DNA of 64,000 nucleotides from Neodothiora populina (taxonomy: Eukaryota). Numbering within the stretch: the stretch's first letter is position 1; every line of letters starts with the position of its first letter. The stretch lies in NCBI RefSeq assembly GCF_041146345.1, contig NW_027191419.1, positions 434,001 through 498,000 of the forward strand, in the 5' to 3' direction. This document shows positions 1 to 64,000 of the stretch, piece by piece. Both the position numbers and the translations under genes were made by a program. The notes below the pieces were generated by a model that worked only from the letters and a program-made list of their open reading frames with translations, was not told the origin of the DNA and ran no database searches.

Positions 1-3000
1 AGGCATAAAGATCGTTGAAGTCGATGCGCTCTGGGGTCATCATACCTAGCGTGAGCCGACCGAACACCATTGGCAATACTGTCAGGCAGACACCAGTGCC
101 AGCGGCGAACAGCCAGAGGCTGAAGATGAATAGCGAGATTCGCAAGCGAAACCAAGGTGGGATGTAGACCTTGGTAAAATTCTTGTTCTTACGTCCATGC
201 AGGCCAGTCCGAGGATCTGGTCGGCCGTCGACTCGCCTGTTATCCGCAGTGACCTCGAGGAAAACCTTGTCGCCCTTGGGGATTCTGACCTGGTCTGAGG
301 CTGGCGCGCGAACATACTTGCCATCACGCACGAATTCGGCCTTCCGCGAATCGCCAGGAGCCGTTGAGGAAGGCATCTTAACAGTGTAGCCTTCTTCATC
401 CCTCCTTCTGTCACCGAAGAGGAAATGAGACAGGCGTAAAGCCCTTGCGCAGTACTGCAACCAGGACTTGAAGATATCCTCGAGACCTTGTGACGGTAGG
501 AGGTGGCGCGCCACGATAGGTGCAACAAGATTGTATACCAGGAAATCCATGGGGAACTCAAGTAGTGGCTCAGGAGTCGCCCACCGTACGGGGAAGACCC
601 CTGTGAAGATAAGATCGATACCCCAAACAACCCCTCCTAGGCAACAGATGACTAGACCGCCATAGACCATGGCACTGAAGGCTATCTTGCGTAGTTGAGT
701 CGTGACATTCCGCTCGAGAACATCGCGCACAGGATGGAAGGTTGGGTCATCTGGATCTCTGATAAAGTACAGTACTCCTTTGCGCATCACTCTTCGGCAA
801 GCTGAGACGAAAAGTGCAAAGTGGAACATGTAGCAAGTGCCGATGAACCAGTGGATGAATGCGAACATCCAAGGCGACCGCAATGCGAAAAGCACTCGAA
901 TGCCGATAGAGGCCTGTCCGAACAAAGGCAAGAGGGCAAAGTCGAGAAGCATACCGCAGTACAACGGGAAAGCAAGCATCTCGATACTGATGATGAGAAT
1001 GACCTTCAATACGCCACCAGCCTGCTTCAGGAAGTCGGTCAAAGCCTTTTCGACTCTCTGTAGGCCAGGATTGCTAAACAATGGCTCTTGTCTCAGCAAA
1101 TACATCGTGCCAATTGTGGCGAGGAAAATGTAACCCGCAAGAATAGTCATGCAACGGTCGGTTGCGCTCCAGTATGCCAGCGACGGATCCAAGTGCGTGG
1201 GCGCTCTATGATCTGTCAGGATCAACGTGCCGTTGTCGATGCTAGTCGCAAAGCTATTGCGCAGGTAACCTTGAGCGAGTAAGTAATACCTCTTCGCTTG
1301 TGCCAGTTCTCGCGCAAAACATGTCATCAGAGAGCTTAGGATCTGCCCAGTCGTGGATCGCTGTAGATGATTGGTTAACTTTGCAGCGACATGCACTGAG
1401 AACGCCACGACTTGGGCGGCCTCTTTTTGCAAAGTTTGCAAAGATTGGTGTGCATGAAGCGATACCACGAAGACTCCAGCTTCAAACGGACTGTCTTTGG
1501 CAAAGAGACCCGACAAGCGACTGCCAGCCGCGGTGATTGCATTGTGGGCGCGTACAGCTACAAAATCGAAGGACTTTGCCTCGACCTTCGTGTATGTGAC
1601 TCGAAAGATCCAAGCTGAGACATGAGATAACAGTTGCGCAGCAAAGTAAGTCACCAGGCCGCCAAGATATATGGTCGAGTCGATGAGAGCGTCAGAGACC
1701 AGGGAAATTATTTTGATAGGCGCCATGATGGAGAAGACAATTGGATCACCAAGGAACAAGAGGGCAAACTTGCCGAACATGTATGGAGCACCCAGGGCAG
1801 CCCACAGGGTTGTCGTTATGAGGACACCGCAGAACATGGCTGTTTGGAGTAGCCCAACCAGTGGACCTTGCATGCCGATAAGTTCCAAGATTCCCTCGAG
1901 ATCTTCTGCCTCGTCCAACGCATCGGCATCAAGACCAACATCGGCCGCAGCCTGAGCAACTTCCGGGTCTTGAGCGGGAACGTCATTGTCGAGACCCGCG
2001 GGAACATCACCTCCAGGGCCAGGTACACGCACAAAAGGCTCTTCTTCTGCTTCGTTGCCAATGATAGCTTCAACGAACGCATCCGCATTCTGCTGTCCCA
2101 GGCCATCAGCATCAGCAGTGATGTCGCCCCAGAAGTAGTCGTAGATGCTCTGCAGCACATTTACAGTGGGCGCATCGACAGCAGTCTCCGGTTGGGCTGG
2201 CGAAGTCTGTTCCGAGTTTTCAGGATAAGCGTCCGGGTCTGTACCTTGAGCTGAATCATGAACTGGCTCGCCATTATGTTGAGAGTCTCCCTCGTCAACC
2301 ACTTGCGGTTGATGTGCAGCTATGGGCTCGTCAACTTGATTGGATGATGATGTTGCATCGATAGTAGGCGCCGGCACTTCAGGAGATGCATGAGGATCCC
2401 TGTCTGACGATTGGGCTGGTTCATGATCAAGGTGCTCTGTGTCCTGGAGTCCTCTTCCTGCATTCTGCTCATGTTCGTCATCTGAGTGGGTAACAGTGCC
2501 ATCGCGTTGATCCTGGGCTGAATGATCGACCGTTTGCCAGCTATCCTCGCTACTCCTACGTTCTACTTCATGAGCGCCTTGGCCGTCTCCTTCCCAGGCA
2601 TGCAACATTTCTTCCTGGGAGGACGCAGGGGCTCTTGGGGGATCAACAGGGGGTCTATTTGCATTCTCATTTGCATTGTCGCCCTCAGCATCTGCTTGTG
2701 GCGGATAGGCCAAAAACGGCGAAGGCTGTTCACTGCCCGGTGTTTGTGCATCTGCAAGTTCTGTGGTTGCATCTCGGTCATATGGTTGTTCTGGAGCTTC
2801 GTCCGTATCTGTAGCAGGATTCCCGACGTCATCTGGGGCGCGGTCACGATTCGGAGCGTCCTGCACAAGCCGGTCGATCAATTGAGCAAGATCCTCTTCA
2901 GGTACACGTTGCTGGCGAAGCTGGGCGTCTCGAAGCTGCTGAGCTGCTTGGTCGACAATTTCGACGTGGATCTGCGCATCCCGCAGCTGGGCGGCTGCAT

Positions 3001-3910
3001 TAATGATAGGTTGCTGCTGAACAACCCACTCACGAATCAGAAAGACAAGGATGAAAGCGACGACGATCAGGGCGGTGATGATTTGGCCCTCGAGGATGTC
3101 AAGAATGGATCTGTTGAGGTAAGGAGACGAGGTCAAAGAATTCAACGATTTGACATCAGAGAGCAAGGACGAGGAAGCAGCTCGGGCGATAAGCGAGACA
3201 GGGTCTGTGTCATCACCAACTTTCTGGGAAGAGAAAGGGCGCCATGGGCCAAGCAAGGCTGTGATGATCACCTTGGACAAGTTCAGAACAACAGGTTCCG
3301 GGGAGGTATCGATTGGAGGCGAGGTAATTGTGGTGGCATTAAGCGAAGCTTCTACCGAATCGGCAAGACTGATCGATGACGCGGTCTGCGCAATTGTGTT
3401 CTCCTCTTTGGCGAGCCATGCGTCTCTCGCCCAGCCAGCATCTAACAGCCAGAACAAACCTCGCCACGACCATCGGATGCACCAGGGTAGCACCAGCAGC
3501 CACACAGTAGCGACAGCCAAGCCGCGGGCCCATGTGAGAAGGTGTTGAACCGTATGTAGTGCAGCCTTGCGCAAGAATATATGCAGTGGTAGTGTGGCGG
3601 GCATGTGCGAGTCGTATAGCTTGGTGAAGCGGAATGCAGTCTTGCAAAGCTCGCAGTATTTCTTGTTGGAGTGTGACAACCATTCCATAAGACAGTCTTG
3701 GTGGACGTATTTGATGCTTCCGCTACACTTGCAGGGAAAGAACAGAGGTTCTGCATGTGTGCCTTCGCTACGACATATCCGGCAAGTGTCTGCTTCACTG
3801 AGTGCTTTATCGGCTGTGGTACTATCGACAGAATCAAATGTCGTGTCGTTCATCAGACCAGGCGAGATGGCCATTTCGTTGTCCAGCGCCGAGGGATATT
3901 GAGGATCCAT
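1..3910 (-). CDS. DOA10: ERAD E3 ubiquitin ligase Doa10/Ssm4/MARCH6 (RING-CH + multi-pass membrane), 3' end outside the window
   Basis: Manual minus-strand translation from the ATG at 3910 gives MDPQYPSALDNE...DTCRICRSEGTHAEPLFFPCKCSGSIKYVHQDCLMEWLSHSNKKYCELCK, a C4HC3 RING-CH, followed by hydrophobic segments. The same frame reads ...GRLTLGMMTPERIDFNDLYA at the window edge. It is absent from the ORF track, consistent with no stop inside the window. Confidence 0.93.
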   Translation of the reverse strand, partial: MDPQYPSALDNEMAISPGLMNDTTFDSVDSTTADKALSEADTCRICRSEGTHAEPLFFPCKCSGSIKYVHQDCLMEWLSHSNKKYCELCKTAFRFTKLYDSHMPATLPLHIFLRKAALHTVQHLLTWARGLAVATVWLLVLPWCIRWSWRGLFWLLDAGWARDAWLAKEENTIAQTASSISLADSVEASLNATTITSPPIDTSPEPVVLNLSKVIITALLGPWRPFSSQKVGDDTDPVSLIARAASSSLLSDVKSLNSLTSSPYLNRSILDILEGQIITALIVVAFILVFLIREWVVQQQPIINAAAQLRDAQIHVEIVDQAAQQLRDAQLRQQRVPEEDLAQLIDRLVQDAPNRDRAPDDVGNPATDTDEAPEQPYDRDATTELADAQTPGSEQPSPFLAYPPQADAEGDNANENANRPPVDPPRAPASSQEEMLHAWEGDGQGAHEVERRSSEDSWQTVDHSAQDQRDGTVTHSDDEHEQNAGRGLQDTEHLDHEPAQSSDRDPHASPEVPAPTIDATSSSNQVDEPIAAHQPQVVDEGDSQHNGEPVHDSAQGTDPDAYPENSEQTSPAQPETAVDAPTVNVLQSIYDYFWGDITADADGLGQQNADAFVEAIIGNEAEEEPFVRVPGPGGDVPAGLDNDVPAQDPEVAQAAADVGLDADALDEAEDLEGILELIGMQGPLVGLLQTAMFCGVLITTTLWAALGAPYMFGKFALLFLGDPIVFSIMAPIKIISLVSDALIDSTIYLGGLVTYFAAQLLSHVSAWIFRVTYTKVEAKSFDFVAVRAHNAITAAGSRLSGLFAKDSPFEAGVFVVSLHAHQSLQTLQKEAAQVVAFSVHVAAKLTNHLQRSTTGQILSSLMTCFARELAQAKRYYLLAQGYLRNSFATSIDNGTLILTDHRAPTHLDPSLAYWSATDRCMTILAGYIFLATIGTMYLLRQEPLFSNPGLQRVEKALTDFLKQAGGVLKVILIISIEMLAFPLYCGMLLDFALLPLFGQASIGIRVLFALRSPWMFAFIHWFIGTCYMFHFALFVSACRRVMRKGVLYFIRDPDDPTFHPVRDVLERNVTTQLRKIAFSAMVYGGLVICCLGGVVWGIDLIFTGVFPVRWATPEPLLEFPMDFLVYNLVAPIVARHLLPSQGLEDIFKSWLQYCARALRLSHFLFGDRRRDEEGYTVKMPSSTAPGDSRKAEFVRDGKYVRAPASDQVRIPKGDKVFLEVTADNRRVDGRPDPRTGLHGRKNKNFTKVYIPPWFRLRISLFIFSLWLFAAGTGVCLTVLPMVFGRLTLGMMTPERIDFNDLYA

Positions 3911-4613
3911 CCTGGGAAAGGAGAGCCGGTGTGTGAGGGATCAGCCTCTGTGTGCAGGTAGATGCTTTGTTGTGGTGAGGGTTCAGGCGCCTACAAGAGG
4001 CAGAATCATCGTGGCATCGATAAATGCACGAGGCAAGGCGAGGGGACAGTGACCTGTATTACCAAGGAAGTCGCAGAAGTCGTAGAAGTCGTTGTGATGC
4101 GAGAGGGCGGCCGGTCGCGACGATGATAGATGTAGCGAGCTTGTCCAGCGCCGAGTGAAGGAGCGAGTCGAGTCGAGGTTCGGATTGCGAATCTGGAGTC
4201 TGGAGTGCAGGGCGGAAGTGACGAACGCAACTTACTTGTACTTTTGGCGTTACGGAGTTGTTGCGATTACGATGATTGCTTGTCCCGAGCTTCCTCTGTC
4301 AAGCTTAACGGATCCTGCTTGCATGTGAAGATATAGAGGCAAGATGAGTGTATTCTTAATTGTCTTACTATATCTATACTCTCGTTTTCACATGTCAGAG
4401 TATTTGCAGGTATCCTGATACAAGCATACACCTCCCGTACAAGGGAAGGGACTTTATGCACCCCCCTGCTTAGAGCTCACTGACTCTTCAACAGATTCTA
4501 CCTGACTCGTGTGAGTTTGTGGAGCATGGAACAGGATAGGAACAGGATACCTGAGGTACCTTCCTCCCCATCTCTAGCTACCTCTCTTTTACTTGGCTTA
4601 CTTTATCCTACCT

Positions 4614-6143
4614 TCAGGGGTTGGACCTCACCCAATGCGCGCTTGCACAATCGTTCTTCATCGTCCAGTCCTGGATTCTCTCTACATTCCAACCCGATGT
4701 ATACCTCTGCTGCCCAGTCTCTTCTCGTTTTCTGCCAAGTCGGATGTAGTGTGATAACGCGCAGGCAGTACCATCGTAAACGAACTGGAGGCAAAGCTTG
4801 TTCGCTTCACAGGCCATCTTGCAATGTTCGAAGGAAGTATGGGCGATCCCTTGCGTTGGATAGATCTTACCGCTCTCATCCGTATTATCCCAGTCCTCTA
4901 TGACAGTAATAATCTGAGGGGCAATGTATTGAAACAAGTCTTTGAACAAGAGTGGATGCTGACACTTGATAAAGGAAAAGTACAAAAGTTATTGAGGACA
5001 TCAAACTTACTGTGCCTATCGTTCTGGCTCTCCAATCTTCGATCCACTGCCAGAGTCCCTGCATGTCCTCCCCGTTAAGGTGATGTAACGAGATAACTGG
5101 CTCACACCAAGTATTCTTCCCGAATGAAACAGTAGCTGGAATCTCTCCGTTGAACATTGGCCAGTATCCCTTCAGACTGACTCCTTTCGCCTTGAGCGCT
5201 CTCGCGAGAGCTTCGTCGCCACAACATAACGTAGTCGTGTTCAGGCCGTACTGACTGTATAGCAGCCGTACTGGCTCACGCGAGCTACTTGTAGGGCTGT
5301 TCAGTGCTTTTAGTGCCCCATACGACAAGACATAGGCGCTGCCGCCATGTGCGAATTGCAGTCTTGGCAGCCATACCGGGCTGCCAATATAGGTTTGTTT
5401 TTCGGCATCCAAATGCTCTAACAATACAAGAAGATTGTCCCATTCGACAAATGTGTCTATATCTATGAACACGAACCATCTCTTCCACTGTGTGTCGACA
5501 ACATCCTGCTGCGTTCTCCAGATCTTGCGGTTCATAGCTAGGTTCATGCTGTCAAGGACGGGAAGTCAGCATTGGCTCTTCTGAACCTTGACTGTCGCTG
5601 CTCTTGGCAATGCCGTCGTTCCCCGAAATGGTAAGGTAAGTAAGGGAAGATAAGGCACTTATCACTTGGCCAAATCCCATCCGCCTTCCATTGATCTTGT
5701 ATCCTTCCCTTGATGTTGATACTCTTGCTGTGCGTCATATAAGGCAAATTCTGGGTAGCCTGCGCGCTCTTCCGCCGAGAGATCGGCATAGGCGTCGTGA
5801 ACATGATACAGATCTACTTGATCTTCCATATCCGAGAAGAGGATGACATTCTGACGGGGGATCTTGGAAAGAATTGTATCAAGTTGAGAACGAAGTCTGC
5901 TTTTGGGCTCTGAGCCCCCTGTCTTGACTACGACTAGTAAGTCCTGGGCAACCTTTGTCTTGGAAGCTGTGCATAATCGTTCGAATGGCGACGGGCCTGT
6001 GCAGGGCGTCCAGGTCCAAGCATGGTAGCGCCGTGCGCGAAGATGAAGAAGACTCCATAGAGATTGAAGCAGTAAAATGCGATACCGAGGCCGAGAAGAC
6101 CTTTCAATGCCCTTCTGATGTAGCGTGGATAGCACAATGCCAT
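4614..6143 (-). pseudogene. Glycosyltransferase family 31 (Fringe/core-1 beta-1,3-galactosyltransferase-like), apparently disrupted
   Basis: Type II membrane anchor at the N-terminus, then VVVKTGG, LFSD, GGWDLAK, WFVFIDIDT (DxD), FAHGGSAYVLS, CCGD, WCEPVISLHH and a Cys-containing C-terminus. Introns at about 5549-5665 and 4959-5010. The N-terminal anchor and the catalytic domain are in different frames (switch near 6028), and the first intron donor is non-canonical. Confidence 0.7.
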
Positions 6144-6913
6144 TACCTGGGTACCTTACTTATCTCCTTATATAGCAGATATAGGGAGATGAACCTCTTA
6201 ATTGTGTTGCCTACAGGGATCTATGAACCTATGTATTGTGTACCAAGGTTTGCACAAGCACACTCAGCCGGACTAGCGCATGTCAGCCCGCTCTCAATCT
6301 AACCTATCTTGAGCCATCCCCACCAGGAAAACTAGGCCCTGGGGAGTGGCCTGCTATTGCTATAAGTGGGAAGGTCAAGCAACCGTGGACGAGCTCGAAG
6401 GATCAGAAGCAGACGCGGGTTGACGTCACAAGCCGCACGCGACATGATCAGTACGAAGACACAATTCCCCAAACTTACTGGCAAGCCACCAAACAGGCTT
6501 CGACAGGTCCGTTCCAAGACTGCCTTTCCTTACCTCATTTTGCTGCGGCATAAGGGCTCTTGTGTCCATCAAACTTACCTACGTATACAATCGCAGGCCC
6601 AGGCACAGAGAAGCAATTTCTCCGCGCTTCCCCTGTTATTCTTCCCAATCAGCTCACCAGAGTGCGCCCTGCTTCCTGCTTTTTCCTCATAGCGATCAAA
6701 TCGTAGATTTGTTGTTGTGTTGTGAAGATATCTTTGTCTTTGTACAGTGATTCCGCTTCTCCCGTGCGTCTAGCAGCTTCCCTCCGCTGAAGTTGATAAT
6801 CAATCCACGGTCAATCTACGAATTTGCTTGATGTTGCTGTGAGGTTTCACCAAGTCCCTCGCCCGCTGCATCGCAACTTTCTCTCTGCTCGTGCATCAGC
6901 TGTTGCCACTACC

Positions 6914-9900
6914 ATGGCAGTACAGGCTAATGGCCAGGCGAAGCAGCCAAACGCCTCCAAAGCAACTGCTTCGTCAAGATCGCGTCCCCAGCCGAGACAA
7001 TCTTTTCTTGCTCGTCTCACGAGCATAGCTGTCAGGTATGTTTGTGCACTGTCTTGGACTCTACGCAGTATGCGTTTCCTCTTAGAAGCTAACCTCCTTC
7101 CTTTTCCGACAGACTCTTCATCTGGTACAGCGCACTTACTGTTCTCTTCCGCTGTCCAAGCTCTCCCAAGGACTTGACAGCTGAGACACCCGCCATCTGT
7201 GAACCATACTTCAACCTGCGTGCCGCCGCAATTCCGCATGTCCAACCCTACTATGATACTTATCTCGCCCCTTATGCTGAAAAGGCCCAGCCTTACTATG
7301 AAAAGGCAAGGACCCAGGTTTACGTCCCTGCCGTAGCTCTAGCTCAAAAGCATGGTGCACCTCGTCTCGCCCAAGCTCAGAAGTACGGCGAGAAGGAGTG
7401 GAAGCGCACGATACTGCCTCGAGTCGAGTCCGCCAAGAAGGAGTTGATCAAGCAATATGACGCCTCTCTCGGCCCGCACGTTCAGAAGGTCAGCGACCGC
7501 GTCAGGCCCTACTACGACTCTGTCAAAACTTCGACTACGGACTTCTACGAGTTGGAATTGCGCCCAGCTTACAAGCACACTGCTCCTCACGCTTACAAGC
7601 TCTATACTCGCGTGAGCTACTTCGCCATCAACACAGCTCTGCCATACGCCCAGTGGAGCACTGATCTGACCAGGACCTTCATCTTGCGCCAGATCTGGCC
7701 GCGTCTGCAGGTTTTGTACGGAGAGAATGTCGAGCCCCAGATCTTCAAGATCAGCCAGAGGCTTGGACGCTACCGCGATGAGAAGAAGATCGAGTCTGCA
7801 GCTGATGCTGTTCTTTCAAGCTCATCTGCCGCCTCCTCAATCCCTACTGCCTCTACCTCGATAGCCTCGTCCATCTCCAGTTCCATCGAATCTGTCGTCA
7901 CCAAAGCGTCGAGTGCCATTGTAGCCACCCCCTCCATGGCCGCACCAGAAGAGTCGGCAGGAGCAGCCGAGCTGTTTGCCCAAGATATGGAGATCTGGGA
8001 GGATCAAGTCGCTAAAGCTGTCAGTGAGGGTGCTGACCATCTGAAGGAGCGGGTCGACGAGATCTGCCATCGTCTTGTTGATGCTCAAGTCAAGAACGTT
8101 GGAGAGCCTCTCATCATCCAGTTGGAGGAAGGCTCTGCATCAGCATTCAGATCTCTCAAGGCCAAGGTCGAGACGGTCATCGCCGGCCTCCCAGAGGATG
8201 CGACACAGGAGCAGACATCTGCTGCTGAGGATAAGATCATGTCCGAAGTCCGCAAAGCAGGTCAGACCGTGAAGCAGAAGGCTCAGTCCGTGCGCGAATG
8301 GAGGCACGCATATGACAGCGAGACGACCAACTCCATCGAGGCCGCTGCTAACTCTACTCTGGAGACCATTGATAACATTAGGGATCTCCGCTTGCAGGAT
8401 ATTGGCAGACGGTGGGCCTCCCACAGCGCAATCACCCACAAGGATTGGGCCAAGTACAACGAACTCAAGAAGGCCTCGTCAAAATGGCGCAACGATGTTG
8501 AGGCTGTTGCGCTCCAGCATCCTCGTCTAACCGAAGCCAGAAAAGCTGCCACCGATATCGAAGAAAGAGCCATTGCCGCTGCTGAGGTCGCCGCCAAGGA
8601 GCTGGCCAGGCTAAAAGACGCTGCCGTGTGGAAGCTCGAGGCCAGAGACTCCTCGGATGATTTCGAGACCAAGTACGTTCCCGCGGCAGCAGTCAAGGCG
8701 AAGCAGAGCGTTCGCGTTGCGGCATCGGGTGTCAAAGAGGCTGTCGTCGGCTCATCCCAAGGATCGGTCGAGTCAGCAAGTTCTGTGGCCTCGTCGAAGG
8801 CCGCGGACATAGCTTCCAGCGCATCTGAGGCAGTGTTGGGTACACAAACTGGCTCTATCGAAAGTGTTGCCTCTGTGGCATCAGCTAAGATCATTGGCAC
8901 TGAACAATCTGGCCCTGAGAGTGTTGCATCGGTCATTAGCGAAAGCGCAGCTGTCGTTGGTGAGAGCGCTCGCAGCGCTGCCTCGGCCGCATCTGAGACG
9001 GTCATCGGTACCGAACCAGGAATCGCCGAGCAGGCTGCAACCAAAGCTTCTGAAGCAATCTATGGTAGCGAAACTCCCATCATCGAAAGCGTCTCATCTG
9101 CCATCAGCTCGCGTGTCAAAGACGTGCCCGTCATAAACGAGGCTAGCCTCGGGCCCAAAGCAGCAAGTGCCCTGAGTGCGGCCAAGTCGCAAGGCAGTGC
9201 TGCAAGTGCTTCAATCGCTTCTGTAGCTTCAGACCCTAGCTCTGTCGCATCTGATATCTCCAGCAGCGTTGCCGCAGGCGCCTCTGAACTTTCGGCTAGT
9301 GTCGATTCGGCCGCGTCGCAAGTCTCCGAGGCCGTTCCAGAGATGCCCGCTGTGTCGACTGCGTCTGAGACGGTATCTAAGAAGGTCTGGGGCGGTGCGA
9401 TGGCGCAAGCCGTGCCAAGTGGTCGCTCAATCGTTCTGGATGATGACATCGTCGACGACGATGAGTCGTACTCCCATAAGGCGCAGGCAATGATTTCAAA
9501 GGCCGGAGACAGGGCCGCAGAATTGACGCAGGCTATCCAAGACGCAATTAACCCGACACCTACCCAAGGCTCTGTCGAATCGATTACCTCTCTAGCCAGC
9601 GCTCAGTACGAAAGTGCTCTTTCGGCTGCTAGCAGTGTACTCTTTGGCACAGAGCAAGGCACAGGAGAAAGTATTGCCAGCGTCGCAAGTGAGAAATATT
9701 CGGAAGCTGTGGTAGCGTAAGTTCTACTCCCGATACTCTATGCCAAAGGCCCTATATGCTCATCATGCTAACGTTGCGTAGTGCCGCCAACGCTATCTAC
9801 GGCACTCCAAGCCCTGTATCCTCGCTGGCTTCCAGCATCGCTGTAACAGGTTCCTCGTTGACCAGCGAGGTAGCACACCAAGCTTCTTCTCGGTTCAGTG

Positions 9901-11645
9901 AAGCTTCCAGCCTTGCTGCATCTCACTACTCCGTGGCGAAGTCGGCAGTCTCAACTCAGGTTTCGGGCACACCGAAGCCCGTCCACGAGGAAATGGCGTC
10001 TTCGGTCGAGTCGGCTTATTCGGACTCCGTGTCGGTCGCGAGCGAGAAGCTTGAAGCTGCGCTTAGCTATACATCTGTGCTTTCTATCCCGACGGGTAGC
10101 TTCGAGGCTCTGTCGTCTGTCTCTTCCATCGCTTCTTCCAGACTGTCCGAAGGCCTGAGTATGGCATCCGCACAGTACAGCAGCGCCAAGATTGCCGCTG
10201 GTCTGGCACCTACACCCGTTCAGCAAAAGTACATGGCTGAAGCACAAAGGCGATACTACGAGGCTATTGGCTTCGCTCACGATCGATATGGCGCTTTCGA
10301 GTCTGCCGGTCGCGATCTCGTGTCGCAAGCCAGCTCGAGTATCATGCCTTCTCAGACGCCTGCTTACGAGAGTATGCTTTCGGCTGCATCCAGCCAGTAT
10401 AGTGTAGCATCCGTAGCTGCCTCCAGCAGTATGCAAAACCTGCTGTCCTCGGCCAGCTCGATCGTCGATGTCGACCCTTCTGCTGCGATGGCCTCTGCTT
10501 CTAGTCAATACAGTGTCGCTGTCTCGGTTGCATCGGCATCTTTGTCATCTGCCTCTTCGAGGGCTAGCGACGCCGTCTACGGCTCTTCCGTTCCAGCTTA
10601 CGAGAGTGTGCTTTCCGGTGCTCAAAGTCAACTCAGTTCGGCGATATCGGGCACCCAGACGCCCTGGACTGAAGCCATGGCGACTCAAGCAAGCGCCAAC
10701 TGGGAAGCCCTCGTTTCTCGTGCTAGTGAGCAGGTATATGGCTCCCCAACACCCTGGTCAGACTCCATCGTTAGCCAAGCCGGAGACTTCGCTGCGCAGG
10801 CAACGGACGCTGCAGCAGATCAGTACGCTGCTGTTGCCGCTCTGTTTTCCGAGCTTGTCATTGGTCGTGAGCCTGATTTCACCGAGAGCGTGATGAACAG
10901 ACTTCAATCTGCTTACTATACTGGTGCGCCCGCCTTCGCGTCGAGCGCCTCTAGCTACGCTTCAGACGCTTATGCCTCAGCATCCTCGGTCGTGTCTTCC
11001 GCATTCACACCTCCACCTACGGTCGAGGTCATCCTAGAGAGTGCTCAGGAACAGATCAACTCGGCTGTAGACGCCGTCAGTGCTCAGATATATGGCACCA
11101 GCAAGGGCACTTATGAGCAGGCCACCGAAGCTGCTGCCAGCATGTACGAGGATGCTTCGTCCAAAGCGAGTGAGGCCATCTATGGTACCCAGACCGGCTA
11201 TGCCGCAGCAGCCCAGAGTCAGATTGCCGATGCTGCTGCTTCCGCTCAGGAGGCCATTTCTTCTGCCTTGTTCGGCGTCCCGACCCCAACTGGGAATGTT
11301 GAATCTGTCACAGACGCAGCGGCGTCGGTGTACACCTCGCTGAGTTCGGTCGCCTCTGAGAACGTCGATGCTGCAGGAACCAAGATTGTCGACGGGTATG
11401 AGTCCGCCAGCTCGGCCGTAAGCAGTGCCATTCATGGCCCAGAGAAGGGGGCTTTCGAGAGTGCACAGAGCAGAATCAGCGTTGCCATGGAGAGTGCAAG
11501 AAGCAGAATGTCCGACTTTGGTGCCAGTGCCAGCAGTGTCGTAGATGACACTGTATCAAAGGTACAGGATAACGTTCAAGATGCCACAAGCTCCGTCACA
11601 AGCGTTGTTACCTCGGTCAGCAGCATGATCAGAGATGAGCTCTGA
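6914..11645 (+). CDS. Large Ser/Ala-rich ER membrane protein, She10/Osw7-like (often auto-annotated 'transcription factor hoxa13'), C-terminal RDEL
   Basis: ATG at 6914. Introns 7036-7112 (GTATGT..GCTAAC..CAG) and 9717-9781 (GTAAGT..GCTAAC..TAG) join ORFs 7174-9720 and 9756-11645. N-terminal TM (LFIWYSALTVLFRCP), helical/coiled region, repeated ASEAIYGT-like motifs, ends RDEL. Confidence 0.75.
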
Positions 11646-12403
11646 GCTAATGTCAAGGGTGGCATTGGCTCAGCCTCGCCATCATTCAACGAAAACAAAA
11701 ACTACAACAACAATTGGAGTGGTGAGAAAATGAAAGTAGACGAAGATGAAGCCAAGGGGTAGACAGTGTTAGTTCCCGAGGGAAGCAGACGGATGGATCT
11801 TGTGCATATTTGACAGGAATGATGACGAGGCATGAGTTATAATCACGAAGCGTTAGTTTAACTTTTATACCACTGTATCAAGACTGTACTTTAAGCATAG
11901 AACGTGGGTTGTATGTGTGTATGAGCTTGGGATACTGGTCACGCTCTTCCTCTGCCTCATGCTTTAGCTTTTACCACTAGGATTAATCACGTTAAAGCAG
12001 ACAACTTTGGGCGCGCGCTTGTCTTGAATGTTCTAAACTCTGGTCTGTGATGGAGCTACTTTTAGTATACAGTATCGGAGGCATCTCTTTATCTCAGCCA
12101 ACCAAGAATACCACGACAGAGTACGTATGCATGCTACGAAGGGCCAAGATACTATATGCTGGAAAGGCCATTGTCGTGTGACAACCATGGGTGGCGGTGG
12201 TCCTGACGCGTAAGGCACCTGCACACAACCCCCGACAGCAAGCAAGGGAGGCTGAGCATCATGATGCTGCCAAGAAGCGACAAGTCGGCTCGAGCATTCA
12301 TATGTCCGCTGTAGTCGCATACCGCATTCACCGTCCAGCTATATCAAGTTCAGGATATTGTCTTTCCGTTCTACTCAGCAACATCTGGTCGTACGGTCAA
12401 ATC

Positions 12404-14106
12404 ATGAAGAGGTTCACAGCAGGTCTACTGAACCGCTCGAAAAGTTAGTCGATGCCAAACTCGAGGTTTCTATCGGAAGTTCCGTTGTTTACTGGGATCA
12501 ATAGGTCACGACGGTAACAGTCCGCCGGCTGATTCTCCCGAGGCCAACGTGGTCAACGCGATAGTGAGTCTCTGTACGGTATATGTGCTCTGCTTGCCGG
12601 TGACTGACGACGCCCTGTTCTGTGCAGCGAGCATTCTGCGAGTCCGGAGCTGCCAACAGCAACGATGTACGCTGAGCGCAAACCCCACGAACGACTCTTG
12701 TTTGCCGCAGACACTGACCCGTCTAGGGTGAGGAGGTGCTGCACCTTCCTGTGATTGTGGAAGCCGCCGAGTCTTCGCCTTCGGCAGCAGCATCTGCCGC
12801 CTACCAGCTACGGAAGTTCCTCTCCAAGGACAACTCGGCCACTCGCCCGTACATCCAGTACAATGCCATCATGCTGATACGCATCCTGTCGGACAATCCT
12901 GGAGAGACGTTCACGAGGAACATCGATGCCAAGTTCGTCGCTACCGTGAAGGACCTGCTCAAGAACGGAAGAGATGCCAGCGTACAGCAGATACTCCGCG
13001 AGACGCTGGACTCATTCGAAGCCGAAAAGTCTTACGATGAAGGTCTGGCAGGTCTCATCACTATGTGGAGGTCGGAGAAGGGACGGAGTTCACACATTGC
13101 GCCCTCGGCTGGCGCCCGCAATACTTCCAACTTCCCCAACAACTTTCATGTGCCTGCATTCAACCCCCATGCCCCGCCACTTGCCCCGTCGCAGCAGGAG
13201 CCCAGTCAGCGTGTGTTTGGTAGGAATCAGCTTCCTCCGCCTCACGAGTTGGCGTCTCGAGTCGAAGAAGCCAAGAATACGGCTAAGCTACTTCTTCAAC
13301 TGCTCCAGAGCACCCCACCGGATGAAGTTTTGAGTAACGATCTTATGAAAGAGTTTGCAGAGAGATGTCAGACAGCGCAGAGGAGCGTACAAGAGTACAT
13401 CAACTGCGATAGTCCACCGCCAGACGACGATACCCTGCAGACACTCATAGAGGTCAACGAGCAGCTGAGTCTGGCGCTGAGTAGGCATCAGCGCGCCATT
13501 CTCTCCGCACGTAGAGCGACAGGAGCTACCAGCGTCAGTCCACATCCTCCAATGCAAGACAGTGCCTATGCACCCCCACCCCAGCAACAGCAGTCTGCGA
13601 GCATGTTTGCTCCCCCAGTACCTCAGCGCAACAACGACAACAACATGAACTACTCGGACGCGAGTGTACACTCCGTCTCGCCTATTGAGCACGAGACGTT
13701 CCACGCGCCGCCTGGACCTCCGCCCTCTAAATCAGCTGAGGCGTATGAGACCGAGGCTTATCAGACAAACCCGTTCCAAGACCCGAGCAACACGTACGCC
13801 GCTTATACATACCCTAAAGAGTCCGACCACTTCACCGACTCTGCTCCGGATCGCAAACCCGCTCCTCAACACCTCGAGCGCCCTGCTTCCGGAGGAGCAT
13901 ACTTTCAAGGTTCAACGCCGAGTTACTTGGGGAGACAATCAAGTGCAGCTCAAGGTCTAACAATGCACGGCGGCGTCGATGAGCCCGAATCAATCGGACA
14001 CAACCCATGGGCAGGTCAACAGCAACAGGGCCAGCAGCAGCAACAACACAACGCCGGCGATGTCAGTCCCATCGAGGCTCGGGCGCCAGTCACGTACCGC
14101 TACTGA
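12404..14106 (+). CDS. VHS-GAT domain endocytic/ubiquitin adaptor (Lsb5/Tom1-like)
   Basis: Exons at about 12404-12443, 12505-12563, 12628-12666 and 12727-14106 give MKRFTAGLLNRSK..DSPEANVVNAIRAFCESG..GEEVLHLPVIVEAAESSP. VHS-like helical region, GAT-like region (ELASRVEEAKNTAKLL...LIEVNEQLSLAL) and a Pro-rich tail with NPFQD. Confidence 0.75.
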
Positions 14107-15888
14107 GTGTGTGTTTTGAAAGTGTCATCATGATGGATGGGCGTCTGAAATTCCGTAAGAGATACCACCTGTCGTTCTTGAGTAGAGTGAGTTTTTATAA
14201 TTAGCCTGAATTCCAATGCGCGTATCTATTTTTCCTCTCGGCGAGATCTCAGTTCGTACAAATCGTGTCCTTCTGATGGTGACGCCGCTGCTCAGCCTGA
14301 ATTAGGGTGTAATTCAGATGAAGGAAGGCAATAACACCAGTCGAGAACAAGACTGTGCATTCTACAAAATAGTGGTCAATATGAGGAGAAGCAGCAGCAC
14401 TGTGCTTTTATTCAATATCGGTTATGTTTCTTTTACCCTTCATTAACCAGGTCAACAGCACCAGCATGTGAGAGTAGTTGCTGCTTGTGATACACAGGCA
14501 GGGTTACCCCTCTCTACTTCGCTCTGCGACGGGAGATGCAATGTCCGGTTGCTTGTCTCTTGCACACAGTTATTCACCGCTCCTGTGCGTCGAAAGCAGA
14601 CGCTTAGGATCAGTATCGGACAAAAAAAATGAACAACATGATACAATATCCAGATATACACCATAGAAACAGGAATGAAGTGCGACACCAGTCACAAAAG
14701 CAAAAGAGCATGAAGGGATATAAACGACAACATAATTGCCATCATCAAACTTGCTGGTTTGGCGCAGTGGCAACGCGTCGCACTTGTACGAGCTTTGTCT
14801 CACGAAATGCGAAGATCACAGGTTCAATTCCTGTAATCAGCAATTATACATCAGATCTTTTTGCGTCAGTCGCACCATGACAGTACATCGTTGCTCCTTT
14901 GGCTGGGATCGGGCTTTCTTCTCATTCGACTCCTGCTCTTTAGTGTACCTATATCCCATGGTATCCTTTTACTTGCTTGTAAAAACCACGTGGACTCTTG
15001 CCGTCTATGACTTGGAGTCATCACCTGTTGGGGAGTTCGTTGTGCCCAAGGTAGGTAGGTGGAATATTTACCCCACTGAACCCCGCAGTCTTTCTTCAGC
15101 GAGATATGACATGACATCCATGTCTCGACCATTGGACTGACTTGCCGTCGTCTCGAAAGCAGATATGTTTTCGTTACCAGTCAATAAGAACAGAAGTGGA
15201 TCTGAACGGAGATGTATACCCTACTCTCACCTGCACATTTATTCATTGTTGGCAGTCTTTATTGATGCTGATCTACAGCAATGGACTCGTAGCTTCGCAG
15301 CGAATTTGGGGCTGTGAAGAGGGATTACTCCAGTAATTGTATGTGGTCATGGTCAAAGTGTATATATAGAGTGATTGTTATAAGCATTGAATGGTAGCAC
15401 AGAGCAGAGTCTTCGAATGTCAAGGAGTGATGAGATGGCTTGGTCTGCGAGCAGCATGTAGTTACCTAGGTTTCTGTAGTTGGTCAAGTGTGCCAGAGAG
15501 TCCATGGATTCGACCAACAGAGAGTCGAATGTGGAGTAGAAATGAATGCAATGTTTTGCTATCAGATGGGAGAAAGGTCTGTTCCCGCTAGGTTGTAACA
15601 GATGTACAATGAATACAGAGTTTTTAAAAATCGGTAAGAAAATGCTGTAATGTACATATAGAAATCGTAGAGTAAGTCGTCAGACAAGCAGACAAACGTA
15701 TGTACTTGAACAGAAACAAAGAAAAGGAAGAACTCGACGAACACAACGCCCCATTTTCCAGTAGTTGCTCCCCTCTTGATATCTCCTTGTCGATATCAGA
15801 TGTCCAATAACGCCAAACGCTGATCGCCAACACGAATAGATGCAAAACGCAAAAACATGACTGTTCTCTCCACATGTTTTTTGGTACA

Positions 15889-16660
15889 TTATTGACAACC
15901 TGATGAATGAGGCCTCACTTTTGCCGCGGTACACTCCTTATTTGTTGTCGGGTACTGTGAGATGGCTCTTTTTCAAAGCCAGCGCTAGTTCTTCTTCTGT
16001 AAATGGTTGGTCATTCTGTGCAACGCCGTCGCTAGATTTTCCAGCCGCTGCCTCTGCGATATTCCTCGCTCCGGAAGTTGGTAATGGGTGATCGAGGGAT
16101 AATTGTCGTGATAGAGCTTTGTCTTTGTCTCTTGACTGGACTCGTGATAGGCCGACTGTGAGACAGGTCAGTATGGATTTTCATTTGAGCAAGTTTCGAG
16201 AAAACCTACCGTTGGTCACGTCGTCATCCCCCTCGGCTTCAATCTCCGCACTGAGCCTTGTCGCACGCGCTGCGTGTCTTGATTTTGTCTGCACACCCTC
16301 GACCTCCTTGCCGCTGTCGCCAATGCTATTCCGTCTGCTGCTCTTTCCGCCAAAGCTTTTCCGGCTGATCAGACTGTTCCTCCGACTCGGCATCCTGCTT
16401 CCCATGGGGCTGTATTCGCTGATGAAACTCTGCCGCCGCCATGCGGTGCCCCAATTGAATGATTCGAGTTTCTCCTTGTGTTCCTTCTTGACCGGGGCCC
16501 GATATTTCGGCCGGGGCATTGGCTCTCCGGGCGCATATACGTTCGAGGGCCATCGTTCTTCTCTTGCTGACTTTTCCGAATTCTGACTCGATGTCTTGCG
16601 ATCGCTGCCGTCGGAGGAGCCCCCAAACACCCGCCTGAGCCTTTCACGGAGAGGCATCAT
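15889..16660 (-). CDS. Uncharacterised basic protein with several RRxS (PKA-type) sites
   Basis: ORF 16181-16660 is continued across a GTAGGT..ACTGAC..CAG intron (about 16156-16209) into VGLSRVQSRDK...QPFTEEELALALKR. Contains VYAPGEPMPRPKYR, RRQS and two RRNS. Confidence 0.7.
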
Positions 16661-18139
16661 GTATTATGTTGTGTAGTGATGATCCGGTGGATGTGGTTTC
16701 CGCCGTATGTACAGAGAAGGTCTTCCGCAAAATCATAAATCCTGAAGCAAGGCCAGCAAGTGTCCACCGAGGACAGAGAGGTGTCGAGGAATCGCGGTAA
16801 TCGGGGTTGCAGTCAGTTGCGAAGGATCCCAGGCATGCACCGTGGCGAGGCGTGTGCGTTGTGATGTCGGTATGGTACAAGAGTGTTATGTTTATATGAA
16901 CAATAGAGCCACGTGCTGGCACATGGCAGAACGAAGAATACTTTTTTCTAGGAAAACACATGGAAAACAGTCCACACCACCTTAGCTCATGTGAATACGA
17001 CCTTGGCCGTTGGGGGAATTGAGCTGACAATGGCGGAGGCCGAGGGGACGTGCCGAAGGCTCCGCGCTTGCCTCCGCCTTTGCCCTTATTACCTTACCTT
17101 TTTCCCCCCTTGGACCTGGTCCTGCCCACCACTAGTCGACCTTGGCAATCCTTTTGGAGTATAATGTCACCCAGTTCCTCGGTCGGTCTCGTGTCGGTCT
17201 CGACCCTATGGTGTTCGTATACAGAGACACCGCGCTGCATAGTGTTTTCTGTTCGTGGATTTATTGAAGGGTCGCGTCGAACATTCAAGACCCACGAGTG
17301 ATCTAGACCTGGGGTCACAGCAGCCTTATCGGTCATATCTAGATCCCCGGGACTAGGGCAGACATGACTGAACATCCAGCAAACAGGTCTGGCCATGTAC
17401 CCAATTGGAGCAGCCGTGATTAGTGGACCTTGTGGGACACCAGAACGCGAAAATGTGGAAGGCAGACATGATATTCGACATGGCGTTGCCATCACCAGTT
17501 CTCACCAGGCGAAGGCTTGCGACGGCGTCGAGACCGTTTCGTCCCCCGCAAACACAACTACAAGTGCCCTGTGCATGGACCACAAGTGTCGACGATCATA
17601 CATTGCGTCATTGCGCGACGTCAATCAAGATCCCTGCTTCACATCTCCGCCGGGCTGCGATAAGAGGTCAAATCGAGACTTGACTTGCCGTATGCGTACC
17701 TAAGCTAAATAGACACTGGACTCACAAGAGATCTGAGGCAAGAGGCGGATGTGGCGCCCGTTAGAATGGAAGCAACAATGCTTAATGGTCAACTGAAAAG
17801 CAGATCAAGGCAGGAAGCCAACACGCAGACCTGGCTTTCGTATTTCCTGGCCAATCCACCAGCCGCATAACGACCAAATCTCATCCCTCGTGACGTTCAC
17901 ATGTTCCAAGCTCACTGCAGCGTTATGTCATTGCTTATGGTCTGGTCCATTCGTGGGGGAGCTCCGTCGATATGTATCAGCCACAACTGCCATGCCTATT
18001 CTTGACATTGTTCATCTACTTCTACATTGAATTCTCTTGTGATCCCACTACGTAAATTTCAATCAATACTTCCTCGAGCATTGTGTCACTGTTAATCACA
18101 CGCGTATAATACATTGAGAAGTAGTCTTGACCTGTCATC

Positions 18140-20630
18140 ATGGACAAGATCAAGAAGATACTGTAATGCCAATGGAGCTCCTATGTTGGAAGCGATAGGC
18201 TAACATGTGTACAGCAGTCACGGGTCAGGAGAAGAGGAGCAGGCCACTCGCTCCGCTGCCAGTGATAACAGACCCCTCACGGGTACGTCTACCACAGGTG
18301 ATACCAGTAGGACAGACCCAGTGCAGCACGAAAAAGGCTTCACACACAACCCGGTCTCCACGTCAAGACCTACTGCGTCAGCTATTCCGTCTCACTTGTC
18401 GTTCGGCGCAGACGACAATGCAAGCGTCGTGGGCATAAGGTCGGGCGTCGTTGGCGGTGATCCTGCTGGCCCATCTAATATAGGTTTGGGCCACAGCGGG
18501 AACACAACACAATCGACTAGCCAATCGACTTCGGACATGGATCCCCTCAGTGTTCACCAACACAAAGGTCAAGGTCACAACTTTGATGGAGATCCATGTC
18601 CTCCAGGAGATGAGCCTCAGGTCAAGGGTTACCCTCACCACTTCTCAGGTCCTCACAGCACGGATACTGCGAATCGCCTGGACCCACACGTTCCGGGAGA
18701 GTTCCCTTCCGAGTCCGGCTACGATGTTCATGATACCTCGGCCAATCATGCCTCGAGCATGAACAGGGGCTTCAATGATGCTACAGGACCTAATGCTGGA
18801 TCCGCATTGAACCCAGGTATTGGATCTGCAGATCTTCCTGGCACATCCTCTGCAGATGTTCAACATCAGAGCAGTATCCGTGATGGCCCACTTGCCGGCA
18901 CTGCAGGCTTTGAGGAGCAACGTTTCGATCCCACCGCTACATCCAGCCACAAACCACTGAGCGAAGCCAATACTCACTTTCCTTCGTTGAGTTCTCATCC
19001 ACCTGGGACAGCGATCACCACAGACCAGCCACACAACAGCCATAGTGCGGCACTTGGTACCGCAGCAGCAGGCGCTGCTGGTATCGGTGCGTACGAGACC
19101 AGCAGTGGTCACCGCAGTGGACCGACCGAAACCGATCCTGCAACAAAGACTGCTGGACCTCACAAGAGCAATATTGCCAACATTGTGGACCCTCGCGTGA
19201 AGCCTGAGCCTGAAAAGATGAAAAGTCACAGCACCTCCGTTCCATATCAAAGCGACACTTTGAACCGCGCGGAACCACGTGAAGATGCTGAAGCGGACAA
19301 GTCCACTCACCACTACGGACGCGACGCTGCAGTCGCTGGTGGTGTTGGCGCAGCGGGCGTAGGTGCCTACGAGGCTGGCCAACCAATCGCATCTCGCCAG
19401 GAGGACCCTGCGAGCTTCACTGTCGGTCCCCACACGAGCAATGTTGCCAACATCCTAGACCCTCGTGTCAAGCCTCAACCGGAGAAGATGAAAGGCAGCA
19501 GCACCGCTGGTACCTACCAAAGCAGTACTCCTTATGATCAGACCACTTTGCCTGAGCAGAGCACTGGACACCATTACGGTCGCGATGCTGCCATCGCAGG
19601 CGGTGTTGGTGCAGCAGGTGCAGGTGCAGGTGCATACGGTGCTACTCACCAAGCTGGTTCACGCGAGGAAGACCCCGCGAGCTTTACTACCGGACCTCAC
19701 CAGAGCAACATTGCCAACATTGTCGACCCTCGTGTGAAGCCTCAACCCGAAAAGATGAAGGAGCACAGCACGCCTGGTACTCACCAAAGCGACACCCTGA
19801 ATCGCGCGGATCCACGTACTGGGGTCCAGTCTGAGCAGACTAAGGACCATCACTACGGTCGCGATGCTGCTGTAGCTGGAGGCGCAGGAGCGGCCGGGCT
19901 GGCTGGGTACGAGGCCACGAAGCAAAATCACCTTGCAGCCCCTCAAAGCGGCCAACAGCCGTTGGCGACACCGACTGGAGCGCCCGAAGAGTCGCGCATA
20001 TTTGACCAGACCCAGAAGGTGCCCGAGAAGCACCAGGTTGGTGGTGGTTGGGCTGCTGACCAGAAGGCGCAAGAGAAGCTGGAAAAAGAGAGAGCTAAGG
20101 AGGCAGAGAAGGCGCACGACAAGGCCATCAAAGAGGATAAACGCCACCCGAAGGAGGCCGAGAAGGCGCATGACAAGGCACACGAGAAGGCGGCGAAGGA
20201 GGAAAGACGAAACTCGAAGAGTGCCGACAAGGACGAGAAGAAGCATGGTCTGTTGGGCTTCTTGCACCGTGACAAGAAGGACACTCCCGAGGAAAAGGCA
20301 ATGAAGGAGCAGGGCAACCTGCGCGAAGCTGATCAAGCAGCACACCTGCGCCATCAGCGCGAGCTCGAGGAGGCAGCCAATGCTGGTACTATCGACAAGG
20401 CCGGAGCGTCTTTCGAGCCGACTTTAGGAGAACAGCAGGTGCACCCAGACCCTTCTTCTCCTCAAAGGGTCAGTGTCGATGGAAAGGGCCATCACAAGCT
20501 GCACAAGGAGCCGCCTGCAAAGGTCCAGAGGGAATTGGACGAACGAGCTCGCGAGGAAAGCGGATTGAGCGCAGCTTCGACCAATGCTGCTACTACGAGC
20601 ACAGGTGGCAATGGGCAGTCGACGTTCTAA
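18140..20630 (+). CDS. Fungal dehydrin-like (DPR-repeat) stress protein
   Basis: ATG at 18140 (MDKIKKIL) and intron 18163-18214. Very hydrophilic and G/T/S/H-rich. Three copies of T[A/V/T]GPH[K/T/Q]SN[I/V]ANI[V/L]DPRV, the DPR signature, each followed by HHYGRDAA.AGG.GAAG. K/E-rich tail. Confidence 0.8.
19135..19920 (+). repeat. Three coding tandem repeats of about 260-270 bp in the dehydrin-like gene
   Basis: Near-identical blocks gccaacat..gaccctcg.gt.aagcct.a.cc.ga.aagatgaa and cactacgg.cgcga.gctgc recur at about 19135, 19405 and 19672. Confidence 0.85.
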
Positions 20631-21204
20631 TGGGGATTCGGGAATTATGTATGAAGTTAGCGAATATTGGTCAGACGACAAAGGACATGATATTGAACGA
20701 AGAAATGAGAAATCAGTATCTTTTTGACATATCGCAAAAGGCCTTGCGGATTAATGCAGCCACATAATTTTGTGAGAAGACCTCTTAATAATCATATATG
20801 CAACATGCGTCCATAATTTTCATGTGCAGGACGCATGGTCGTTACTACGTAGACTGCCTTTCGCCGCACTGTTCGCGTAAACACTTGGGAAGCGAGCTGT
20901 CGAAGGGGAACCGGCCTGGTGAGTCGTTGCGCCTTCCAGCATGAACGATTTCTGCCGCAGTGACCAACCACTTTCGTCAGACCGTCCATCAAATGCTCCC
21001 AAGATCCTGTCTAGCGTACAATGCGCTTCATGCTGACCTTGGAACGGTATCTGTCAACGGAGGCAAGGATTGCGCAGGAGCCGTACTTGAAGGCACATGT
21101 CGTTTTCTTCTTCCCCGGATGTCCACAGGTAAAGGATCAGGCCAAGTCCAGTAAGCAGGCGTGAAGTTCCATCTCTGTCAAGGGAACCGAGGATATACAC
21201 ACGC

Positions 21205-21766
21205 TTATTCCTCCTCAGGCTGAACAAAAGGGTTGGCAATCTCCTCGCTGCCATCCAGCGGCGAAATCAAGACGAGCAGGGTTCCACGAGCGACGAGCAG
21301 GCCCAGAGGTCGGGATGAGGTGTTGCCTTCTTCGTCTGCGATGGGATGTGGGTCAGTATGGCATGGGTATCGTAGTTGCAACAGAGCGGGGAGTCCTCGC
21401 ACCTCTTGTGATTTCCTTCACGTTGTCTAGCACTAGGTTCATGAGCTGGTCGTAGCCTTTGAGAGTGCCCGTTACTGAGAGGTGATATGGAGTCAGCGCA
21501 TTTGTATGTATGAGGAAAGTGCGCGCGCAGAGCAGAGAATGCGCATATCGATGATCGCCATTGGCAGCCGTACCTTCTCTACCACCGTTAAATTTCACCA
21601 TAATCTCCTTGTCCATGTATTTGTTCAGATCGAGAATGTTTTCCTTCTTCGGTCTCGCTTGCTCTGCTCCTCCTTGCGCAGCAGCGGCAGCACCACCACC
21701 TCTTCCTCCACCTCCTCTGCCACGGCCACCACCGCGACCACCGCGGAATTGACCTCGCTCTGACAT
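21205..21766 (-). CDS. LSM7: U6 snRNA-associated Sm-like protein LSm7
   Basis: KKENILDLNKYMDKEIMVKFNGGRE|VTGTLKGYDQLMNLVLDNVKE..|..RPLGLLVARGTLLVLISPLDGSEEIANPF. Introns 21475-21573 and 21336-21402. RGG-rich N-terminus. Confidence 0.96.
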
Positions 21767-22575
21767 GTCTTTTTTGTGCTTATTGAGGGTGATGAAAAGG
21801 AATGCGACTTCAGGAGAGCTGAGATATATGCGCTACAACAACAATGACAATAACACTATGTATCGGCTTTACCAGTCCATTAAGTTAACCTCACGCTTGA
21901 AGCTCGGAGTGGAGGAGGATGTCGATGGTGGAAAGTGACAAAATGGGGCCAACCAAGTGTGGGGGAATCACTCAATACAGGACAGGGTTACCCCAGACGT
22001 CACCCACTTACGCAGACTTTTGGCCGCCGCGTGCATCCCTTCAGCTGACACTGACACCGCACCCCCTACGCAGCCCGGATACTCGGCACCGCCACCACTT
22101 TGGCCTGCGCCCTTGCCGTCCCTCATAATCCAAATCATCCAGTAGACACACCGGGGTACACATTCCACATACGCAAGGCCTATCTCTGAATGCAGTGGGG
22201 CTTGCATCTGGTGTCACTGTATACTGTACATATAACCTCGCCTCACGGGATGATCGAGCCTGGACACCTCAGTGTGACGGGCTGGCGCAGCCTTTTTTAT
22301 ACCTAGTTCCCACTTCTGGCCCTCTGTTTCAGGCGGGCCATTACTGTCTCTCGCTCTCCCCCGTCGCGCGCGCGCCCTCCCTCTGCCAAGGTAGAGCTGC
22401 ACTCTCTCCCCCCCCATCCCCAATCCCCCAAGACGGAGAAATATAGCGCTTGTCCGCTGTCCTGTCGTTGTGTATTACGCGCTTGCCCTAGTCTTCTACT
22501 CTGTCGCTCCGTGCCTTTTCGCTCTTCTCTCTCTCCGTTCCATCTTCATATTAGTACTGCGTGGATTTCGTGATC

Positions 22576-24678
22576 ATGGCCGACGCGCTGTCTCTCACCA
22601 CCAATGCGGGCAAACGCAAACGGAGTCCCTCCGCACCCTCCGCCACCCCGGCTTCCACCAAGTTGGCAAGGACGACGACAACGCCCGGCAACCAATTGCA
22701 GATCAATTATCTCGCACGACAATGTGCCGATGACCTGCCCTTTATCAGCAAGGAGGATACGCTGCCCAACCTGCTCGAGGTGCTCACCTCTTACACACAT
22801 GTTCTCGACAGACAAGAGAGCCTGGCGAGCAACCTCGGCGCCCGCCCTCTGGGTCCCATTCTGATAAAGCGCTTCGAGCGCTGCTTTGACGGCCCACCTA
22901 AAATCATCGCTTCGCATTCTCACGCAAAAGGAACCACTGCTGGCAGCGAAGAGGAAGCTGCGCCGACGGTGACTTGGCTCGATGTCGTGCATTTCGCCCA
23001 GGCTCACCCTGCCCAGTTTGATCTAGCTACGTTCTCCGAAGGCCGTCGCGTCTGTCAATTCTATTATCCGCAAAAGCAAGTCCGTGTCCAGGTCAGCGAG
23101 GAGGACTTTCTATTCATCAGCAGCGGGAGATGTCAAGATCTCATCCCGCCCTTGCCCATCTGGGAGGATGAGGAGAAGGAGGTGGCCACATGCGAGATCT
23201 TGGAAAGGGCTCTCAGGGAAGTCACCAACGCTGCCGACTTGGTCGCTGCGAGAACAAGGCAGCTCGGACATCGTCTGAAAGGGCGTCGTATGGCTATCCA
23301 GGAGAGAAGATCCGAACAGGGCCCTCAGTATGCGGCGTCGAATTCGGAGCAGGAGCCGCGACAAACCCACACTCCTCCTACCGTCTCTGCGCCCCCCAGC
23401 GCCATCGCAGGCACTCCTTACCCAACGCTTTCAACACCCGCACGCACGAGTGTGAATCCGCCGGTAAATACAGATGCTAGCGCAACCATTAGGTCTGACT
23501 TGCTCAAGCATTTGCAGTCCCTGCCTCATAACCAGCCTGCCATGAGGCCAGAAAACAGACGCACATCTCAAATGCAAGTCGCTTCGCCCATGCATGGCAC
23601 GCCACAGCCTTTGATCTCCTCTGCAACTGTAGACACCGCTCGACCACCGTCGACGTCGGTCTCCCCGGTGCCCGCTGCTGCACCTCCCACTGGACATGGC
23701 TTGGAACAGCTTTCATATTATATGGAAAAGAATGACCCTTTCTTACCGTCTTCCTTCACTCCTGCCAACATGCAAGCCCCAGATGGTACACCGAGACACA
23801 ACTTCTCTCGTCCCCTACCCCCTAGCCAAGAATCATCGCAGCCCTATCGCAGCATATGCCAGACACACATGGAAGGACTTCCTCGAGGCTCTCGTGTCTT
23901 GCCTCCTTGTGATAGGTGTCGCCGCTTGCGCATGGACTGTCTGAAGAATCTAAGCTCTTGCGCCGGCTGCACCAAGAAACACGCCAGATGCCACTGGAAG
24001 GAGGTTCGTCTCGAGGAAGTCCAAGGGCTAGAAGGCTTCGTAGACGATGTCACAAGCAGAAAGCTCAACGACACACATGCTTATGAAAGCAACGTCACTT
24101 CCAACAATGGCACCCACAGCTATTCCGACAACCTCGATGACAACAACCCGGGTCCCCCGAGTGCCACCGACAGCCAACGAATGGCAATCGATGATAGAAA
24201 TGATCAGAATGGCGGCACAGCTGCTCAAAATCTTCCACCGCTCCGTCGCAATGAACTCGAGCAGCAAGCTCAGGCGTCCATGTCCATTAACCATGCCCAG
24301 CAAGAGTCAATGCAAGCTCAGGAGTCTCAAAGGACGCACTCCAACCAAGCACCAAATGCGCAGCTCGAACACGAGTCTGAAGAGGTTCAAAACGGCGCCT
24401 CATCAATCTCGTTCTCGAAGCGCACGGAGACCGAGGACAGCCATCACGCAATGGACTTGTTGAGATTACTCAGCAGAGAAGCGACAAATATTGCCGGCGG
24501 CCAAGGCGGCGCAGGAGCAGGTGCGAGGAACAATGGTGCATTCCGATCCGTCTACAATCCTCAAAGTGCCGAGCCTGAGCAAGATGAAAATACCAACAAC
24601 GCATCATCATCATCATCGGGAGGAAACGCCTTGGGGCTCGCGCTCGGCCTCGGTGTGGCCGGCGGGGACAGACATTGA
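22576..24678 (+). CDS. Zn(II)2Cys6-type zinc cluster protein (putative transcription factor)
   Basis: Single exon from the ATG at 22576. Internal CDRCRRLRMDCLKNLSSCAGCTKKHARC zinc cluster, N-terminal KRKR NLS and a globular N-terminal region. Confidence 0.8.
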   Translation: MADALSLTTNAGKRKRSPSAPSATPASTKLARTTTTPGNQLQINYLARQCADDLPFISKEDTLPNLLEVLTSYTHVLDRQESLASNLGARPLGPILIKRFERCFDGPPKIIASHSHAKGTTAGSEEEAAPTVTWLDVVHFAQAHPAQFDLATFSEGRRVCQFYYPQKQVRVQVSEEDFLFISSGRCQDLIPPLPIWEDEEKEVATCEILERALREVTNAADLVAARTRQLGHRLKGRRMAIQERRSEQGPQYAASNSEQEPRQTHTPPTVSAPPSAIAGTPYPTLSTPARTSVNPPVNTDASATIRSDLLKHLQSLPHNQPAMRPENRRTSQMQVASPMHGTPQPLISSATVDTARPPSTSVSPVPAAAPPTGHGLEQLSYYMEKNDPFLPSSFTPANMQAPDGTPRHNFSRPLPPSQESSQPYRSICQTHMEGLPRGSRVLPPCDRCRRLRMDCLKNLSSCAGCTKKHARCHWKEVRLEEVQGLEGFVDDVTSRKLNDTHAYESNVTSNNGTHSYSDNLDDNNPGPPSATDSQRMAIDDRNDQNGGTAAQNLPPLRRNELEQQAQASMSINHAQQESMQAQESQRTHSNQAPNAQLEHESEEVQNGASSISFSKRTETEDSHHAMDLLRLLSREATNIAGGQGGAGAGARNNGAFRSVYNPQSAEPEQDENTNNASSSSSGGNALGLALGLGVAGGDRH

Positions 24679-25338
24679 CACTACAAAACCCCACCAGCAG
24701 AGTGTAAGGTCTCCGCAATGGAGTACATGTCATGTCAACTGCGACCCATAGTAGAATCTCCATTCCTACGGTTTCTGAGAGCTTGCTGATATGTACAAAG
24801 CGTGCAACTTGACAACACATCAGCTGGTCCGTGTCGGTATGGCTCATATACTGCGCCTCACTGAGCTACGATTTGGGACACTGCATTACCTATGACACGA
24901 CAATCTTGAAGACATGCGGTCTGCAGAAGGTGCGAATACGAAGTGGATATTATGCACACGACAATATCGTCATCTCTGGGAATCGCGTCAATATCAAGTA
25001 CATGCATCTGAAAATGAATACCATGTTTTGACTCGTGGTTTAAAGCCAGCCTTGTTTCATCACTACAGACGAGGCTCGGACTGCGCCTTGACCTGAATTA
25101 ATTACTATGCTGCACAATGTTGTAATTATTCACGGCTGCAGCAGGGATGAGGTGAGCGTGCAATGGGTGTCGTTCTTGGCCTCATCCATACTCCGGAGGA
25201 TCTAGGTGCGGCACCCCGCTCCAGTCCAGCCGCGAAGCCAAACGAGTTAAGCTAAGATGAGTCTACCATGACTGCAAGACACCTTCAACTCACACTGTCC
25301 ACACAATCTCTCAGGATTGATTTCTCATAAGTATAGAC

Positions 25339-26535
25339 ATGTTAGACCAACGTGATGAGCCCCCAAATGCTTTCGATCATCCAGTTCCTCCATGGGTCTC
25401 ATCAGCCTTGTCAGCTTCAGCTTCAGCGTCGGCCTCGGCCGCTTCTGCAACTGCTCTAGCCAGCGCCTCAGCTTCAAGCGAAGATGACAGGGGAGCATCA
25501 GAGAGTGAGACGAGCAGTGAGACGAGCAGCGTGCCCGCCACATATGAGGTAGCAACGAGTCCCACAACATTGATAACCAGCGTGTCTCTAGGCAGCTCCA
25601 GTATCGATTTGCTTGTCTCGTCGGCTAGCATGTTACCTCAGGCAGCAGCCATCACGGGATCATCCACGCCAGATAGTTACGTGCCCACGTCCACTGGTAG
25701 CTTCGCGCCTGATTTTGCATCTTATACTAGCGCTGGATATCCAAAGTCTGAGCCAGGACCCACGCAAGCATATGAGTCCTTGACGTCCAATTCGAAAGCA
25801 TCATCCGCCACTTCGTATCAGTCTACGGCCCAGGCTTCGGCCATTCCTAATGGCTCTTCAATCACCAGTAACAGACATGCTTTTGATGGAGCTATCTTGG
25901 CCGCGATAATTGTTCCGATAGTCGCCGTCTTAGCCGTTGGTCTTGCTTTACTGCTCTGTATCCGACGTCGAAGACGCGCTCGAGCTGCTACCCTCAAGCC
26001 CATCACCGAGGGTCGAGCTGAGGTGTTCACCAAGCGAAGTCCGTCGGCAGCGACGAGCGTCGAGGTGCGCCAGGTCACACCGCCTCAACCTCATCTCATT
26101 ACGTCTCCTCAGAACACCACCTACTACACTGGCCTCGAGACCATGTCCATGATGTCGGCAGAACCTGCCGCACCCACGAATGACGATCCTCCACCTCCTT
26201 ATCGTACACGTAGCGATGCCACCCCTCGACCAGCGTCTGTCAGATCCGCAGATACTGCCGTGTCCCATTTTCAACCTGCACTGCATGCTTTCGAGAGACC
26301 ATTGTCACCCCTAGACAGCAGCATCGTCGCGGAGAGATCGCCGTTCGACGATCCACCAAGCCCTATGCGGAGCAATTCGATGTCGAGATCTATCACAAGC
26401 ACGCTATACTCTAGCAACGCCAGCTTGGTGGAGGCGAGACCCATGCGCACGAGTGTAGGCGGGCCATTCATGGTGGATATGGATGTACGGTCGCCGTTCG
26501 CGGACCCAGAGAGCGGACCTAATCAGCACCGATGA
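25339..26535 (+). CDS. Ser/Thr-rich single-pass membrane protein (Mid2/Wsc-like topology) with a cytosolic PPxY motif
   Basis: S/T/A-rich N-terminal half, TM AILAAIIVPIVAVLAVGLALLLCI, then RRRRR, with DPPPPY and SPFDDP/SPFADP in the tail. The start is uncertain because there is no clear signal peptide. Confidence 0.75.
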   Translation: MLDQRDEPPNAFDHPVPPWVSSALSASASASASAASATALASASASSEDDRGASESETSSETSSVPATYEVATSPTTLITSVSLGSSSIDLLVSSASMLPQAAAITGSSTPDSYVPTSTGSFAPDFASYTSAGYPKSEPGPTQAYESLTSNSKASSATSYQSTAQASAIPNGSSITSNRHAFDGAILAAIIVPIVAVLAVGLALLLCIRRRRRARAATLKPITEGRAEVFTKRSPSAATSVEVRQVTPPQPHLITSPQNTTYYTGLETMSMMSAEPAAPTNDDPPPPYRTRSDATPRPASVRSADTAVSHFQPALHAFERPLSPLDSSIVAERSPFDDPPSPMRSNSMSRSITSTLYSSNASLVEARPMRTSVGGPFMVDMDVRSPFADPESGPNQHR

Positions 26536-27128
26536 TAGGAAAATGGGCTTGAGATGCATTAATCCTTCTCCGACTTCGCTTTCGTTCTTTTTCTCTTCGT
26601 GTCTTACCGTTATGAGACGACAGACAGCACTACGCTTACCCGCTAAGGAAAGGGCAATGACAGGGTCTCCGTACAGCGATGGCGTTCTTGGACCTTTTTC
26701 CTTTTTTCCCGCTTCTGTAGCTTATCTACTATTCCGTGCAGAGGCTTATTGACTAGTTTGACATACCGTGACGGTGGCCAAAAATCCGCAAATATTCTTT
26801 CTAATTCACCTCGACCTTTCGAAATCGTCAGAAATAGTGTTTTGACTTGCTCTGTTATACATTATAGTGCTACCGATCAAAGAGGCCTTCTCTCCGCACA
26901 CTGATACACATGGTACTTCCGTTCCTACAATCATTCCATTTCCCACCACATTATACCACACAACTTCGAGCCCCATCATCATAACAGCCAGCATCGAAGT
27001 TCCAGTGAAACTCCCTGCGTTCCAACCCACGCCAGTTGTTCCACCCCAAACCCCCCATCAAGAGCTCTTGGAGTATATATATCACGTACCAACACAGTTT
27101 TTCACAAATCATTTATGATCAACCTCAT

Positions 27129-27215
27129 GGGATTTTGGTCTAGTGGTATGATTCTTGCTTTGGGTATCTCAATCACACATGCAAGAGGTCCTTGGTTCGA
27201 TTCCGAGAAGTCCCC
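27129..27215 (+). tRNA. tRNA-Pro (anticodon TGG) with a 15-nt intron
   Basis: Acceptor stem GGGATTT/AAGTCCC, D-arm TGGTCTAGTGGTATGATT, anticodon arm CTTGC-TTTGGG[intron 27165-27179]T-GCAAG, T-arm CTTGG-TTCGATT-CCGAG, followed by a T-rich Pol III terminator. Confidence 0.95.
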
Positions 27216-27652
27216 TCTCTTTTTCTTTTCGCTTGCTTATGATTTCCTGGTGGAAATGGAAGATGGGGAAATGGACTTGATGCTCTGTCGCGAATATTCT
27301 GTTTTTTTTCGGTTCCGGGCCGGTGAGGGGGGGCTTTTGTTCTTTGGTTGGTCTTGGGGTATCAGTAGTCAAGTGCTGCTTGGATAGATACGAGTATGCG
27401 TTTGCTGGTATGATACTGTAGGAAAGTATACGCGAAGGAGAATCCCCAGGAGTCTTGTCTGCACTGCTGCTACTGCTGCGGCGGTCCTCCTCTGCTGTTG
27501 TGATGATGGATAAGACATGTACAACACTGCTTGAAGACTTGCTATCGACATATACCCTGCATATCTACCAGCAAACACAATTTGCATGGTCATTCTGACC
27601 GCCGTCAAGATCGCCAAGACGATAGACAGTATGTACAAAAAAAATCGGGCAT

Positions 27653-29477
27653 CTACAGCTTCGCGCCCTTGGCCTTCAGGCGCTTCTCCCTGTCTTGATC
27701 CCGAATCAGTCTCCTAAGGATCTTGCCGCTTGGACTCTTGGGCACGATGTCGATGAACTCAATGCCGCCTTTGAGCCACTTGGGCTTCGATTTGTGTTTT
27801 TCCACATGTTTTGCGATTTCGCGAGCGATCACACGGTCGGAATCCTCTAGCCCGACTGATTCGGATTTGACGACGAATGCTTTGGGGACTTCTCCTTCGG
27901 CGTCTGAGGGCACTCCGATCACGACGCAGTCGTTGACTGCTGGGTGCGTTAGCAGGTGCGCTTCTAGTTCCGCGGGCGCTACTTGATGTCCCTGTGCGAG
28001 TTGTCGTTAGTGATTTGTGAAGAAATTGTAAGTCCTCAATGAAGAAGAAACTCACCTTGACCTTGATCAGTTCCTTCAGCCTGTCGACTATGAAAATGTG
28101 CTCATGGCCGGATTTGGGATGCTTCTTTATGATCACTTCGTCGCCTGTCCTCAGGAACCCATCTACGAAGGTTTCTCTCGTTGCTCTTGAGTTGTCCAGA
28201 TAGCCCAGTGTTATCGAGGGACCCTTGACCCACAGCTCGCCAGGCGTGTCATGATCTTCGACGTCCATGCCATCAGGTGTAACCACTCGCGCTACATCGC
28301 CTGGCTGCAAACTGCCGGACGAACCGAAGAAAACATCCTGAGGACTAGTCATGCATGTGACAGTCGCAGACTCCGTCATTCCATAGCCTTGAGTGATGTC
28401 CCACTTTGGAAAGATGGACTGCAGGTCTTCGGCAGTCTCTGACCCCAGGGGCGCCGCGCCTGTGAACACGGCTCTCACACTGGAAAGATCGTACTTGCTC
28501 ATTTTCGTCTTCGATTTCGTCATCTGGATGATGATCGGTGGGACGAGGTACAAGAAATTGATCTTGAACCTCTGGATTGCGTCCAGAAACGTGTGGAAGT
28601 CGAATTTCGGTAAGATCACAACGCCATCGCCTCTGTACGCCGCCAAGTGGGCTATCACAACTAGCCCGTAGATATGGCTCAATGGTAGAAGACCAAGCAC
28701 ATATTCTGTGTAATCGGATTGATTACGAGGATCCTTCAAAGTCTCGCGATACACCGAGTCGAAGGTACGCATCTGAAGCACGTTCGCTATCACGTTTCGA
28801 TGAGAGATCATCACACCTTTGGGCAACCCTGATGTGCCTGAACTGTAGCACAAGAATGCAGTTCTTCGCGCTCCTTCGCCCTTGGTCCAGTTCAGCTCTT
28901 CCAATTTTGGCAGCCTTGCGCCATGTTTGATGAGATCATCGACGGTCTTGTGGGATTTCACAGCATCGCCAGCGTTTTCAAAGTCCGGAGTCACCAAGAG
29001 ATATACTCGTTCTTTTGCGATTCCCGCCTTGCTGGCAGCTTCTAGAGCCAAAGGTAGAAGGGATGCGCAAGTGAACAAGCAAGTCGCCTTCGAACTTCGT
29101 AGCTGGTAGAGAAGCTCTGGTCCCGAATATGCCGCATTGGCTGGCGTTTGGATGCCACCAATGCGATGGGTTGCCCATGCCAGAGTCAAAGTATCAATCG
29201 TGTTGACGCTGAAGAGACCGATGACCTTGTCAAATTCGGTTCCCTCATTTGGGTGAAATCCAAGTTCAGCACTCAATCCCCTCGCTAAGAAGTCGACACG
29301 TTCCTTGACCTCGAGCGCGCTGTACGCCTTGCCCGTGATTCCGCATGTGAACGGGGGGTTCGAGTATCCAAGAGGATAGCGGTCATAGTTCTCATCGAGC
29401 ATAAACCTCTCAACGGATATCGAGTCCGGCGGATCGAACGGTAGTTTGGGCACCCATGACGGCGGATAGAATGGCAT
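27653..29477 (-). CDS. Peroxisomal AMP-binding acyl/aryl-CoA ligase (4-coumarate/phenylacetyl-CoA ligase-like), PTS1 AKL
   Basis: YSSGTSGLPKG AMP-binding motif, QGYGMTE, FLRTGD, DRLKELIKVK|GHQVAPAELE across intron 27992-28055, PKSPSGKILRR, C-terminal -AKL. Confidence 0.92.
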
Positions 29478-29590
29478 CTTTGATGCAGTAACGCTTGTTC
29501 ATAGAACACCGTAGACTTGTGTGGTGTTTGAATGTCGAGAAGAACAATACCGAGTCATCTTCGACTGCTTCCGAAGGAAAATGTGGGTTG

Positions 29591-29774
29591 CCTCGGCCTG
29601 CCGGATATCCAGTCTGGACGAGTATCATGCTTGAACCATGCTCTCTTGCTAGACCGGGGCTTTCGTAGCGGGGTAGTCGACCAAAACGTACAAATTTACG
29701 GTGTGGTATGAACTACCGTCTGGCACGAGTGGACAAGGTGGGGTATGAATGTGGGGAGCAGAGCCGCCGTGGGG
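29591..29774. promoter_or_regulatory. Five SYGGRG (CreA/Mig1-type) sites and one CCTCGG (FarA/FarB-type) site upstream of the acyl-CoA ligase
   Basis: CCTCGG 29591-29596; CCGGGG 29654; GCGGGG 29668; GTGGGG 29738, 29751 and 29769. Motif matches only. Confidence 0.5.
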
Positions 29775-30981
29775 TAGCTGTAGCCGTCTTCATACCGTGC
29801 ATGTGGATCGCTACCAGTGAGTAGCCATATACCCGGACTGAGCTCCGCACTTGAGATGGTATCATCACTTGAAAGCTGGCGCTGCCAAAATGCTTTGTGA
29901 CGAGCTAAATAATCTGTCGTCGGCGTACGTATTTGTGGCTAGGTTCGTCTTTTGCTGAGACTCGAAATCGTCTCTTCATATGTCGACCAATCTTGCTTGC
30001 AGGCGAGCTTGATGTGTGTATACAACTGGATACTAATATCATCAGGCATATGAAAGGGCACCGAGACAGAAACATCAAGACCTCAGTGATGCTCTCATGA
30101 TCCAATGATGCACCGAGATCCAGAGCTGAAGTGAGAAGCATTCAGATGTGACCATTGGTTTGCTCCTCAATTGAAAGATAGATGAGTGAAAGGCATAATC
30201 TATCTTGAATCAGTCATTTCAAAAAAGCTTTCAGTGCAAGAAAGAGAAAGATAGAATCGCAATACTTTCTCCTGATTCCAGGTGCTCAGATATCGCAAAC
30301 TTCGTCACTTCATCAAACGTTCCTGGCTGCCTATTTCGACATAAAAGTAGAGGAGCGTGTCCTCCTTCAACATACTTCCTCAACATGCTCCCTCATACCG
30401 TCCTGGTCCGTGCGCACGGGCACTCATGTCAGCTGGGCAATACTGCTCCTTCCTACTATATACAAGATGTGCTCTGAACAGGGAGTCTCCAGGGCGCGTC
30501 ACCGAGTCGCGTGTGACTTGTGAGTATCACGAGATCTTCTGCTACGCGGTATGTCGCACTAACATGATCTTGTAGTACAAAGTCCATATATTCACGAGTT
30601 ACGATACTCGTCATAAGCTATATATCTCTCTTCATCATTTCACACGTGGTATCGATACCCACTACCACGTGGACGTGGATATAGACAGCGAGTGAAGGAG
30701 CTCGGACCTGAGCCTTTGAATCGGAAGGTGCTCGTCGCTGCCTATTCAAATGCCCTTTTGTGGAGGCCATCCATCTCACCTTTTCTCCAGTCACCTCACT
30801 CCTCAGCAAGAGTTTGTATGAGGGCAGGCTCTGGTATAGCTCGCAATTGCATTATTCACCCGTCATTCTTTGCAGGCCATATAACAAACCCCTTCCTTTA
30901 AGCCACTCATCTGCTGGAGGTTTGCTCCTGACAAGTTTCCCAAGTCGCGGAGCAGGTGGCTCTATATAGCGACTGTGCCTC

Positions 30982-33900
30982 ATGGTGTCACAGAACACGA
31001 GGCAACGATCTAGCAGCATACTTCCGGATTCCGGGCGTCTTGCAGGCAGTGGTATGATGAGCAATACTGCTTCATCTTGTTCTTTGGACTCTGCTAACCC
31101 CTGTTCAGGACGGCAGCTACGCTCTGCTGCTGGCAACGCCACTGCCTCAGTATATCAAAGTTCATCAGTGATGAGCTCACTAATGGATCAGTCTTTCCGC
31201 TCTTGCATCGCGACTCAAGAAAGCGCAGCAAGCTCTGCTCCAACATCCGATCTCTCTGGATTTGACGCTGCAAATGCTTTCACATTTATCCCCACCCCTG
31301 TAGCTCCATATATCGCTCCTGTAGTAACACAGCCTCTTATTCCTCTAATGACTCAGCCTGGTCCATTGCACATGGTACTACCTGATGGACCCGTCGTTAC
31401 TAGAGGCGACTTTTTACTTCGTCGCTCTGCCCGTGCGATCAAGAAACCCATCCCCTTTGATGAAGTCACTCCTAAGGGTCCCACCGATAGCACTAAGACG
31501 AAGGCAGCCTTGAAACGGAAGTCTTTGGCAACGAAGAGTGATGTGCCTGTTCAATCCTCCAAGAAGCGACGCATAGACTCCCCACTACCCGACACTGCTA
31601 TTGCAGCTATGCCAGAGACGAAGCCTGGACCGGGAACGACAACAGTCGATGAAGAGGTCTTGCATAACCGTCCAGTCGACTCCATGCTCAGAAAGAGGCG
31701 AAGCAGACTCGTAACTGGAGTAGCTACTTCCGATGTAATCTCATCCACTAGCACCTTCCATGTAGAGGGACGGTCCCTTGAGAACCAAACACGCCTAACA
31801 AACATCGGCTCTGATACTCAGTCTATGAACTGGCCAATCAGCTCACCAGAGGGAGCATTAATCTCTAATGGTCAAGTCAACGAAAGTCCGGTACCTGACT
31901 TCCCCGTCAATACCGAAGACAACGGGATTGTACATGGCTTCACCGCCGTCACCGAAGTCAACGGGAAAAAACCTCCTGTAAAAATGGATAATATCAGCCA
32001 TGGTCATCCCAGCTTGATTCTTCCACCCACTCAGCCTACACAACCTGTATCGCCCATTCCTATCTATGCAGTTGAGCAACGCGCGGAAATCCCTGAGAAT
32101 CATGAGGGCACAATGACCAATTCCAACCCTATGTCTATCGAATCTGGAAGATCCTACCTTACAGAAGCGCTAAAACCATCGCATGTAGCCATCCTCAGAC
32201 TCAGACCAGAAACACTACAAGATGCAGAAGCGAAACGGCGTGAAAATGAGGTGCTCAGGAGCCTTGCAGAAAGGCTTATGCTGAAGACTTCTGCCGACCA
32301 AAAGCCTGCACCACTGGGTAAACCTATAATCTGGGCATCGGATCGCCAACCACTCTGTGAAACATTGCCATACTACCGCGCTTACCAAGGTGCGTGCTAT
32401 ATGAGTCAAGGACTTGTCCGTAGCATGATGTTCGACGAGAATGGACAAGGTCAGGATTTCATGGATGCAGATGTCATCGTATCCAGAGCGGGAGGTGGCA
32501 TGGCACGAGACAAAGCTGGTACCATGATCCAAGTCAAAAGTCAAGGCGAGAACGCGCAGATTCGATCTATGCGTAACAACATGTTGCATGAGATCCCTAT
32601 CGTTGTCATCTGTGGACAGAAAAACATGGCTTGTCCAAGTAACATGCCACATCGATATTGTGTGCTTGGGTTCTTCAAATTGACCGATATGATTGTCACT
32701 ATGAGTTCCAAAGCGAACCAGAAGATCATTCTGTTCCGCTTCGAGAAACTCAATTCCGATAAAAAGGGATGGTGGAGTCCGACAAATGTCGAACCAATTG
32801 TACCACTTGGGGGACTCGGAAACCCACAAACGCTGACCTGTCCCTGTTGTGGAATCTCACAGGAGCATGTGTATATGACGTGGATGTGTCTCAACCCCGC
32901 TTGCCGGTTTTACTGGAAGACTGTCCGAGGAGACGCACCCAAAGACTTGGACATCGAGTGCTTCCATCCTCAGTGGCTGAAGAAGAGAACGCGCTGGGCA
33001 AACGAGGACGACCCTTTCGACCTACGTCTCTCGGATTTGACATGCCAGGCCAACCTAGACGCCTTGTATCCTCACAGTGTCATACGTGGATTGTGTTGTC
33101 CGAAATGTGGCCAGTGTATATCACGCTACAAATATGAGGGATGGGTGTGTAGTAGCAAAGGACCTGGAGACAAGTGTGACGAAAATGAAAGCAAATGCGA
33201 CTTCAGTCACACGCCGGCGGCAAAGTCGCTACCTTCCTGTTTGATGCGGGATCTGACGAGAGTGATAGGCAGAGGCCAACCTATCTCCTACGATACCGCT
33301 CAAGGTCACATCAAGATGGATCACAAGTACGAGTTCAGCCACCGAATCAACCGCTTCACGCTTCCTGGTCTGGAGGACGAGGTCATAGTGCACATGATCG
33401 CAAACCAGAAAGTCCTTGAAGAGATCCGAGGACCCGATGCGATGCTAGATGCAATGCAGCATGAAGACATAGGTCTCGAACGCAGGACCTTAGGATCATT
33501 TGGTCGAATGTCAGCTTTCTCTGTCAATCATGGTTACCCTTACAAGTTCGTGGCCGCAGTTGAAAGTCGTCCGTTCGAAGGCACATCGTGGGTCATCACA
33601 GAGACACGAACTCAGCTGAACTTTTTTGCTAAGCTGGCTCTGCAAGACCAATTCCCCGACAAAGCCTTCAACGAATTGCTGACTTTTTGCTACCTCGAAG
33701 GACAAAAGATCAAGTACCACGATGATGGTGAGAGTGGACTTGGCCCAACCGTTGCTACCTATTCCTTAGGCGCACCAGCAGAGATGAAGTTCAGGATGAA
33801 GCGCAAGTATTACTGCGGCATCACAATGAAGACAGGAGAGGGCAAAGAAATAGACGAAGATGAAGAGGAGCATGCCGTTGCAGAGGATACCTCCGTGGAG

Positions 33901-34341
33901 ACGGGGACTAAGGGTACGAAAGAGGTCAAACCATCGAAGAGGCTCAGTGGGTTGGTTCCCTATTTCGTAGCTGAAAGGCCACTGCCATACACACTGGATT
34001 TTGACGCTCGGCTCAAAGCGTTTGAATCACTGCAAGGGCTTTCCCGCGAGAAAGTTGATCAAAGATGCCGTGAGCTTCCTCGGGAACTGCATCTGATTGG
34101 CAAGGGAAAGGGGACTGCTCCGCCACAAGCGATCAGCATTCACCTCGCGCATGGCGACAAGATCATCATGCACGGCGAGAAGATCCAAAAGTATTATGAG
34201 CATGAGGTCGAGCCAATGCAGGGCCACGGTGTAAGATTTGCCAACACTTGCAGAGAGATCCTCCCGAACCATCTGCCTCCGGCTATGCGGCCGGAAGTGC
34301 CTCCAGATGAAGGGACCTATGATGGGAGCAACTTGCAATGA
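30982..34341 (+). CDS. AlkB-like 2-oxoglutarate/Fe(II) dioxygenase with an upstream SRA/PUA-like domain and Cys-rich zinc-binding segments
   Basis: Intronless 1119-aa ORF. The C-terminal domain has FNELL..Y..GQKIKYHDDGE (HxD), PTVATYSLG, L.HGDKIIMHG..IQKYYEH (distal His) and RFANTCR. CPCC..C..C and CCPKC..C..C..C clusters. The region PIIWASDRQPLCETLPYYRAYQG...YCVLGFF...FRFEKL resembles SRA. Confidence 0.8.
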   Translation: MVSQNTRQRSSSILPDSGRLAGSGMMSNTASSCSLDSANPCSGRQLRSAAGNATASVYQSSSVMSSLMDQSFRSCIATQESAASSAPTSDLSGFDAANAFTFIPTPVAPYIAPVVTQPLIPLMTQPGPLHMVLPDGPVVTRGDFLLRRSARAIKKPIPFDEVTPKGPTDSTKTKAALKRKSLATKSDVPVQSSKKRRIDSPLPDTAIAAMPETKPGPGTTTVDEEVLHNRPVDSMLRKRRSRLVTGVATSDVISSTSTFHVEGRSLENQTRLTNIGSDTQSMNWPISSPEGALISNGQVNESPVPDFPVNTEDNGIVHGFTAVTEVNGKKPPVKMDNISHGHPSLILPPTQPTQPVSPIPIYAVEQRAEIPENHEGTMTNSNPMSIESGRSYLTEALKPSHVAILRLRPETLQDAEAKRRENEVLRSLAERLMLKTSADQKPAPLGKPIIWASDRQPLCETLPYYRAYQGACYMSQGLVRSMMFDENGQGQDFMDADVIVSRAGGGMARDKAGTMIQVKSQGENAQIRSMRNNMLHEIPIVVICGQKNMACPSNMPHRYCVLGFFKLTDMIVTMSSKANQKIILFRFEKLNSDKKGWWSPTNVEPIVPLGGLGNPQTLTCPCCGISQEHVYMTWMCLNPACRFYWKTVRGDAPKDLDIECFHPQWLKKRTRWANEDDPFDLRLSDLTCQANLDALYPHSVIRGLCCPKCGQCISRYKYEGWVCSSKGPGDKCDENESKCDFSHTPAAKSLPSCLMRDLTRVIGRGQPISYDTAQGHIKMDHKYEFSHRINRFTLPGLEDEVIVHMIANQKVLEEIRGPDAMLDAMQHEDIGLERRTLGSFGRMSAFSVNHGYPYKFVAAVESRPFEGTSWVITETRTQLNFFAKLALQDQFPDKAFNELLTFCYLEGQKIKYHDDGESGLGPTVATYSLGAPAEMKFRMKRKYYCGITMKTGEGKEIDEDEEEHAVAEDTSVETGTKGTKEVKPSKRLSGLVPYFVAERPLPYTLDFDARLKAFESLQGLSREKVDQRCRELPRELHLIGKGKGTAPPQAISIHLAHGDKIIMHGEKIQKYYEHEVEPMQGHGVRFANTCREILPNHLPPAMRPEVPPDEGTYDGSNLQ

Positions 34342-34947
34342 AACAATGGCGGCAACCTGAAGTGACTTCTCGAAGCAGTCTTTAATGAAGGATGGGAAGA
34401 ATGAATGACGGCAAGAATGAATAAGCATGGCTCTGATCTAACGATCCTACGGATACAAGCCATATGGTACGATTAATCGCGGAGGTAATGTCCGATAAGT
34501 GATGGCCTATATGGGCAAGGTCTCTTTTCTTTGATTCACTTGATGGAGGCCATGTAGCCTAGCTAGATTTCTAATGAACTTTCCACCACAGACTTCTTGG
34601 GTCACTTTTCTGTAATCATGTAGATTCTGACTCTGTGATCAGCACAAGTGTCTTCGATGAAGTGCTGGGATATATTATATGGTGATGTTGCATGGTGGTC
34701 GACTCATGCAAGTCGTGCGAGGGCTGATAGGCAATCATTCGCCCGATATGGTACTTCTCTTATCTATAACGCTGCATCAAGGTACATTAATCTACGACAA
34801 CACCTGACAGAGAAGATCACTTTGTTCCAGAGTACCAATACCTTCTATATCAGACTCCCATAAAGAAACAAGACCCATCAACCGAAGTCTCAATACTCGA
34901 GACTTTGGTCAAAACGCACAAGAAGAAACAACTATTCCCCCACCACC

Positions 34948-36727
34948 ATGTCCACCAGCAGCAACACCAGACCATCACCGCCGTCAACAGCAACCACATC
35001 CACCCTCCCATCCCCGAACCCGACAAAATCCTTCTGGCACGCCGAGCCCTCGCCTCTACTGCTAGGCCATCGCTCGACGCGAGAACTGCCCAAGAACGCC
35101 GATGTCGTGGTCATCGGAAGTGGTATCACCGGGGCGAGTGCGGCTTGGCATTTACTGAATGACAACGGCAAGCAAGAGGGGAGTGATTGTGGGGAGGGGT
35201 TCGCTGGACTCGATGTTGTTATGCTTGAGGCGAGGGAGGCTTGTTGGGGGGCTACGGGTCGGGTGAGTCCGTTTTCTTCTGGTTTTCGATCTTTATTCTC
35301 CTTTATGTTGCGTGAATGAGTGGCGAATGGTTTGGCGGAGTCAATGGTCTATCGATTCGGTTTCCATGGAAAGAGGTACTAGGCATATATACCTGGATAG
35401 CCATCTCTCCTGTGTGTCTTGAGGGAGGCTTTCGTGATACATGATCTCGAAGTCATCGCGTTTTCGTTTGATGATACTCGAAACCCAGCAAGCACTATGA
35501 GTAATTGATAGTGCAATACTGACAGCAAGTCAGAACGGCGGCCACTGCCAACCCATCATCTACCAACATGCCCAAGACCCAAGCATCGGACACTTTGAAC
35601 TAGCAAACCTCGAAGCCATCAAGTCCCTATGTCAGAAGCTAAACATCGACTGCGAACTCCACGTACAGCCTGGTGTGCGAGCTTTGTACTCTCAAGCGGA
35701 CGTCGACGCAGCCGCAGCCTCCCTCGAGTCTCTCGAGCGTCTCGATGCCGGACTGGCCAAGCACGCTCGTCTCGTGACTGATGCCAGCGAGCTTCAAGAC
35801 CTACGCATCCCCACCGCGACGGGCGCAATCGTCTCAGACACAGCTGCCAGACTCTGGCCGTATAAGTTCGTGGCGCACATCCTCGAAACACTACTGACGT
35901 CGCCCACCCTTCCCGGCGGCGGTGCATTCAATCTCCAAACCCACACGCCCGCGACATCCATCGACCCATCTCCTTCCACCCCACAATCATGGATCATCAC
36001 GACCCCCCGCGGAACAATCACCGCAAAGAAAGTAATCCTCGCCACAAACGCCTACACCTCCTACCTGCTACGCGACTACTCCGACCTAATCGTGCCCGTA
36101 CGAGGGCAAATGTCCTCCCTGCTCCCCCCACCGTCTCTATCTGGTCCAGCAAACCGCACCAAAACCTCCTTCGGCTTCCTCGGCCCAGCCCAAGACGACT
36201 ACCTAATCCAGCGCGACTCTCGACCCCGAGGCGGCGGCAGCGAACAGCTCCTATACGGCGGCGGGCGCAGCCAAGGCTTCAGCATGGGAGTATCAGACGA
36301 CAGCGCCATCGGGGCCGAGACAGCGGTCTATCTACGCACCGCACTCAATACTCTCCTTGGACTGGGCGGCGACAGCAAAGAGGAAATGACAGCCACGCAC
36401 GAGTGGACTGGCATCATGGGCTTTAGCCGCGACGACAAACCCTTCGTCGGACCGCTTCCGCATCGAGACGGGTTATTTCTCTCCGCGGGGTATACGGGGC
36501 ATGGAATGCCGAATGCGTGGTTGTGCGGGCGCGCGGTCGCGGGTATGGTGCTGGGGGTGTTGAGTGGTGGGAAGAGTACGGAGGGTGTCGTCGCTGATGC
36601 TGTAAGGGACGGGGGATTGCCGAGGGCGTATCTGCCGCATGAGGAGAGGGTGGCCGGTGCGAGGCTGGCGGATACGGTTGAGGTGCAGGATCGGTTGTGT
36701 GGTTATAAGGCTGAGTTCATGGAGTGA
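34948..36727 (+). CDS. FAD-dependent oxidoreductase (DAO/glycine oxidase/PuuB-like family)
   Basis: DVVVIGSGITG Rossmann motif; EAREACWGATGR|NGGH across intron 35263-35533; VILATNAYT, IVPVRGQ, WTGIMGFSRD.KPFVG, AGYTGHGM. Confidence 0.9.
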
Positions 36728-36996
36728 TGAAGTAGGTCTGTCAGTGGTGATGGAGGTGGTGCATTTCACTTGGATTGAAATCAGGTAGATGTCGATGAGT
36801 TCTTGCCTCTTCGGGGCACGCTTCGGGGCGTTTGGGGGGTATCTCATCATTCGAGCGTGATATCTAAGTTAGAGCTATATATATGTGACTATGTCTTTCT
36901 TCGTTTTTTTTTGGTTGCATATTCTAATCCACATATGTGCTTCCCTTTTTTTTGGGTTCGTTGAAGGGAAGTAGTAGGAGCAAACGCTCGACAACA

Positions 36997-38505
36997 TCAA
37001 GGAGCAGCAAAAACAAGCGAAACGCCATCGTCGCCAGCAGTGACGATAGCTCTACCACCGCCTCCCTGCACGAATCCCAGGACGCCACCGCCCTCGCCTC
37101 CTCCGCGATGACCCTTCCACTCGCCCGCGAGCCCCTGGTTCGCAGCCGCAGTGCCACCGCGCGCGTCCCATCGTCGAACAACGCCGTCGTTGCCACACGT
37201 CGTGAGCAGATGCGCCTTGTCGCCTCCGTGCACAAACTCGACTTTAATCACGGCTTCCTCCTCGTGGGCCTCCTTGATGTGTCGTCTGACGGCGAAGTTG
37301 TGCGCGGCGTCGAACATGGCGATGCTGCCGTCGACGCTGCCGGCGGCGAGATAAGCCAGCGGCGGCTGCGAGAAGGCCAGCGTCTCGATGCCGTCGGATT
37401 GCGCTTGCAGACTGGCTAGGATGACGCCTGCTTGGCCTGATGCCGCGCTCGAATGTCCGCCTTTGGGTCCGCCGGCCTGTTTGCCGCCTGCGGCTTTGTT
37501 GCGGGCGCCGCCGCCCTTGGCGCCCGATGTCACGGATGCTTGGGGGATGCTGAGACGTGGGAGACCGACGATTCGGATCTGGCCTTCTGCTCCGCCCACG
37601 GCGACGATGGCACCGCCTGGGGAAATGGCAACGCTGTAGAGTCCGCCGTCTACGAAGAAACGCTCGTCGGCTTCGGTCAGGCCCACGACGGCTTGGCCGC
37701 CTTGTGCGTTGGTCAGGCCGGCGGCGGCGGCGTCGCCGAATGCGTCCCAGACGTACAGACTGGCGTCCTCCGACACGGTCGCGAGCAGCTTGCCGTCGGG
37801 AGACCAGGTGCCGGCTGTGCATGCGCCTTGGTGTAGATAGAAGGCTTGCACGACATCCAGGGTGCCGTCCCGAGCGTTGATTGTGTAGACCCAGACACTG
37901 CCGTCGTTGGCGCCCAGGGCGAATGTGTTGGGGTGTTCCGGGTTGGGGCAAGGAGACAGCCAGTTGATCTCCTCGACTTCCTGTGCGCTTGCGGTGACGG
38001 GGACACTGGTGCCCTGAGGATGAGCCGGTGTCTTGTAGGCATTGACTCTGCCCTCCAGACCACCAGTGACGACAAACTCTCCGGCAGGTACGGTAAAGAT
38101 GATGGCGTTGATGGAATCGGTGTGGTTCTCGAGCTTCGCGACAGGCTCCAAGCTCTTTCGCTCGACGGGCTGCGGGTCGCTCTCGTACGAAGCTGGCAGA
38201 ACAGGCCCCTGCGGCGGCGTGGAGTCCCAGATGTATCCCACGTCGTCGCCGCCGCCGGTTGCGACAAGAGCGGGGTTGGTGGGGTGCTGCGCGATGCAGA
38301 AAATGCTGTCCTTGTGTGCATCAAAGTGTGCGACGCTGTCGTTCTGCAGCGCAAACTCCTCCAGGATGCCGTCGTCGTCGTCAAAGTCCATGGGCATGTC
38401 CTCGTCGTCGGGGATCTCCTCTCCAATCTCGTCGGGGTTCAGGTATTCATCGGCCTCCTCGTCCTGCATGTCGTCGCCCTCGTCGTGGGGCTGGTGTGCA
38501 GACAT
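36997..38505 (-). CDS. SQT1: WD40 ribosome assembly factor Sqt1 (uL16/Rpl10 chaperone; AAMP homologue)
   Basis: Acidic N-terminus, then NDSVAHFDAHKDSIFCIAQHP..VATGGGDD and several WD repeats, ending IVTAGDDGVSLVF. Confidence 0.88.
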   Translation of the reverse strand: MSAHQPHDEGDDMQDEEADEYLNPDEIGEEIPDDEDMPMDFDDDDGILEEFALQNDSVAHFDAHKDSIFCIAQHPTNPALVATGGGDDVGYIWDSTPPQGPVLPASYESDPQPVERKSLEPVAKLENHTDSINAIIFTVPAGEFVVTGGLEGRVNAYKTPAHPQGTSVPVTASAQEVEEINWLSPCPNPEHPNTFALGANDGSVWVYTINARDGTLDVVQAFYLHQGACTAGTWSPDGKLLATVSEDASLYVWDAFGDAAAAGLTNAQGGQAVVGLTEADERFFVDGGLYSVAISPGGAIVAVGGAEGQIRIVGLPRLSIPQASVTSGAKGGGARNKAAGGKQAGGPKGGHSSAASGQAGVILASLQAQSDGIETLAFSQPPLAYLAAGSVDGSIAMFDAAHNFAVRRHIKEAHEEEAVIKVEFVHGGDKAHLLTTCGNDGVVRRWDARGGTAAANQGLAGEWKGHRGGGEGGGVLGFVQGGGGRAIVTAGDDGVSLVFAAP

Positions 38506-39288
38506 TGTGGTTGCTGTGTAGGGTTCTATAGGATTGATTTCCTTTCAGCTCCCGGCAAGATAGTAGAGAATGCTCGGGATATATGACAAATGATTGTCGT
38601 GCTGGGAAAAAAAAGAATATTTCTGGAAAAGTGATTGGAAGCTGATAAATGTCCCATGTTTGTCTTGTTTGCGTCTGACGCCATCGTCGTTTCTGACAGT
38701 TACTGTATAACTAGTTGATTTCTCGAAAAGGGCTGTACGACAGTGTCTTCGAGACGCCCGCTGTATATGGTAATCACGCTTACAAATGCTACTGTACTTG
38801 TACCAACCATGCACAAACTCAGTTTGCATCAAGATCTCGCAGCGTTCCCAACACTCTGCGAGAGGACGGACGAGTGACTTGTGGTCGACGTTGATAATAA
38901 CCATGTAGACGAGGACTATTCGAGGCTCGCAGGAATAGGCAAGAGCCACTCATTTTACGCTTCAAAAGTATCATAAGTAGGCATGCTGTGAGCGCGTTGT
39001 AGTCGTAACTGACCGTCGCTCCCCTTTCGTGCGGGACCGGGTGACCGCAACCCATAAGAACTAAGATGCAACGCCGTGCCAATGCTAGAGTAGGTCATCA
39101 ATGCCACAGACTCTCAAACCCGTTCCAAACCAGTCGCAAAGACCAACATCCCTGATATAATGTGGATGCTCCGTGTTGTGTTATACAATAATCGCACTCT
39201 GATCGAGGCCCCTCGATACACTCACAAGTGCCTGCCAAATGGAGATTCGGCCCATATGCAAGCATGCCCTCCAGGTAATGAGGAGAGC

Positions 39289-41950
39289 TCAATCGTCGTC
39301 CACGTCATCATCCTCGGAGTCATCGAGTGACTCCATTGCTTCCTTGATATACTGGGCAGCCTGTGCACGTCAAGTCAGCAAGATTCCACATCCGATGTTT
39401 CATCAATACAACATACCTTCGGGTCAAGGTTCAGAGCCGTGGTGTAGGCTCTGACACTGGCCGCGCGATTGCCCAGTCCCTTATAGCACTTGCCCAATAG
39501 GAACCAGACGTTCGCTTCCTCGGCTGCCAGGTTCTTCAGCGCTTCTAGCTGCACCAACGCGTCTTCGTAGAGCCTCAAGTTCAGAAGCACTCTTGCCTTC
39601 TTGAAATGCGCGAGCGAAGAGTCAGGTGCCAGGGTCAAGGCATGCGTGTATTGTGTGAGGGCTGCTTTGGGATGGCGAAGCTTTTCAAGAATCTGATGGT
39701 GACCGTCAGCAATCGAAGCTTTCTGCTCAATGGAGAGTGTGACTTACCACGCCAATACAAACAGCCAATACAGAATTGCTCGGGTTGATCGAGGCAGCAA
39801 TCCTGTAGTGTCGCTCTGCATCCTCCCACTTGCCCATCCTCTCGTAGCATTTACCAAGACCATACCATGCACCGTACGCTCGTCTCTCGCTGCCGATACC
39901 TTTGCGGAAGGAAGACAGAGCCTCATCGAATTCCTCATTCGTCAGCAACTCATGACCCATGAGCGTCCAGGCATAGCTGAATCCCGAATCGACCTGCGTC
40001 GCCCGCTTGAAGCAGGCGATGGCTTGTTCGTGCTCCCTGTTGAGTGAGAAAGCATTGCCCACAGCACACCACGTCTGCGGCGCATCAAAGTCTACGTCTT
40101 TCAGTGTATGCGCGAGGAAAGCAAGCTGAATGGGCTTCTTGAGCTGCCACAGGACATTCGAGTATACTTCGGCGTCCTCCAGGCGTGTGGGTTGTAGTTT
40201 CATCATCCGGGCGAAACATGACTCGGCCGCAGCATAGTCCGCCGCTTCGTAGTATGCTTTTCCGAGCTGAGCCAACACCCACGGCGTCTCACGCTGGGCG
40301 ACAGGTAGACTCTTGAAAGTCTCGACCGCTGTCGGCACTTCATATCGGCTGAGCGCATAATACGCACCACCTAATGACCGCAATATCGTCAACAACGCAT
40401 CATAAGCTGCGATCTCCTGCATATTCATGGCATCCGCAGATTGCTTCGGCGCAAGGACCGCAGGCGCGGCGCTGTTACGACTGGGGGCACGAGACTCCTT
40501 CTCGTTCGGGTTTGGAGGAATGATTTTACGATTGCCACTAACAACGCGACCGACAGTAGATGTGCCTCTACCCTTGGCACCGGTCGCTCTTGCCTTTTTC
40601 GCTTCGTCTCTTTTGTTGTTGTTCAGTGTTGACGGTGCCTCCGTCGTGGATCGAGTAGCGTTGGTCTTGGAACCTGTGATCTGGCTGAACAGGCGATTAC
40701 TTCTGCGTGGTTGCGAGGTGGTCGGATCCGGTTCCGAGGTGATGGTGGACTGCGATGCATGTCCGGATATTGTTCTCTTATGATTGGTCTGTGTGCGCTT
40801 CCCAGGACCTTCATCGTTGTCTGTACTTTCTGACCGCAGATGACTTCTGAGCTGTGTTGTCCGCGCTCGAGGTGCGTCCTTGGAAGCATCCAGGCCCAGC
40901 CTTTGCAGCGTCGACCGAGCCGTTCGTCGCTGAGGCGCAGTTGGAGCCTCTTCTTGCGCCGGCGCATGAGCAGCCTGTCCACCATCCATGTCAATATCAT
41001 CGTCTTCGGCAGCTGGACCGTTCGCTGTTGAGGTCTCCCATGTCAGGTTAGTGGCCTTGAGACCATTTCCGAACAGAGCTTTGCTTTTGATGCGTGGCAG
41101 AAGAAAACTAGTTGGGTGTAATGAATCGCCGTCGTGTTTCGCAGTCGTGCCGAACGGATCATTGCTTGGGGTCAGCACGCCTGCTTGAGCAGTGCTCGCT
41201 TGCACGAACTGCTCATTAGCTCTCGCTGCGTCTACAACAGAGACATTGGGTGCTCCGTAGATGCTGTTTTTCATGTCGGGCGAGAGCCTGAAGGATTTGC
41301 TTATGTCCATGTCGGCACCTGTGATAGCGTCAGTAAACTGATCGATGTCGTGCAAAGGGCAGGCGGCGAAGGTATACCGATGTCACAGAGCGCCTGGAAG
41401 GCCTCCCATGCAAAAGGACTGGCTCTGTGTGCTTCTATATAACAATCACCAGCACGTCTGGCGTCGCCGTGACCGCGCCACAAGTGTCCTAGTAGATTAT
41501 TCACCGCAGCAGCATCTGGAATATGCCGTCTCGAGGGTTCACTGTTCTTGGCTGCGGTTGGGTTTCAGTCAGCGGGAGGAAGTAGATAGCAAAAATAGAA
41601 CGGAAACACCAACCCCAGTAGTTGCGACCGATCCACAAGGGACGAGACTTTTCCAGAGCGCAGATTCCCTCGGTGTGTCTGCCGAGATCGTGACAGGCCA
41701 GAGCAAAAACATAAGCGCATCCAAGATGTCTGCCATTTGCGCCATGCTTGTGCGCGAAATCAAAAGCGGCCTTTGAGCGGCGTAGTCTGTGATAGGTGAG
41801 TGCCAAAAGATGGCTTGTGTCCGGATTCCGCGGTTCCATGGCGTGCAGACGGCCAGCTATGAAGTTCGCATTCTCGAGTGCCTCGTTGTCCAGATGGTAG
41901 TATACAAGCTGCTGCAATTGAGACACAGCGAAAGTCGATGTCGGCGACAT
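39289..41950 (-). CDS. CDC27: Anaphase-promoting complex subunit 3 (Cdc27/BimA/Nuc2), TPR protein
   Basis: N-terminus QLQQLVYYHLDNEALENANFIAGRLHA; disordered linker; TPRs ETPWVLAQLGKAYYE, EVYSNVLWQLK, PQTWCAVGNAFSLNREHEQAIACFKRATQ, YAWTLMGHE, YGAWYGLG. Four GT-AG introns near 41540-41600, 41320-41377, 39693-39747 and 39361-39416. Confidence 0.93.
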
Positions 41951-43965
41951 GACGAAGGTTGTGAATGGTAATGGATATTACCAATATCAAGAGATGGTAC
42001 AGATGAAGCAGAATCTCAATGTGGTATGCTGCTGTGTCGAGACAGGATACATGGACGAGCGCAAGGCGAGCCTGAGGGCTTGTCGACCCAAGTCAGAGCG
42101 CACGATTAAGCAAAGCAAAGTGAAGTGTACGGTGGAGTGAGCAGTCTCCTCTCAGATTTGATTCAATTGCTTGCAGTCGCAGCGGTTCCTTCCCGCAGAG
42201 AGGACCCAGAATGTCCCTTCCTGGCTGTCTGATCTTCCTCGCTCTTCACTTCGAAGTGGGCACATGGGCCATGCGCGTGGGTCAACAGTACCGGGCGGAG
42301 GTGAGTTCCAAGTCTAGTTATAAGTGATGGATGATGTTGATTAATGTCGTGGGTGAGGGTCGACAGATAGTCCTAAACGACCGACTCTAACAATTGTCCC
42401 AAAGCCGAATACAATGCGCCACGAGCACAGTGACGTCGAGGAATCAGGTGCACAGGTCTTCCTTGTAGTGTTGTTCTGGGCTTTCACAGGTGAATCCGTG
42501 CTAGCCAAGCTCTTGGTAGGATTTCGTTTTGAAAGGTAAATAATACCTGGGTGAAGAGTGAATGTCGTGGTTGACATGACCACAATCCACGACCATAACA
42601 AAGGAAAGGCGGCGGCAACGCGAGCTCGGACCACTGATTGTCCGTTTTAGGAGCAGCTTCACCCTCACTCTCACCTGGGAATAACTTTGTACAAGTGCTT
42701 TTGTGTTTAACGCGCATGCTGATGTGCATAATTGCGACATAATAACTTGATCCGAGCTTCTGCCCTACTGTACGGAAACCGACCCCCACGTTTTCGATCT
42801 CGGACTGGGCATCTACTTGTACTTACCTACCTTTACCTAAGATCAGGGCACCAAATTAAGGCACTGTACGAGGTGTGCTTTAATTATTCGAGATGCAGCT
42901 ACTCGACTTATGCATAGAGGATACGACAATGTACCTCGATACGAGGCATACATCAGACATCGGAGATATTGCAATTTGTGAAAATGTACCAGTGGCAGTA
43001 GCTTTGTTCTAGAAAGCCCAAAGTCCGAGCAGTGTGACACCACTATCGATTCAGGCAACGGATCCAGGCCGAAGTATGCTGGCGAGAACTGCGGCGATGA
43101 AGACCTTACCGAAGAGATGTTGCATTCATCAATGTCGTTGTCGGTTGGTATGATATCATGGTCCACGTCTGTCGCGGTATCTTTTACGAAGAAGATCTAG
43201 GGCGAAGCGTATGTAGTAGGAGATGCAGGCTCGAGACAACGATGTGGTTTAGAAGCAACAAAAGGTAAAGTAAGGTAGGACATGGTTCACCTCCCAGCAA
43301 TGGGTATTTGCAGACGATCGAGCAGCCAAGATACAAGTACAGTACAGGGTCTATGAGGTGTCTACCAAACTGTTTCAGCGGGCGCCCGCATTATTCTTCG
43401 TCGGAGATGATCCGAGCTTGTTCGGTGTCGTCCTGTCGTCCCCCTCCAGGACGTTCGGCAATGACTTGAGTTCCAGGTGGGAATCGCTGCTGCATCGCCT
43501 TTACTTGTACAAATCTCAAAGGTAAACAACTCGACTTTTCCACCGAGACGGTGCTGTTTCTTTTCTGAGGTCAACGTCATTGCTCAATATTTATTTCTCT
43601 TTCCATTCAAACAACCGCTCCTGCTCCTGCTCCTTATACTTTTATACCAATACAGTAAAGTAGATTTGATCTCTCAAACACGTGCACAGCCAGCGCATCC
43701 TCTGGGACAGGCTTTTGTCTGGCTGCAGCTACAGTACCTTCCTTGATCATCTCTCTTGTCGTTACTTCAGCTTGACTTCAGTCGCACGCCTTTGTTGTCA
43801 CTGAACAGAATCTTGTTACTTCTTGCTTGTATCCGCTCCGTTGGGTCGTTCATTTGCCGCAGCTCGCATCCTCCACCTTCCTTCGCTCCCAGACGCCCTT
43901 GTTCCGATTTTGTTACATTATACCCCATAACGTTATATCACATCTGCATACCCGCACCTGCCATA

Positions 43966-45108
43966 ATGAGTGCTTCAGGATACGACTCTCCCGCGAGGAA
44001 CGGCATTGGTTTGTGTCTGCAACCTATCATACAGACAACAATTACTCACAGGACACAGAAACGAGCAAAGCAGTGCCGCTTACCTGTCACGGCCACTCGA
44101 GACCAATCACTCACATCTCCTTCTCTTCGCTCCAGAACCCCTCTTCGGCCTCGACGAACCCTCAATATTACCTCATCTCCGCCTGCAAGGACAACAACCC
44201 TATGCTCCGTGATGGTTTGACCGGCGATTGGATAGGCACTTTCATCGGCCACAAGGGCGCGGTCTGGTCAGCTCGCTTGAGCGCCTGCGCCTCGCTCGCA
44301 GCGACAGGTTCAGCCGACTTCAGCGCAAAAGTCTGGGACACGTTTACCGGCGAGCAGTTCCACTCGCTCTCTCACAACCACATTGTCCGTGCCGTCGCAT
44401 TCCCCGGAGGCCAAGAGAAGCCCAATGTGCTGGCGACCGGCGGCATGGAGAAGAAGTTGCGCGTGTGGGACTTGACTCGTGCAGGCACAGCCGACGACGA
44501 TTCCTGGGAAATAGGTCAGGGCGATCACGGCGCGAGCATCAAGAGCATCGTCTGGTCTCATTCGGACAACAACATCCTGACGACCGCCTGCGACGACAGG
44601 AAGATCAGATGGTACGACTTGCGCACAAGATCTGCCATCGCTTCGTACGATGTAGAGGGTCAGATAGGGTCCTGCGAGCTCACCACCGACGGCATTGACG
44701 GCGCCCCAGAAGGCACCATAAGCGTCGCCGCCGGCAAGAACCTCTACTTCTTCCACGGGGGCCACCCGGGCATGTTGCTCGACCACAAGAAGACGGAGCA
44801 GGAAATGTCGTGTGTCGCACTATGTGGCAGTCAGAGGAGATATGTCACGGGAAGCTCGGCCGATACCTTCGTCCGGGTGTGGGATCTCGACACGGCAACA
44901 GAACTCGGTAAGAGCAGCAAACATCCTGTCGTGTACCTCTTGAATCAGGAACTAATTTCACTATCACACAGATGTGCGAAAAGGACACCACGGTCCTGTA
45001 TGGACGACCGCCTTCTCACCCGACGGCAAGCTGCACGCGACCGGTAGCGAGGACGGCACGATCAAGTTATGGAAAGCCACCGCTCAGCCATACGGACTTT
45101 GGCGATGA
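43966..45108 (+). CDS. Serine-threonine kinase receptor-associated protein (STRAP/unrip)-like WD40 protein
   Basis: AVPLTCHGHSRPITH..ISACKDNNPMLRDGLTGDWIGTFIGHKGAVW..ATGSADFSAKVWD..GHHGPVW..ATGSEDGTIKLW. Introns 44009-44058 and 44908-44971. Confidence 0.9.
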
Positions 45109-45841
45109 ACCCCATAGTGATTTCCCAATATAAAGACACAAGAAAACACCAACACTCACAGAGGTGAGCTAAACTCGCCAGAGTCCGCATCGGGCCTTTT
45201 ACATGCATCAGCACTCGCAATCATCGCGGAAAAGAAGGCACATTGGCATGGGTGCGAGCAACAAGATCACATCACAGGTTCCCATAACGAACAAGCAGGG
45301 AAGGGACTAACAGCGAGGGCAAGGCCGTCAACGGATGGTGTTCGTCAGATCAAACTTGGGGCAAGGCGGGCATCTCTCACATTTGCATTCTCATGTTAAA
45401 GAAAAGTCCTGGCTTTTCTTTCCTGTCATACCGCTGCATAACAAATCCCCACACTCCAAAGCACCGAAAAAACATCCTGTTTTGTGTCTCTTGAGATTCG
45501 TCTTGCGGGTATGTATACTCGGCAAACAAAACTTCGGATTTGATTGAGACCGCGAAGGAGAAGAAGAAATCGAATTCAAATGATACCCTCATATTTCGTT
45601 ATTTATTCTGTGCCTCCACGAGTGGAGTGGAGTACAACGTTGGGCTGCATCAGACAGACATCCGACAAGTAAGGTAGTACACATTGCTGTCTCTCGTCTT
45701 CTTCTTCTTTTTAAACTCGCAATGTATTTTCATGAGCCTTTTGTATTTGTATTTCAGACATGAATATATATCCTCGAGCATAATCGACAATAACAACCCG
45801 AGAAAGTGTGTCGTCTCTTTTCTCAAAGGAAAGAGAATCGC

Positions 45842-47381
45842 TTACTCAACCATGAGGTCGATGTCGTCGTCCATGGCAGAAGTGGTTCCCGCAGCAGGGT
45901 TCTGTGTCTGCGGAGCCGTGGAGATCTGATCGTCTCTTCCTTCGGCCGCTTGACCATCCTCAGCACCTGCGCCGGCGGTGTTGGTCCAGTAGCTGTCCAT
46001 CTCGGCATCGAGTTCTTCGGCCGTCTTCCTCACTCTTCCCTGGGCGGCGGGTCTTCCCTCTGTGTTCTGCGCGCCTCCGGCTCCCCCTCTGCCGCCTCCT
46101 CGTTTGGGTCTTTCCTCACGTCTTGCGCCTGGCGCACGTCCGAATTCGCGGCCACCGCGTCGGCGGGGAGAGCGTGATCCACGGCCGCGTGCACCGGGGA
46201 CATATCGATCCACGTTCTCGGGCGCGCGTCTGGGGCTGGCGCTGCGGCCTCTTCTTCGACCGCCTCCTCCACGTCGCTCGTCACCCTCTATGCGGTCGAA
46301 CAGGCTTCGGGTGGGTCTTTCGGCGGTGTCGAAGGGGTTTCTGCTGGGCTTGGTCGATGACCCATTCTGTAGAGACAGACGGAGAGGTTGGCCCATGGCA
46401 TTGGCGCCGTCGAACTCGCGCATTGCGTCACGCGCATCCTCGGGGTGCACATAGGTGATGAATGCGATTCCTTGCGAGCGATCTGCACGATCATATAGTA
46501 ATCTTATGTTTTGCACTCGGCCAATGCGGCTGAATAGACCCTGTATGAATGTCAGGAATATGCTTTTTGGCCATATGAATATTGCGAGCATACATTGAGA
46601 TCATTTTCGGTGAGGTCGTAGTGCAAATTGTCAGCTCTGATGACCTTGGGTGCAACACTGATGGAGTCAGTCATGGTCGTTCAGAGAATAAAGTCTCGAT
46701 GTGGGGAACATACTCCTCCCTCGACTGTTCAGGGCTGTGGCGCGAATATCGATCGTTCCTTGGTCTCCTTGCTGGGCGTCCAGCTGCACACGTGTAAGCA
46801 TATATGAAATATGGTCTGCACTTCAGAAGGTTACTGACCATCTTCGTCTTCGTACTTATCGTGGACCCAGTCGCTAGGAGTTGTGTGAGCTGATGTGACC
46901 ATCTTAGTTGGAAGATGACATGTGCTTACCGATCAATGTCTCTGCCGTTATCTCGGTATGACTGAGGAGGTTGTTGGTCAGCTTCATGTCTTCTGCGGCT
47001 TGCCTTGAATTCTCGAATATCATGGATCCCAAAGCTGTTGGTGATGCGAATAGATTGCTGTCGGCCGATCAAGAACACAAGGAGGAGGGAGAAAGAACCT
47101 GGTAAAGTGGCAGACATGTCAGCAGTGATGCACATTAATACTACATAATTGTATAGCATACCTTTCTGACGCCATCTCTGGGAAAATCGTCACGGCGAGG
47201 AGCACGAGCAGCATCCATTCGAGGCGCTGCGCTGTGGTTGTCGCCTCTGGGCCGTCTACCGCGTCCGCGAGGTGCCTGTTGATAGATCAGCCATGGGTGT
47301 CATCAGATGCGCGCCTCCAAGGTATGCGCCAAGAGGACATACATCGCGGGAGTTGATAATCTCGTCAAGGCTGCGATCCAT
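45842..47381 (-). CDS. ALY/REF (Yra1/THOC4)-family mRNA export adaptor, RRM protein
   Basis: Seven exons. N-terminal box MDRSLDEIINSR, WVHDKY (WxHD) motif, RRM (DNLHYDLTENDL|GLFSRIG..YDRADRSQGIAFITY..FDGANAMGQ), RG-rich region, C-terminal box KTAEELDAEMDSYW. Confidence 0.85.
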
Positions 47382-48602
47382 TGTTGCGATTTGGTGGTTG
47401 TAGAGAGGGTGGCTGTTACTATGGCTGATTTGGTTGTCTTGCACTTCTACAATGCTGCGAGGTCCTCGAGACGACAGATGTCGACTAAGTAAGAAGACCG
47501 GGATTGGCGCTGTTGGGATCCGGGACTGTGAACACAGACGTTGTATCCTTTGAAATTGTAGTGAAATAAGTGGTTTGTAGAAATGCCTTCGTCTGCACGT
47601 CCAAGGAGTTCAAGATCGAGGTACAAAGTAGTCAAACAATAATGCTGCTTTACGCTAAAATGACTACCTTGCTGCAAGTGCTTTCTGCTCCACGCTTCCC
47701 ACTTGCAGTACAGACGGCGCCGCAGCACAATACTGTCCCTTAGGTAATGATCTTAGCATAAAGCTAGCGCATAGCCTGATCTCTGCCGCTGCGCCATGAT
47801 GTTCTGCTGTGTACAAACATTGCACATGCTCCACTCCATCGTCTCCCGTCTGTGCTCTACTTTGTACAGAACAGGTAGGGCTGGACGCTCTACCTTGCCT
47901 TAGTTTCCACATGCAGGTGCAGGTGCTCGCACGTGTAGCCTGTAAGAGTCCCCTCCGCCGGAAACTTTAGTACGGCGCTGATCGTGCTACTACAAGGACC
48001 ACGGTACTATCGACGGATGGAGATGCAGTCGGAAGAATCGAAGATACTCCGTAGAGAGAAAACACCTTACTTCAAGCAAGTAATAGACAAAGCTCATGGC
48101 AGCAAAGGCTCGTCGCAAGAGGTTTGCAGCACAGGCTGAGAAGCCGCATCTGCCCAGGTTTAGCTTCAGCCGACTCCGTCTCTAATACTTCTTATCCGAC
48201 CTTGACCTCGGAGATTCGGTTCGTACGAACGCTGTTTCCATCATCCGTACTTCTGGTCATTTTGATATCTCCATGGGATTTTCCTCGCACAGTAAACAAT
48301 CACCATGCACCAACTTCTCTAGGTGTGGTGTGCGAAGCTATTCCATGGTCAGAGGGGAACTTGTACCGATGTAGTTTCGTAATCTGCAAGAAAGCAGGGC
48401 ATGTGTTCTTGCGAAACTACGTCACACTGCCAGCTTCTGATGATTGCTCTGGCATTGTGCAACATGCATTTAAGATGAGATCGTCAAATACAAAAGAGCA
48501 CTCTGCCCCTCGCTAGGACAATAGCAAACCATCGCAGTGAACGTGAGTCTAGGTTCCAACAGCAAAATCAGGGCTTTCAAGCAAGAAGAATAAACCGGAA
48601 TC

Positions 48603-49090
48603 ATGTCCAAATCCAGTGACTTCCCCGTCGTCTTCACCATTGGAGGCTCGTCTCGCCACGAAATTGTCTTCATTAACCCAGGTTTCACCATCGATGATAT
48701 CAGCAAGAAAGTAGAAGGTCTTGCTTCAACCTCTGTCAACTGCCAAGAACCTCTTGCAAAGTACAAGAAGAAGGGAGAGCCCGAGAAGGTCTCCTCAATC
48801 AAGGTACAGCCACTTTCTCCCATGCAATTGCTCAGGATTGTAGCTTAGCTAGCAACTGTAGGTCCGGTGGGCCACCGAGGGTCGCGACACCAGACTCTAC
48901 CCCAAGCATACCGTCCTGTAAGTTGCACGAACATCAAGTATTCACAATCGCTCCGTGGTCTAATTCGCTTAGGACTGAGGACAACTGCGAGGCCGTCCTT
49001 ACCCTTGTGGGCCAAAGTGGGGGAAAAGATGTCCTAGACGTCGATATGCAAGGTGCTCCCCCCACCGAAGAAGAAGCCGGCGAGAAGTAG
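48603..49090 (+). CDS. Small uncharacterised protein (124 aa, 3 exons)
   Basis: Exons 48603-48803, 48862-48917 and 48973-49090 splice in frame through GT-AG introns to MSKSSDFPVVFTIGGSSRHEIVFINPG...IKVRWATEGRDTRLYPKHTVLTEDNCEAVLTLVGQSGGKDVLDVDMQG...EK*. Confidence 0.75.
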
Positions 49091-51141
49091 GTCAGGCAGT
49101 CTGATCCAACGCCCTTATTTTACCACACTGACATCCAGCATAGTCTCCCTAATCGCACCAAGTAAATGATGTGTAAATGATGGCCACTGATCCTGGTCAT
49201 CAATCAAAAGTCGCGGGTACGAAAATTCGGTTATCACGATATACGATCGAGAAGTGCAGCGCACTGTGTGTTTCACATCTTGTCGTTGGCGTTGTCGTAC
49301 AACAATGATTGAAGATATGACTTTTCTGCAGCCCCGCAGCATCTTGTAGCACTTCCATTATGATATGATGATTTTCACGAAATACTAGATCTTCTTGATG
49401 CGTCTGCTGCTTAACAGCGCGGTTATTATAACGCCATAACATTAGCCCGCTCCCTCAAATATTGTCTTCATATCCTCTCTTTCGAGGCGGCAAGTCGACC
49501 CGTGATGTCCATGACTCATATGTGTACCAGTCATGTTCATGCAATGTTCCGATGTTATCCTTGAGTGATTACAATCAGGATTCACAACGCTCTTGCGCGA
49601 GGTGGAAGCCTTGGGCACTCGAATAGACTGTCTCCTTCCTTTTCCAATAACCACAGCGCATGCACTGTAAGCTTGAAAATCCAATGGTTAGGGGTTATCT
49701 GCCTGCGATGCGCTGTCAACGAGCACATGTAGACACCTATTCATGCGCCACCAGAGTCCTGTAGATGCATACTTGGATGAGAGTCCAGGCAGTCATTCGC
49801 TGGATTCATGCTAGACGACGTAGATACCACGGCATCGTATATTATAAAATAAATGAAACACACTCCATTGCCGCAGACTCGAACACCTGATTAAAGGCCA
49901 GTAATGGCGACAGATTCGTGTCTCGACGACGACTTTCACATGCCAAGTCAACGCGCGCTTAGCCGAACAATGGGAGCCAGGGTCACCAGCCAGCCAGCGG
50001 CTAGCAAAGTGGGAAATCTGTCCCGAGATGGCAAGTAGGGCGAGACGGGTCAAGGGGAACACGCTTTATTTCCCACAAATCCGGGTAAGGTTGTAGGACT
50101 GCCGACTGCTCGGTTGGTCTAGCGCGCGTCGTTCAATAATGTGATTTATTTTCCAACAGTGATACAGTGCCGTCGAAGATGGGCCTATCCAATTGTCTTC
50201 CCTGGGCCGGTCAGGGGATAATGCGGCATTTCGCATTCGCCTACCTGATCCTAGCCGTGCTGCGTCCCCCAAGTCTATAGAGGATCCATGGGCTTAGAAG
50301 CTTGCTTTCCCCCCGTCAAGCTAGGTGATTGGCCGGGCTGGGAGCTCTAATGCGTCGAGTGAAAATCCAAGAGGCTGCTTCTGCTCTTGATGGTACTGTA
50401 GCTGACTGAGGTGCCTGTCTGTACGTTTTCACTTCCGTCCGTGGACATCAGAATTGCCGCCCCTTCCTCTGATCATGGCTCTTACAAAGCCGAGCTGCAC
50501 GACCGAAAGTGTATGTCAGCGCTCTGTCGCGCCATTCTGGAGACTGTCGTATCTGTAGCGATGCAAGTGGCATCCGGGCCCCCTTGAATGCGGATGAAAG
50601 TTAAAGTGGCGCTAAGTCTTAGGGTAGCCAGACTATAGTGTGGAGGAGGTTCGACGGGTGGGCCTTCATCTCATCCCATCTCACCATTCCCCATCCTCCT
50701 AACTCTCGCTCTTCGTCATCGCTTCGTCCATATCTATCACATTGCTCTTCGGTCGCCGGACTGCGTAAGCTTGTTATAATTCAACTGATCCAGATATTGT
50801 CGCGCTTCGGTATCGACCCCTGATTTGGATATTTTTTTCGGTATTAAGATATCGCACCTTGACTTGCCTATCAGCGTCGCATCCAGGCTCGCCTATCATT
50901 TGTGCTCGTCGTCGAACCTGTCCCAACGTCGGTCACTTCACGGATTTATCAATCAATTCGAGGCCACGATACGCTCCACCGAGACTGCTGCATTCGCCTG
51001 ATCAGGTCAACTCATCGAGGATTGGTGATAGCAAATAGAGTTTCCTGTCGCAACGCGCAATCTCGCGAGTATATCGCGATCGTGTAGCTATCCATCGCCT
51101 TTTGCATAACTGTGAACAGTCGCGTGCGCGACGGCTACTCA

Positions 51142-52830
51142 ATGGCTATGGGTGATAGACGTACACTCCAAAACAGTCCTCCCTCGCGACTCATCGGGCT
51201 TCCTTCGCTCCATTCCTTTGCATCAGGCTCCACGAATCCAGGCATGAGGCTGGATACATACGCCATAAGTCCCAACGCAATATCGCAGTCCTCGAGCCTA
51301 TCCCCAACTTTGGAACGTCGCACTCAGGACAGAGCATTCCCTCCGCTGACCCTCAGCAATTCTGATCCTGCTCACATTGGCGGTCAAGCGCGTATCCGGC
51401 TCCGCATACCACGTACCCTGGACATCTCGACATTGCGCATGCTTTTATTCTCGGTCGACTACCAGGATTGTTTCATACTCAATAACGATGACAGCACGTC
51501 TTGCGCCATGGCCATAGCCACATTCAAGGACATAAGCCAAGCTAGATCTGCGCAAGAAGCCCTCAATGGTAGGCTGATTCCCAACCATGGTGCGAAGATG
51601 ATCGTGGAGATCCTGAGCGAGGACGAGGATCACCTTGGTTCGCGGCGCATGACTATTGATGGTATCAGTGCCAGGAATAACTCAGTCTCTGCCGCATCCA
51701 GTGCTTCCTCGAATAATCACCCTCTGATGCGACCAGGCTCTTCTCGCTACAGCTTCAGTGTCTCGGGCAACAAGGACAGCTCTCCCCCTCTCAGATCCCC
51801 GGTAGAGACTTCCCGGATGCAAAGCATATTCGCGTCCACTTCTCCCAATGGCATTTCTGGCAATTCACTACTCAACGAAGATCATGGCGATGACGATGGA
51901 TTGCTTAATGAGTGTCTCCCGCACGCCCCGAACGGCCATTTCTCCAACCTGCACCGAGGTCTCGACGCAGAGAGCTTCGACTCATCTTTCAGCAACTTGT
52001 CGTTGAACACGAGTATGAGTAGCAGCTTCACTTCTCCAACAAGCGAGTCTACCCTGACTTCGCCACGAACATTTTCAGCTGTCCAGTCTCCTACAGGCAT
52101 TTCCAGTTCAGCGAGTGCGACCACTAACAGTGGCTGGAGCATGGGGCGTCCGAGACAGAGCATGCCTCCCGCCAATCCCGCCGACCAGAACCCTCCTTGC
52201 AACACACTCTACGTTGGAAACTTGCCTCCGAATACTCATGAGGAGGAGCTCAAGACGCTTTTCTCGCGCCAGAGAGGATACAGACGACTTTGCTTCCGCA
52301 CTAAGAATAATGGACCCATGTGCTTCGTTGAGTTTGAAGACATTAACTATGCCGCGCAGACTCTCGACAACTTGTACGGGACAATGTTGACCAACAGCGT
52401 CAAGGGAGGCATCAGGCTGAGCTTTTCGAAGAATCCACTGGGAGTTCGTCGTGACCAGAGCTCGCCGAGTTCTCCCATGGGCTCCCAGACTATGTTGAGC
52501 GGTCTTAATAATGGTCCGGCCGGGTCCTTTGCTACTGCCAATGGTCCGCCCCCCGGCTTGCCGGCTCCCAACCCACGCGCACCAGCGAGCTTTTCCCACA
52601 ATGTCGGAGCTCACGCAGGCACAGGGCGAGGGTACCATAATGGCATCACTTCCAGCAGCCAGCCCTTCGCTGCAGCGTCACGTATGCAGCCGGGTGCTGC
52701 ACCGTACTCTAATGTCCCAGTCAGCAACCAGTTTCCTGGGATGGCTAACGGGCCGCAACATCTTTTCGGCGGCTATCAGAGTCCTATGAGTGGACCATTT
52801 GCAGGAGTCACCAACGGACATGTGATCTAG
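51142..52830 (+). CDS. WHI3: Whi3/Whi4/Scw1-family RNA-binding protein
   Basis: Diagnostic [79 protein letters not shown], plus a degenerate N-terminal RRM. Confidence 0.88.
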
Positions 52831-53804
52831 TAGTGCATCGGCAGACTGTCTGCTCATACTATGGCTCACTGGCAAAATCAGCCTTTCTGTCAGATCAAGG
52901 CATCTGTGCTACTACACGACAGAGCTGGACTTCTCTGTCTGCCACGGGACTGGGCCTACTTCTGGAATCACGATTGCACGATACTAAGCGTCGCTTAATA
53001 ATCTTGCAACTTTGACAATTTTTAGTATACATGCAGGGATAGCGGAGGGGGCGTTTTGAGGGTGACAAGAGGATCATTGGCGCAATGGAGGGGTGCGCGG
53101 AACACACTTGGCAATATTCGGTGGGTCAGGTTCTGCATTCTGCATAGCAATACCCACGGAGATTTCCCCATGAGCGAGTGTTTTTCGCAGAGTGTTTGGT
53201 TTCCCCGAGGGTCACATGTACGTGAACTTTCATTGTTTCGGGGCGCAAGGGAGGTGCACGTTTTTTTTAAATGGACCGAGATCATTTGGTTTTGGTATGG
53301 GGTTCTGGGGCATTGTCAAGCAGGAAACACCGAGAAGTTGATATGTTTGGGCTGCGCGCATTCACAGTCATTTGATTCCATCTTGGGAAAGGTCACATCA
53401 GAGAGGGGGGGTTCTTTGCCATTGTTTCTTTCTTTGAGCATGTATTTCCACAGCCAGGTGCGACTCACGACGATGGTTCGACATGGAGCTGCGCTGGGAG
53501 GGAGGAGTTTGCTGTTCATCATGATTATACAGGGATTATGGATATGGTATAAACATTGATTCTTCCAGGACTGGCATACAGTAACATCCAGAGAGATATA
53601 ATAATGTGTGATGAATAAAGGACCTTGTCACGTGTACTAGGAGTAGGCAAGTCGGCGCACGGGCCAAGGCAGCTCAAATTTCGGCCGTCGTCTCTAGCAA
53701 TTGCCTTGCTTGGGTGGACAGATGCTGTCAGCTGCTGCAACAAATTCACTGTCGACCGCGTTTTGTACAACCTATTGTGGCAGTTCCGTCTCACACACAT
53801 CACG

Positions 53805-55197
53805 ATGCCTCCACGATTAGGGTCCCGCGCCTCACATGTCCAGAGATCTTGTGGACAGTGCCTCCACCAGACAGTATGCAGCGGCAAGCGGAAACCATCG
53901 AATGCACGCAACTTCTCTCAGTCCTCGTCACAATCCTTCCAACCGTCGTCTAGACAAGCGACGCGCCTGAGACGAAACATGTTTGCCTGGCTGAATGGAC
54001 CCGGCCGAGCGTTCCGGGAGCCTCAGCCAATGTCGACAAACTACCTCGGAGCCTACGACAAGATGGGAAAGCTTCGCAGGAACCAGGGCCGAGACATGGA
54101 CAGTCCGGCGACGTCTGCCGCAGAAGAGGAGGATGTAAAGGACGAGGGCCTCAGCGATGCGGAGAAGCAGGAGTTGAAGGAGAAGCGGAAAGCCGAGCTG
54201 GAAGATGCAAAGGCTCAGCAGAACATGCATATCAAACCCACCGCGGCTGACTTCAGGCCGTTTCCCCTGAACTTCAGCTTCAAGAGTGAGCCCGTCTTGA
54301 GCGAAGGCCTGCGCGAGGAGTTGTGGAGGCAGGTTGTCGAGCTCAAGCAGAGTGTGGCCACCGTCAGCGCTGTCTTTGGTGTGGACATGCGAAGAGTGGC
54401 TGCTGTGGTGAGACTGACGACGGTTGAGAAGGAGTGGGTCGCAAAGGTACGTTGTTTGTCTATTCTTGTTTCCTTTCTCCATTCGTGTCCAATGATGATG
54501 AACCAAAAAAAATCGATTAGTCTTTAAGACAAATACATGGTTACAAAATTTACGCATGCGAGCCTCTCTGATTGCACATATCCCTTCCTCAACGCTTTCT
54601 CAACTTCTTCTGCGCCATCAACCGCGTGTGACTGACAAGCCATCTACGAAACAGGGTGAGAAACTCGCCACTCCATACGCATCCGCCGTGCTCGCCATGC
54701 TTCCCCAAACAAGATGGTCCCCGACAAAGAAAATCTATCCTCACGAATCCATCAACGACCTGCCAGTCCACCCCTGGACCCGTCAACAAATCTTCTACCC
54801 GACCTCTGAATCCCGACACTTCACACGTGCCGACGCAGCCAAGGTCTTCTCGCCCACCCTTTTACCGGCAGACGACAGAATCCCTCACCCTGAGCTCGTT
54901 CAATTAGAAAGAGAGGCAGCGAATGAAGTCGACCGCGACCAGCGTCTGGCCGCACAGAAAGCCAGAGACGAAAAGGCTCAGAGGGCGCAGCAGGAAAAGG
55001 AGCGCAAGCAAGCCGAATGGGAGGCCAAGAACCGCCGCACCGTCGCCGGCCAACGGTGGGACTTCAACTTCACCAACATCAGTGTCGAGGAGGCCGGCAA
55101 GGACGGTCGCGGCAGACGCGCTGTCGGCTGGAGATACGGAAACCCGCACAACGACAGGAAGCGCGGCGTCATCAAGATACCCACGAGCGTCGAGTGA
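53805..55197 (+). CDS. MRPS35: Mitochondrial small-subunit ribosomal protein mS45 (37S S35, Bot1 family)
   Basis: R/S-rich presequence; RRNMFAWLNGPG, TNYLGAYD, RPFPLN..FKSEPVLSEGLREELW, FGVDMRRVAAVVRL, HESINDLPVH, SESRHFTRADAA, GWRYGNPHNDRKRG. Intron 54447-54654. Confidence 0.88.
54486..54578 (+). ncRNA. Intronic box C/D snoRNA with two guides antisense to LSU rRNA
   Basis: Box C ATGATGA (54492-54498), guide TCGATTAGTCTTT (54513-54525) with D' AAGA, C'-like ATGGTTA, guide TGCGAGCCTCT (54557-54567) with box D CTGA (54568-54571), terminal stem TGTCCAA/TTGCACA. The guides match conserved 25S sequences AAAGACUAAUCGA and GGAGGCUCGCA (recalled). Confidence 0.85.
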
Positions 55198-55552
55198 GAT
55201 GGTCTTTGACACTACGCATCGTTGCGGGGGAAAGGAACGTGTATATATATCATGTAGGATAGACGGTCAATGCAACATGAATCAGATGGAACGTCCGTCG
55301 TGTGCATCTGGATTGTTATTGACGCTGTTGATTGTCCCTTCTTTGAGAATTACAGAAAGTCGCAAAAGAGGCTTCGGGGTTTCGTATATGCAAGACTATG
55401 ATATCCATGTAGCGCTAGGCTTAGCATTTACTCGATCTACACTGCCACATGACAGGCACGACGAGCATTGAATGCACGAGAAGGGCAAGTCCCATCTCTA
55501 CTCTATCCATTCCTCTACCATCTTCAAGAAAACAAGCACACCGCCTACATAC

Positions 55553-55918
55553 CTACCTCGCAGTCCAATCATCAACAACATGCCCCGGCACATCCCTAAG
55601 CAAGACATGAACATGATCCACGCCCCGAACACTCTGCAACGCGACCCAATTCTTGAACCAAAGCACATTCTCGCGGCCCTTGCCCTCTCCAAAAAGCGCA
55701 TCCAGCGGCGTGGCAAAAGTCCGCTGCACGAAATCCTCGATGACACGTCTCGAGGCCGCCGTCACGTCGCCTGAGCTCGCATCTGTCGCGATCGGCGTCT
55801 TGCTCCACACGCATAGATGCGTGATGTTGTGGTCGAGACCGTAGGGCCAGTCGTTACGCAGGATGCGGAAGTCGTCGGTGTTCGCGAAGGGAGTGGGGTT
55901 TGAGAAGGAGAACTGCGG

Positions 55919-55957
<39 letters not shown>

Positions 55958-56364
55958 TTGTTTTTCTTGCTGCTGCAAAGGCGTCCAGTGCAGGCGCTCC
56001 TTGACCACGAAGTCCGTGATGCCGCCGTACTGCGCTTTGATCTCTGCCGACCACGCCAGGTAGCGGCGCAGGTCGCTTGGTTTGCGCTTCAGTTCCTCCA
56101 AGTGATTGGTGGCTGTTTCTCGTGCGAATCGAAACAGGAATCAGAAAAAAACGCTGGGGAAAGACTGGGAAAAGGGATAGATGGAAAGAAAGAGAGGATA
56201 GGAAGTTCAGTACATATTATTTCACTTAGCTCGCTCCATGTCGTCAGGGCGAATTCCGAGTCGGTCATGGAGAGGATCTTCTTGTCGGTTGATGTGAGGG
56301 GGAAGGCACTGAAGTCATTGTAGTTCTTGCTGTTGTCCTGGTCGGACTTGGCGATCCCATTCAT
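55553..56364 (-). CDS. DUF3605 / GIG1-like (N-acetylglucosamine-induced) protein
   Basis: TWSELSEII|STNHLEELKRKPSDLRRYLAW..ILRNDWPYGLDHNITHLCVWSK..WFKNWVALQSVRGVDHVHVL. Intron 56113-56213. Confidence 0.85.
55922..55960 (-). repeat. Coding (CAA)2(CAG)11 microsatellite encoding Q13
   Basis: (ctg)11(ttg)2 on the + strand, inside the GIG1-like CDS. Confidence 0.95.
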
Positions 56365-57007
56365 GGCCAAGATAGAGAGAAGTAGCTCGAGGATGGGGGT
56401 GATTGTTATAGTGTGACTACTGTATATGTCGCAAACGATTGCCGCTTTGTGCTTTTCAGAAGGATCGCTGCCACTTTTCAACAATGGTACTGTACAGTCT
56501 GTCTATGGAATACAGCACAGTAGACGCAGAGAGGCAGTGACAAGTCGGGTTTAGCAAAACAACAAAACAATGTCGCAGTCAAGGTGTTGAGTAAAGTGGC
56601 ATTATTGCCAAGGATGGAAAGAATATCCCTTGATACTCAGTGTCAGTACAAGTAAGTACAATGACACAAAGCAAGCTGTCGGTGAAAGCGCCCCGTTTCG
56701 AGATAAGCCGCGAATTGGAGTCGTCGGGCCCGCTCCACCCCCCACCCCGCTTGAACAAGAGACAAAAGCCTTGGGTAGGTCGAAGATCGCTTTAGCGAAG
56801 ATCGGAGCAATGAATACTGTATATGTATATGCTGTGACGCTCGTACATATGGTAGTAGCTTCATAACTGCTGGTTGATTTCCCTTTCCGCCATTGTCCAT
56901 CTTCTTTTTTCCTGTTTCTTCCTCACAACTCTCTCTTGTCTTCCTCATTGCTCGAGTGGCTTGAAGGAAAGCAGCAGTGCAATTTGTCCCTCCCGCGCTC
57001 GCAAAAC

Positions 57008-57999
57008 ATGTCGGCCGTTCTGACTGTATACCTTCCCTCGGCAGTCCTCATCGTAGGAACTGCCTTGGTGAAGAAGGAGTACCTGCCTGTTGCGATTGCC
57101 ATTTCGGCAGCTCTGGCAGGTTACCAATTCCTGTTCAATGGCACTAGCAGTAAGTGAAATCACCCTAAGACAGCGTCTCTCGTCACCATACTGATACATC
57201 CAAAACAGAGCCCAAGAAGGTCCTTGATACGGCCAACTTCCAGCTGTTCCCATTGACGGAGAAGACGGTGCTGTCTCACAACACTGCCATCTACCGCTTC
57301 GAGCTCCCCAGCGCAAACTCCATCCTCGGTCTTCCCACTGGCCAGCACATTTCCCTCGGCGCCACCCTCCCAGTCACCGACCCCAAGACCGGCGTCACTG
57401 CGCAAAAGGAAATCCTCCGCTCTTACACTCCCATCACCGATGACACCACCCCCGGTCACTTTGATCTCCTGGTCAAGAGCTACCCCACCGGAAACATCAG
57501 CAAGTTCCTGGCCGAGATGAAGATTGGAGACAAGATGAAGGTCAAGGGCCCCAAGGGAGCCATGTCCTACTCTCCCAACATGGTCAAGCGATTCGGCATG
57601 ATCGCCGGTGGCACCGGCATCACGCCGATGCTTCAGATCACCAAGGCCATCATCCGCGGACGCAGCAGCGGCGACAAGACCGAGGTCGACCTGATCTTTG
57701 CGAATGTCAACCCAGAGGACATCTTGCTCAAGGACGAGCTCGACCAGCTGGCCGCGCAGGACAAGGGCTTCAGGGTCCACTATGTCCTCAACAACCCTCC
57801 CGAGGGCTGGACCGGCGGCGTGGGTTTCGTCACTGCGGATATGATCAAGGAACGCCTTCCCGCGCCTTCTCCTGACATGAAGCTTCTCGTCTGCGGTCCT
57901 CCTCCCATGGTGTCGGCCATGAAGAAGGCTGCCGAGGGTCTCGGTTACAACAAGGCCAGACCTGTCAGCAAGCTCGACGACCAGGTCTTCTGCTTTTAA
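57008..57999 (+). CDS. CBR1: NADH-cytochrome b5 reductase 1
   Basis: N-terminal hydrophobic anchor, intron 57150-57208, [49 protein letters not shown]. Confidence 0.93.
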
Positions 58000-59225
58000 A
58001 GAATCCGCGAACACTTTATTGCCTCGTGCGTTCTCTAGCAAACACCGTCACCGTAATATGAGACGAACCAAAAACCCCCACTATTGGCAATGCTTCGGTA
58101 TGGACAGTACATTAGGGTTTGGACGCTCAGGGCGGGAAAAGTCTCGCGAGAAACTCGGAGTTGTTCTTCTCAACGGACGAATCAGGCAAGCACAGCGATC
58201 ACGGCGATTAAATGCAGCTAGCAAATGATTGTGCTGCTGCTGTAGACGGACATGATTGGCACGAATGAGAGGACACCATTTGGGCATGGATGAATATAGC
58301 AAAAGGAATAGAGACGTCAGAAATGAGGAGAATAAAAACATTGACAAAGACCATACCTGCGTATATACATAGAAAATATCTCTCGACCGAGACGTGATTG
58401 TCGCACGCATACTGTAGTCAGTCACCTAGTACTCGCAGACAAGCAAAAGATATCTCCCATGAACATCGTCATGTCAGACCACGAATCCCGAAACTTTTTC
58501 TACCTGAGTTGATCGCACACACGAAGAAGCCAAAGTGGCAGCTATACGTATCCAAAGTAATGCAAGCGATATCTCCCTCCCTCGGCACATGGAAACACAG
58601 ACACCGGACTCGATCACCACCCCATAAACTTTCTTCCCAGATCACAAGGAAGCTGACAAAAGAGCAAGTATAGACTTGGAGTAAGCGAAGGGTGACATAC
58701 AATAATGTCATGCAGGTCCATAGCTTTGTACAATTGATGGAAAGAGACGAAGGATTCCGTCCGGGAGGCGATTATTGTCGCGAAGGAAGAGGGCGCGGAG
58801 ACGTTGGACGAGATAAGACACGGTAGCTTGTGAGAGAGATAAAGGGGGAACATCAGATGGTCGATTTGTCTATGCTACATACAAGAGAGTTTTTCGAAAC
58901 GAAAAGCGAAGAAGAGGAAAAAAAAAAAGACGAAACAGGAAAGAACGGTTTCTCGCATACCGCCCCCTGATAACGCAGCAAAGCGGTATTTCTCAAGAGA
59001 ACCCGATGAGGGAAGGGGGAATAAATCGAGCATTTTCTTTCTGCGATTCTTTCTTCATTTCAACATTTCTTTTCTTGCTCTCTTGTGCCGAAAAGAAAGA
59101 CGGGAAAAAAGAAGAGGGTCTCGGGGAGGGGAGTATATACACGGGCAGCAGAAACAGACACGTGCCTTCGTCCTCTTCTTTTTCTTCTTTTTTTCTTCTC
59201 TCTTTTTTCTCCTTGCTTCCTTCCC

Positions 59226-60616
59226 TTACTCTTCGGAAGCAGCGGCACCGGTGATGATCTCGACCAACTCGCCGGTAATGACGGCCTGTCTGGTACGGTT
59301 GAAAAGAATCTGGAACCTGTTGATCATGTCTCCTGCGTTCTTGGAGGCGTTGTCCATGGCGTTGCGACGTGCAGATTGCTCGCAAGCGTGGCCTTCGGCA
59401 AGAGCCTGTGGTAAACATTGTTAGTCACACGGTTTTTGCATACTTCGCAAAGCGCTTGTCCACTTACCCAGAAGAGACCGTTGGCGAGGGCGTACTCCTG
59501 GAGGTTGCCGAGGATGGAGTCGTCAACCTCGAAGTTGGAGAAGTTGGCTATCGAAACATATGTCAGCATCAATTACAGCGAAAGGAGAAGGGGGGAGAAA
59601 CGTACGGGAAGCGGCGATTGCCTCGGCGCTGAAGGCGTCGATGATGGTGGGCTCGTAGCTCTGGGCGTTGACGAACTTGTTGTACATGATCTTGACGCCG
59701 GCGTAGTCGCCAGAGTTGGCGATAAGAGTGACCTGGTCGGCGATGGCGCTGGCATCGGCAAAGGTGGGAATGTCCTTGCCGAAGTTGGAGAAGCTGAGCT
59801 TGATGCTCTTGGGGCTGCTTCTGCTGAGCTGGGCCTTGCACTTCTCTCCGACGATGACGAGGTCGTAGTTGGCGTTGGGCTCGTTGAAGAGCTTGCGGGT
59901 GGCACGAGAGAGACCGGAGTGGATACCACCGCAGAGGCCCTTGTCGGAAGAGCAGATGACGAGGAGCTGCTTCTTGCCCTCGGCGTCAGTGACCTTGGTC
60001 TCGGCCTCGTCGAAGACCTGGTTGGAGGTCTGTCCGTAGGAGCGGGACTCGGTCATGGCACGCTGGGCGCGGGTGAGCTTGGTCGAGGCGACAATCTTCA
60101 TGGTCTTGGTGATCTTCTCGATGTTGCGAATGGACTTGAGACGGTCCTCGATCTCGCGGAGGGTGGCATAGTTGGCCGATGCCGATGCGGTCATCGAGGG
60201 AGCAGCAGCAGTGGGTCTGTCAAAAAGGTCATGGTGAGCGTCAAGGATCAATTGGAGTCAACAGCGTGCTTTCTTGCTCTTTCTCGTGCATCTGCTATGC
60301 TGTCGTCTGTCGCTCTTCTGTTCCGTCTCTTGATTCTGATATCCTCGTGACCGCATATTCTCGTTCCGCCTTCCCGGCTCTCTTACTTCCGCCATCTTGC
60401 TCGTCATCCAAACATCCGTCTCTTGCACCAGGCCACGGAACGTCTCTATTCTTTTTCCGGCACCAGAGAAGTGACACAGCGACGAAGAGCGACACAGAAC
60501 AAGACATGGCGACACACGAGAGAAGATTGTCGGAATGGTGTCGGACTGGCGGATGCGGCATACCTGAGTGCTTGGGCACCGGCCCTGGCGGCGGGACGAA
60601 CAGCTCTGGACAGCAT
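59226..60616 (-). CDS. ATP3: Mitochondrial F1 ATP synthase gamma subunit
   Basis: [18 protein letters not shown]|..[74 protein letters not shown]. Three introns; the first is 60217-60563. Confidence 0.97.
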
Positions 60617-61541
60617 CGTGTATAGCTCAAGCCGAAAAGAGCACGAAAATGACGAGGAGAAGGAGGGGAGAGTGGGAGAGATTGGTGTCAAGGTCAATTG
60701 GACTTGATGGCGTCTCAATTCAATTCAATCCACGACGAGAGCACCGCAAGCTTCACACACACCAAGAGTCCCATACCCTGCGCTGAGTCTTGGCACGAGA
60801 GAGCCTGCTCCTTCCTCCTTCCTCCTTCTTCCTCCTTCCTCCTTCCTCGCCTTCGCTGCTCTCTGTCGCGTTCTTGCCCGAATCTCCCGTCGGTTCTTCC
60901 CGCTCTGGCAAACGGTCTGAGCTCTACCACTGTTCCACATTATACCACAGAGACAACCTCCTGCAAGTACTTGCCGTCACGTAGAAATACCGTAATTATT
61001 GTACTTAAATACTGTACACTGATAATCGCAGTGCATCTTAGCGTCGATGTCAGGTACGATGTGTGGATAGACTTTGTGCTGTACTCTACCTTAGTTAGTA
61101 TCAACGGACAGTGTGGGACGGACTCTTGTCTCTCTCGACTCTTGTCTCTTTACGTCTTTCCTGTCTCTGAGTGTGCATCTCCTTTACTCTCTATTTGCTT
61201 TTTCCTTCTTCCTCGACCCCCTCCGTAGCTCTTGCTCCTCTCGTCATCCTGACTCTTCCCGAACCTCGGTTTCATTTCTTCGTCTCCTGCATCCAATCGT
61301 TATCATCTCTGCACTTCCGAAGTTCCGGGAAGTTCACTTGTTCTCGAACTTATCCTCGAGCTTCTTCCGCTCCTGTGCCTCGCGTCTTCCTCAGCCGCGT
61401 CGAGTCGCAAATCTCTCGACTGCTTGCGCCACTTGGTCTGCGTCGCGCCAGTCAACAGGCAGACGCGATCACTTTTCATTTGCAACTGCTCGCAAGCCTT
61501 GGCCTTTCATCGACATTGATAAATCACTGTTGACTCGCATA

Positions 61542-64000
61542 ATGTCTGACTCGGAGGACGATAAGCCTCTAATCAAGGGTATGTCATGTGCATCAACCAC
61601 TGCCATCTCACATTTCTGTTCACTTGCATTCGCGCCGCACTCGCGCTTTTCACTTGTTACTTTTTCCAAACATTCCTGTGGGAATCGCTCACACCTGGGA
61701 TGCTTGTCGTCATCTCACACCAACTTGTCTCACCAATCCATCTATCTCATTTCATCTCCCATCCACCGCTGGTCCTTGATCCCTTCACACAGCTAAACCC
61801 TGCCTGTGTATCCTTCACTCTGCTGTCATCAGGACCGCACTGGCACACTCTCTCTCGGCACTGCTCACATCTTCGAAATAAGACACTGACACGAAATGAT
61901 CTCAGCCAAATCCTCAAAGATCGTCGACGCTGCCGACTCTCGTCCAAGCACCAACGGCAATGTTCAACCCGGCATCTCCATCCGCAATGGTCCCGTTGAC
62001 GACGAGATGCATAGCGACGAACCCGCTCAGAATGACAGGGCCAATGGAACCAAACGCAAGTCTTCGATGACCAACGGGAAGACCTACAAGGACGCCAGCG
62101 ATTCCGAAGACGATGTGCCCTTGGTATGTGGCATCCGCTACATGTCCCGCCCTCGCCAACCGTCCCGAGCTGACCCAAATCTAGACCAAGCGACGAAGAA
62201 CGTTTCAGCAGAAGAAACCGCCGGAGGCGACAGCTGCTCAGATTGGCCAAGAACCTGATGATGACGGTCCTCTTGGCCAGAAGCTGCAGAAAGAGAAGGC
62301 TTTGATCCAGCAGAGGGCCGAGAAGGAAGCAAAGGCGATCCGTGCCAAGGCCAAAATTGAGGACGACGATGACAGCGATGATGTTCCGCTGCAGAAGCAG
62401 AGAAAGCCTGCTGCCGCAAAGAAGACGAATGGCGTGAAGAAAGAGGAGTCCGATGACGACGATGTGCCTCTCAGCAAGAAAGCCCCCGCCGCGGCGAAGA
62501 AGAGCACGAAACCTGCTCCAAGATCGGCAAAGTCAACTCCTGTCGCCGCGAAGAAAGGAAAACAGGCCGTCAAGGAGGAGAGCGAGATGCCAGAGGATGA
62601 AGAAGAAGAAGAGGAAGAGTACCGTTGGTGGGAAGATCCTGGCAAGAGTGACGGCACCAAGAAGTGGACCACACTTGAGCACAACGGCGTTGTGTTTCCC
62701 CCGGAATACGAGCCTCTGCCGAAAAACGTCAAGATGCGATATGATGGTGTTCCTGTGACTCTTCACCCCGAGGCTGAAGAAGTCGCTGGCTTCTACGGCG
62801 GCATGCTCAATTCGACACACAACGTCGAGAACCCGACCTTCAACAAGAACTTCTTCAACGACTTCAAGGAGATTCTCGACAGGACCGATCACGGCAAGGA
62901 CAAGGACGGCAACACTGTCAAGATCACCAAGTTCGAAAAGTGCGACTTCAAGCCCATCTTTGAGTACTACGACAGCGAGCGACAAAAGAAGAAGAATCTT
63001 TCCGCTGCCGAGAAGAAGGCTATCAAGGCTGCCAAGGATGAGGCCGAGGCACCTTTCACATATTGTGTCTGGGACGGCCGCAAGCAGAAGGTCGGCAACT
63101 TCCGCGTTGAACCACCCAGTCTTTTCCGAGGCCGTGGTGAACATCCCAAGACTGGCATGGTCAAGAAACGCGTTTCCCCCGAGCAAATCACCATCAACAT
63201 CGGCAAGGAAGCCACAGTTCCGGCGCCGCCTGAAGGTCATCGATGGAAGGAAGTGCGCCATGATCAAGAAGGAACTTGGCTTGCGATGTGGCAGGAGAAC
63301 ATCAACGGCGCCTACAAGTATGTCATGCTTGCCGCCAATTCTGATGTCAAGGGCCAGTCGGATTACAAGAAGTTCGAGAAGGCTCGTGAACTCAAGAAGC
63401 ACATTGACAAGATCCGAAAGGAGTACCAGCGAGATTTGAAAGCCGAACTCATGGCTGATCGCCAGCGTGCTACTGCTGTCTACCTCATTGATCAGTTTGC
63501 CTTGAGAGCCGGAAATGAAAAGGGTGAGGATGAGGCCGACACGGTCGGTTGTTGCTCTCTCAAGTTCGAGCATGTCACTCTGAAGCCCCCAAATAAAGTC
63601 ATCTTTGACTTCCTCGGAAAGGACTCTATCAGGTTCTATGACGAGGTCTCGGTAGATCCTCAAGTGTTCAAGAACCTCAAGATCTTCAAGAAGGCTCCCA
63701 AGAAGGAAGGAGATGAGATCTTCGATCGTCTCACAACCAGTGCCCTCAACAAGCATCTGAGCAACTACATGCCTGGTCTCACTGCTAAAGTTTTCCGTAC
63801 CTACAACGCTTCCTGGACCATGGCTTCGCTGCTGAAGAAAATGAAAGCCACAGGTACCATCCCAGAGAAGGTCAAAGCGTACAACGACGCCAATCGCGAG
63901 GTAGCCATTCTCTGTAACCATAAGCGCACAGTCGCGGCTGGTCACGCTGCTCAGATGGAGAAGCTGCAAGATAGACTCGATGCTCTCCGCTATCAGCAGT
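61542..64000 (+). CDS. TOP1: DNA topoisomerase I (type IB), 3' end outside the window
   Basis: [12 protein letters not shown]| with introns 61579-61905 and 62124-62184; [82 protein letters not shown]. Confidence 0.97.

Follow-up and report, generated by a model that had tools for sequence, protein, structure and literature searches.

Architecture of the gene

The window analysed here, a 64,000-nucleotide stretch of the Neodothiora populina genome, contains a forward-strand gene that joins a divergent SRA domain to an AlkB-family Fe(II)/2OG dioxygenase domain. The first-pass annotation had placed this gene at 32300–34341; its actual start lies at 30982. The outline of the gene is as follows.

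30982–34341, + strand: whole gene; one open frame of 1119 codons, 1100 amino acids with the predicted intron removed
31052–31108, + strand: predicted 57-nt in-frame intron (GTATGA...CTAAC...CAG), from sequence and matching the 19-residue gap in the annotated protein
30982–32298, + strand: low-complexity, unconserved N-terminal region (residues 1–439); homologue alignments begin at about residue 440

A protein search returned NCBI AAFC00_000128 [Neodothiora populina] (1100 amino acids), to which residues 440–1119 are 100% identical. This annotation is 19 residues shorter than the open frame, a difference that the predicted GT..CTAAC..AG intron would account for. The one sequencing run mapped here covered 255 bases and is probably DNA, so it bears on neither expression nor the intron. 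The N-terminal part carries the basic clusters KRK (31513), KKRR (31561) and RKRR (31690), which are candidate NLSs. The adjacent genes (an AMP-binding enzyme, an FAD oxidoreductase, a WD40 and a TPR protein) were judged unrelated to the SRA-AlkB gene.

Conservation was assessed by column counts in alignment A1 (n = 75), which consists of the core from the window plus 74 of 99 homology-search matches; a second, class-wide alignment (A4) holds 12 sequences. Modelled whole, the 679-residue core gave a pTM of 0.84.

A divergent SRA domain with a remodelled base pocket

32320–32793, + strand: divergent SRA (SAD/YDG) domain, residues ~447–604 (structure model with pLDDT 92.4; fold and profile matches)
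32386–32394, + strand: thumb loop Q469-G470-A471, read as SUVH5 Gln392-Ser393-Gly394 (a motif reading, with the register set by eye outside the printed alignments)
32434–32487, + strand: remodelled base pocket comprising D485, position 491, D492 and S501/R502 (HMMER alignments to 3q0b and column counts)

The SRA domain had previously been called from pattern recognition, a call that fold comparison of the model upholds: TagI (Z 13.5), mouse UHRF1 (13.1), KYP (12.8) and SUVH5 (12.6; rmsd 2.2 over 132) are the closest folds among the matches listed, all of them DNA binders. YTH, EVE, ASCH and PUA proteins do not appear in the best 50 fold matches of the N-half model, a limited list. The region also gives a profile match to SUVH5 (E 1.7e-5). 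The Pfam SAD_SRA profile covers residues 468–590 at E 0.11, under its curated cut-off, and is likewise under the cut-off in all 45 relatives tested (10 of which have a match at E<0.1). The SRA call stands despite this sub-threshold match, because structure comparison confirms it.

Resemblance to the SRA domains of SUVH4/5/6, UHRF1 and TagI lies in the fold (Z 10.8–13.5), a Gln-Ser-Gly motif read as the thumb and, in most classes, the acid at the Asp418 position (SUVH5 pocket and thumb residues as assigned in PMC4740795). The thumb Gln occurs in 47/75 sequences of A1 and in 12/12 of A4, with Q-S-G as the family consensus. The base pocket is different: the positions of the two SUVH5 tyrosines, Tyr416 and Tyr428, are non-aromatic in the fungal family, and D485, R491 and R502 are conserved instead. 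By sequence register, the six commonest residues at the Tyr416 position (490; 63/75 of A1) are all non-aromatic, and the Tyr428 position (501) holds A, T, S, C, G or V in 73/75; by the same register, neither position is F, Y or W in any of the 12 sequences of A4. In the N. populina protein, S501 and R502 occupy the Tyr428/Thr429 positions. D485 is kept in 72/75 sequences (A1), while position 491 is Arg in 73/75 (A1) but Gln in N. populina.

D492 aligns with SUVH5 Asp418, the acid that reads the Watson-Crick edge. This position is D or E in 73/75 sequences of A1, but in only 4/12 of the class-wide set. It is Ser or Ala in all six Eurotiomycete proteins aligned in A4, in which the catalytic residues are retained, and the acid is also lost in some Lecanoromycetes. 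Judged by these aligned residues, the SRA domain is not a canonical 5mC reader, since both base-stacking tyrosines are absent and the cytosine-reading Asp is gone in Eurotiomycetes, while the putative thumb Gln stays.

Two conserved cysteine clusters

32839–32904, + strand: Cys cluster 1, C620-x2-C623...C636-x4-C641 (each Cys in 75/75 of A1)
33097–33198, + strand: Cys cluster 2, C706, C709, C712, C723 and C739 (72–74 of 75 in A1)

Two cysteine clusters had been reported between the SRA and AlkB domains. Both are present (32839–32904 and 33094–33198) and conserved, but two of the cysteines in this region, C705 and C732, lack family conservation. Within cluster 2, C706, C709 and C739 are each found in 74 of the 75 sequences of A1, C723 in 73 and C712 in 72. 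Each cluster probably forms a Zn site; for cluster 2, one relative gives a weak zinc-ribbon match (E 0.0028). Weak Zn2Cys6 matches lie upstream in two of 45 relatives scanned (E 0.007 and 0.031).

An ALKBH2/3-like active site with residues of its own

33289–34266, + strand: AlkB-family Fe(II)/2OG dioxygenase domain and lid, residues ~770–1095 (fold and profile matches)
33526–33549, + strand: lid motif N849-x-G-x-P-Y854-K-F856 (column counts)
33670–33693, + strand: strand N897-E898-x-L900-x-F902-x-Y904 (profile alignments and column counts)
33718–33732, + strand: H913-D914-D915-G-E917, Fe ligands plus an acid equivalent to the ALKBH3 HSDDE Glu and to ALKBH2 Glu175
33802–34125, + strand: lineage-specific insertion in the AlkB barrel, an acidic loop and two helices (split BLAST matches; low pLDDT at model residues 529–546)
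34201–34254, + strand: distal Fe ligand H1074 and R1085-F-A-x-T-x-R1091, with Ala where ALKBH3 has Asn

Pfam PF13532 matches residues 848–1081 (E 3e-14; 54 bits against a cut-off of 31.2) and exceeds its cut-off in 44 of 45 relatives. Fold comparison of the AlkB domain gave Z 18.5 for ALKBH3 and 18.0 for ALKBH2. When ranked against 48,161 representatives, the domain matched ALKBH3 best (Z 18.0), followed by ALKBH2 (16.7), FTO (15.8), AlkB (14.2) and ALKBH5 (12.6), with NgTET1 (11.7), NMAD-1 (11.3), TET2 (10.4) and CcTet (10.0) lower. ALKBH3 was also the top profile match in repeated profile searches (E 3e-8 in one of them). Placement in the AlkBH3 clade derives from these nearest fold and profile matches. 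The TET/JBP enzymes (NgTET1, TET2, CcTet) and the 6mA/m6A erasers (ALKBH5, NMAD-1, Mucor Dmt1) share the 2OG-Fe(II) double-stranded beta-helix and act on nucleic-acid bases, but with Z 10–12.6, against 16.7–18 for ALKBH2/3, they belong to a different branch.

The Fe site is intact, and its motifs lie where the first-pass annotation had put them: H-D-D at 33718–33726, H at 34201 and R-x5-R at 34234–34254, as do the N-terminal KRK and KKRR. That these are more than chance patterns is indicated by their near-invariance in A1. H913 and E917 are found in 75/75 sequences and D915 in 74/75 (one Glu), while H1074, R1085 and R1091 are each found in 71/75 (three gapped, one mismatch); overall, H-x-D...H, Y904, R1085, T1089 and R1091 are retained in 71–75 of 75. 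In the alignment, E917 falls on the Glu of the ALKBH3 motif HSDDE, which was mutated to Cys to obtain the cross-linked active site of structure 8jnk. In ALKBH2 the equivalent residue, E175, is a proposed contact to the exocyclic amine of 1mA/3mC, and no rate is listed for E175A (PMC6582317, PMC12295762).

The fungal protein shares HxDxE, R-x5-R, the distal His and the Tyr of the strand with human ALKBH3/ALKBH2. The differences are considerable: identity is ~20%, two Asn are replaced, E898 is a new invariant, and the fungal protein adds the large barrel insertion, the SRA domain, the Zn clusters and a long N-terminus. A 2OG site typically has two Asn, one in the N-x-Y strand and one in R-x-N-x-T-x-R. 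In A1, Asn is found at position 902 in 0/75 sequences (Phe, Leu, Ile or Val are found there, against Asn in ALKBH3) and at position 1087 in 0/72 sequences with a residue there. E898 is invariant and family-specific, with Ser as its ALKBH3 counterpart. In the lid, N849, G851, Y854 and K855 are each present in 74/75 sequences, as is F or Y at 856 (A1); we take Y854/F856 to be the probable equivalents of ALKBH2 Tyr122/Phe124, in a register set outside the tool alignments. The replacement of two Asn by F902 and A1087, together with the invariant E898, N849 and K855, suggests that the family has a substrate of its own. The barrel insertion is absent from Leotio-, Sordario- and Pezizomycete members.

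Distribution and earlier descriptions

Relatives of the SRA-AlkB gene occur across filamentous ascomycetes, and the architecture is common in moulds; the Aspergilli retain it. All organism names among the relatives returned are fungal, and the Atlas clusters are 100% Eukaryota. Insensitive searches found no relatives among 35 pattern-scan candidates from prokaryotic genomes or 87 from viral contigs, and gave only noise (E>=3) in tblastn against plasmids and phages. A PDB search with the single sequence returned chance matches only (RNase A, antibodies).

The architecture is not new, and the gene adds no new one. Fungal fusions of a divergent SAD(SRA) with an AlkBH3-clade 2OGFeDO, with a predicted substrate only, were described by Iyer, Zhang & Aravind (2016; PMC4738411, citing Iyer et al. 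2009), which bears out the first-pass statement that such fusions had been noted computationally; no architectural difference from them was found in the main text. The modification proposed there is m6A. In line with the first-pass annotation, no demonstrated substrate was found, and no experimental study of the fusion, in a literature search that covered few subscription papers. The relevant passages of a 2026 review (PMC13297926) give just two fungal DNA demethylases as characterised, Dmt1 from Mucor and CcTet from Coprinopsis, and name no reader of 6mA. F. graminearum has three ALKBH2/3-clade genes, among them a 933-aa 'ALKBH2' strongly induced at ascospore formation (PMC10826363); this protein (FGRRES_09872) is, from its size and clade, a candidate orthologue.

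A possible function and its alternatives

The protein had been proposed to be a nuclear reader-eraser of 5mC, 6mA or alkylation damage. Of these three, alkylation-type N-demethylation fits best; a 5mC reader-eraser is unsupported, because the pocket has neither of the 5mC-stacking tyrosines and the catalytic domain sides with ALKBH2/3 rather than TET. We tentatively favour, at a little under an even chance, a nuclear, chromatin-bound enzyme of ALKBH2/3 type that N-demethylates 3mC/1mA in DNA, in which the SRA domain serves as a DNA clamp. ALKBH3 and ALKBH2 as nearest folds, ALKBH3 as top profile match and the invariant E917 all point this way, as do the DNA-binding neighbours of the SRA fold, the confident model of the whole core and the weak Zn2Cys6 matches in two relatives. 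The substrate would be 3-methylcytosine, 1-methyladenine or a related adduct with a free exocyclic amine, from which the ring-N methyl would be removed oxidatively. The proposed sequence of events is (i) targeting to chromatin, presumably by the basic low-complexity N-terminus, (ii) gripping of duplex DNA by the SRA domain, which would insert the thumb Gln but form no tyrosine sandwich on 5mC, (iii) placement of the flipped base between H913 and the lid residues Y854/F856, its amine held by E917 as in ALKBH2, and (iv) hydroxylation of the methyl group by Fe(IV)=O and its release as formaldehyde. The last step would follow established AlkB chemistry. In the model, the SRA domain appears braced to the catalytic domain by the two Zn clusters, as one compact unit.

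A plain ALKBH2/3 site is at odds with F902 and A1087 in place of Asn, and with the extra invariants E898, N849 and K855; moreover, a conserved rigid SRA domain and two Zn sites exceed the needs of generic repair, which may be covered by other genes, given the three ALKBH2/3-clade genes of F. graminearum. The housekeeping repair enzyme is probably another protein, and this one a specialised paralogue. It may, speculatively, remove the 3mC that cytosine methyltransferases produce off target: 3mC is a side product of DNMTs, and these enzymes are tracked by ALKB2, weakly in fungi (PMC9246332). Coupling to DNA methyltransferases is disfavoured, however, by the Aspergilli: they keep the gene, and yet no methylation is detectable in at least one of them, A. 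clavatus.

The substrate cannot be read off the fold ranking, since FTO, third in it, acts on m6A. This proximity, an SRA pocket without 5mC features and a 6mA writer reported from Botrytis are consistent with the proposal of Iyer et al. (PMC4738411) that the SRA recognises, and the AlkB domain removes, N6-methyladenine in DNA or RNA. We nevertheless consider it unlikely: E917 matches the Glu that binds the free, unmethylated exocyclic amine of 1mA/3mC in ALKBH2, which disfavours 6mA, and our residue-level reading favours 3mC/1mA instead. In addition, the altered pocket positions offer no aromatic cage, ALKBH5, NMAD-1, ALKBH1 and CcTet lie 4–8 Z units under ALKBH3, and Dikarya have little more 6mA than background. 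E917 is also compatible with 5mC, as human ALKBH2/3 oxidise it in vitro (PMC6582317) and its N4 amine lies near the same acids. An oxidase converting 5mC in SRA-bound methylated DNA to 5hmC/5fC/5caC, a TET-like role in TET-less fungi, would also suit the true SRA fold, the apparently retained thumb and the D/E at the Asp418 position (73/75, A1). It too is improbable, in view of the two lost stacking tyrosines, the change of Asp to Ser/Ala in 6/6 Eurotiomycete proteins while catalytic residues stay, and the low rank of the TETs.

The invariants of pocket and catalytic strand (D485, R491, R502, N849, K855, E898) could instead reflect an undescribed modification, or an oxidation that is added rather than erased, with a possible place in the sexual cycle or in genome defence directed at repeats. 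The ascospore-stage induction in F. graminearum (PMC10826363) would agree with this, but the orthology is putative, and m6A-factor knockouts in the same study have normal perithecia and ascospores, although whether this gene was among them is not stated there. The Fe ligands and E917 are, besides, those of an ordinary ALKBH2/3, and we regard this reading as unlikely. Its boldest form, a Pezizomycotina-wide sexual-stage DNA-modifying enzyme whose SRA pocket and active site were rebuilt for an undescribed base modification, such as a RID/DIM-2 product on repeats, is very unlikely. Single-stranded nucleic acid and RNA are substrates of ALKBH3. As this enzyme is the single best match in both sequence and fold, the fungal protein might be an RNA m1A/m3C demethylase whose SRA domain has been recruited to bind RNA in the manner of a PUA domain; against this stand the DNA-binding SRA domains as nearest N-terminal folds, the apparently retained thumb Gln and the Zn2Cys6-like motifs in some relatives, which leave it distinctly unlikely. 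Least probable is a catalytically dead scaffold, or an enzyme with a different co-substrate: loss of both Asn from the 2OG site would fit, but H-x-D...H, Y904, R1085, T1089 and R1091 are kept in 71–75 of the 75 sequences of A1.

Significance

Our preferred reading, an N-demethylase of 3mC/1mA, departs from the published m6A guess. What is added here is this prediction, the view of the SRA domain as other than a canonical 5mC reader, and a choice of residues for testing (E917, E898, Q469, D485 and R502). A conserved and apparently unassayed pairing of reader fold and dioxygenase across filamentous ascomycetes makes the substrate worth one biochemical experiment. If the enzyme carries out only 3mC/1mA repair, it would be a modest extension of ALKBH2/3 biology. 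Were the undescribed-modification reading true in its boldest form, the enzyme would carry out a chemical step so far missing from repeat-induced point mutation, or would be the first eraser dedicated to a DNA mark in filamentous ascomycetes.

The fusion gene and its neighbours

The SRA-AlkB fusion is encoded by a single open frame of 1119 codons, of which the feature described in the first-pass annotation is the 3' part; all of the motifs named there lie where it had placed them. Residues 440–1119 are 100% identical to AAFC00_000128 (NCBI, Neodothiora populina), a protein 19 residues shorter than the frame, a shortfall that fits a predicted in-frame intron. The four neighbouring genes are ordinary, housekeeping-type and unrelated.

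27653–29498, minus strand: AMP-binding enzyme
30982–34341, plus strand: SRA-AlkB fusion, open frame
31052–31108, plus strand: predicted intron, 57 nt, in-frame (GTATGA, CTAAC and CAG signals)
34948–36727, plus strand: DAO-family FAD oxidoreductase
36997–38544, minus strand: WD40 protein
39375–41382, minus strand: TPR/ANAPC3 protein

The unconserved N-terminus carries an R-R-S-x-R-x-x-K-x-P-x-x-F motif (window 31420–31458, plus strand), which we take to be reminiscent of arginine-anchor chromatin-binding motifs; similar motifs occur in relatives P0011, P0060 and P0161.

Family and distribution

Ninety-nine proteins match the core (residues ~440–1119) at E≤0.001, and the homologue alignments begin at residue ~440. 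The main alignment, A1, combines the window core with 74 of these 99 (five partial proteins, the identical record and a further 19 were excluded) and is skewed to Dothideomycetes. Its profile matches 2541 representatives at E≤0.001, of which 809 reach E≤1e-30; the weaker ones may in part be other AlkB proteins or low-complexity hits. By class labels that we assigned from organism names, the matches include Dothideo-, Leotio-, Sordario- (mainly Xylariales), Eurotio- (Aspergillus, Penicillium, Thermoascus), Lecanoro-, Pezizo- and Orbiliomycetes. Two ESM Atlas clusters resembling the core or its N-half are possibly distant members or fragments: one from Ascomycota (186 aa, score 0.90) and one, a lead only, from Basidiomycota (1111 aa, without Pfam, score 0.91).

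The predicted Elsinoe proteins P0011 and P0015 extend into an eIF5A-like C-terminus, presumably Hex1-type, which is probably a gene-model fusion with a neighbouring gene. Some relatives from Pezizomycetes, Leotiomycetes and lichens (P0086, P0089, P0095, P0161) show Zn2Cys6-like Cys patterns ahead of the SRA; Pfam Zn_clus matches to P0161 and P0095 are sub-threshold.

The first-pass annotation stated that such fungal fusions had been noted computationally, and this is borne out by the available text of Iyer, Zhang and Aravind (PMC4738411), which describes several fungi in which a divergent SAD(SRA) and an AlkB domain are fused, and assigns the SAD/SRA fusions to the AlkBH3 clade. Our literature search found no assay of an SRA-AlkB fusion; the accessible part of a 2026 review (PMC13297926) lists no characterised demethylases from fungi other than Dmt1 and CcTet.

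An AlkB domain nearest to ALKBH3

The AlkB domain matches Pfam PF13532 (E 3e-14). When five alignment profiles were searched against the PDB, ALKBH3 was the top match for A1 (E 3e-5), A3 (1e-7) and the 12-protein, class-wide A4 (3e-8), and second for A5; it was not among the matches of the N-terminal alignment A6. The model of the 679-residue core (pLDDT 88.9, pTM 0.84) suggests one compact unit. Ranked against 48,161 representative chains, its AlkB domain is closest to ALKBH3 (Z 18.0, rmsd 2.5, 198 aligned), followed by ALKBH2 (16.7), FTO (15.8), AlkB (14.2), ALKBH1 (14.1/13.4), ALKBH5 (12.6), NgTET1 (11.7), NMAD-1 (11.3), TET2 (10.4) and CcTet (10.0); the comparison with ALKBH2/3 and TET proposed in the first-pass annotation thus favours the former.

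Residues H913, D915, H1074, Y904, R1085, T1089 and R1091 are each kept in 71–75 of the 75 A1 sequences. E917, found in every A1 sequence, is matched in the alignment by the Glu of ALKBH3 HSDDE, the position at which 8jnk, an active-site cross-link structure, carries Cys instead. For its ALKBH2 counterpart, E175, a contact to the exocyclic amine of 1mA/3mC is proposed in the available sections of PMC6582317, while those of PMC12295762 list an E175A rate for neither lesion. Between the SRA and AlkB domains, C620/623/636/641 are invariant and C706/709/712/723/739 are kept in 72–74 of 75 (A1); both clusters probably bind Zn.

An SRA fold with an altered pocket

Pfam SAD_SRA falls below cut-off in the subject protein (E 0.11) and in all 45 relatives scanned (E<0.1 in ten). 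The SRA call, made by pattern recognition, is nonetheless clear from the N-half model (pLDDT 92.4), which matches TagI (Z 13.5), mouse UHRF1 (13.1), KYP (12.8) and SUVH5 (12.6; rmsd 2.2 over 132); unrelated folds reach at most 4.1 among the matches listed, and Foldseek is concordant.

According to the available part of PMC4740795, SUVH5 Tyr416 and Tyr428 sandwich the base, Asp418 reads it and Gln392 fills the duplex. In HMMER alignments to the SUVH5 structure 3q0b, Asp418 corresponds to D492, Tyr416 to position 490 and Tyr428 to S501 or an adjacent gap. At position 501, 73/75 sequences of A1 have a small, non-aromatic residue, and at 490 none of the six most frequent residues (63/75) is aromatic, leaving an SRA fold that, as aligned, is without the canonical 5mC sandwich; Y/F493 (57/75) or F484 could stand in for the missing tyrosines. 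An acid (D/E) stands at position 492 in 73/75 sequences of A1, but all six Eurotiomycete proteins of A4 have Ser or Ala there, with an intact set of catalytic residues. The Q-S/G-G thumb motif persists (Gln in 12/12 of A4, register read by eye), and D485 (72/75), R491 (73/75) and R502 (68/75) are new conserved charges. The subject protein has Gln at 491 (window 32452–32454) and, like P0003 and P0004, lacks the W571/E573 pair (window 32692–32700) that at least 90% of the A1 sequences retain, suggesting that the SRA is more eroded in its lineage.

The acid equivalent to Asp418 is gone, with catalysis residues intact, in Eurotiomycete and some lichen-forming members (P0213, P0177, P0173, P0228, P0229, P0198, P0192, P0204). 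The aligned Eurotiomycete proteins are also without the long N-terminus, yet Penicillium P0175 has 926 aa.

Possible substrates

We tentatively favour, at a little below an even chance, N-demethylation of the 3mC/1mA type on DNA, which the SRA thumb would clamp in a probably nuclear protein. 3mC is a by-product of DNMTs, with which ALKB2 co-varies, weakly in fungi (PMC9246332, available sections). Counting against a plain ALKBH2/3 site, the ALKBH2/3 Asn of N-x-Y is Phe/Leu/Ile/Val in the fusion family and that of R-x-N is Ala, while E898, N849 and K855 are family invariants; an undescribed modification is an unlikely substrate, and so, to the same degree, is 6mA, for which the available text of PMC4738411 proposes m6A recognition and demethylation by the SAD/SRA fusions, with reference to the authors' 2009 paper. 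Oxidation of 5mC is a shade less probable again: of the earlier idea of a 5mC reader-eraser, the SRA fold stands, and the canonical 5mC-stacking tyrosines are, by alignment, missing. RNA m1A/m3C seems quite improbable as a substrate beside N-demethylation on DNA, and an inactive protein, or one with another co-substrate, very improbable indeed.

Improbable too is the boldest reading, in which the enzyme would work at the sexual stage on an undescribed DNA mark or in a step of RIP. Available sections of PMC10826363 place three F. graminearum genes near human ALKBH3, and for one of them (933 aa) expression climbs steeply when ascospores form (also PMC6094484, in part); by its size, this gene is a candidate orthologue of the fusion family. 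The Neodothiora gene itself is a real, intact member of an already predicted, apparently unassayed family.

Follow-up and report, generated by a model that had tools for sequence, protein, structure and literature searches.

A CD39/snR83-family box C/D snoRNA in the mS45 intron of Neodothiora populina with a putative second guide for 25S rRNA G860

Which RNA does the short intron of the mitoribosomal protein gene mS45 (Bot1/MRPS35) of N. populina carry, and what is the role of its second antisense element? The window analysed, i.e., the whole stretch of 64,000 nucleotides, holds this gene on its plus strand, and the first-pass annotation placed a dual-guide box C/D snoRNA in its intron. The following features were identified at the locus.

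53805..54446, plus strand: mS45/Bot1/MRPS35 coding exon 1, an open reading frame with a putative start codon (Pfam PF12298 at residues 151-213, E 3e-21)
54447..54654, plus strand: snoRNA-hosting spliceosomal intron of 208 nt, GTACGT...AAACAG
54486..54578, plus strand: box C/D snoRNA of the CD39/snR83 family, its core being the same as in Neurospora crassa (Nc) CD39 and Schizosaccharomyces pombe snR83
54492..54498, plus strand: box C, ATGATGA, by sequence (repeat register 54495-54501)
54513..54525, plus strand: D' antisense element for the 25S A917-equivalent, 13/13 Watson-Crick pairs with the organism's own 25S
54526..54529, plus strand: box D', AAGA, identical to D' of Nc CD39
54537..54543, plus strand: C'-like box, ATGGTTA, GTGGTTA in S. 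pombe (ATGGTTA in 82 of the 99 filtered loci described below, the filter itself having required a C'-like motif)
54553..54567, plus strand: D antisense element for the 25S G860-equivalent, with a core at 54557-54567, lengthened by 3 bp beyond a single bulged A
54568..54571, plus strand: box D, CTGA, by sequence
54632..54636, plus strand: branch-point motif, CTGAC, by sequence
54655..55197, plus strand: mS45/Bot1/MRPS35 coding exon 2 (PF12298, E 2e-20; mS45 of PDB 6yw5, E 6e-42)

The PF12298 (Bot1p) domain spans both exons in register, with profile positions 3-65 in exon 1 and 68-169 in exon 2, and the next-closest matches to exon 2, after the 100% identical protein of the species itself, were Dothideales proteins. 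A minus-strand gene converging on the mS45 host contains a polyglutamine tract (a CTG/TTG triplet run at window positions 55915-55975). The only Rfam matches within the window were two intron-containing tRNA genes, at 14753-14842 and 27129-27215.

The C, D', C'-like and D boxes and the terminal stem described earlier for the 208-nt intron were all found, the stem (54486-54492/54572-54578) being imperfect, with six of seven pairs formed as judged by eye. In 33 loci of the family, the mean longest terminal helix was 4.06 bp versus 3.14 bp when the partners were shuffled (200 shuffles, none above 3.55). The C and D boxes lie near the ends of the RNA, the internal D' and C' boxes are present though degenerate, and each antisense element ends at D or D' with a helix of at least 10 bp (11 and 13 bp, respectively) and a Watson-Crick pair at position +5. 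Box C starts about 45 nt downstream of the 5' splice site, the median of the family being 47, and the mature RNA is probably about 85-90 nt long, with its ends placed by inference. Folding revealed no stable structure beyond the snoRNA termini (z 0.83); box C/D snoRNAs usually have no stable fold there.

Both guide matches fall in cytosolic 25S rRNA. The D' guide, TCGATTAGTCTTT, pairs 13/13 in all four rDNA copies of the assembly, as had been proposed by the first-pass annotation. The proposed D-side pairing, TGCGAGCCTCT, with one G-U pair, was recovered as 11 bp in both copies of contig C18, and in the two of contig C11 two of the pairs are G-U; one G-U pair of this duplex is located at D+1, and the target position is Watson-Crick paired. 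By the D+5 rule the guides point to A914 (D' guide) and G857 (D guide) of the organism's own 25S rRNA. A914 corresponds to Saccharomyces cerevisiae position 917 through the S. pombe table, and G857 to S. cerevisiae G860, since it lies 57 nt upstream of A917 in a stretch that is gap-free against the Rfam model, so that the sites and the spacing named by the first-pass annotation hold. The G860-equivalent directly follows the internal loop of a hairpin that we take to be helix 34.

The four 25S copies fall into two types with a mutual identity of 88%, located on C18 (618 kb; L003, L004 and L132) and on C11 (17 kb; L001, L002 and L133). The C18 rDNA is probably native and that of C11 a contaminant from another fungus, based on contig size and on the C11 spacer, which is probably Penicillium-like. 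The choice between them is immaterial for the pairing, because the D' guide forms 13/13 pairs and the D guide 11 bp with both types. Among 20,000 random 20-mers from the window compared with 5,712 nt of rRNA, a 13-bp Watson-Crick match occurred four times and a match of at least 11 bp with at most one G-U pair 283 times (1.4%). The D-side match on its own is thus only moderately significant, and its conservation carries the claim. Including the bulge, the D duplex comprises 14 bp with -27.0 kcal/mol, and the D' duplex reaches -17.2 kcal/mol.

The identity of the RNA as an orthologue of Nc CD39 and S. pombe snR83, together with its A917 target, is practically certain. Compared by eye with Nc CD39, its guide and D' box agree in 18 of 19 nt, and its C' box with the bases after it in all 12, so that the homology extends beyond the guide. 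Nc CD39 was cloned as a cDNA of an intronic RNA with a D' guide for 26S Am897 and with S. pombe snR83 as its homologue (Liu 2009, PMC2780460). Neurospora numbering is 20 lower in this region (Am856 = Am876, Gm888 = Gm908), and Nc Am897 is therefore S. cerevisiae A917. In S. pombe, the corresponding Am949 was confirmed by primer extension and reported to be absent in human, plant and budding yeast (Diao 2014, PMC4138321), and mass spectrometry showed 98.6% methylation of this position (Taoka 2015, PMC4605285). CD39 was also reported in all Candida species examined and as absent from S. cerevisiae (Donovan 2016, PMC5033589), and it is catalogued as family CD_39 (Canzler 2018, PMC5824354). These published members and the core match place the RNA in a known family. 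Because the core is shared with Nc CD39 and S. pombe snR83, a new snoRNA family was ruled out, and the idea that A917 is new and lineage-specific was rejected on account of the Neurospora target and the measured S. pombe Am949; A917 is an old, widespread fungal methylation site missing from S. cerevisiae. The lineage-specific methylations suggested earlier consequently do not include A917; the G860 part, which is still a prediction, does show a lineage-restricted distribution. Nor was the expectation borne out that the RNA may already be in Rfam, as no Rfam 15 model reached its gathering score at the locus (best snoR124 with 16.7 bits and snR77 with 15.3 bits, E above 6) and the family is found in the literature instead. 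Four further genome matches to the 12-nt D' guide were dropped, as they had no boxes.

The known relatives differ from the N. populina RNA mainly on the D side. Nc CD39 shares with it the intronic location, the D' guide, the AAGA D' box and the C' box with the following bases, but has a length of 73 nt and a U-rich D side, for which 26S Am375 is the predicted target; in the RNA described here, the D side is longer and contains the G860 guide. No host gene for Nc CD39 is named in the main text of Liu 2009 (PMC2780460). S. pombe snR83, a box C/D RNA unrelated to the H/ACA RNA snR83 of S. cerevisiae, is likewise intronic, with the same D' guide and D' and C' boxes, but its D side has no G860-type element. 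The Candida RNA belongs to the CD39 family (PMC5033589). The snR60/Nc CD48 family resembles the present RNA in that one RNA serves two sites of 25S domain II (Am817 and Gm908), and its own D guide overlaps the rRNA stretch targeted here by the D' guide; it is nevertheless a separate family with other targets and another sequence.

Relatives were collected from metagenome contigs by a scan for box C, the 12-nt D' guide and box D, with the D side left free. At least 117 loci were obtained, and 99 of those among the matches listed passed a D'/C' motif filter; of the 18 dropped, 17 appeared to be chance matches and one, L062, was a true member with variant boxes. The counts below refer to the 99 filtered loci among the matches listed. 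The base preceding D' was T in 51, G in 39 and C in 9 of these loci, a variability expected for D'+1. Variants of the C' box shifted towards the consensus, e.g., GTGGTGA, and its departure from the consensus is retained as far as S. pombe. The bases ATGGTT of the C'-like box (54537-54542) are complementary to 25S 925-930, directly adjoining the D' target, over only 6 bp; speculatively, the box may at the same time provide additional base pairing.

An mS45 gene hosted the snoRNA in 91 of the 99 listed loci. In these 91, both splice junctions aligned with those of the window in 50, one in 35 and none in six, and in two distant mS45 loci (about 30-40% protein identity) the exon ended at the same Pfam position. 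The remaining eight comprised two in an intron of a Nop15-like gene (L054 and L076), one in a non-coding intron adjoining an unrelated gene (L036) and five in hosts other than mS45. The mS45 intron is therefore an ancient but replaceable host, and one that is not required, as the snoRNA is also found in the Nop15-like and non-coding introns. In L054 and L076, CD39 has been relocated to a Nop15/NIFK-like ribosome biogenesis gene; the snoRNA sequence of L067 and L111 resembles theirs.

The core of the second guide, GCGAGCCTCT, stands immediately before box D in 37 of the 99 filtered loci (34 non-identical) among the matches listed and is missing from the other 62. The T preceding it, which pairs with A866, played no part in the selection and yet is present in 34/34 non-identical loci, and the intron 3' of box D shows only 29-62% majority identity. 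A GC beyond a bulge of 1-2 nt, able to extend the helix, follows in 36 of the 37 loci, and in the 37th the helix continues without a bulge.

The element was distributed unevenly among lineages labelled by the best protein match of at least 55% identity, a rough assignment from references without Eurotiomycetes and with only two Sordariomycetes. Among the matches listed, it was present in 15/16 Dothideomycetidae-like, 12/14 Leotiomycete-like and 2/2 Sordariomycete-like loci, in 1/7 Lecanoromycete-like loci, and in none of 14 Pleosporales-like and two other Dothideomycete-like loci. A FastTree phylogeny built from exon 2 of 42 loci, of 31 named references and of the window, in which deep branches are poorly supported, agrees with the taxon labels. 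This pattern suggests that the G860 element may have originated early and been lost several times.

The N. populina genome itself contains exactly two copies of the element. The second CD39 copy (G000:C5:776961-777182, minus strand; L124 and L134) is located in an intron of 222 nt, some 120 nt downstream of the RRG7 stop codon. Its core is identical to that of the mS45 copy at 73 of 81 positions, and both guides are intact, while the flanks have diverged. Its host is either a 3' UTR intron of RRG7 or a separate non-coding gene.

Other D sides were scored against the rRNA of N. populina rather than that of their own organisms. Eleven Pleosporales-like loci share a conserved D element of their own, with up to 13 bp around A783 of the N. 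populina 25S rRNA, and three further loci (L098, L103 and L112) have a 14-bp perfect match around its 25S G990. In two loci from distant fungi (L007 and L115), the D side is like the Nc CD4 guide for 18S C49 (Cm49), over 13 bp in L007, which suggests that two snoRNA families were fused into one RNA. Another eleven loci share a D-side motif ending in ATTACAACTC(T/G), for which the rRNA of this genome contains no match of at least 9 bp and only a partial one in 25S near position 141. Four of the 99 filtered loci among the matches listed resemble decayed G860 elements, and 31 have no common D-side sequence. L070 shows a G-to-A change opposite position 861. The two larger groups consist of the following loci.

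A783-type D side: L025, L033, L034, L043, L061, L072, L090, L092, L102, L109, L116
ATTACAACTC(T/G)-type D side: L012, L016, L023, L024, L027, L064, L065, L069, L073, L083, L094

To judge from sequence, the D side of CD39 is a slot filled with different guides in different lineages. Predominantly single-guide families with a fixed D' target and a lineage-limited D target, such as snR87 and snR53, have been described (Canzler 2018, PMC5824354), and the D-side pattern of CD39 fits this type. CD_39 is not among such examples in the main text of that paper, whose Supplemental Table S14 gives the complete list of these families (PMC5824354).

The D guide is predicted, with good though not compelling confidence, to produce Gm860. 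This reading is supported by the exact D+5 register, the Watson-Crick pair at the target, the recurrence of the element in 37 of the 99 listed loci and its intact state in both paralogues. It could instead be that the D element pairs without methylating and serves as an accessory or chaperone anchor, which holds helices 34/35 open during A917 methylation. The D duplex is the stronger of the two, the pairing would reach from the internal loop of helix 34 over its 3' strand into the beginning of the helix that follows, and the helix extension is possible in 36 of the 37 loci. Cases in which additional pairing enhances methylation are on record; however, purely accessory elements do not abut the D box, with one exception (van Nues 2011, PMC3116282). 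The element described here directly abuts a canonical D box in the correct register, which, given the rarity of such an arrangement among accessory elements (PMC3116282), favours methylation by the D guide. Moreover, other lineages have exchanged the D element for guides to unrelated sites or lost it, while the D' guide was kept, and the extension is weak evidence because GC[T/A] is also found in 32 of the 62 loci without the element. The anchoring function is accordingly regarded as rather unlikely; a folding chaperone bridging the two sites, as first proposed, gained no special support either, nearby double targets being ordinary (snR60, Am817 and Gm908). That the D match is a relic or a chance event in a single-guide CD39 RNA is the least probable explanation and hardly credible: the 1.4% chance level of one such match and the degenerate forms in four loci speak for it, but it is largely refuted by the fact that the element is kept unchanged in two fungal classes and in two diverged paralogues.

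The mitoribosomal host could also be regulatory, so that the snoRNA level follows mitochondrial biogenesis and tunes the methylation of cytosolic ribosomes. Such an arrangement would agree with the mS45 host in 91 of 99 listed loci, some of them from distant fungi in which the intron occupies the same profile position, and with the second own copy just past the stop of RRG7, another respiration-related gene. On the other hand, the snoRNA has moved to a Nop15-like intron (L054 and L076) and to a non-coding intron (L036), the near-complete methylation of Am949 in S. pombe (98.6%; PMC4605285) leaves little room for tuning, and long-kept snoRNA introns are common in housekeeping genes such as RPL7 and NOG2 (PMC8476143). 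A regulatory role of the host is therefore considered improbable, and the coupling of snoRNA output to a mitochondrial ribosome gene that had been inferred is unsupported, the host intron being widely conserved but replaceable.

Returning to guided methylation of G860, the site was sought in published rRNA maps. Neither G860 nor A917 is present in the S. cerevisiae methylation table (PMC5199042), as the first-pass annotation had indicated. The S. pombe methylation file searched contains no entry for position 892, the G860-equivalent (PMC4605285), G840 is not listed among the N. crassa predictions (PMC2780460), and a G860-type site is not listed in the Aspergillus table (PMC2377427). For Chaetomium thermophilum, 53 LSU 2'-O-methylations have been reported (PMC12723226). 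Searches of the literature yielded no report of a G860 guide, of an mS45 host or of methylation maps for these fungal classes, nor of Gm860 among the papers listed, the last being a weak test. The RNA is a member of a known family whose putative G860 second guide is, provisionally, probably unreported.

In the proposed mechanism, the spliced mS45 intron would be debranched and trimmed to release the snoRNA, which, as expected for its class, would bind Snu13, Nop56, Nop58 and Nop1 and pair with domain II of pre-25S rRNA. The D' guide would direct 2'-O-methylation of the A917-equivalent, as shown for the S. pombe orthologue, and the D guide is predicted to act likewise on the G860-equivalent, which lies at the base of the internal loop of helix 34. 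The G860 guide would have been kept in Dothideomycetidae, Leotiomycetes and scattered others, with the mS45 host mainly providing steady transcription. A broader reading, in which CD39 makes an unrecorded Gm860 in Dothideomycetidae and Leotiomycetes and its D side has also been re-aimed repeatedly, with at least four lineage-specific guides within the same intron, one of them matching Nc CD4 (18S C49), is put forward tentatively and at somewhat less than even confidence.

The finding is chiefly of value for annotation, as Rfam does not detect this otherwise ordinary RNA of a published family. A working second guide would put one more site on fungal rRNA maps, without altering the mode of action of box C/D RNAs. 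Two large classes of filamentous fungi would then have a ribosome methylation that is missing in yeast maps, and one guide would turn over while the other guide and the host intron stay fixed, so that target switching could be tested. If the D side has indeed been re-aimed repeatedly, CD39 would provide a natural series for studying the gain and loss of rRNA methylation sites.
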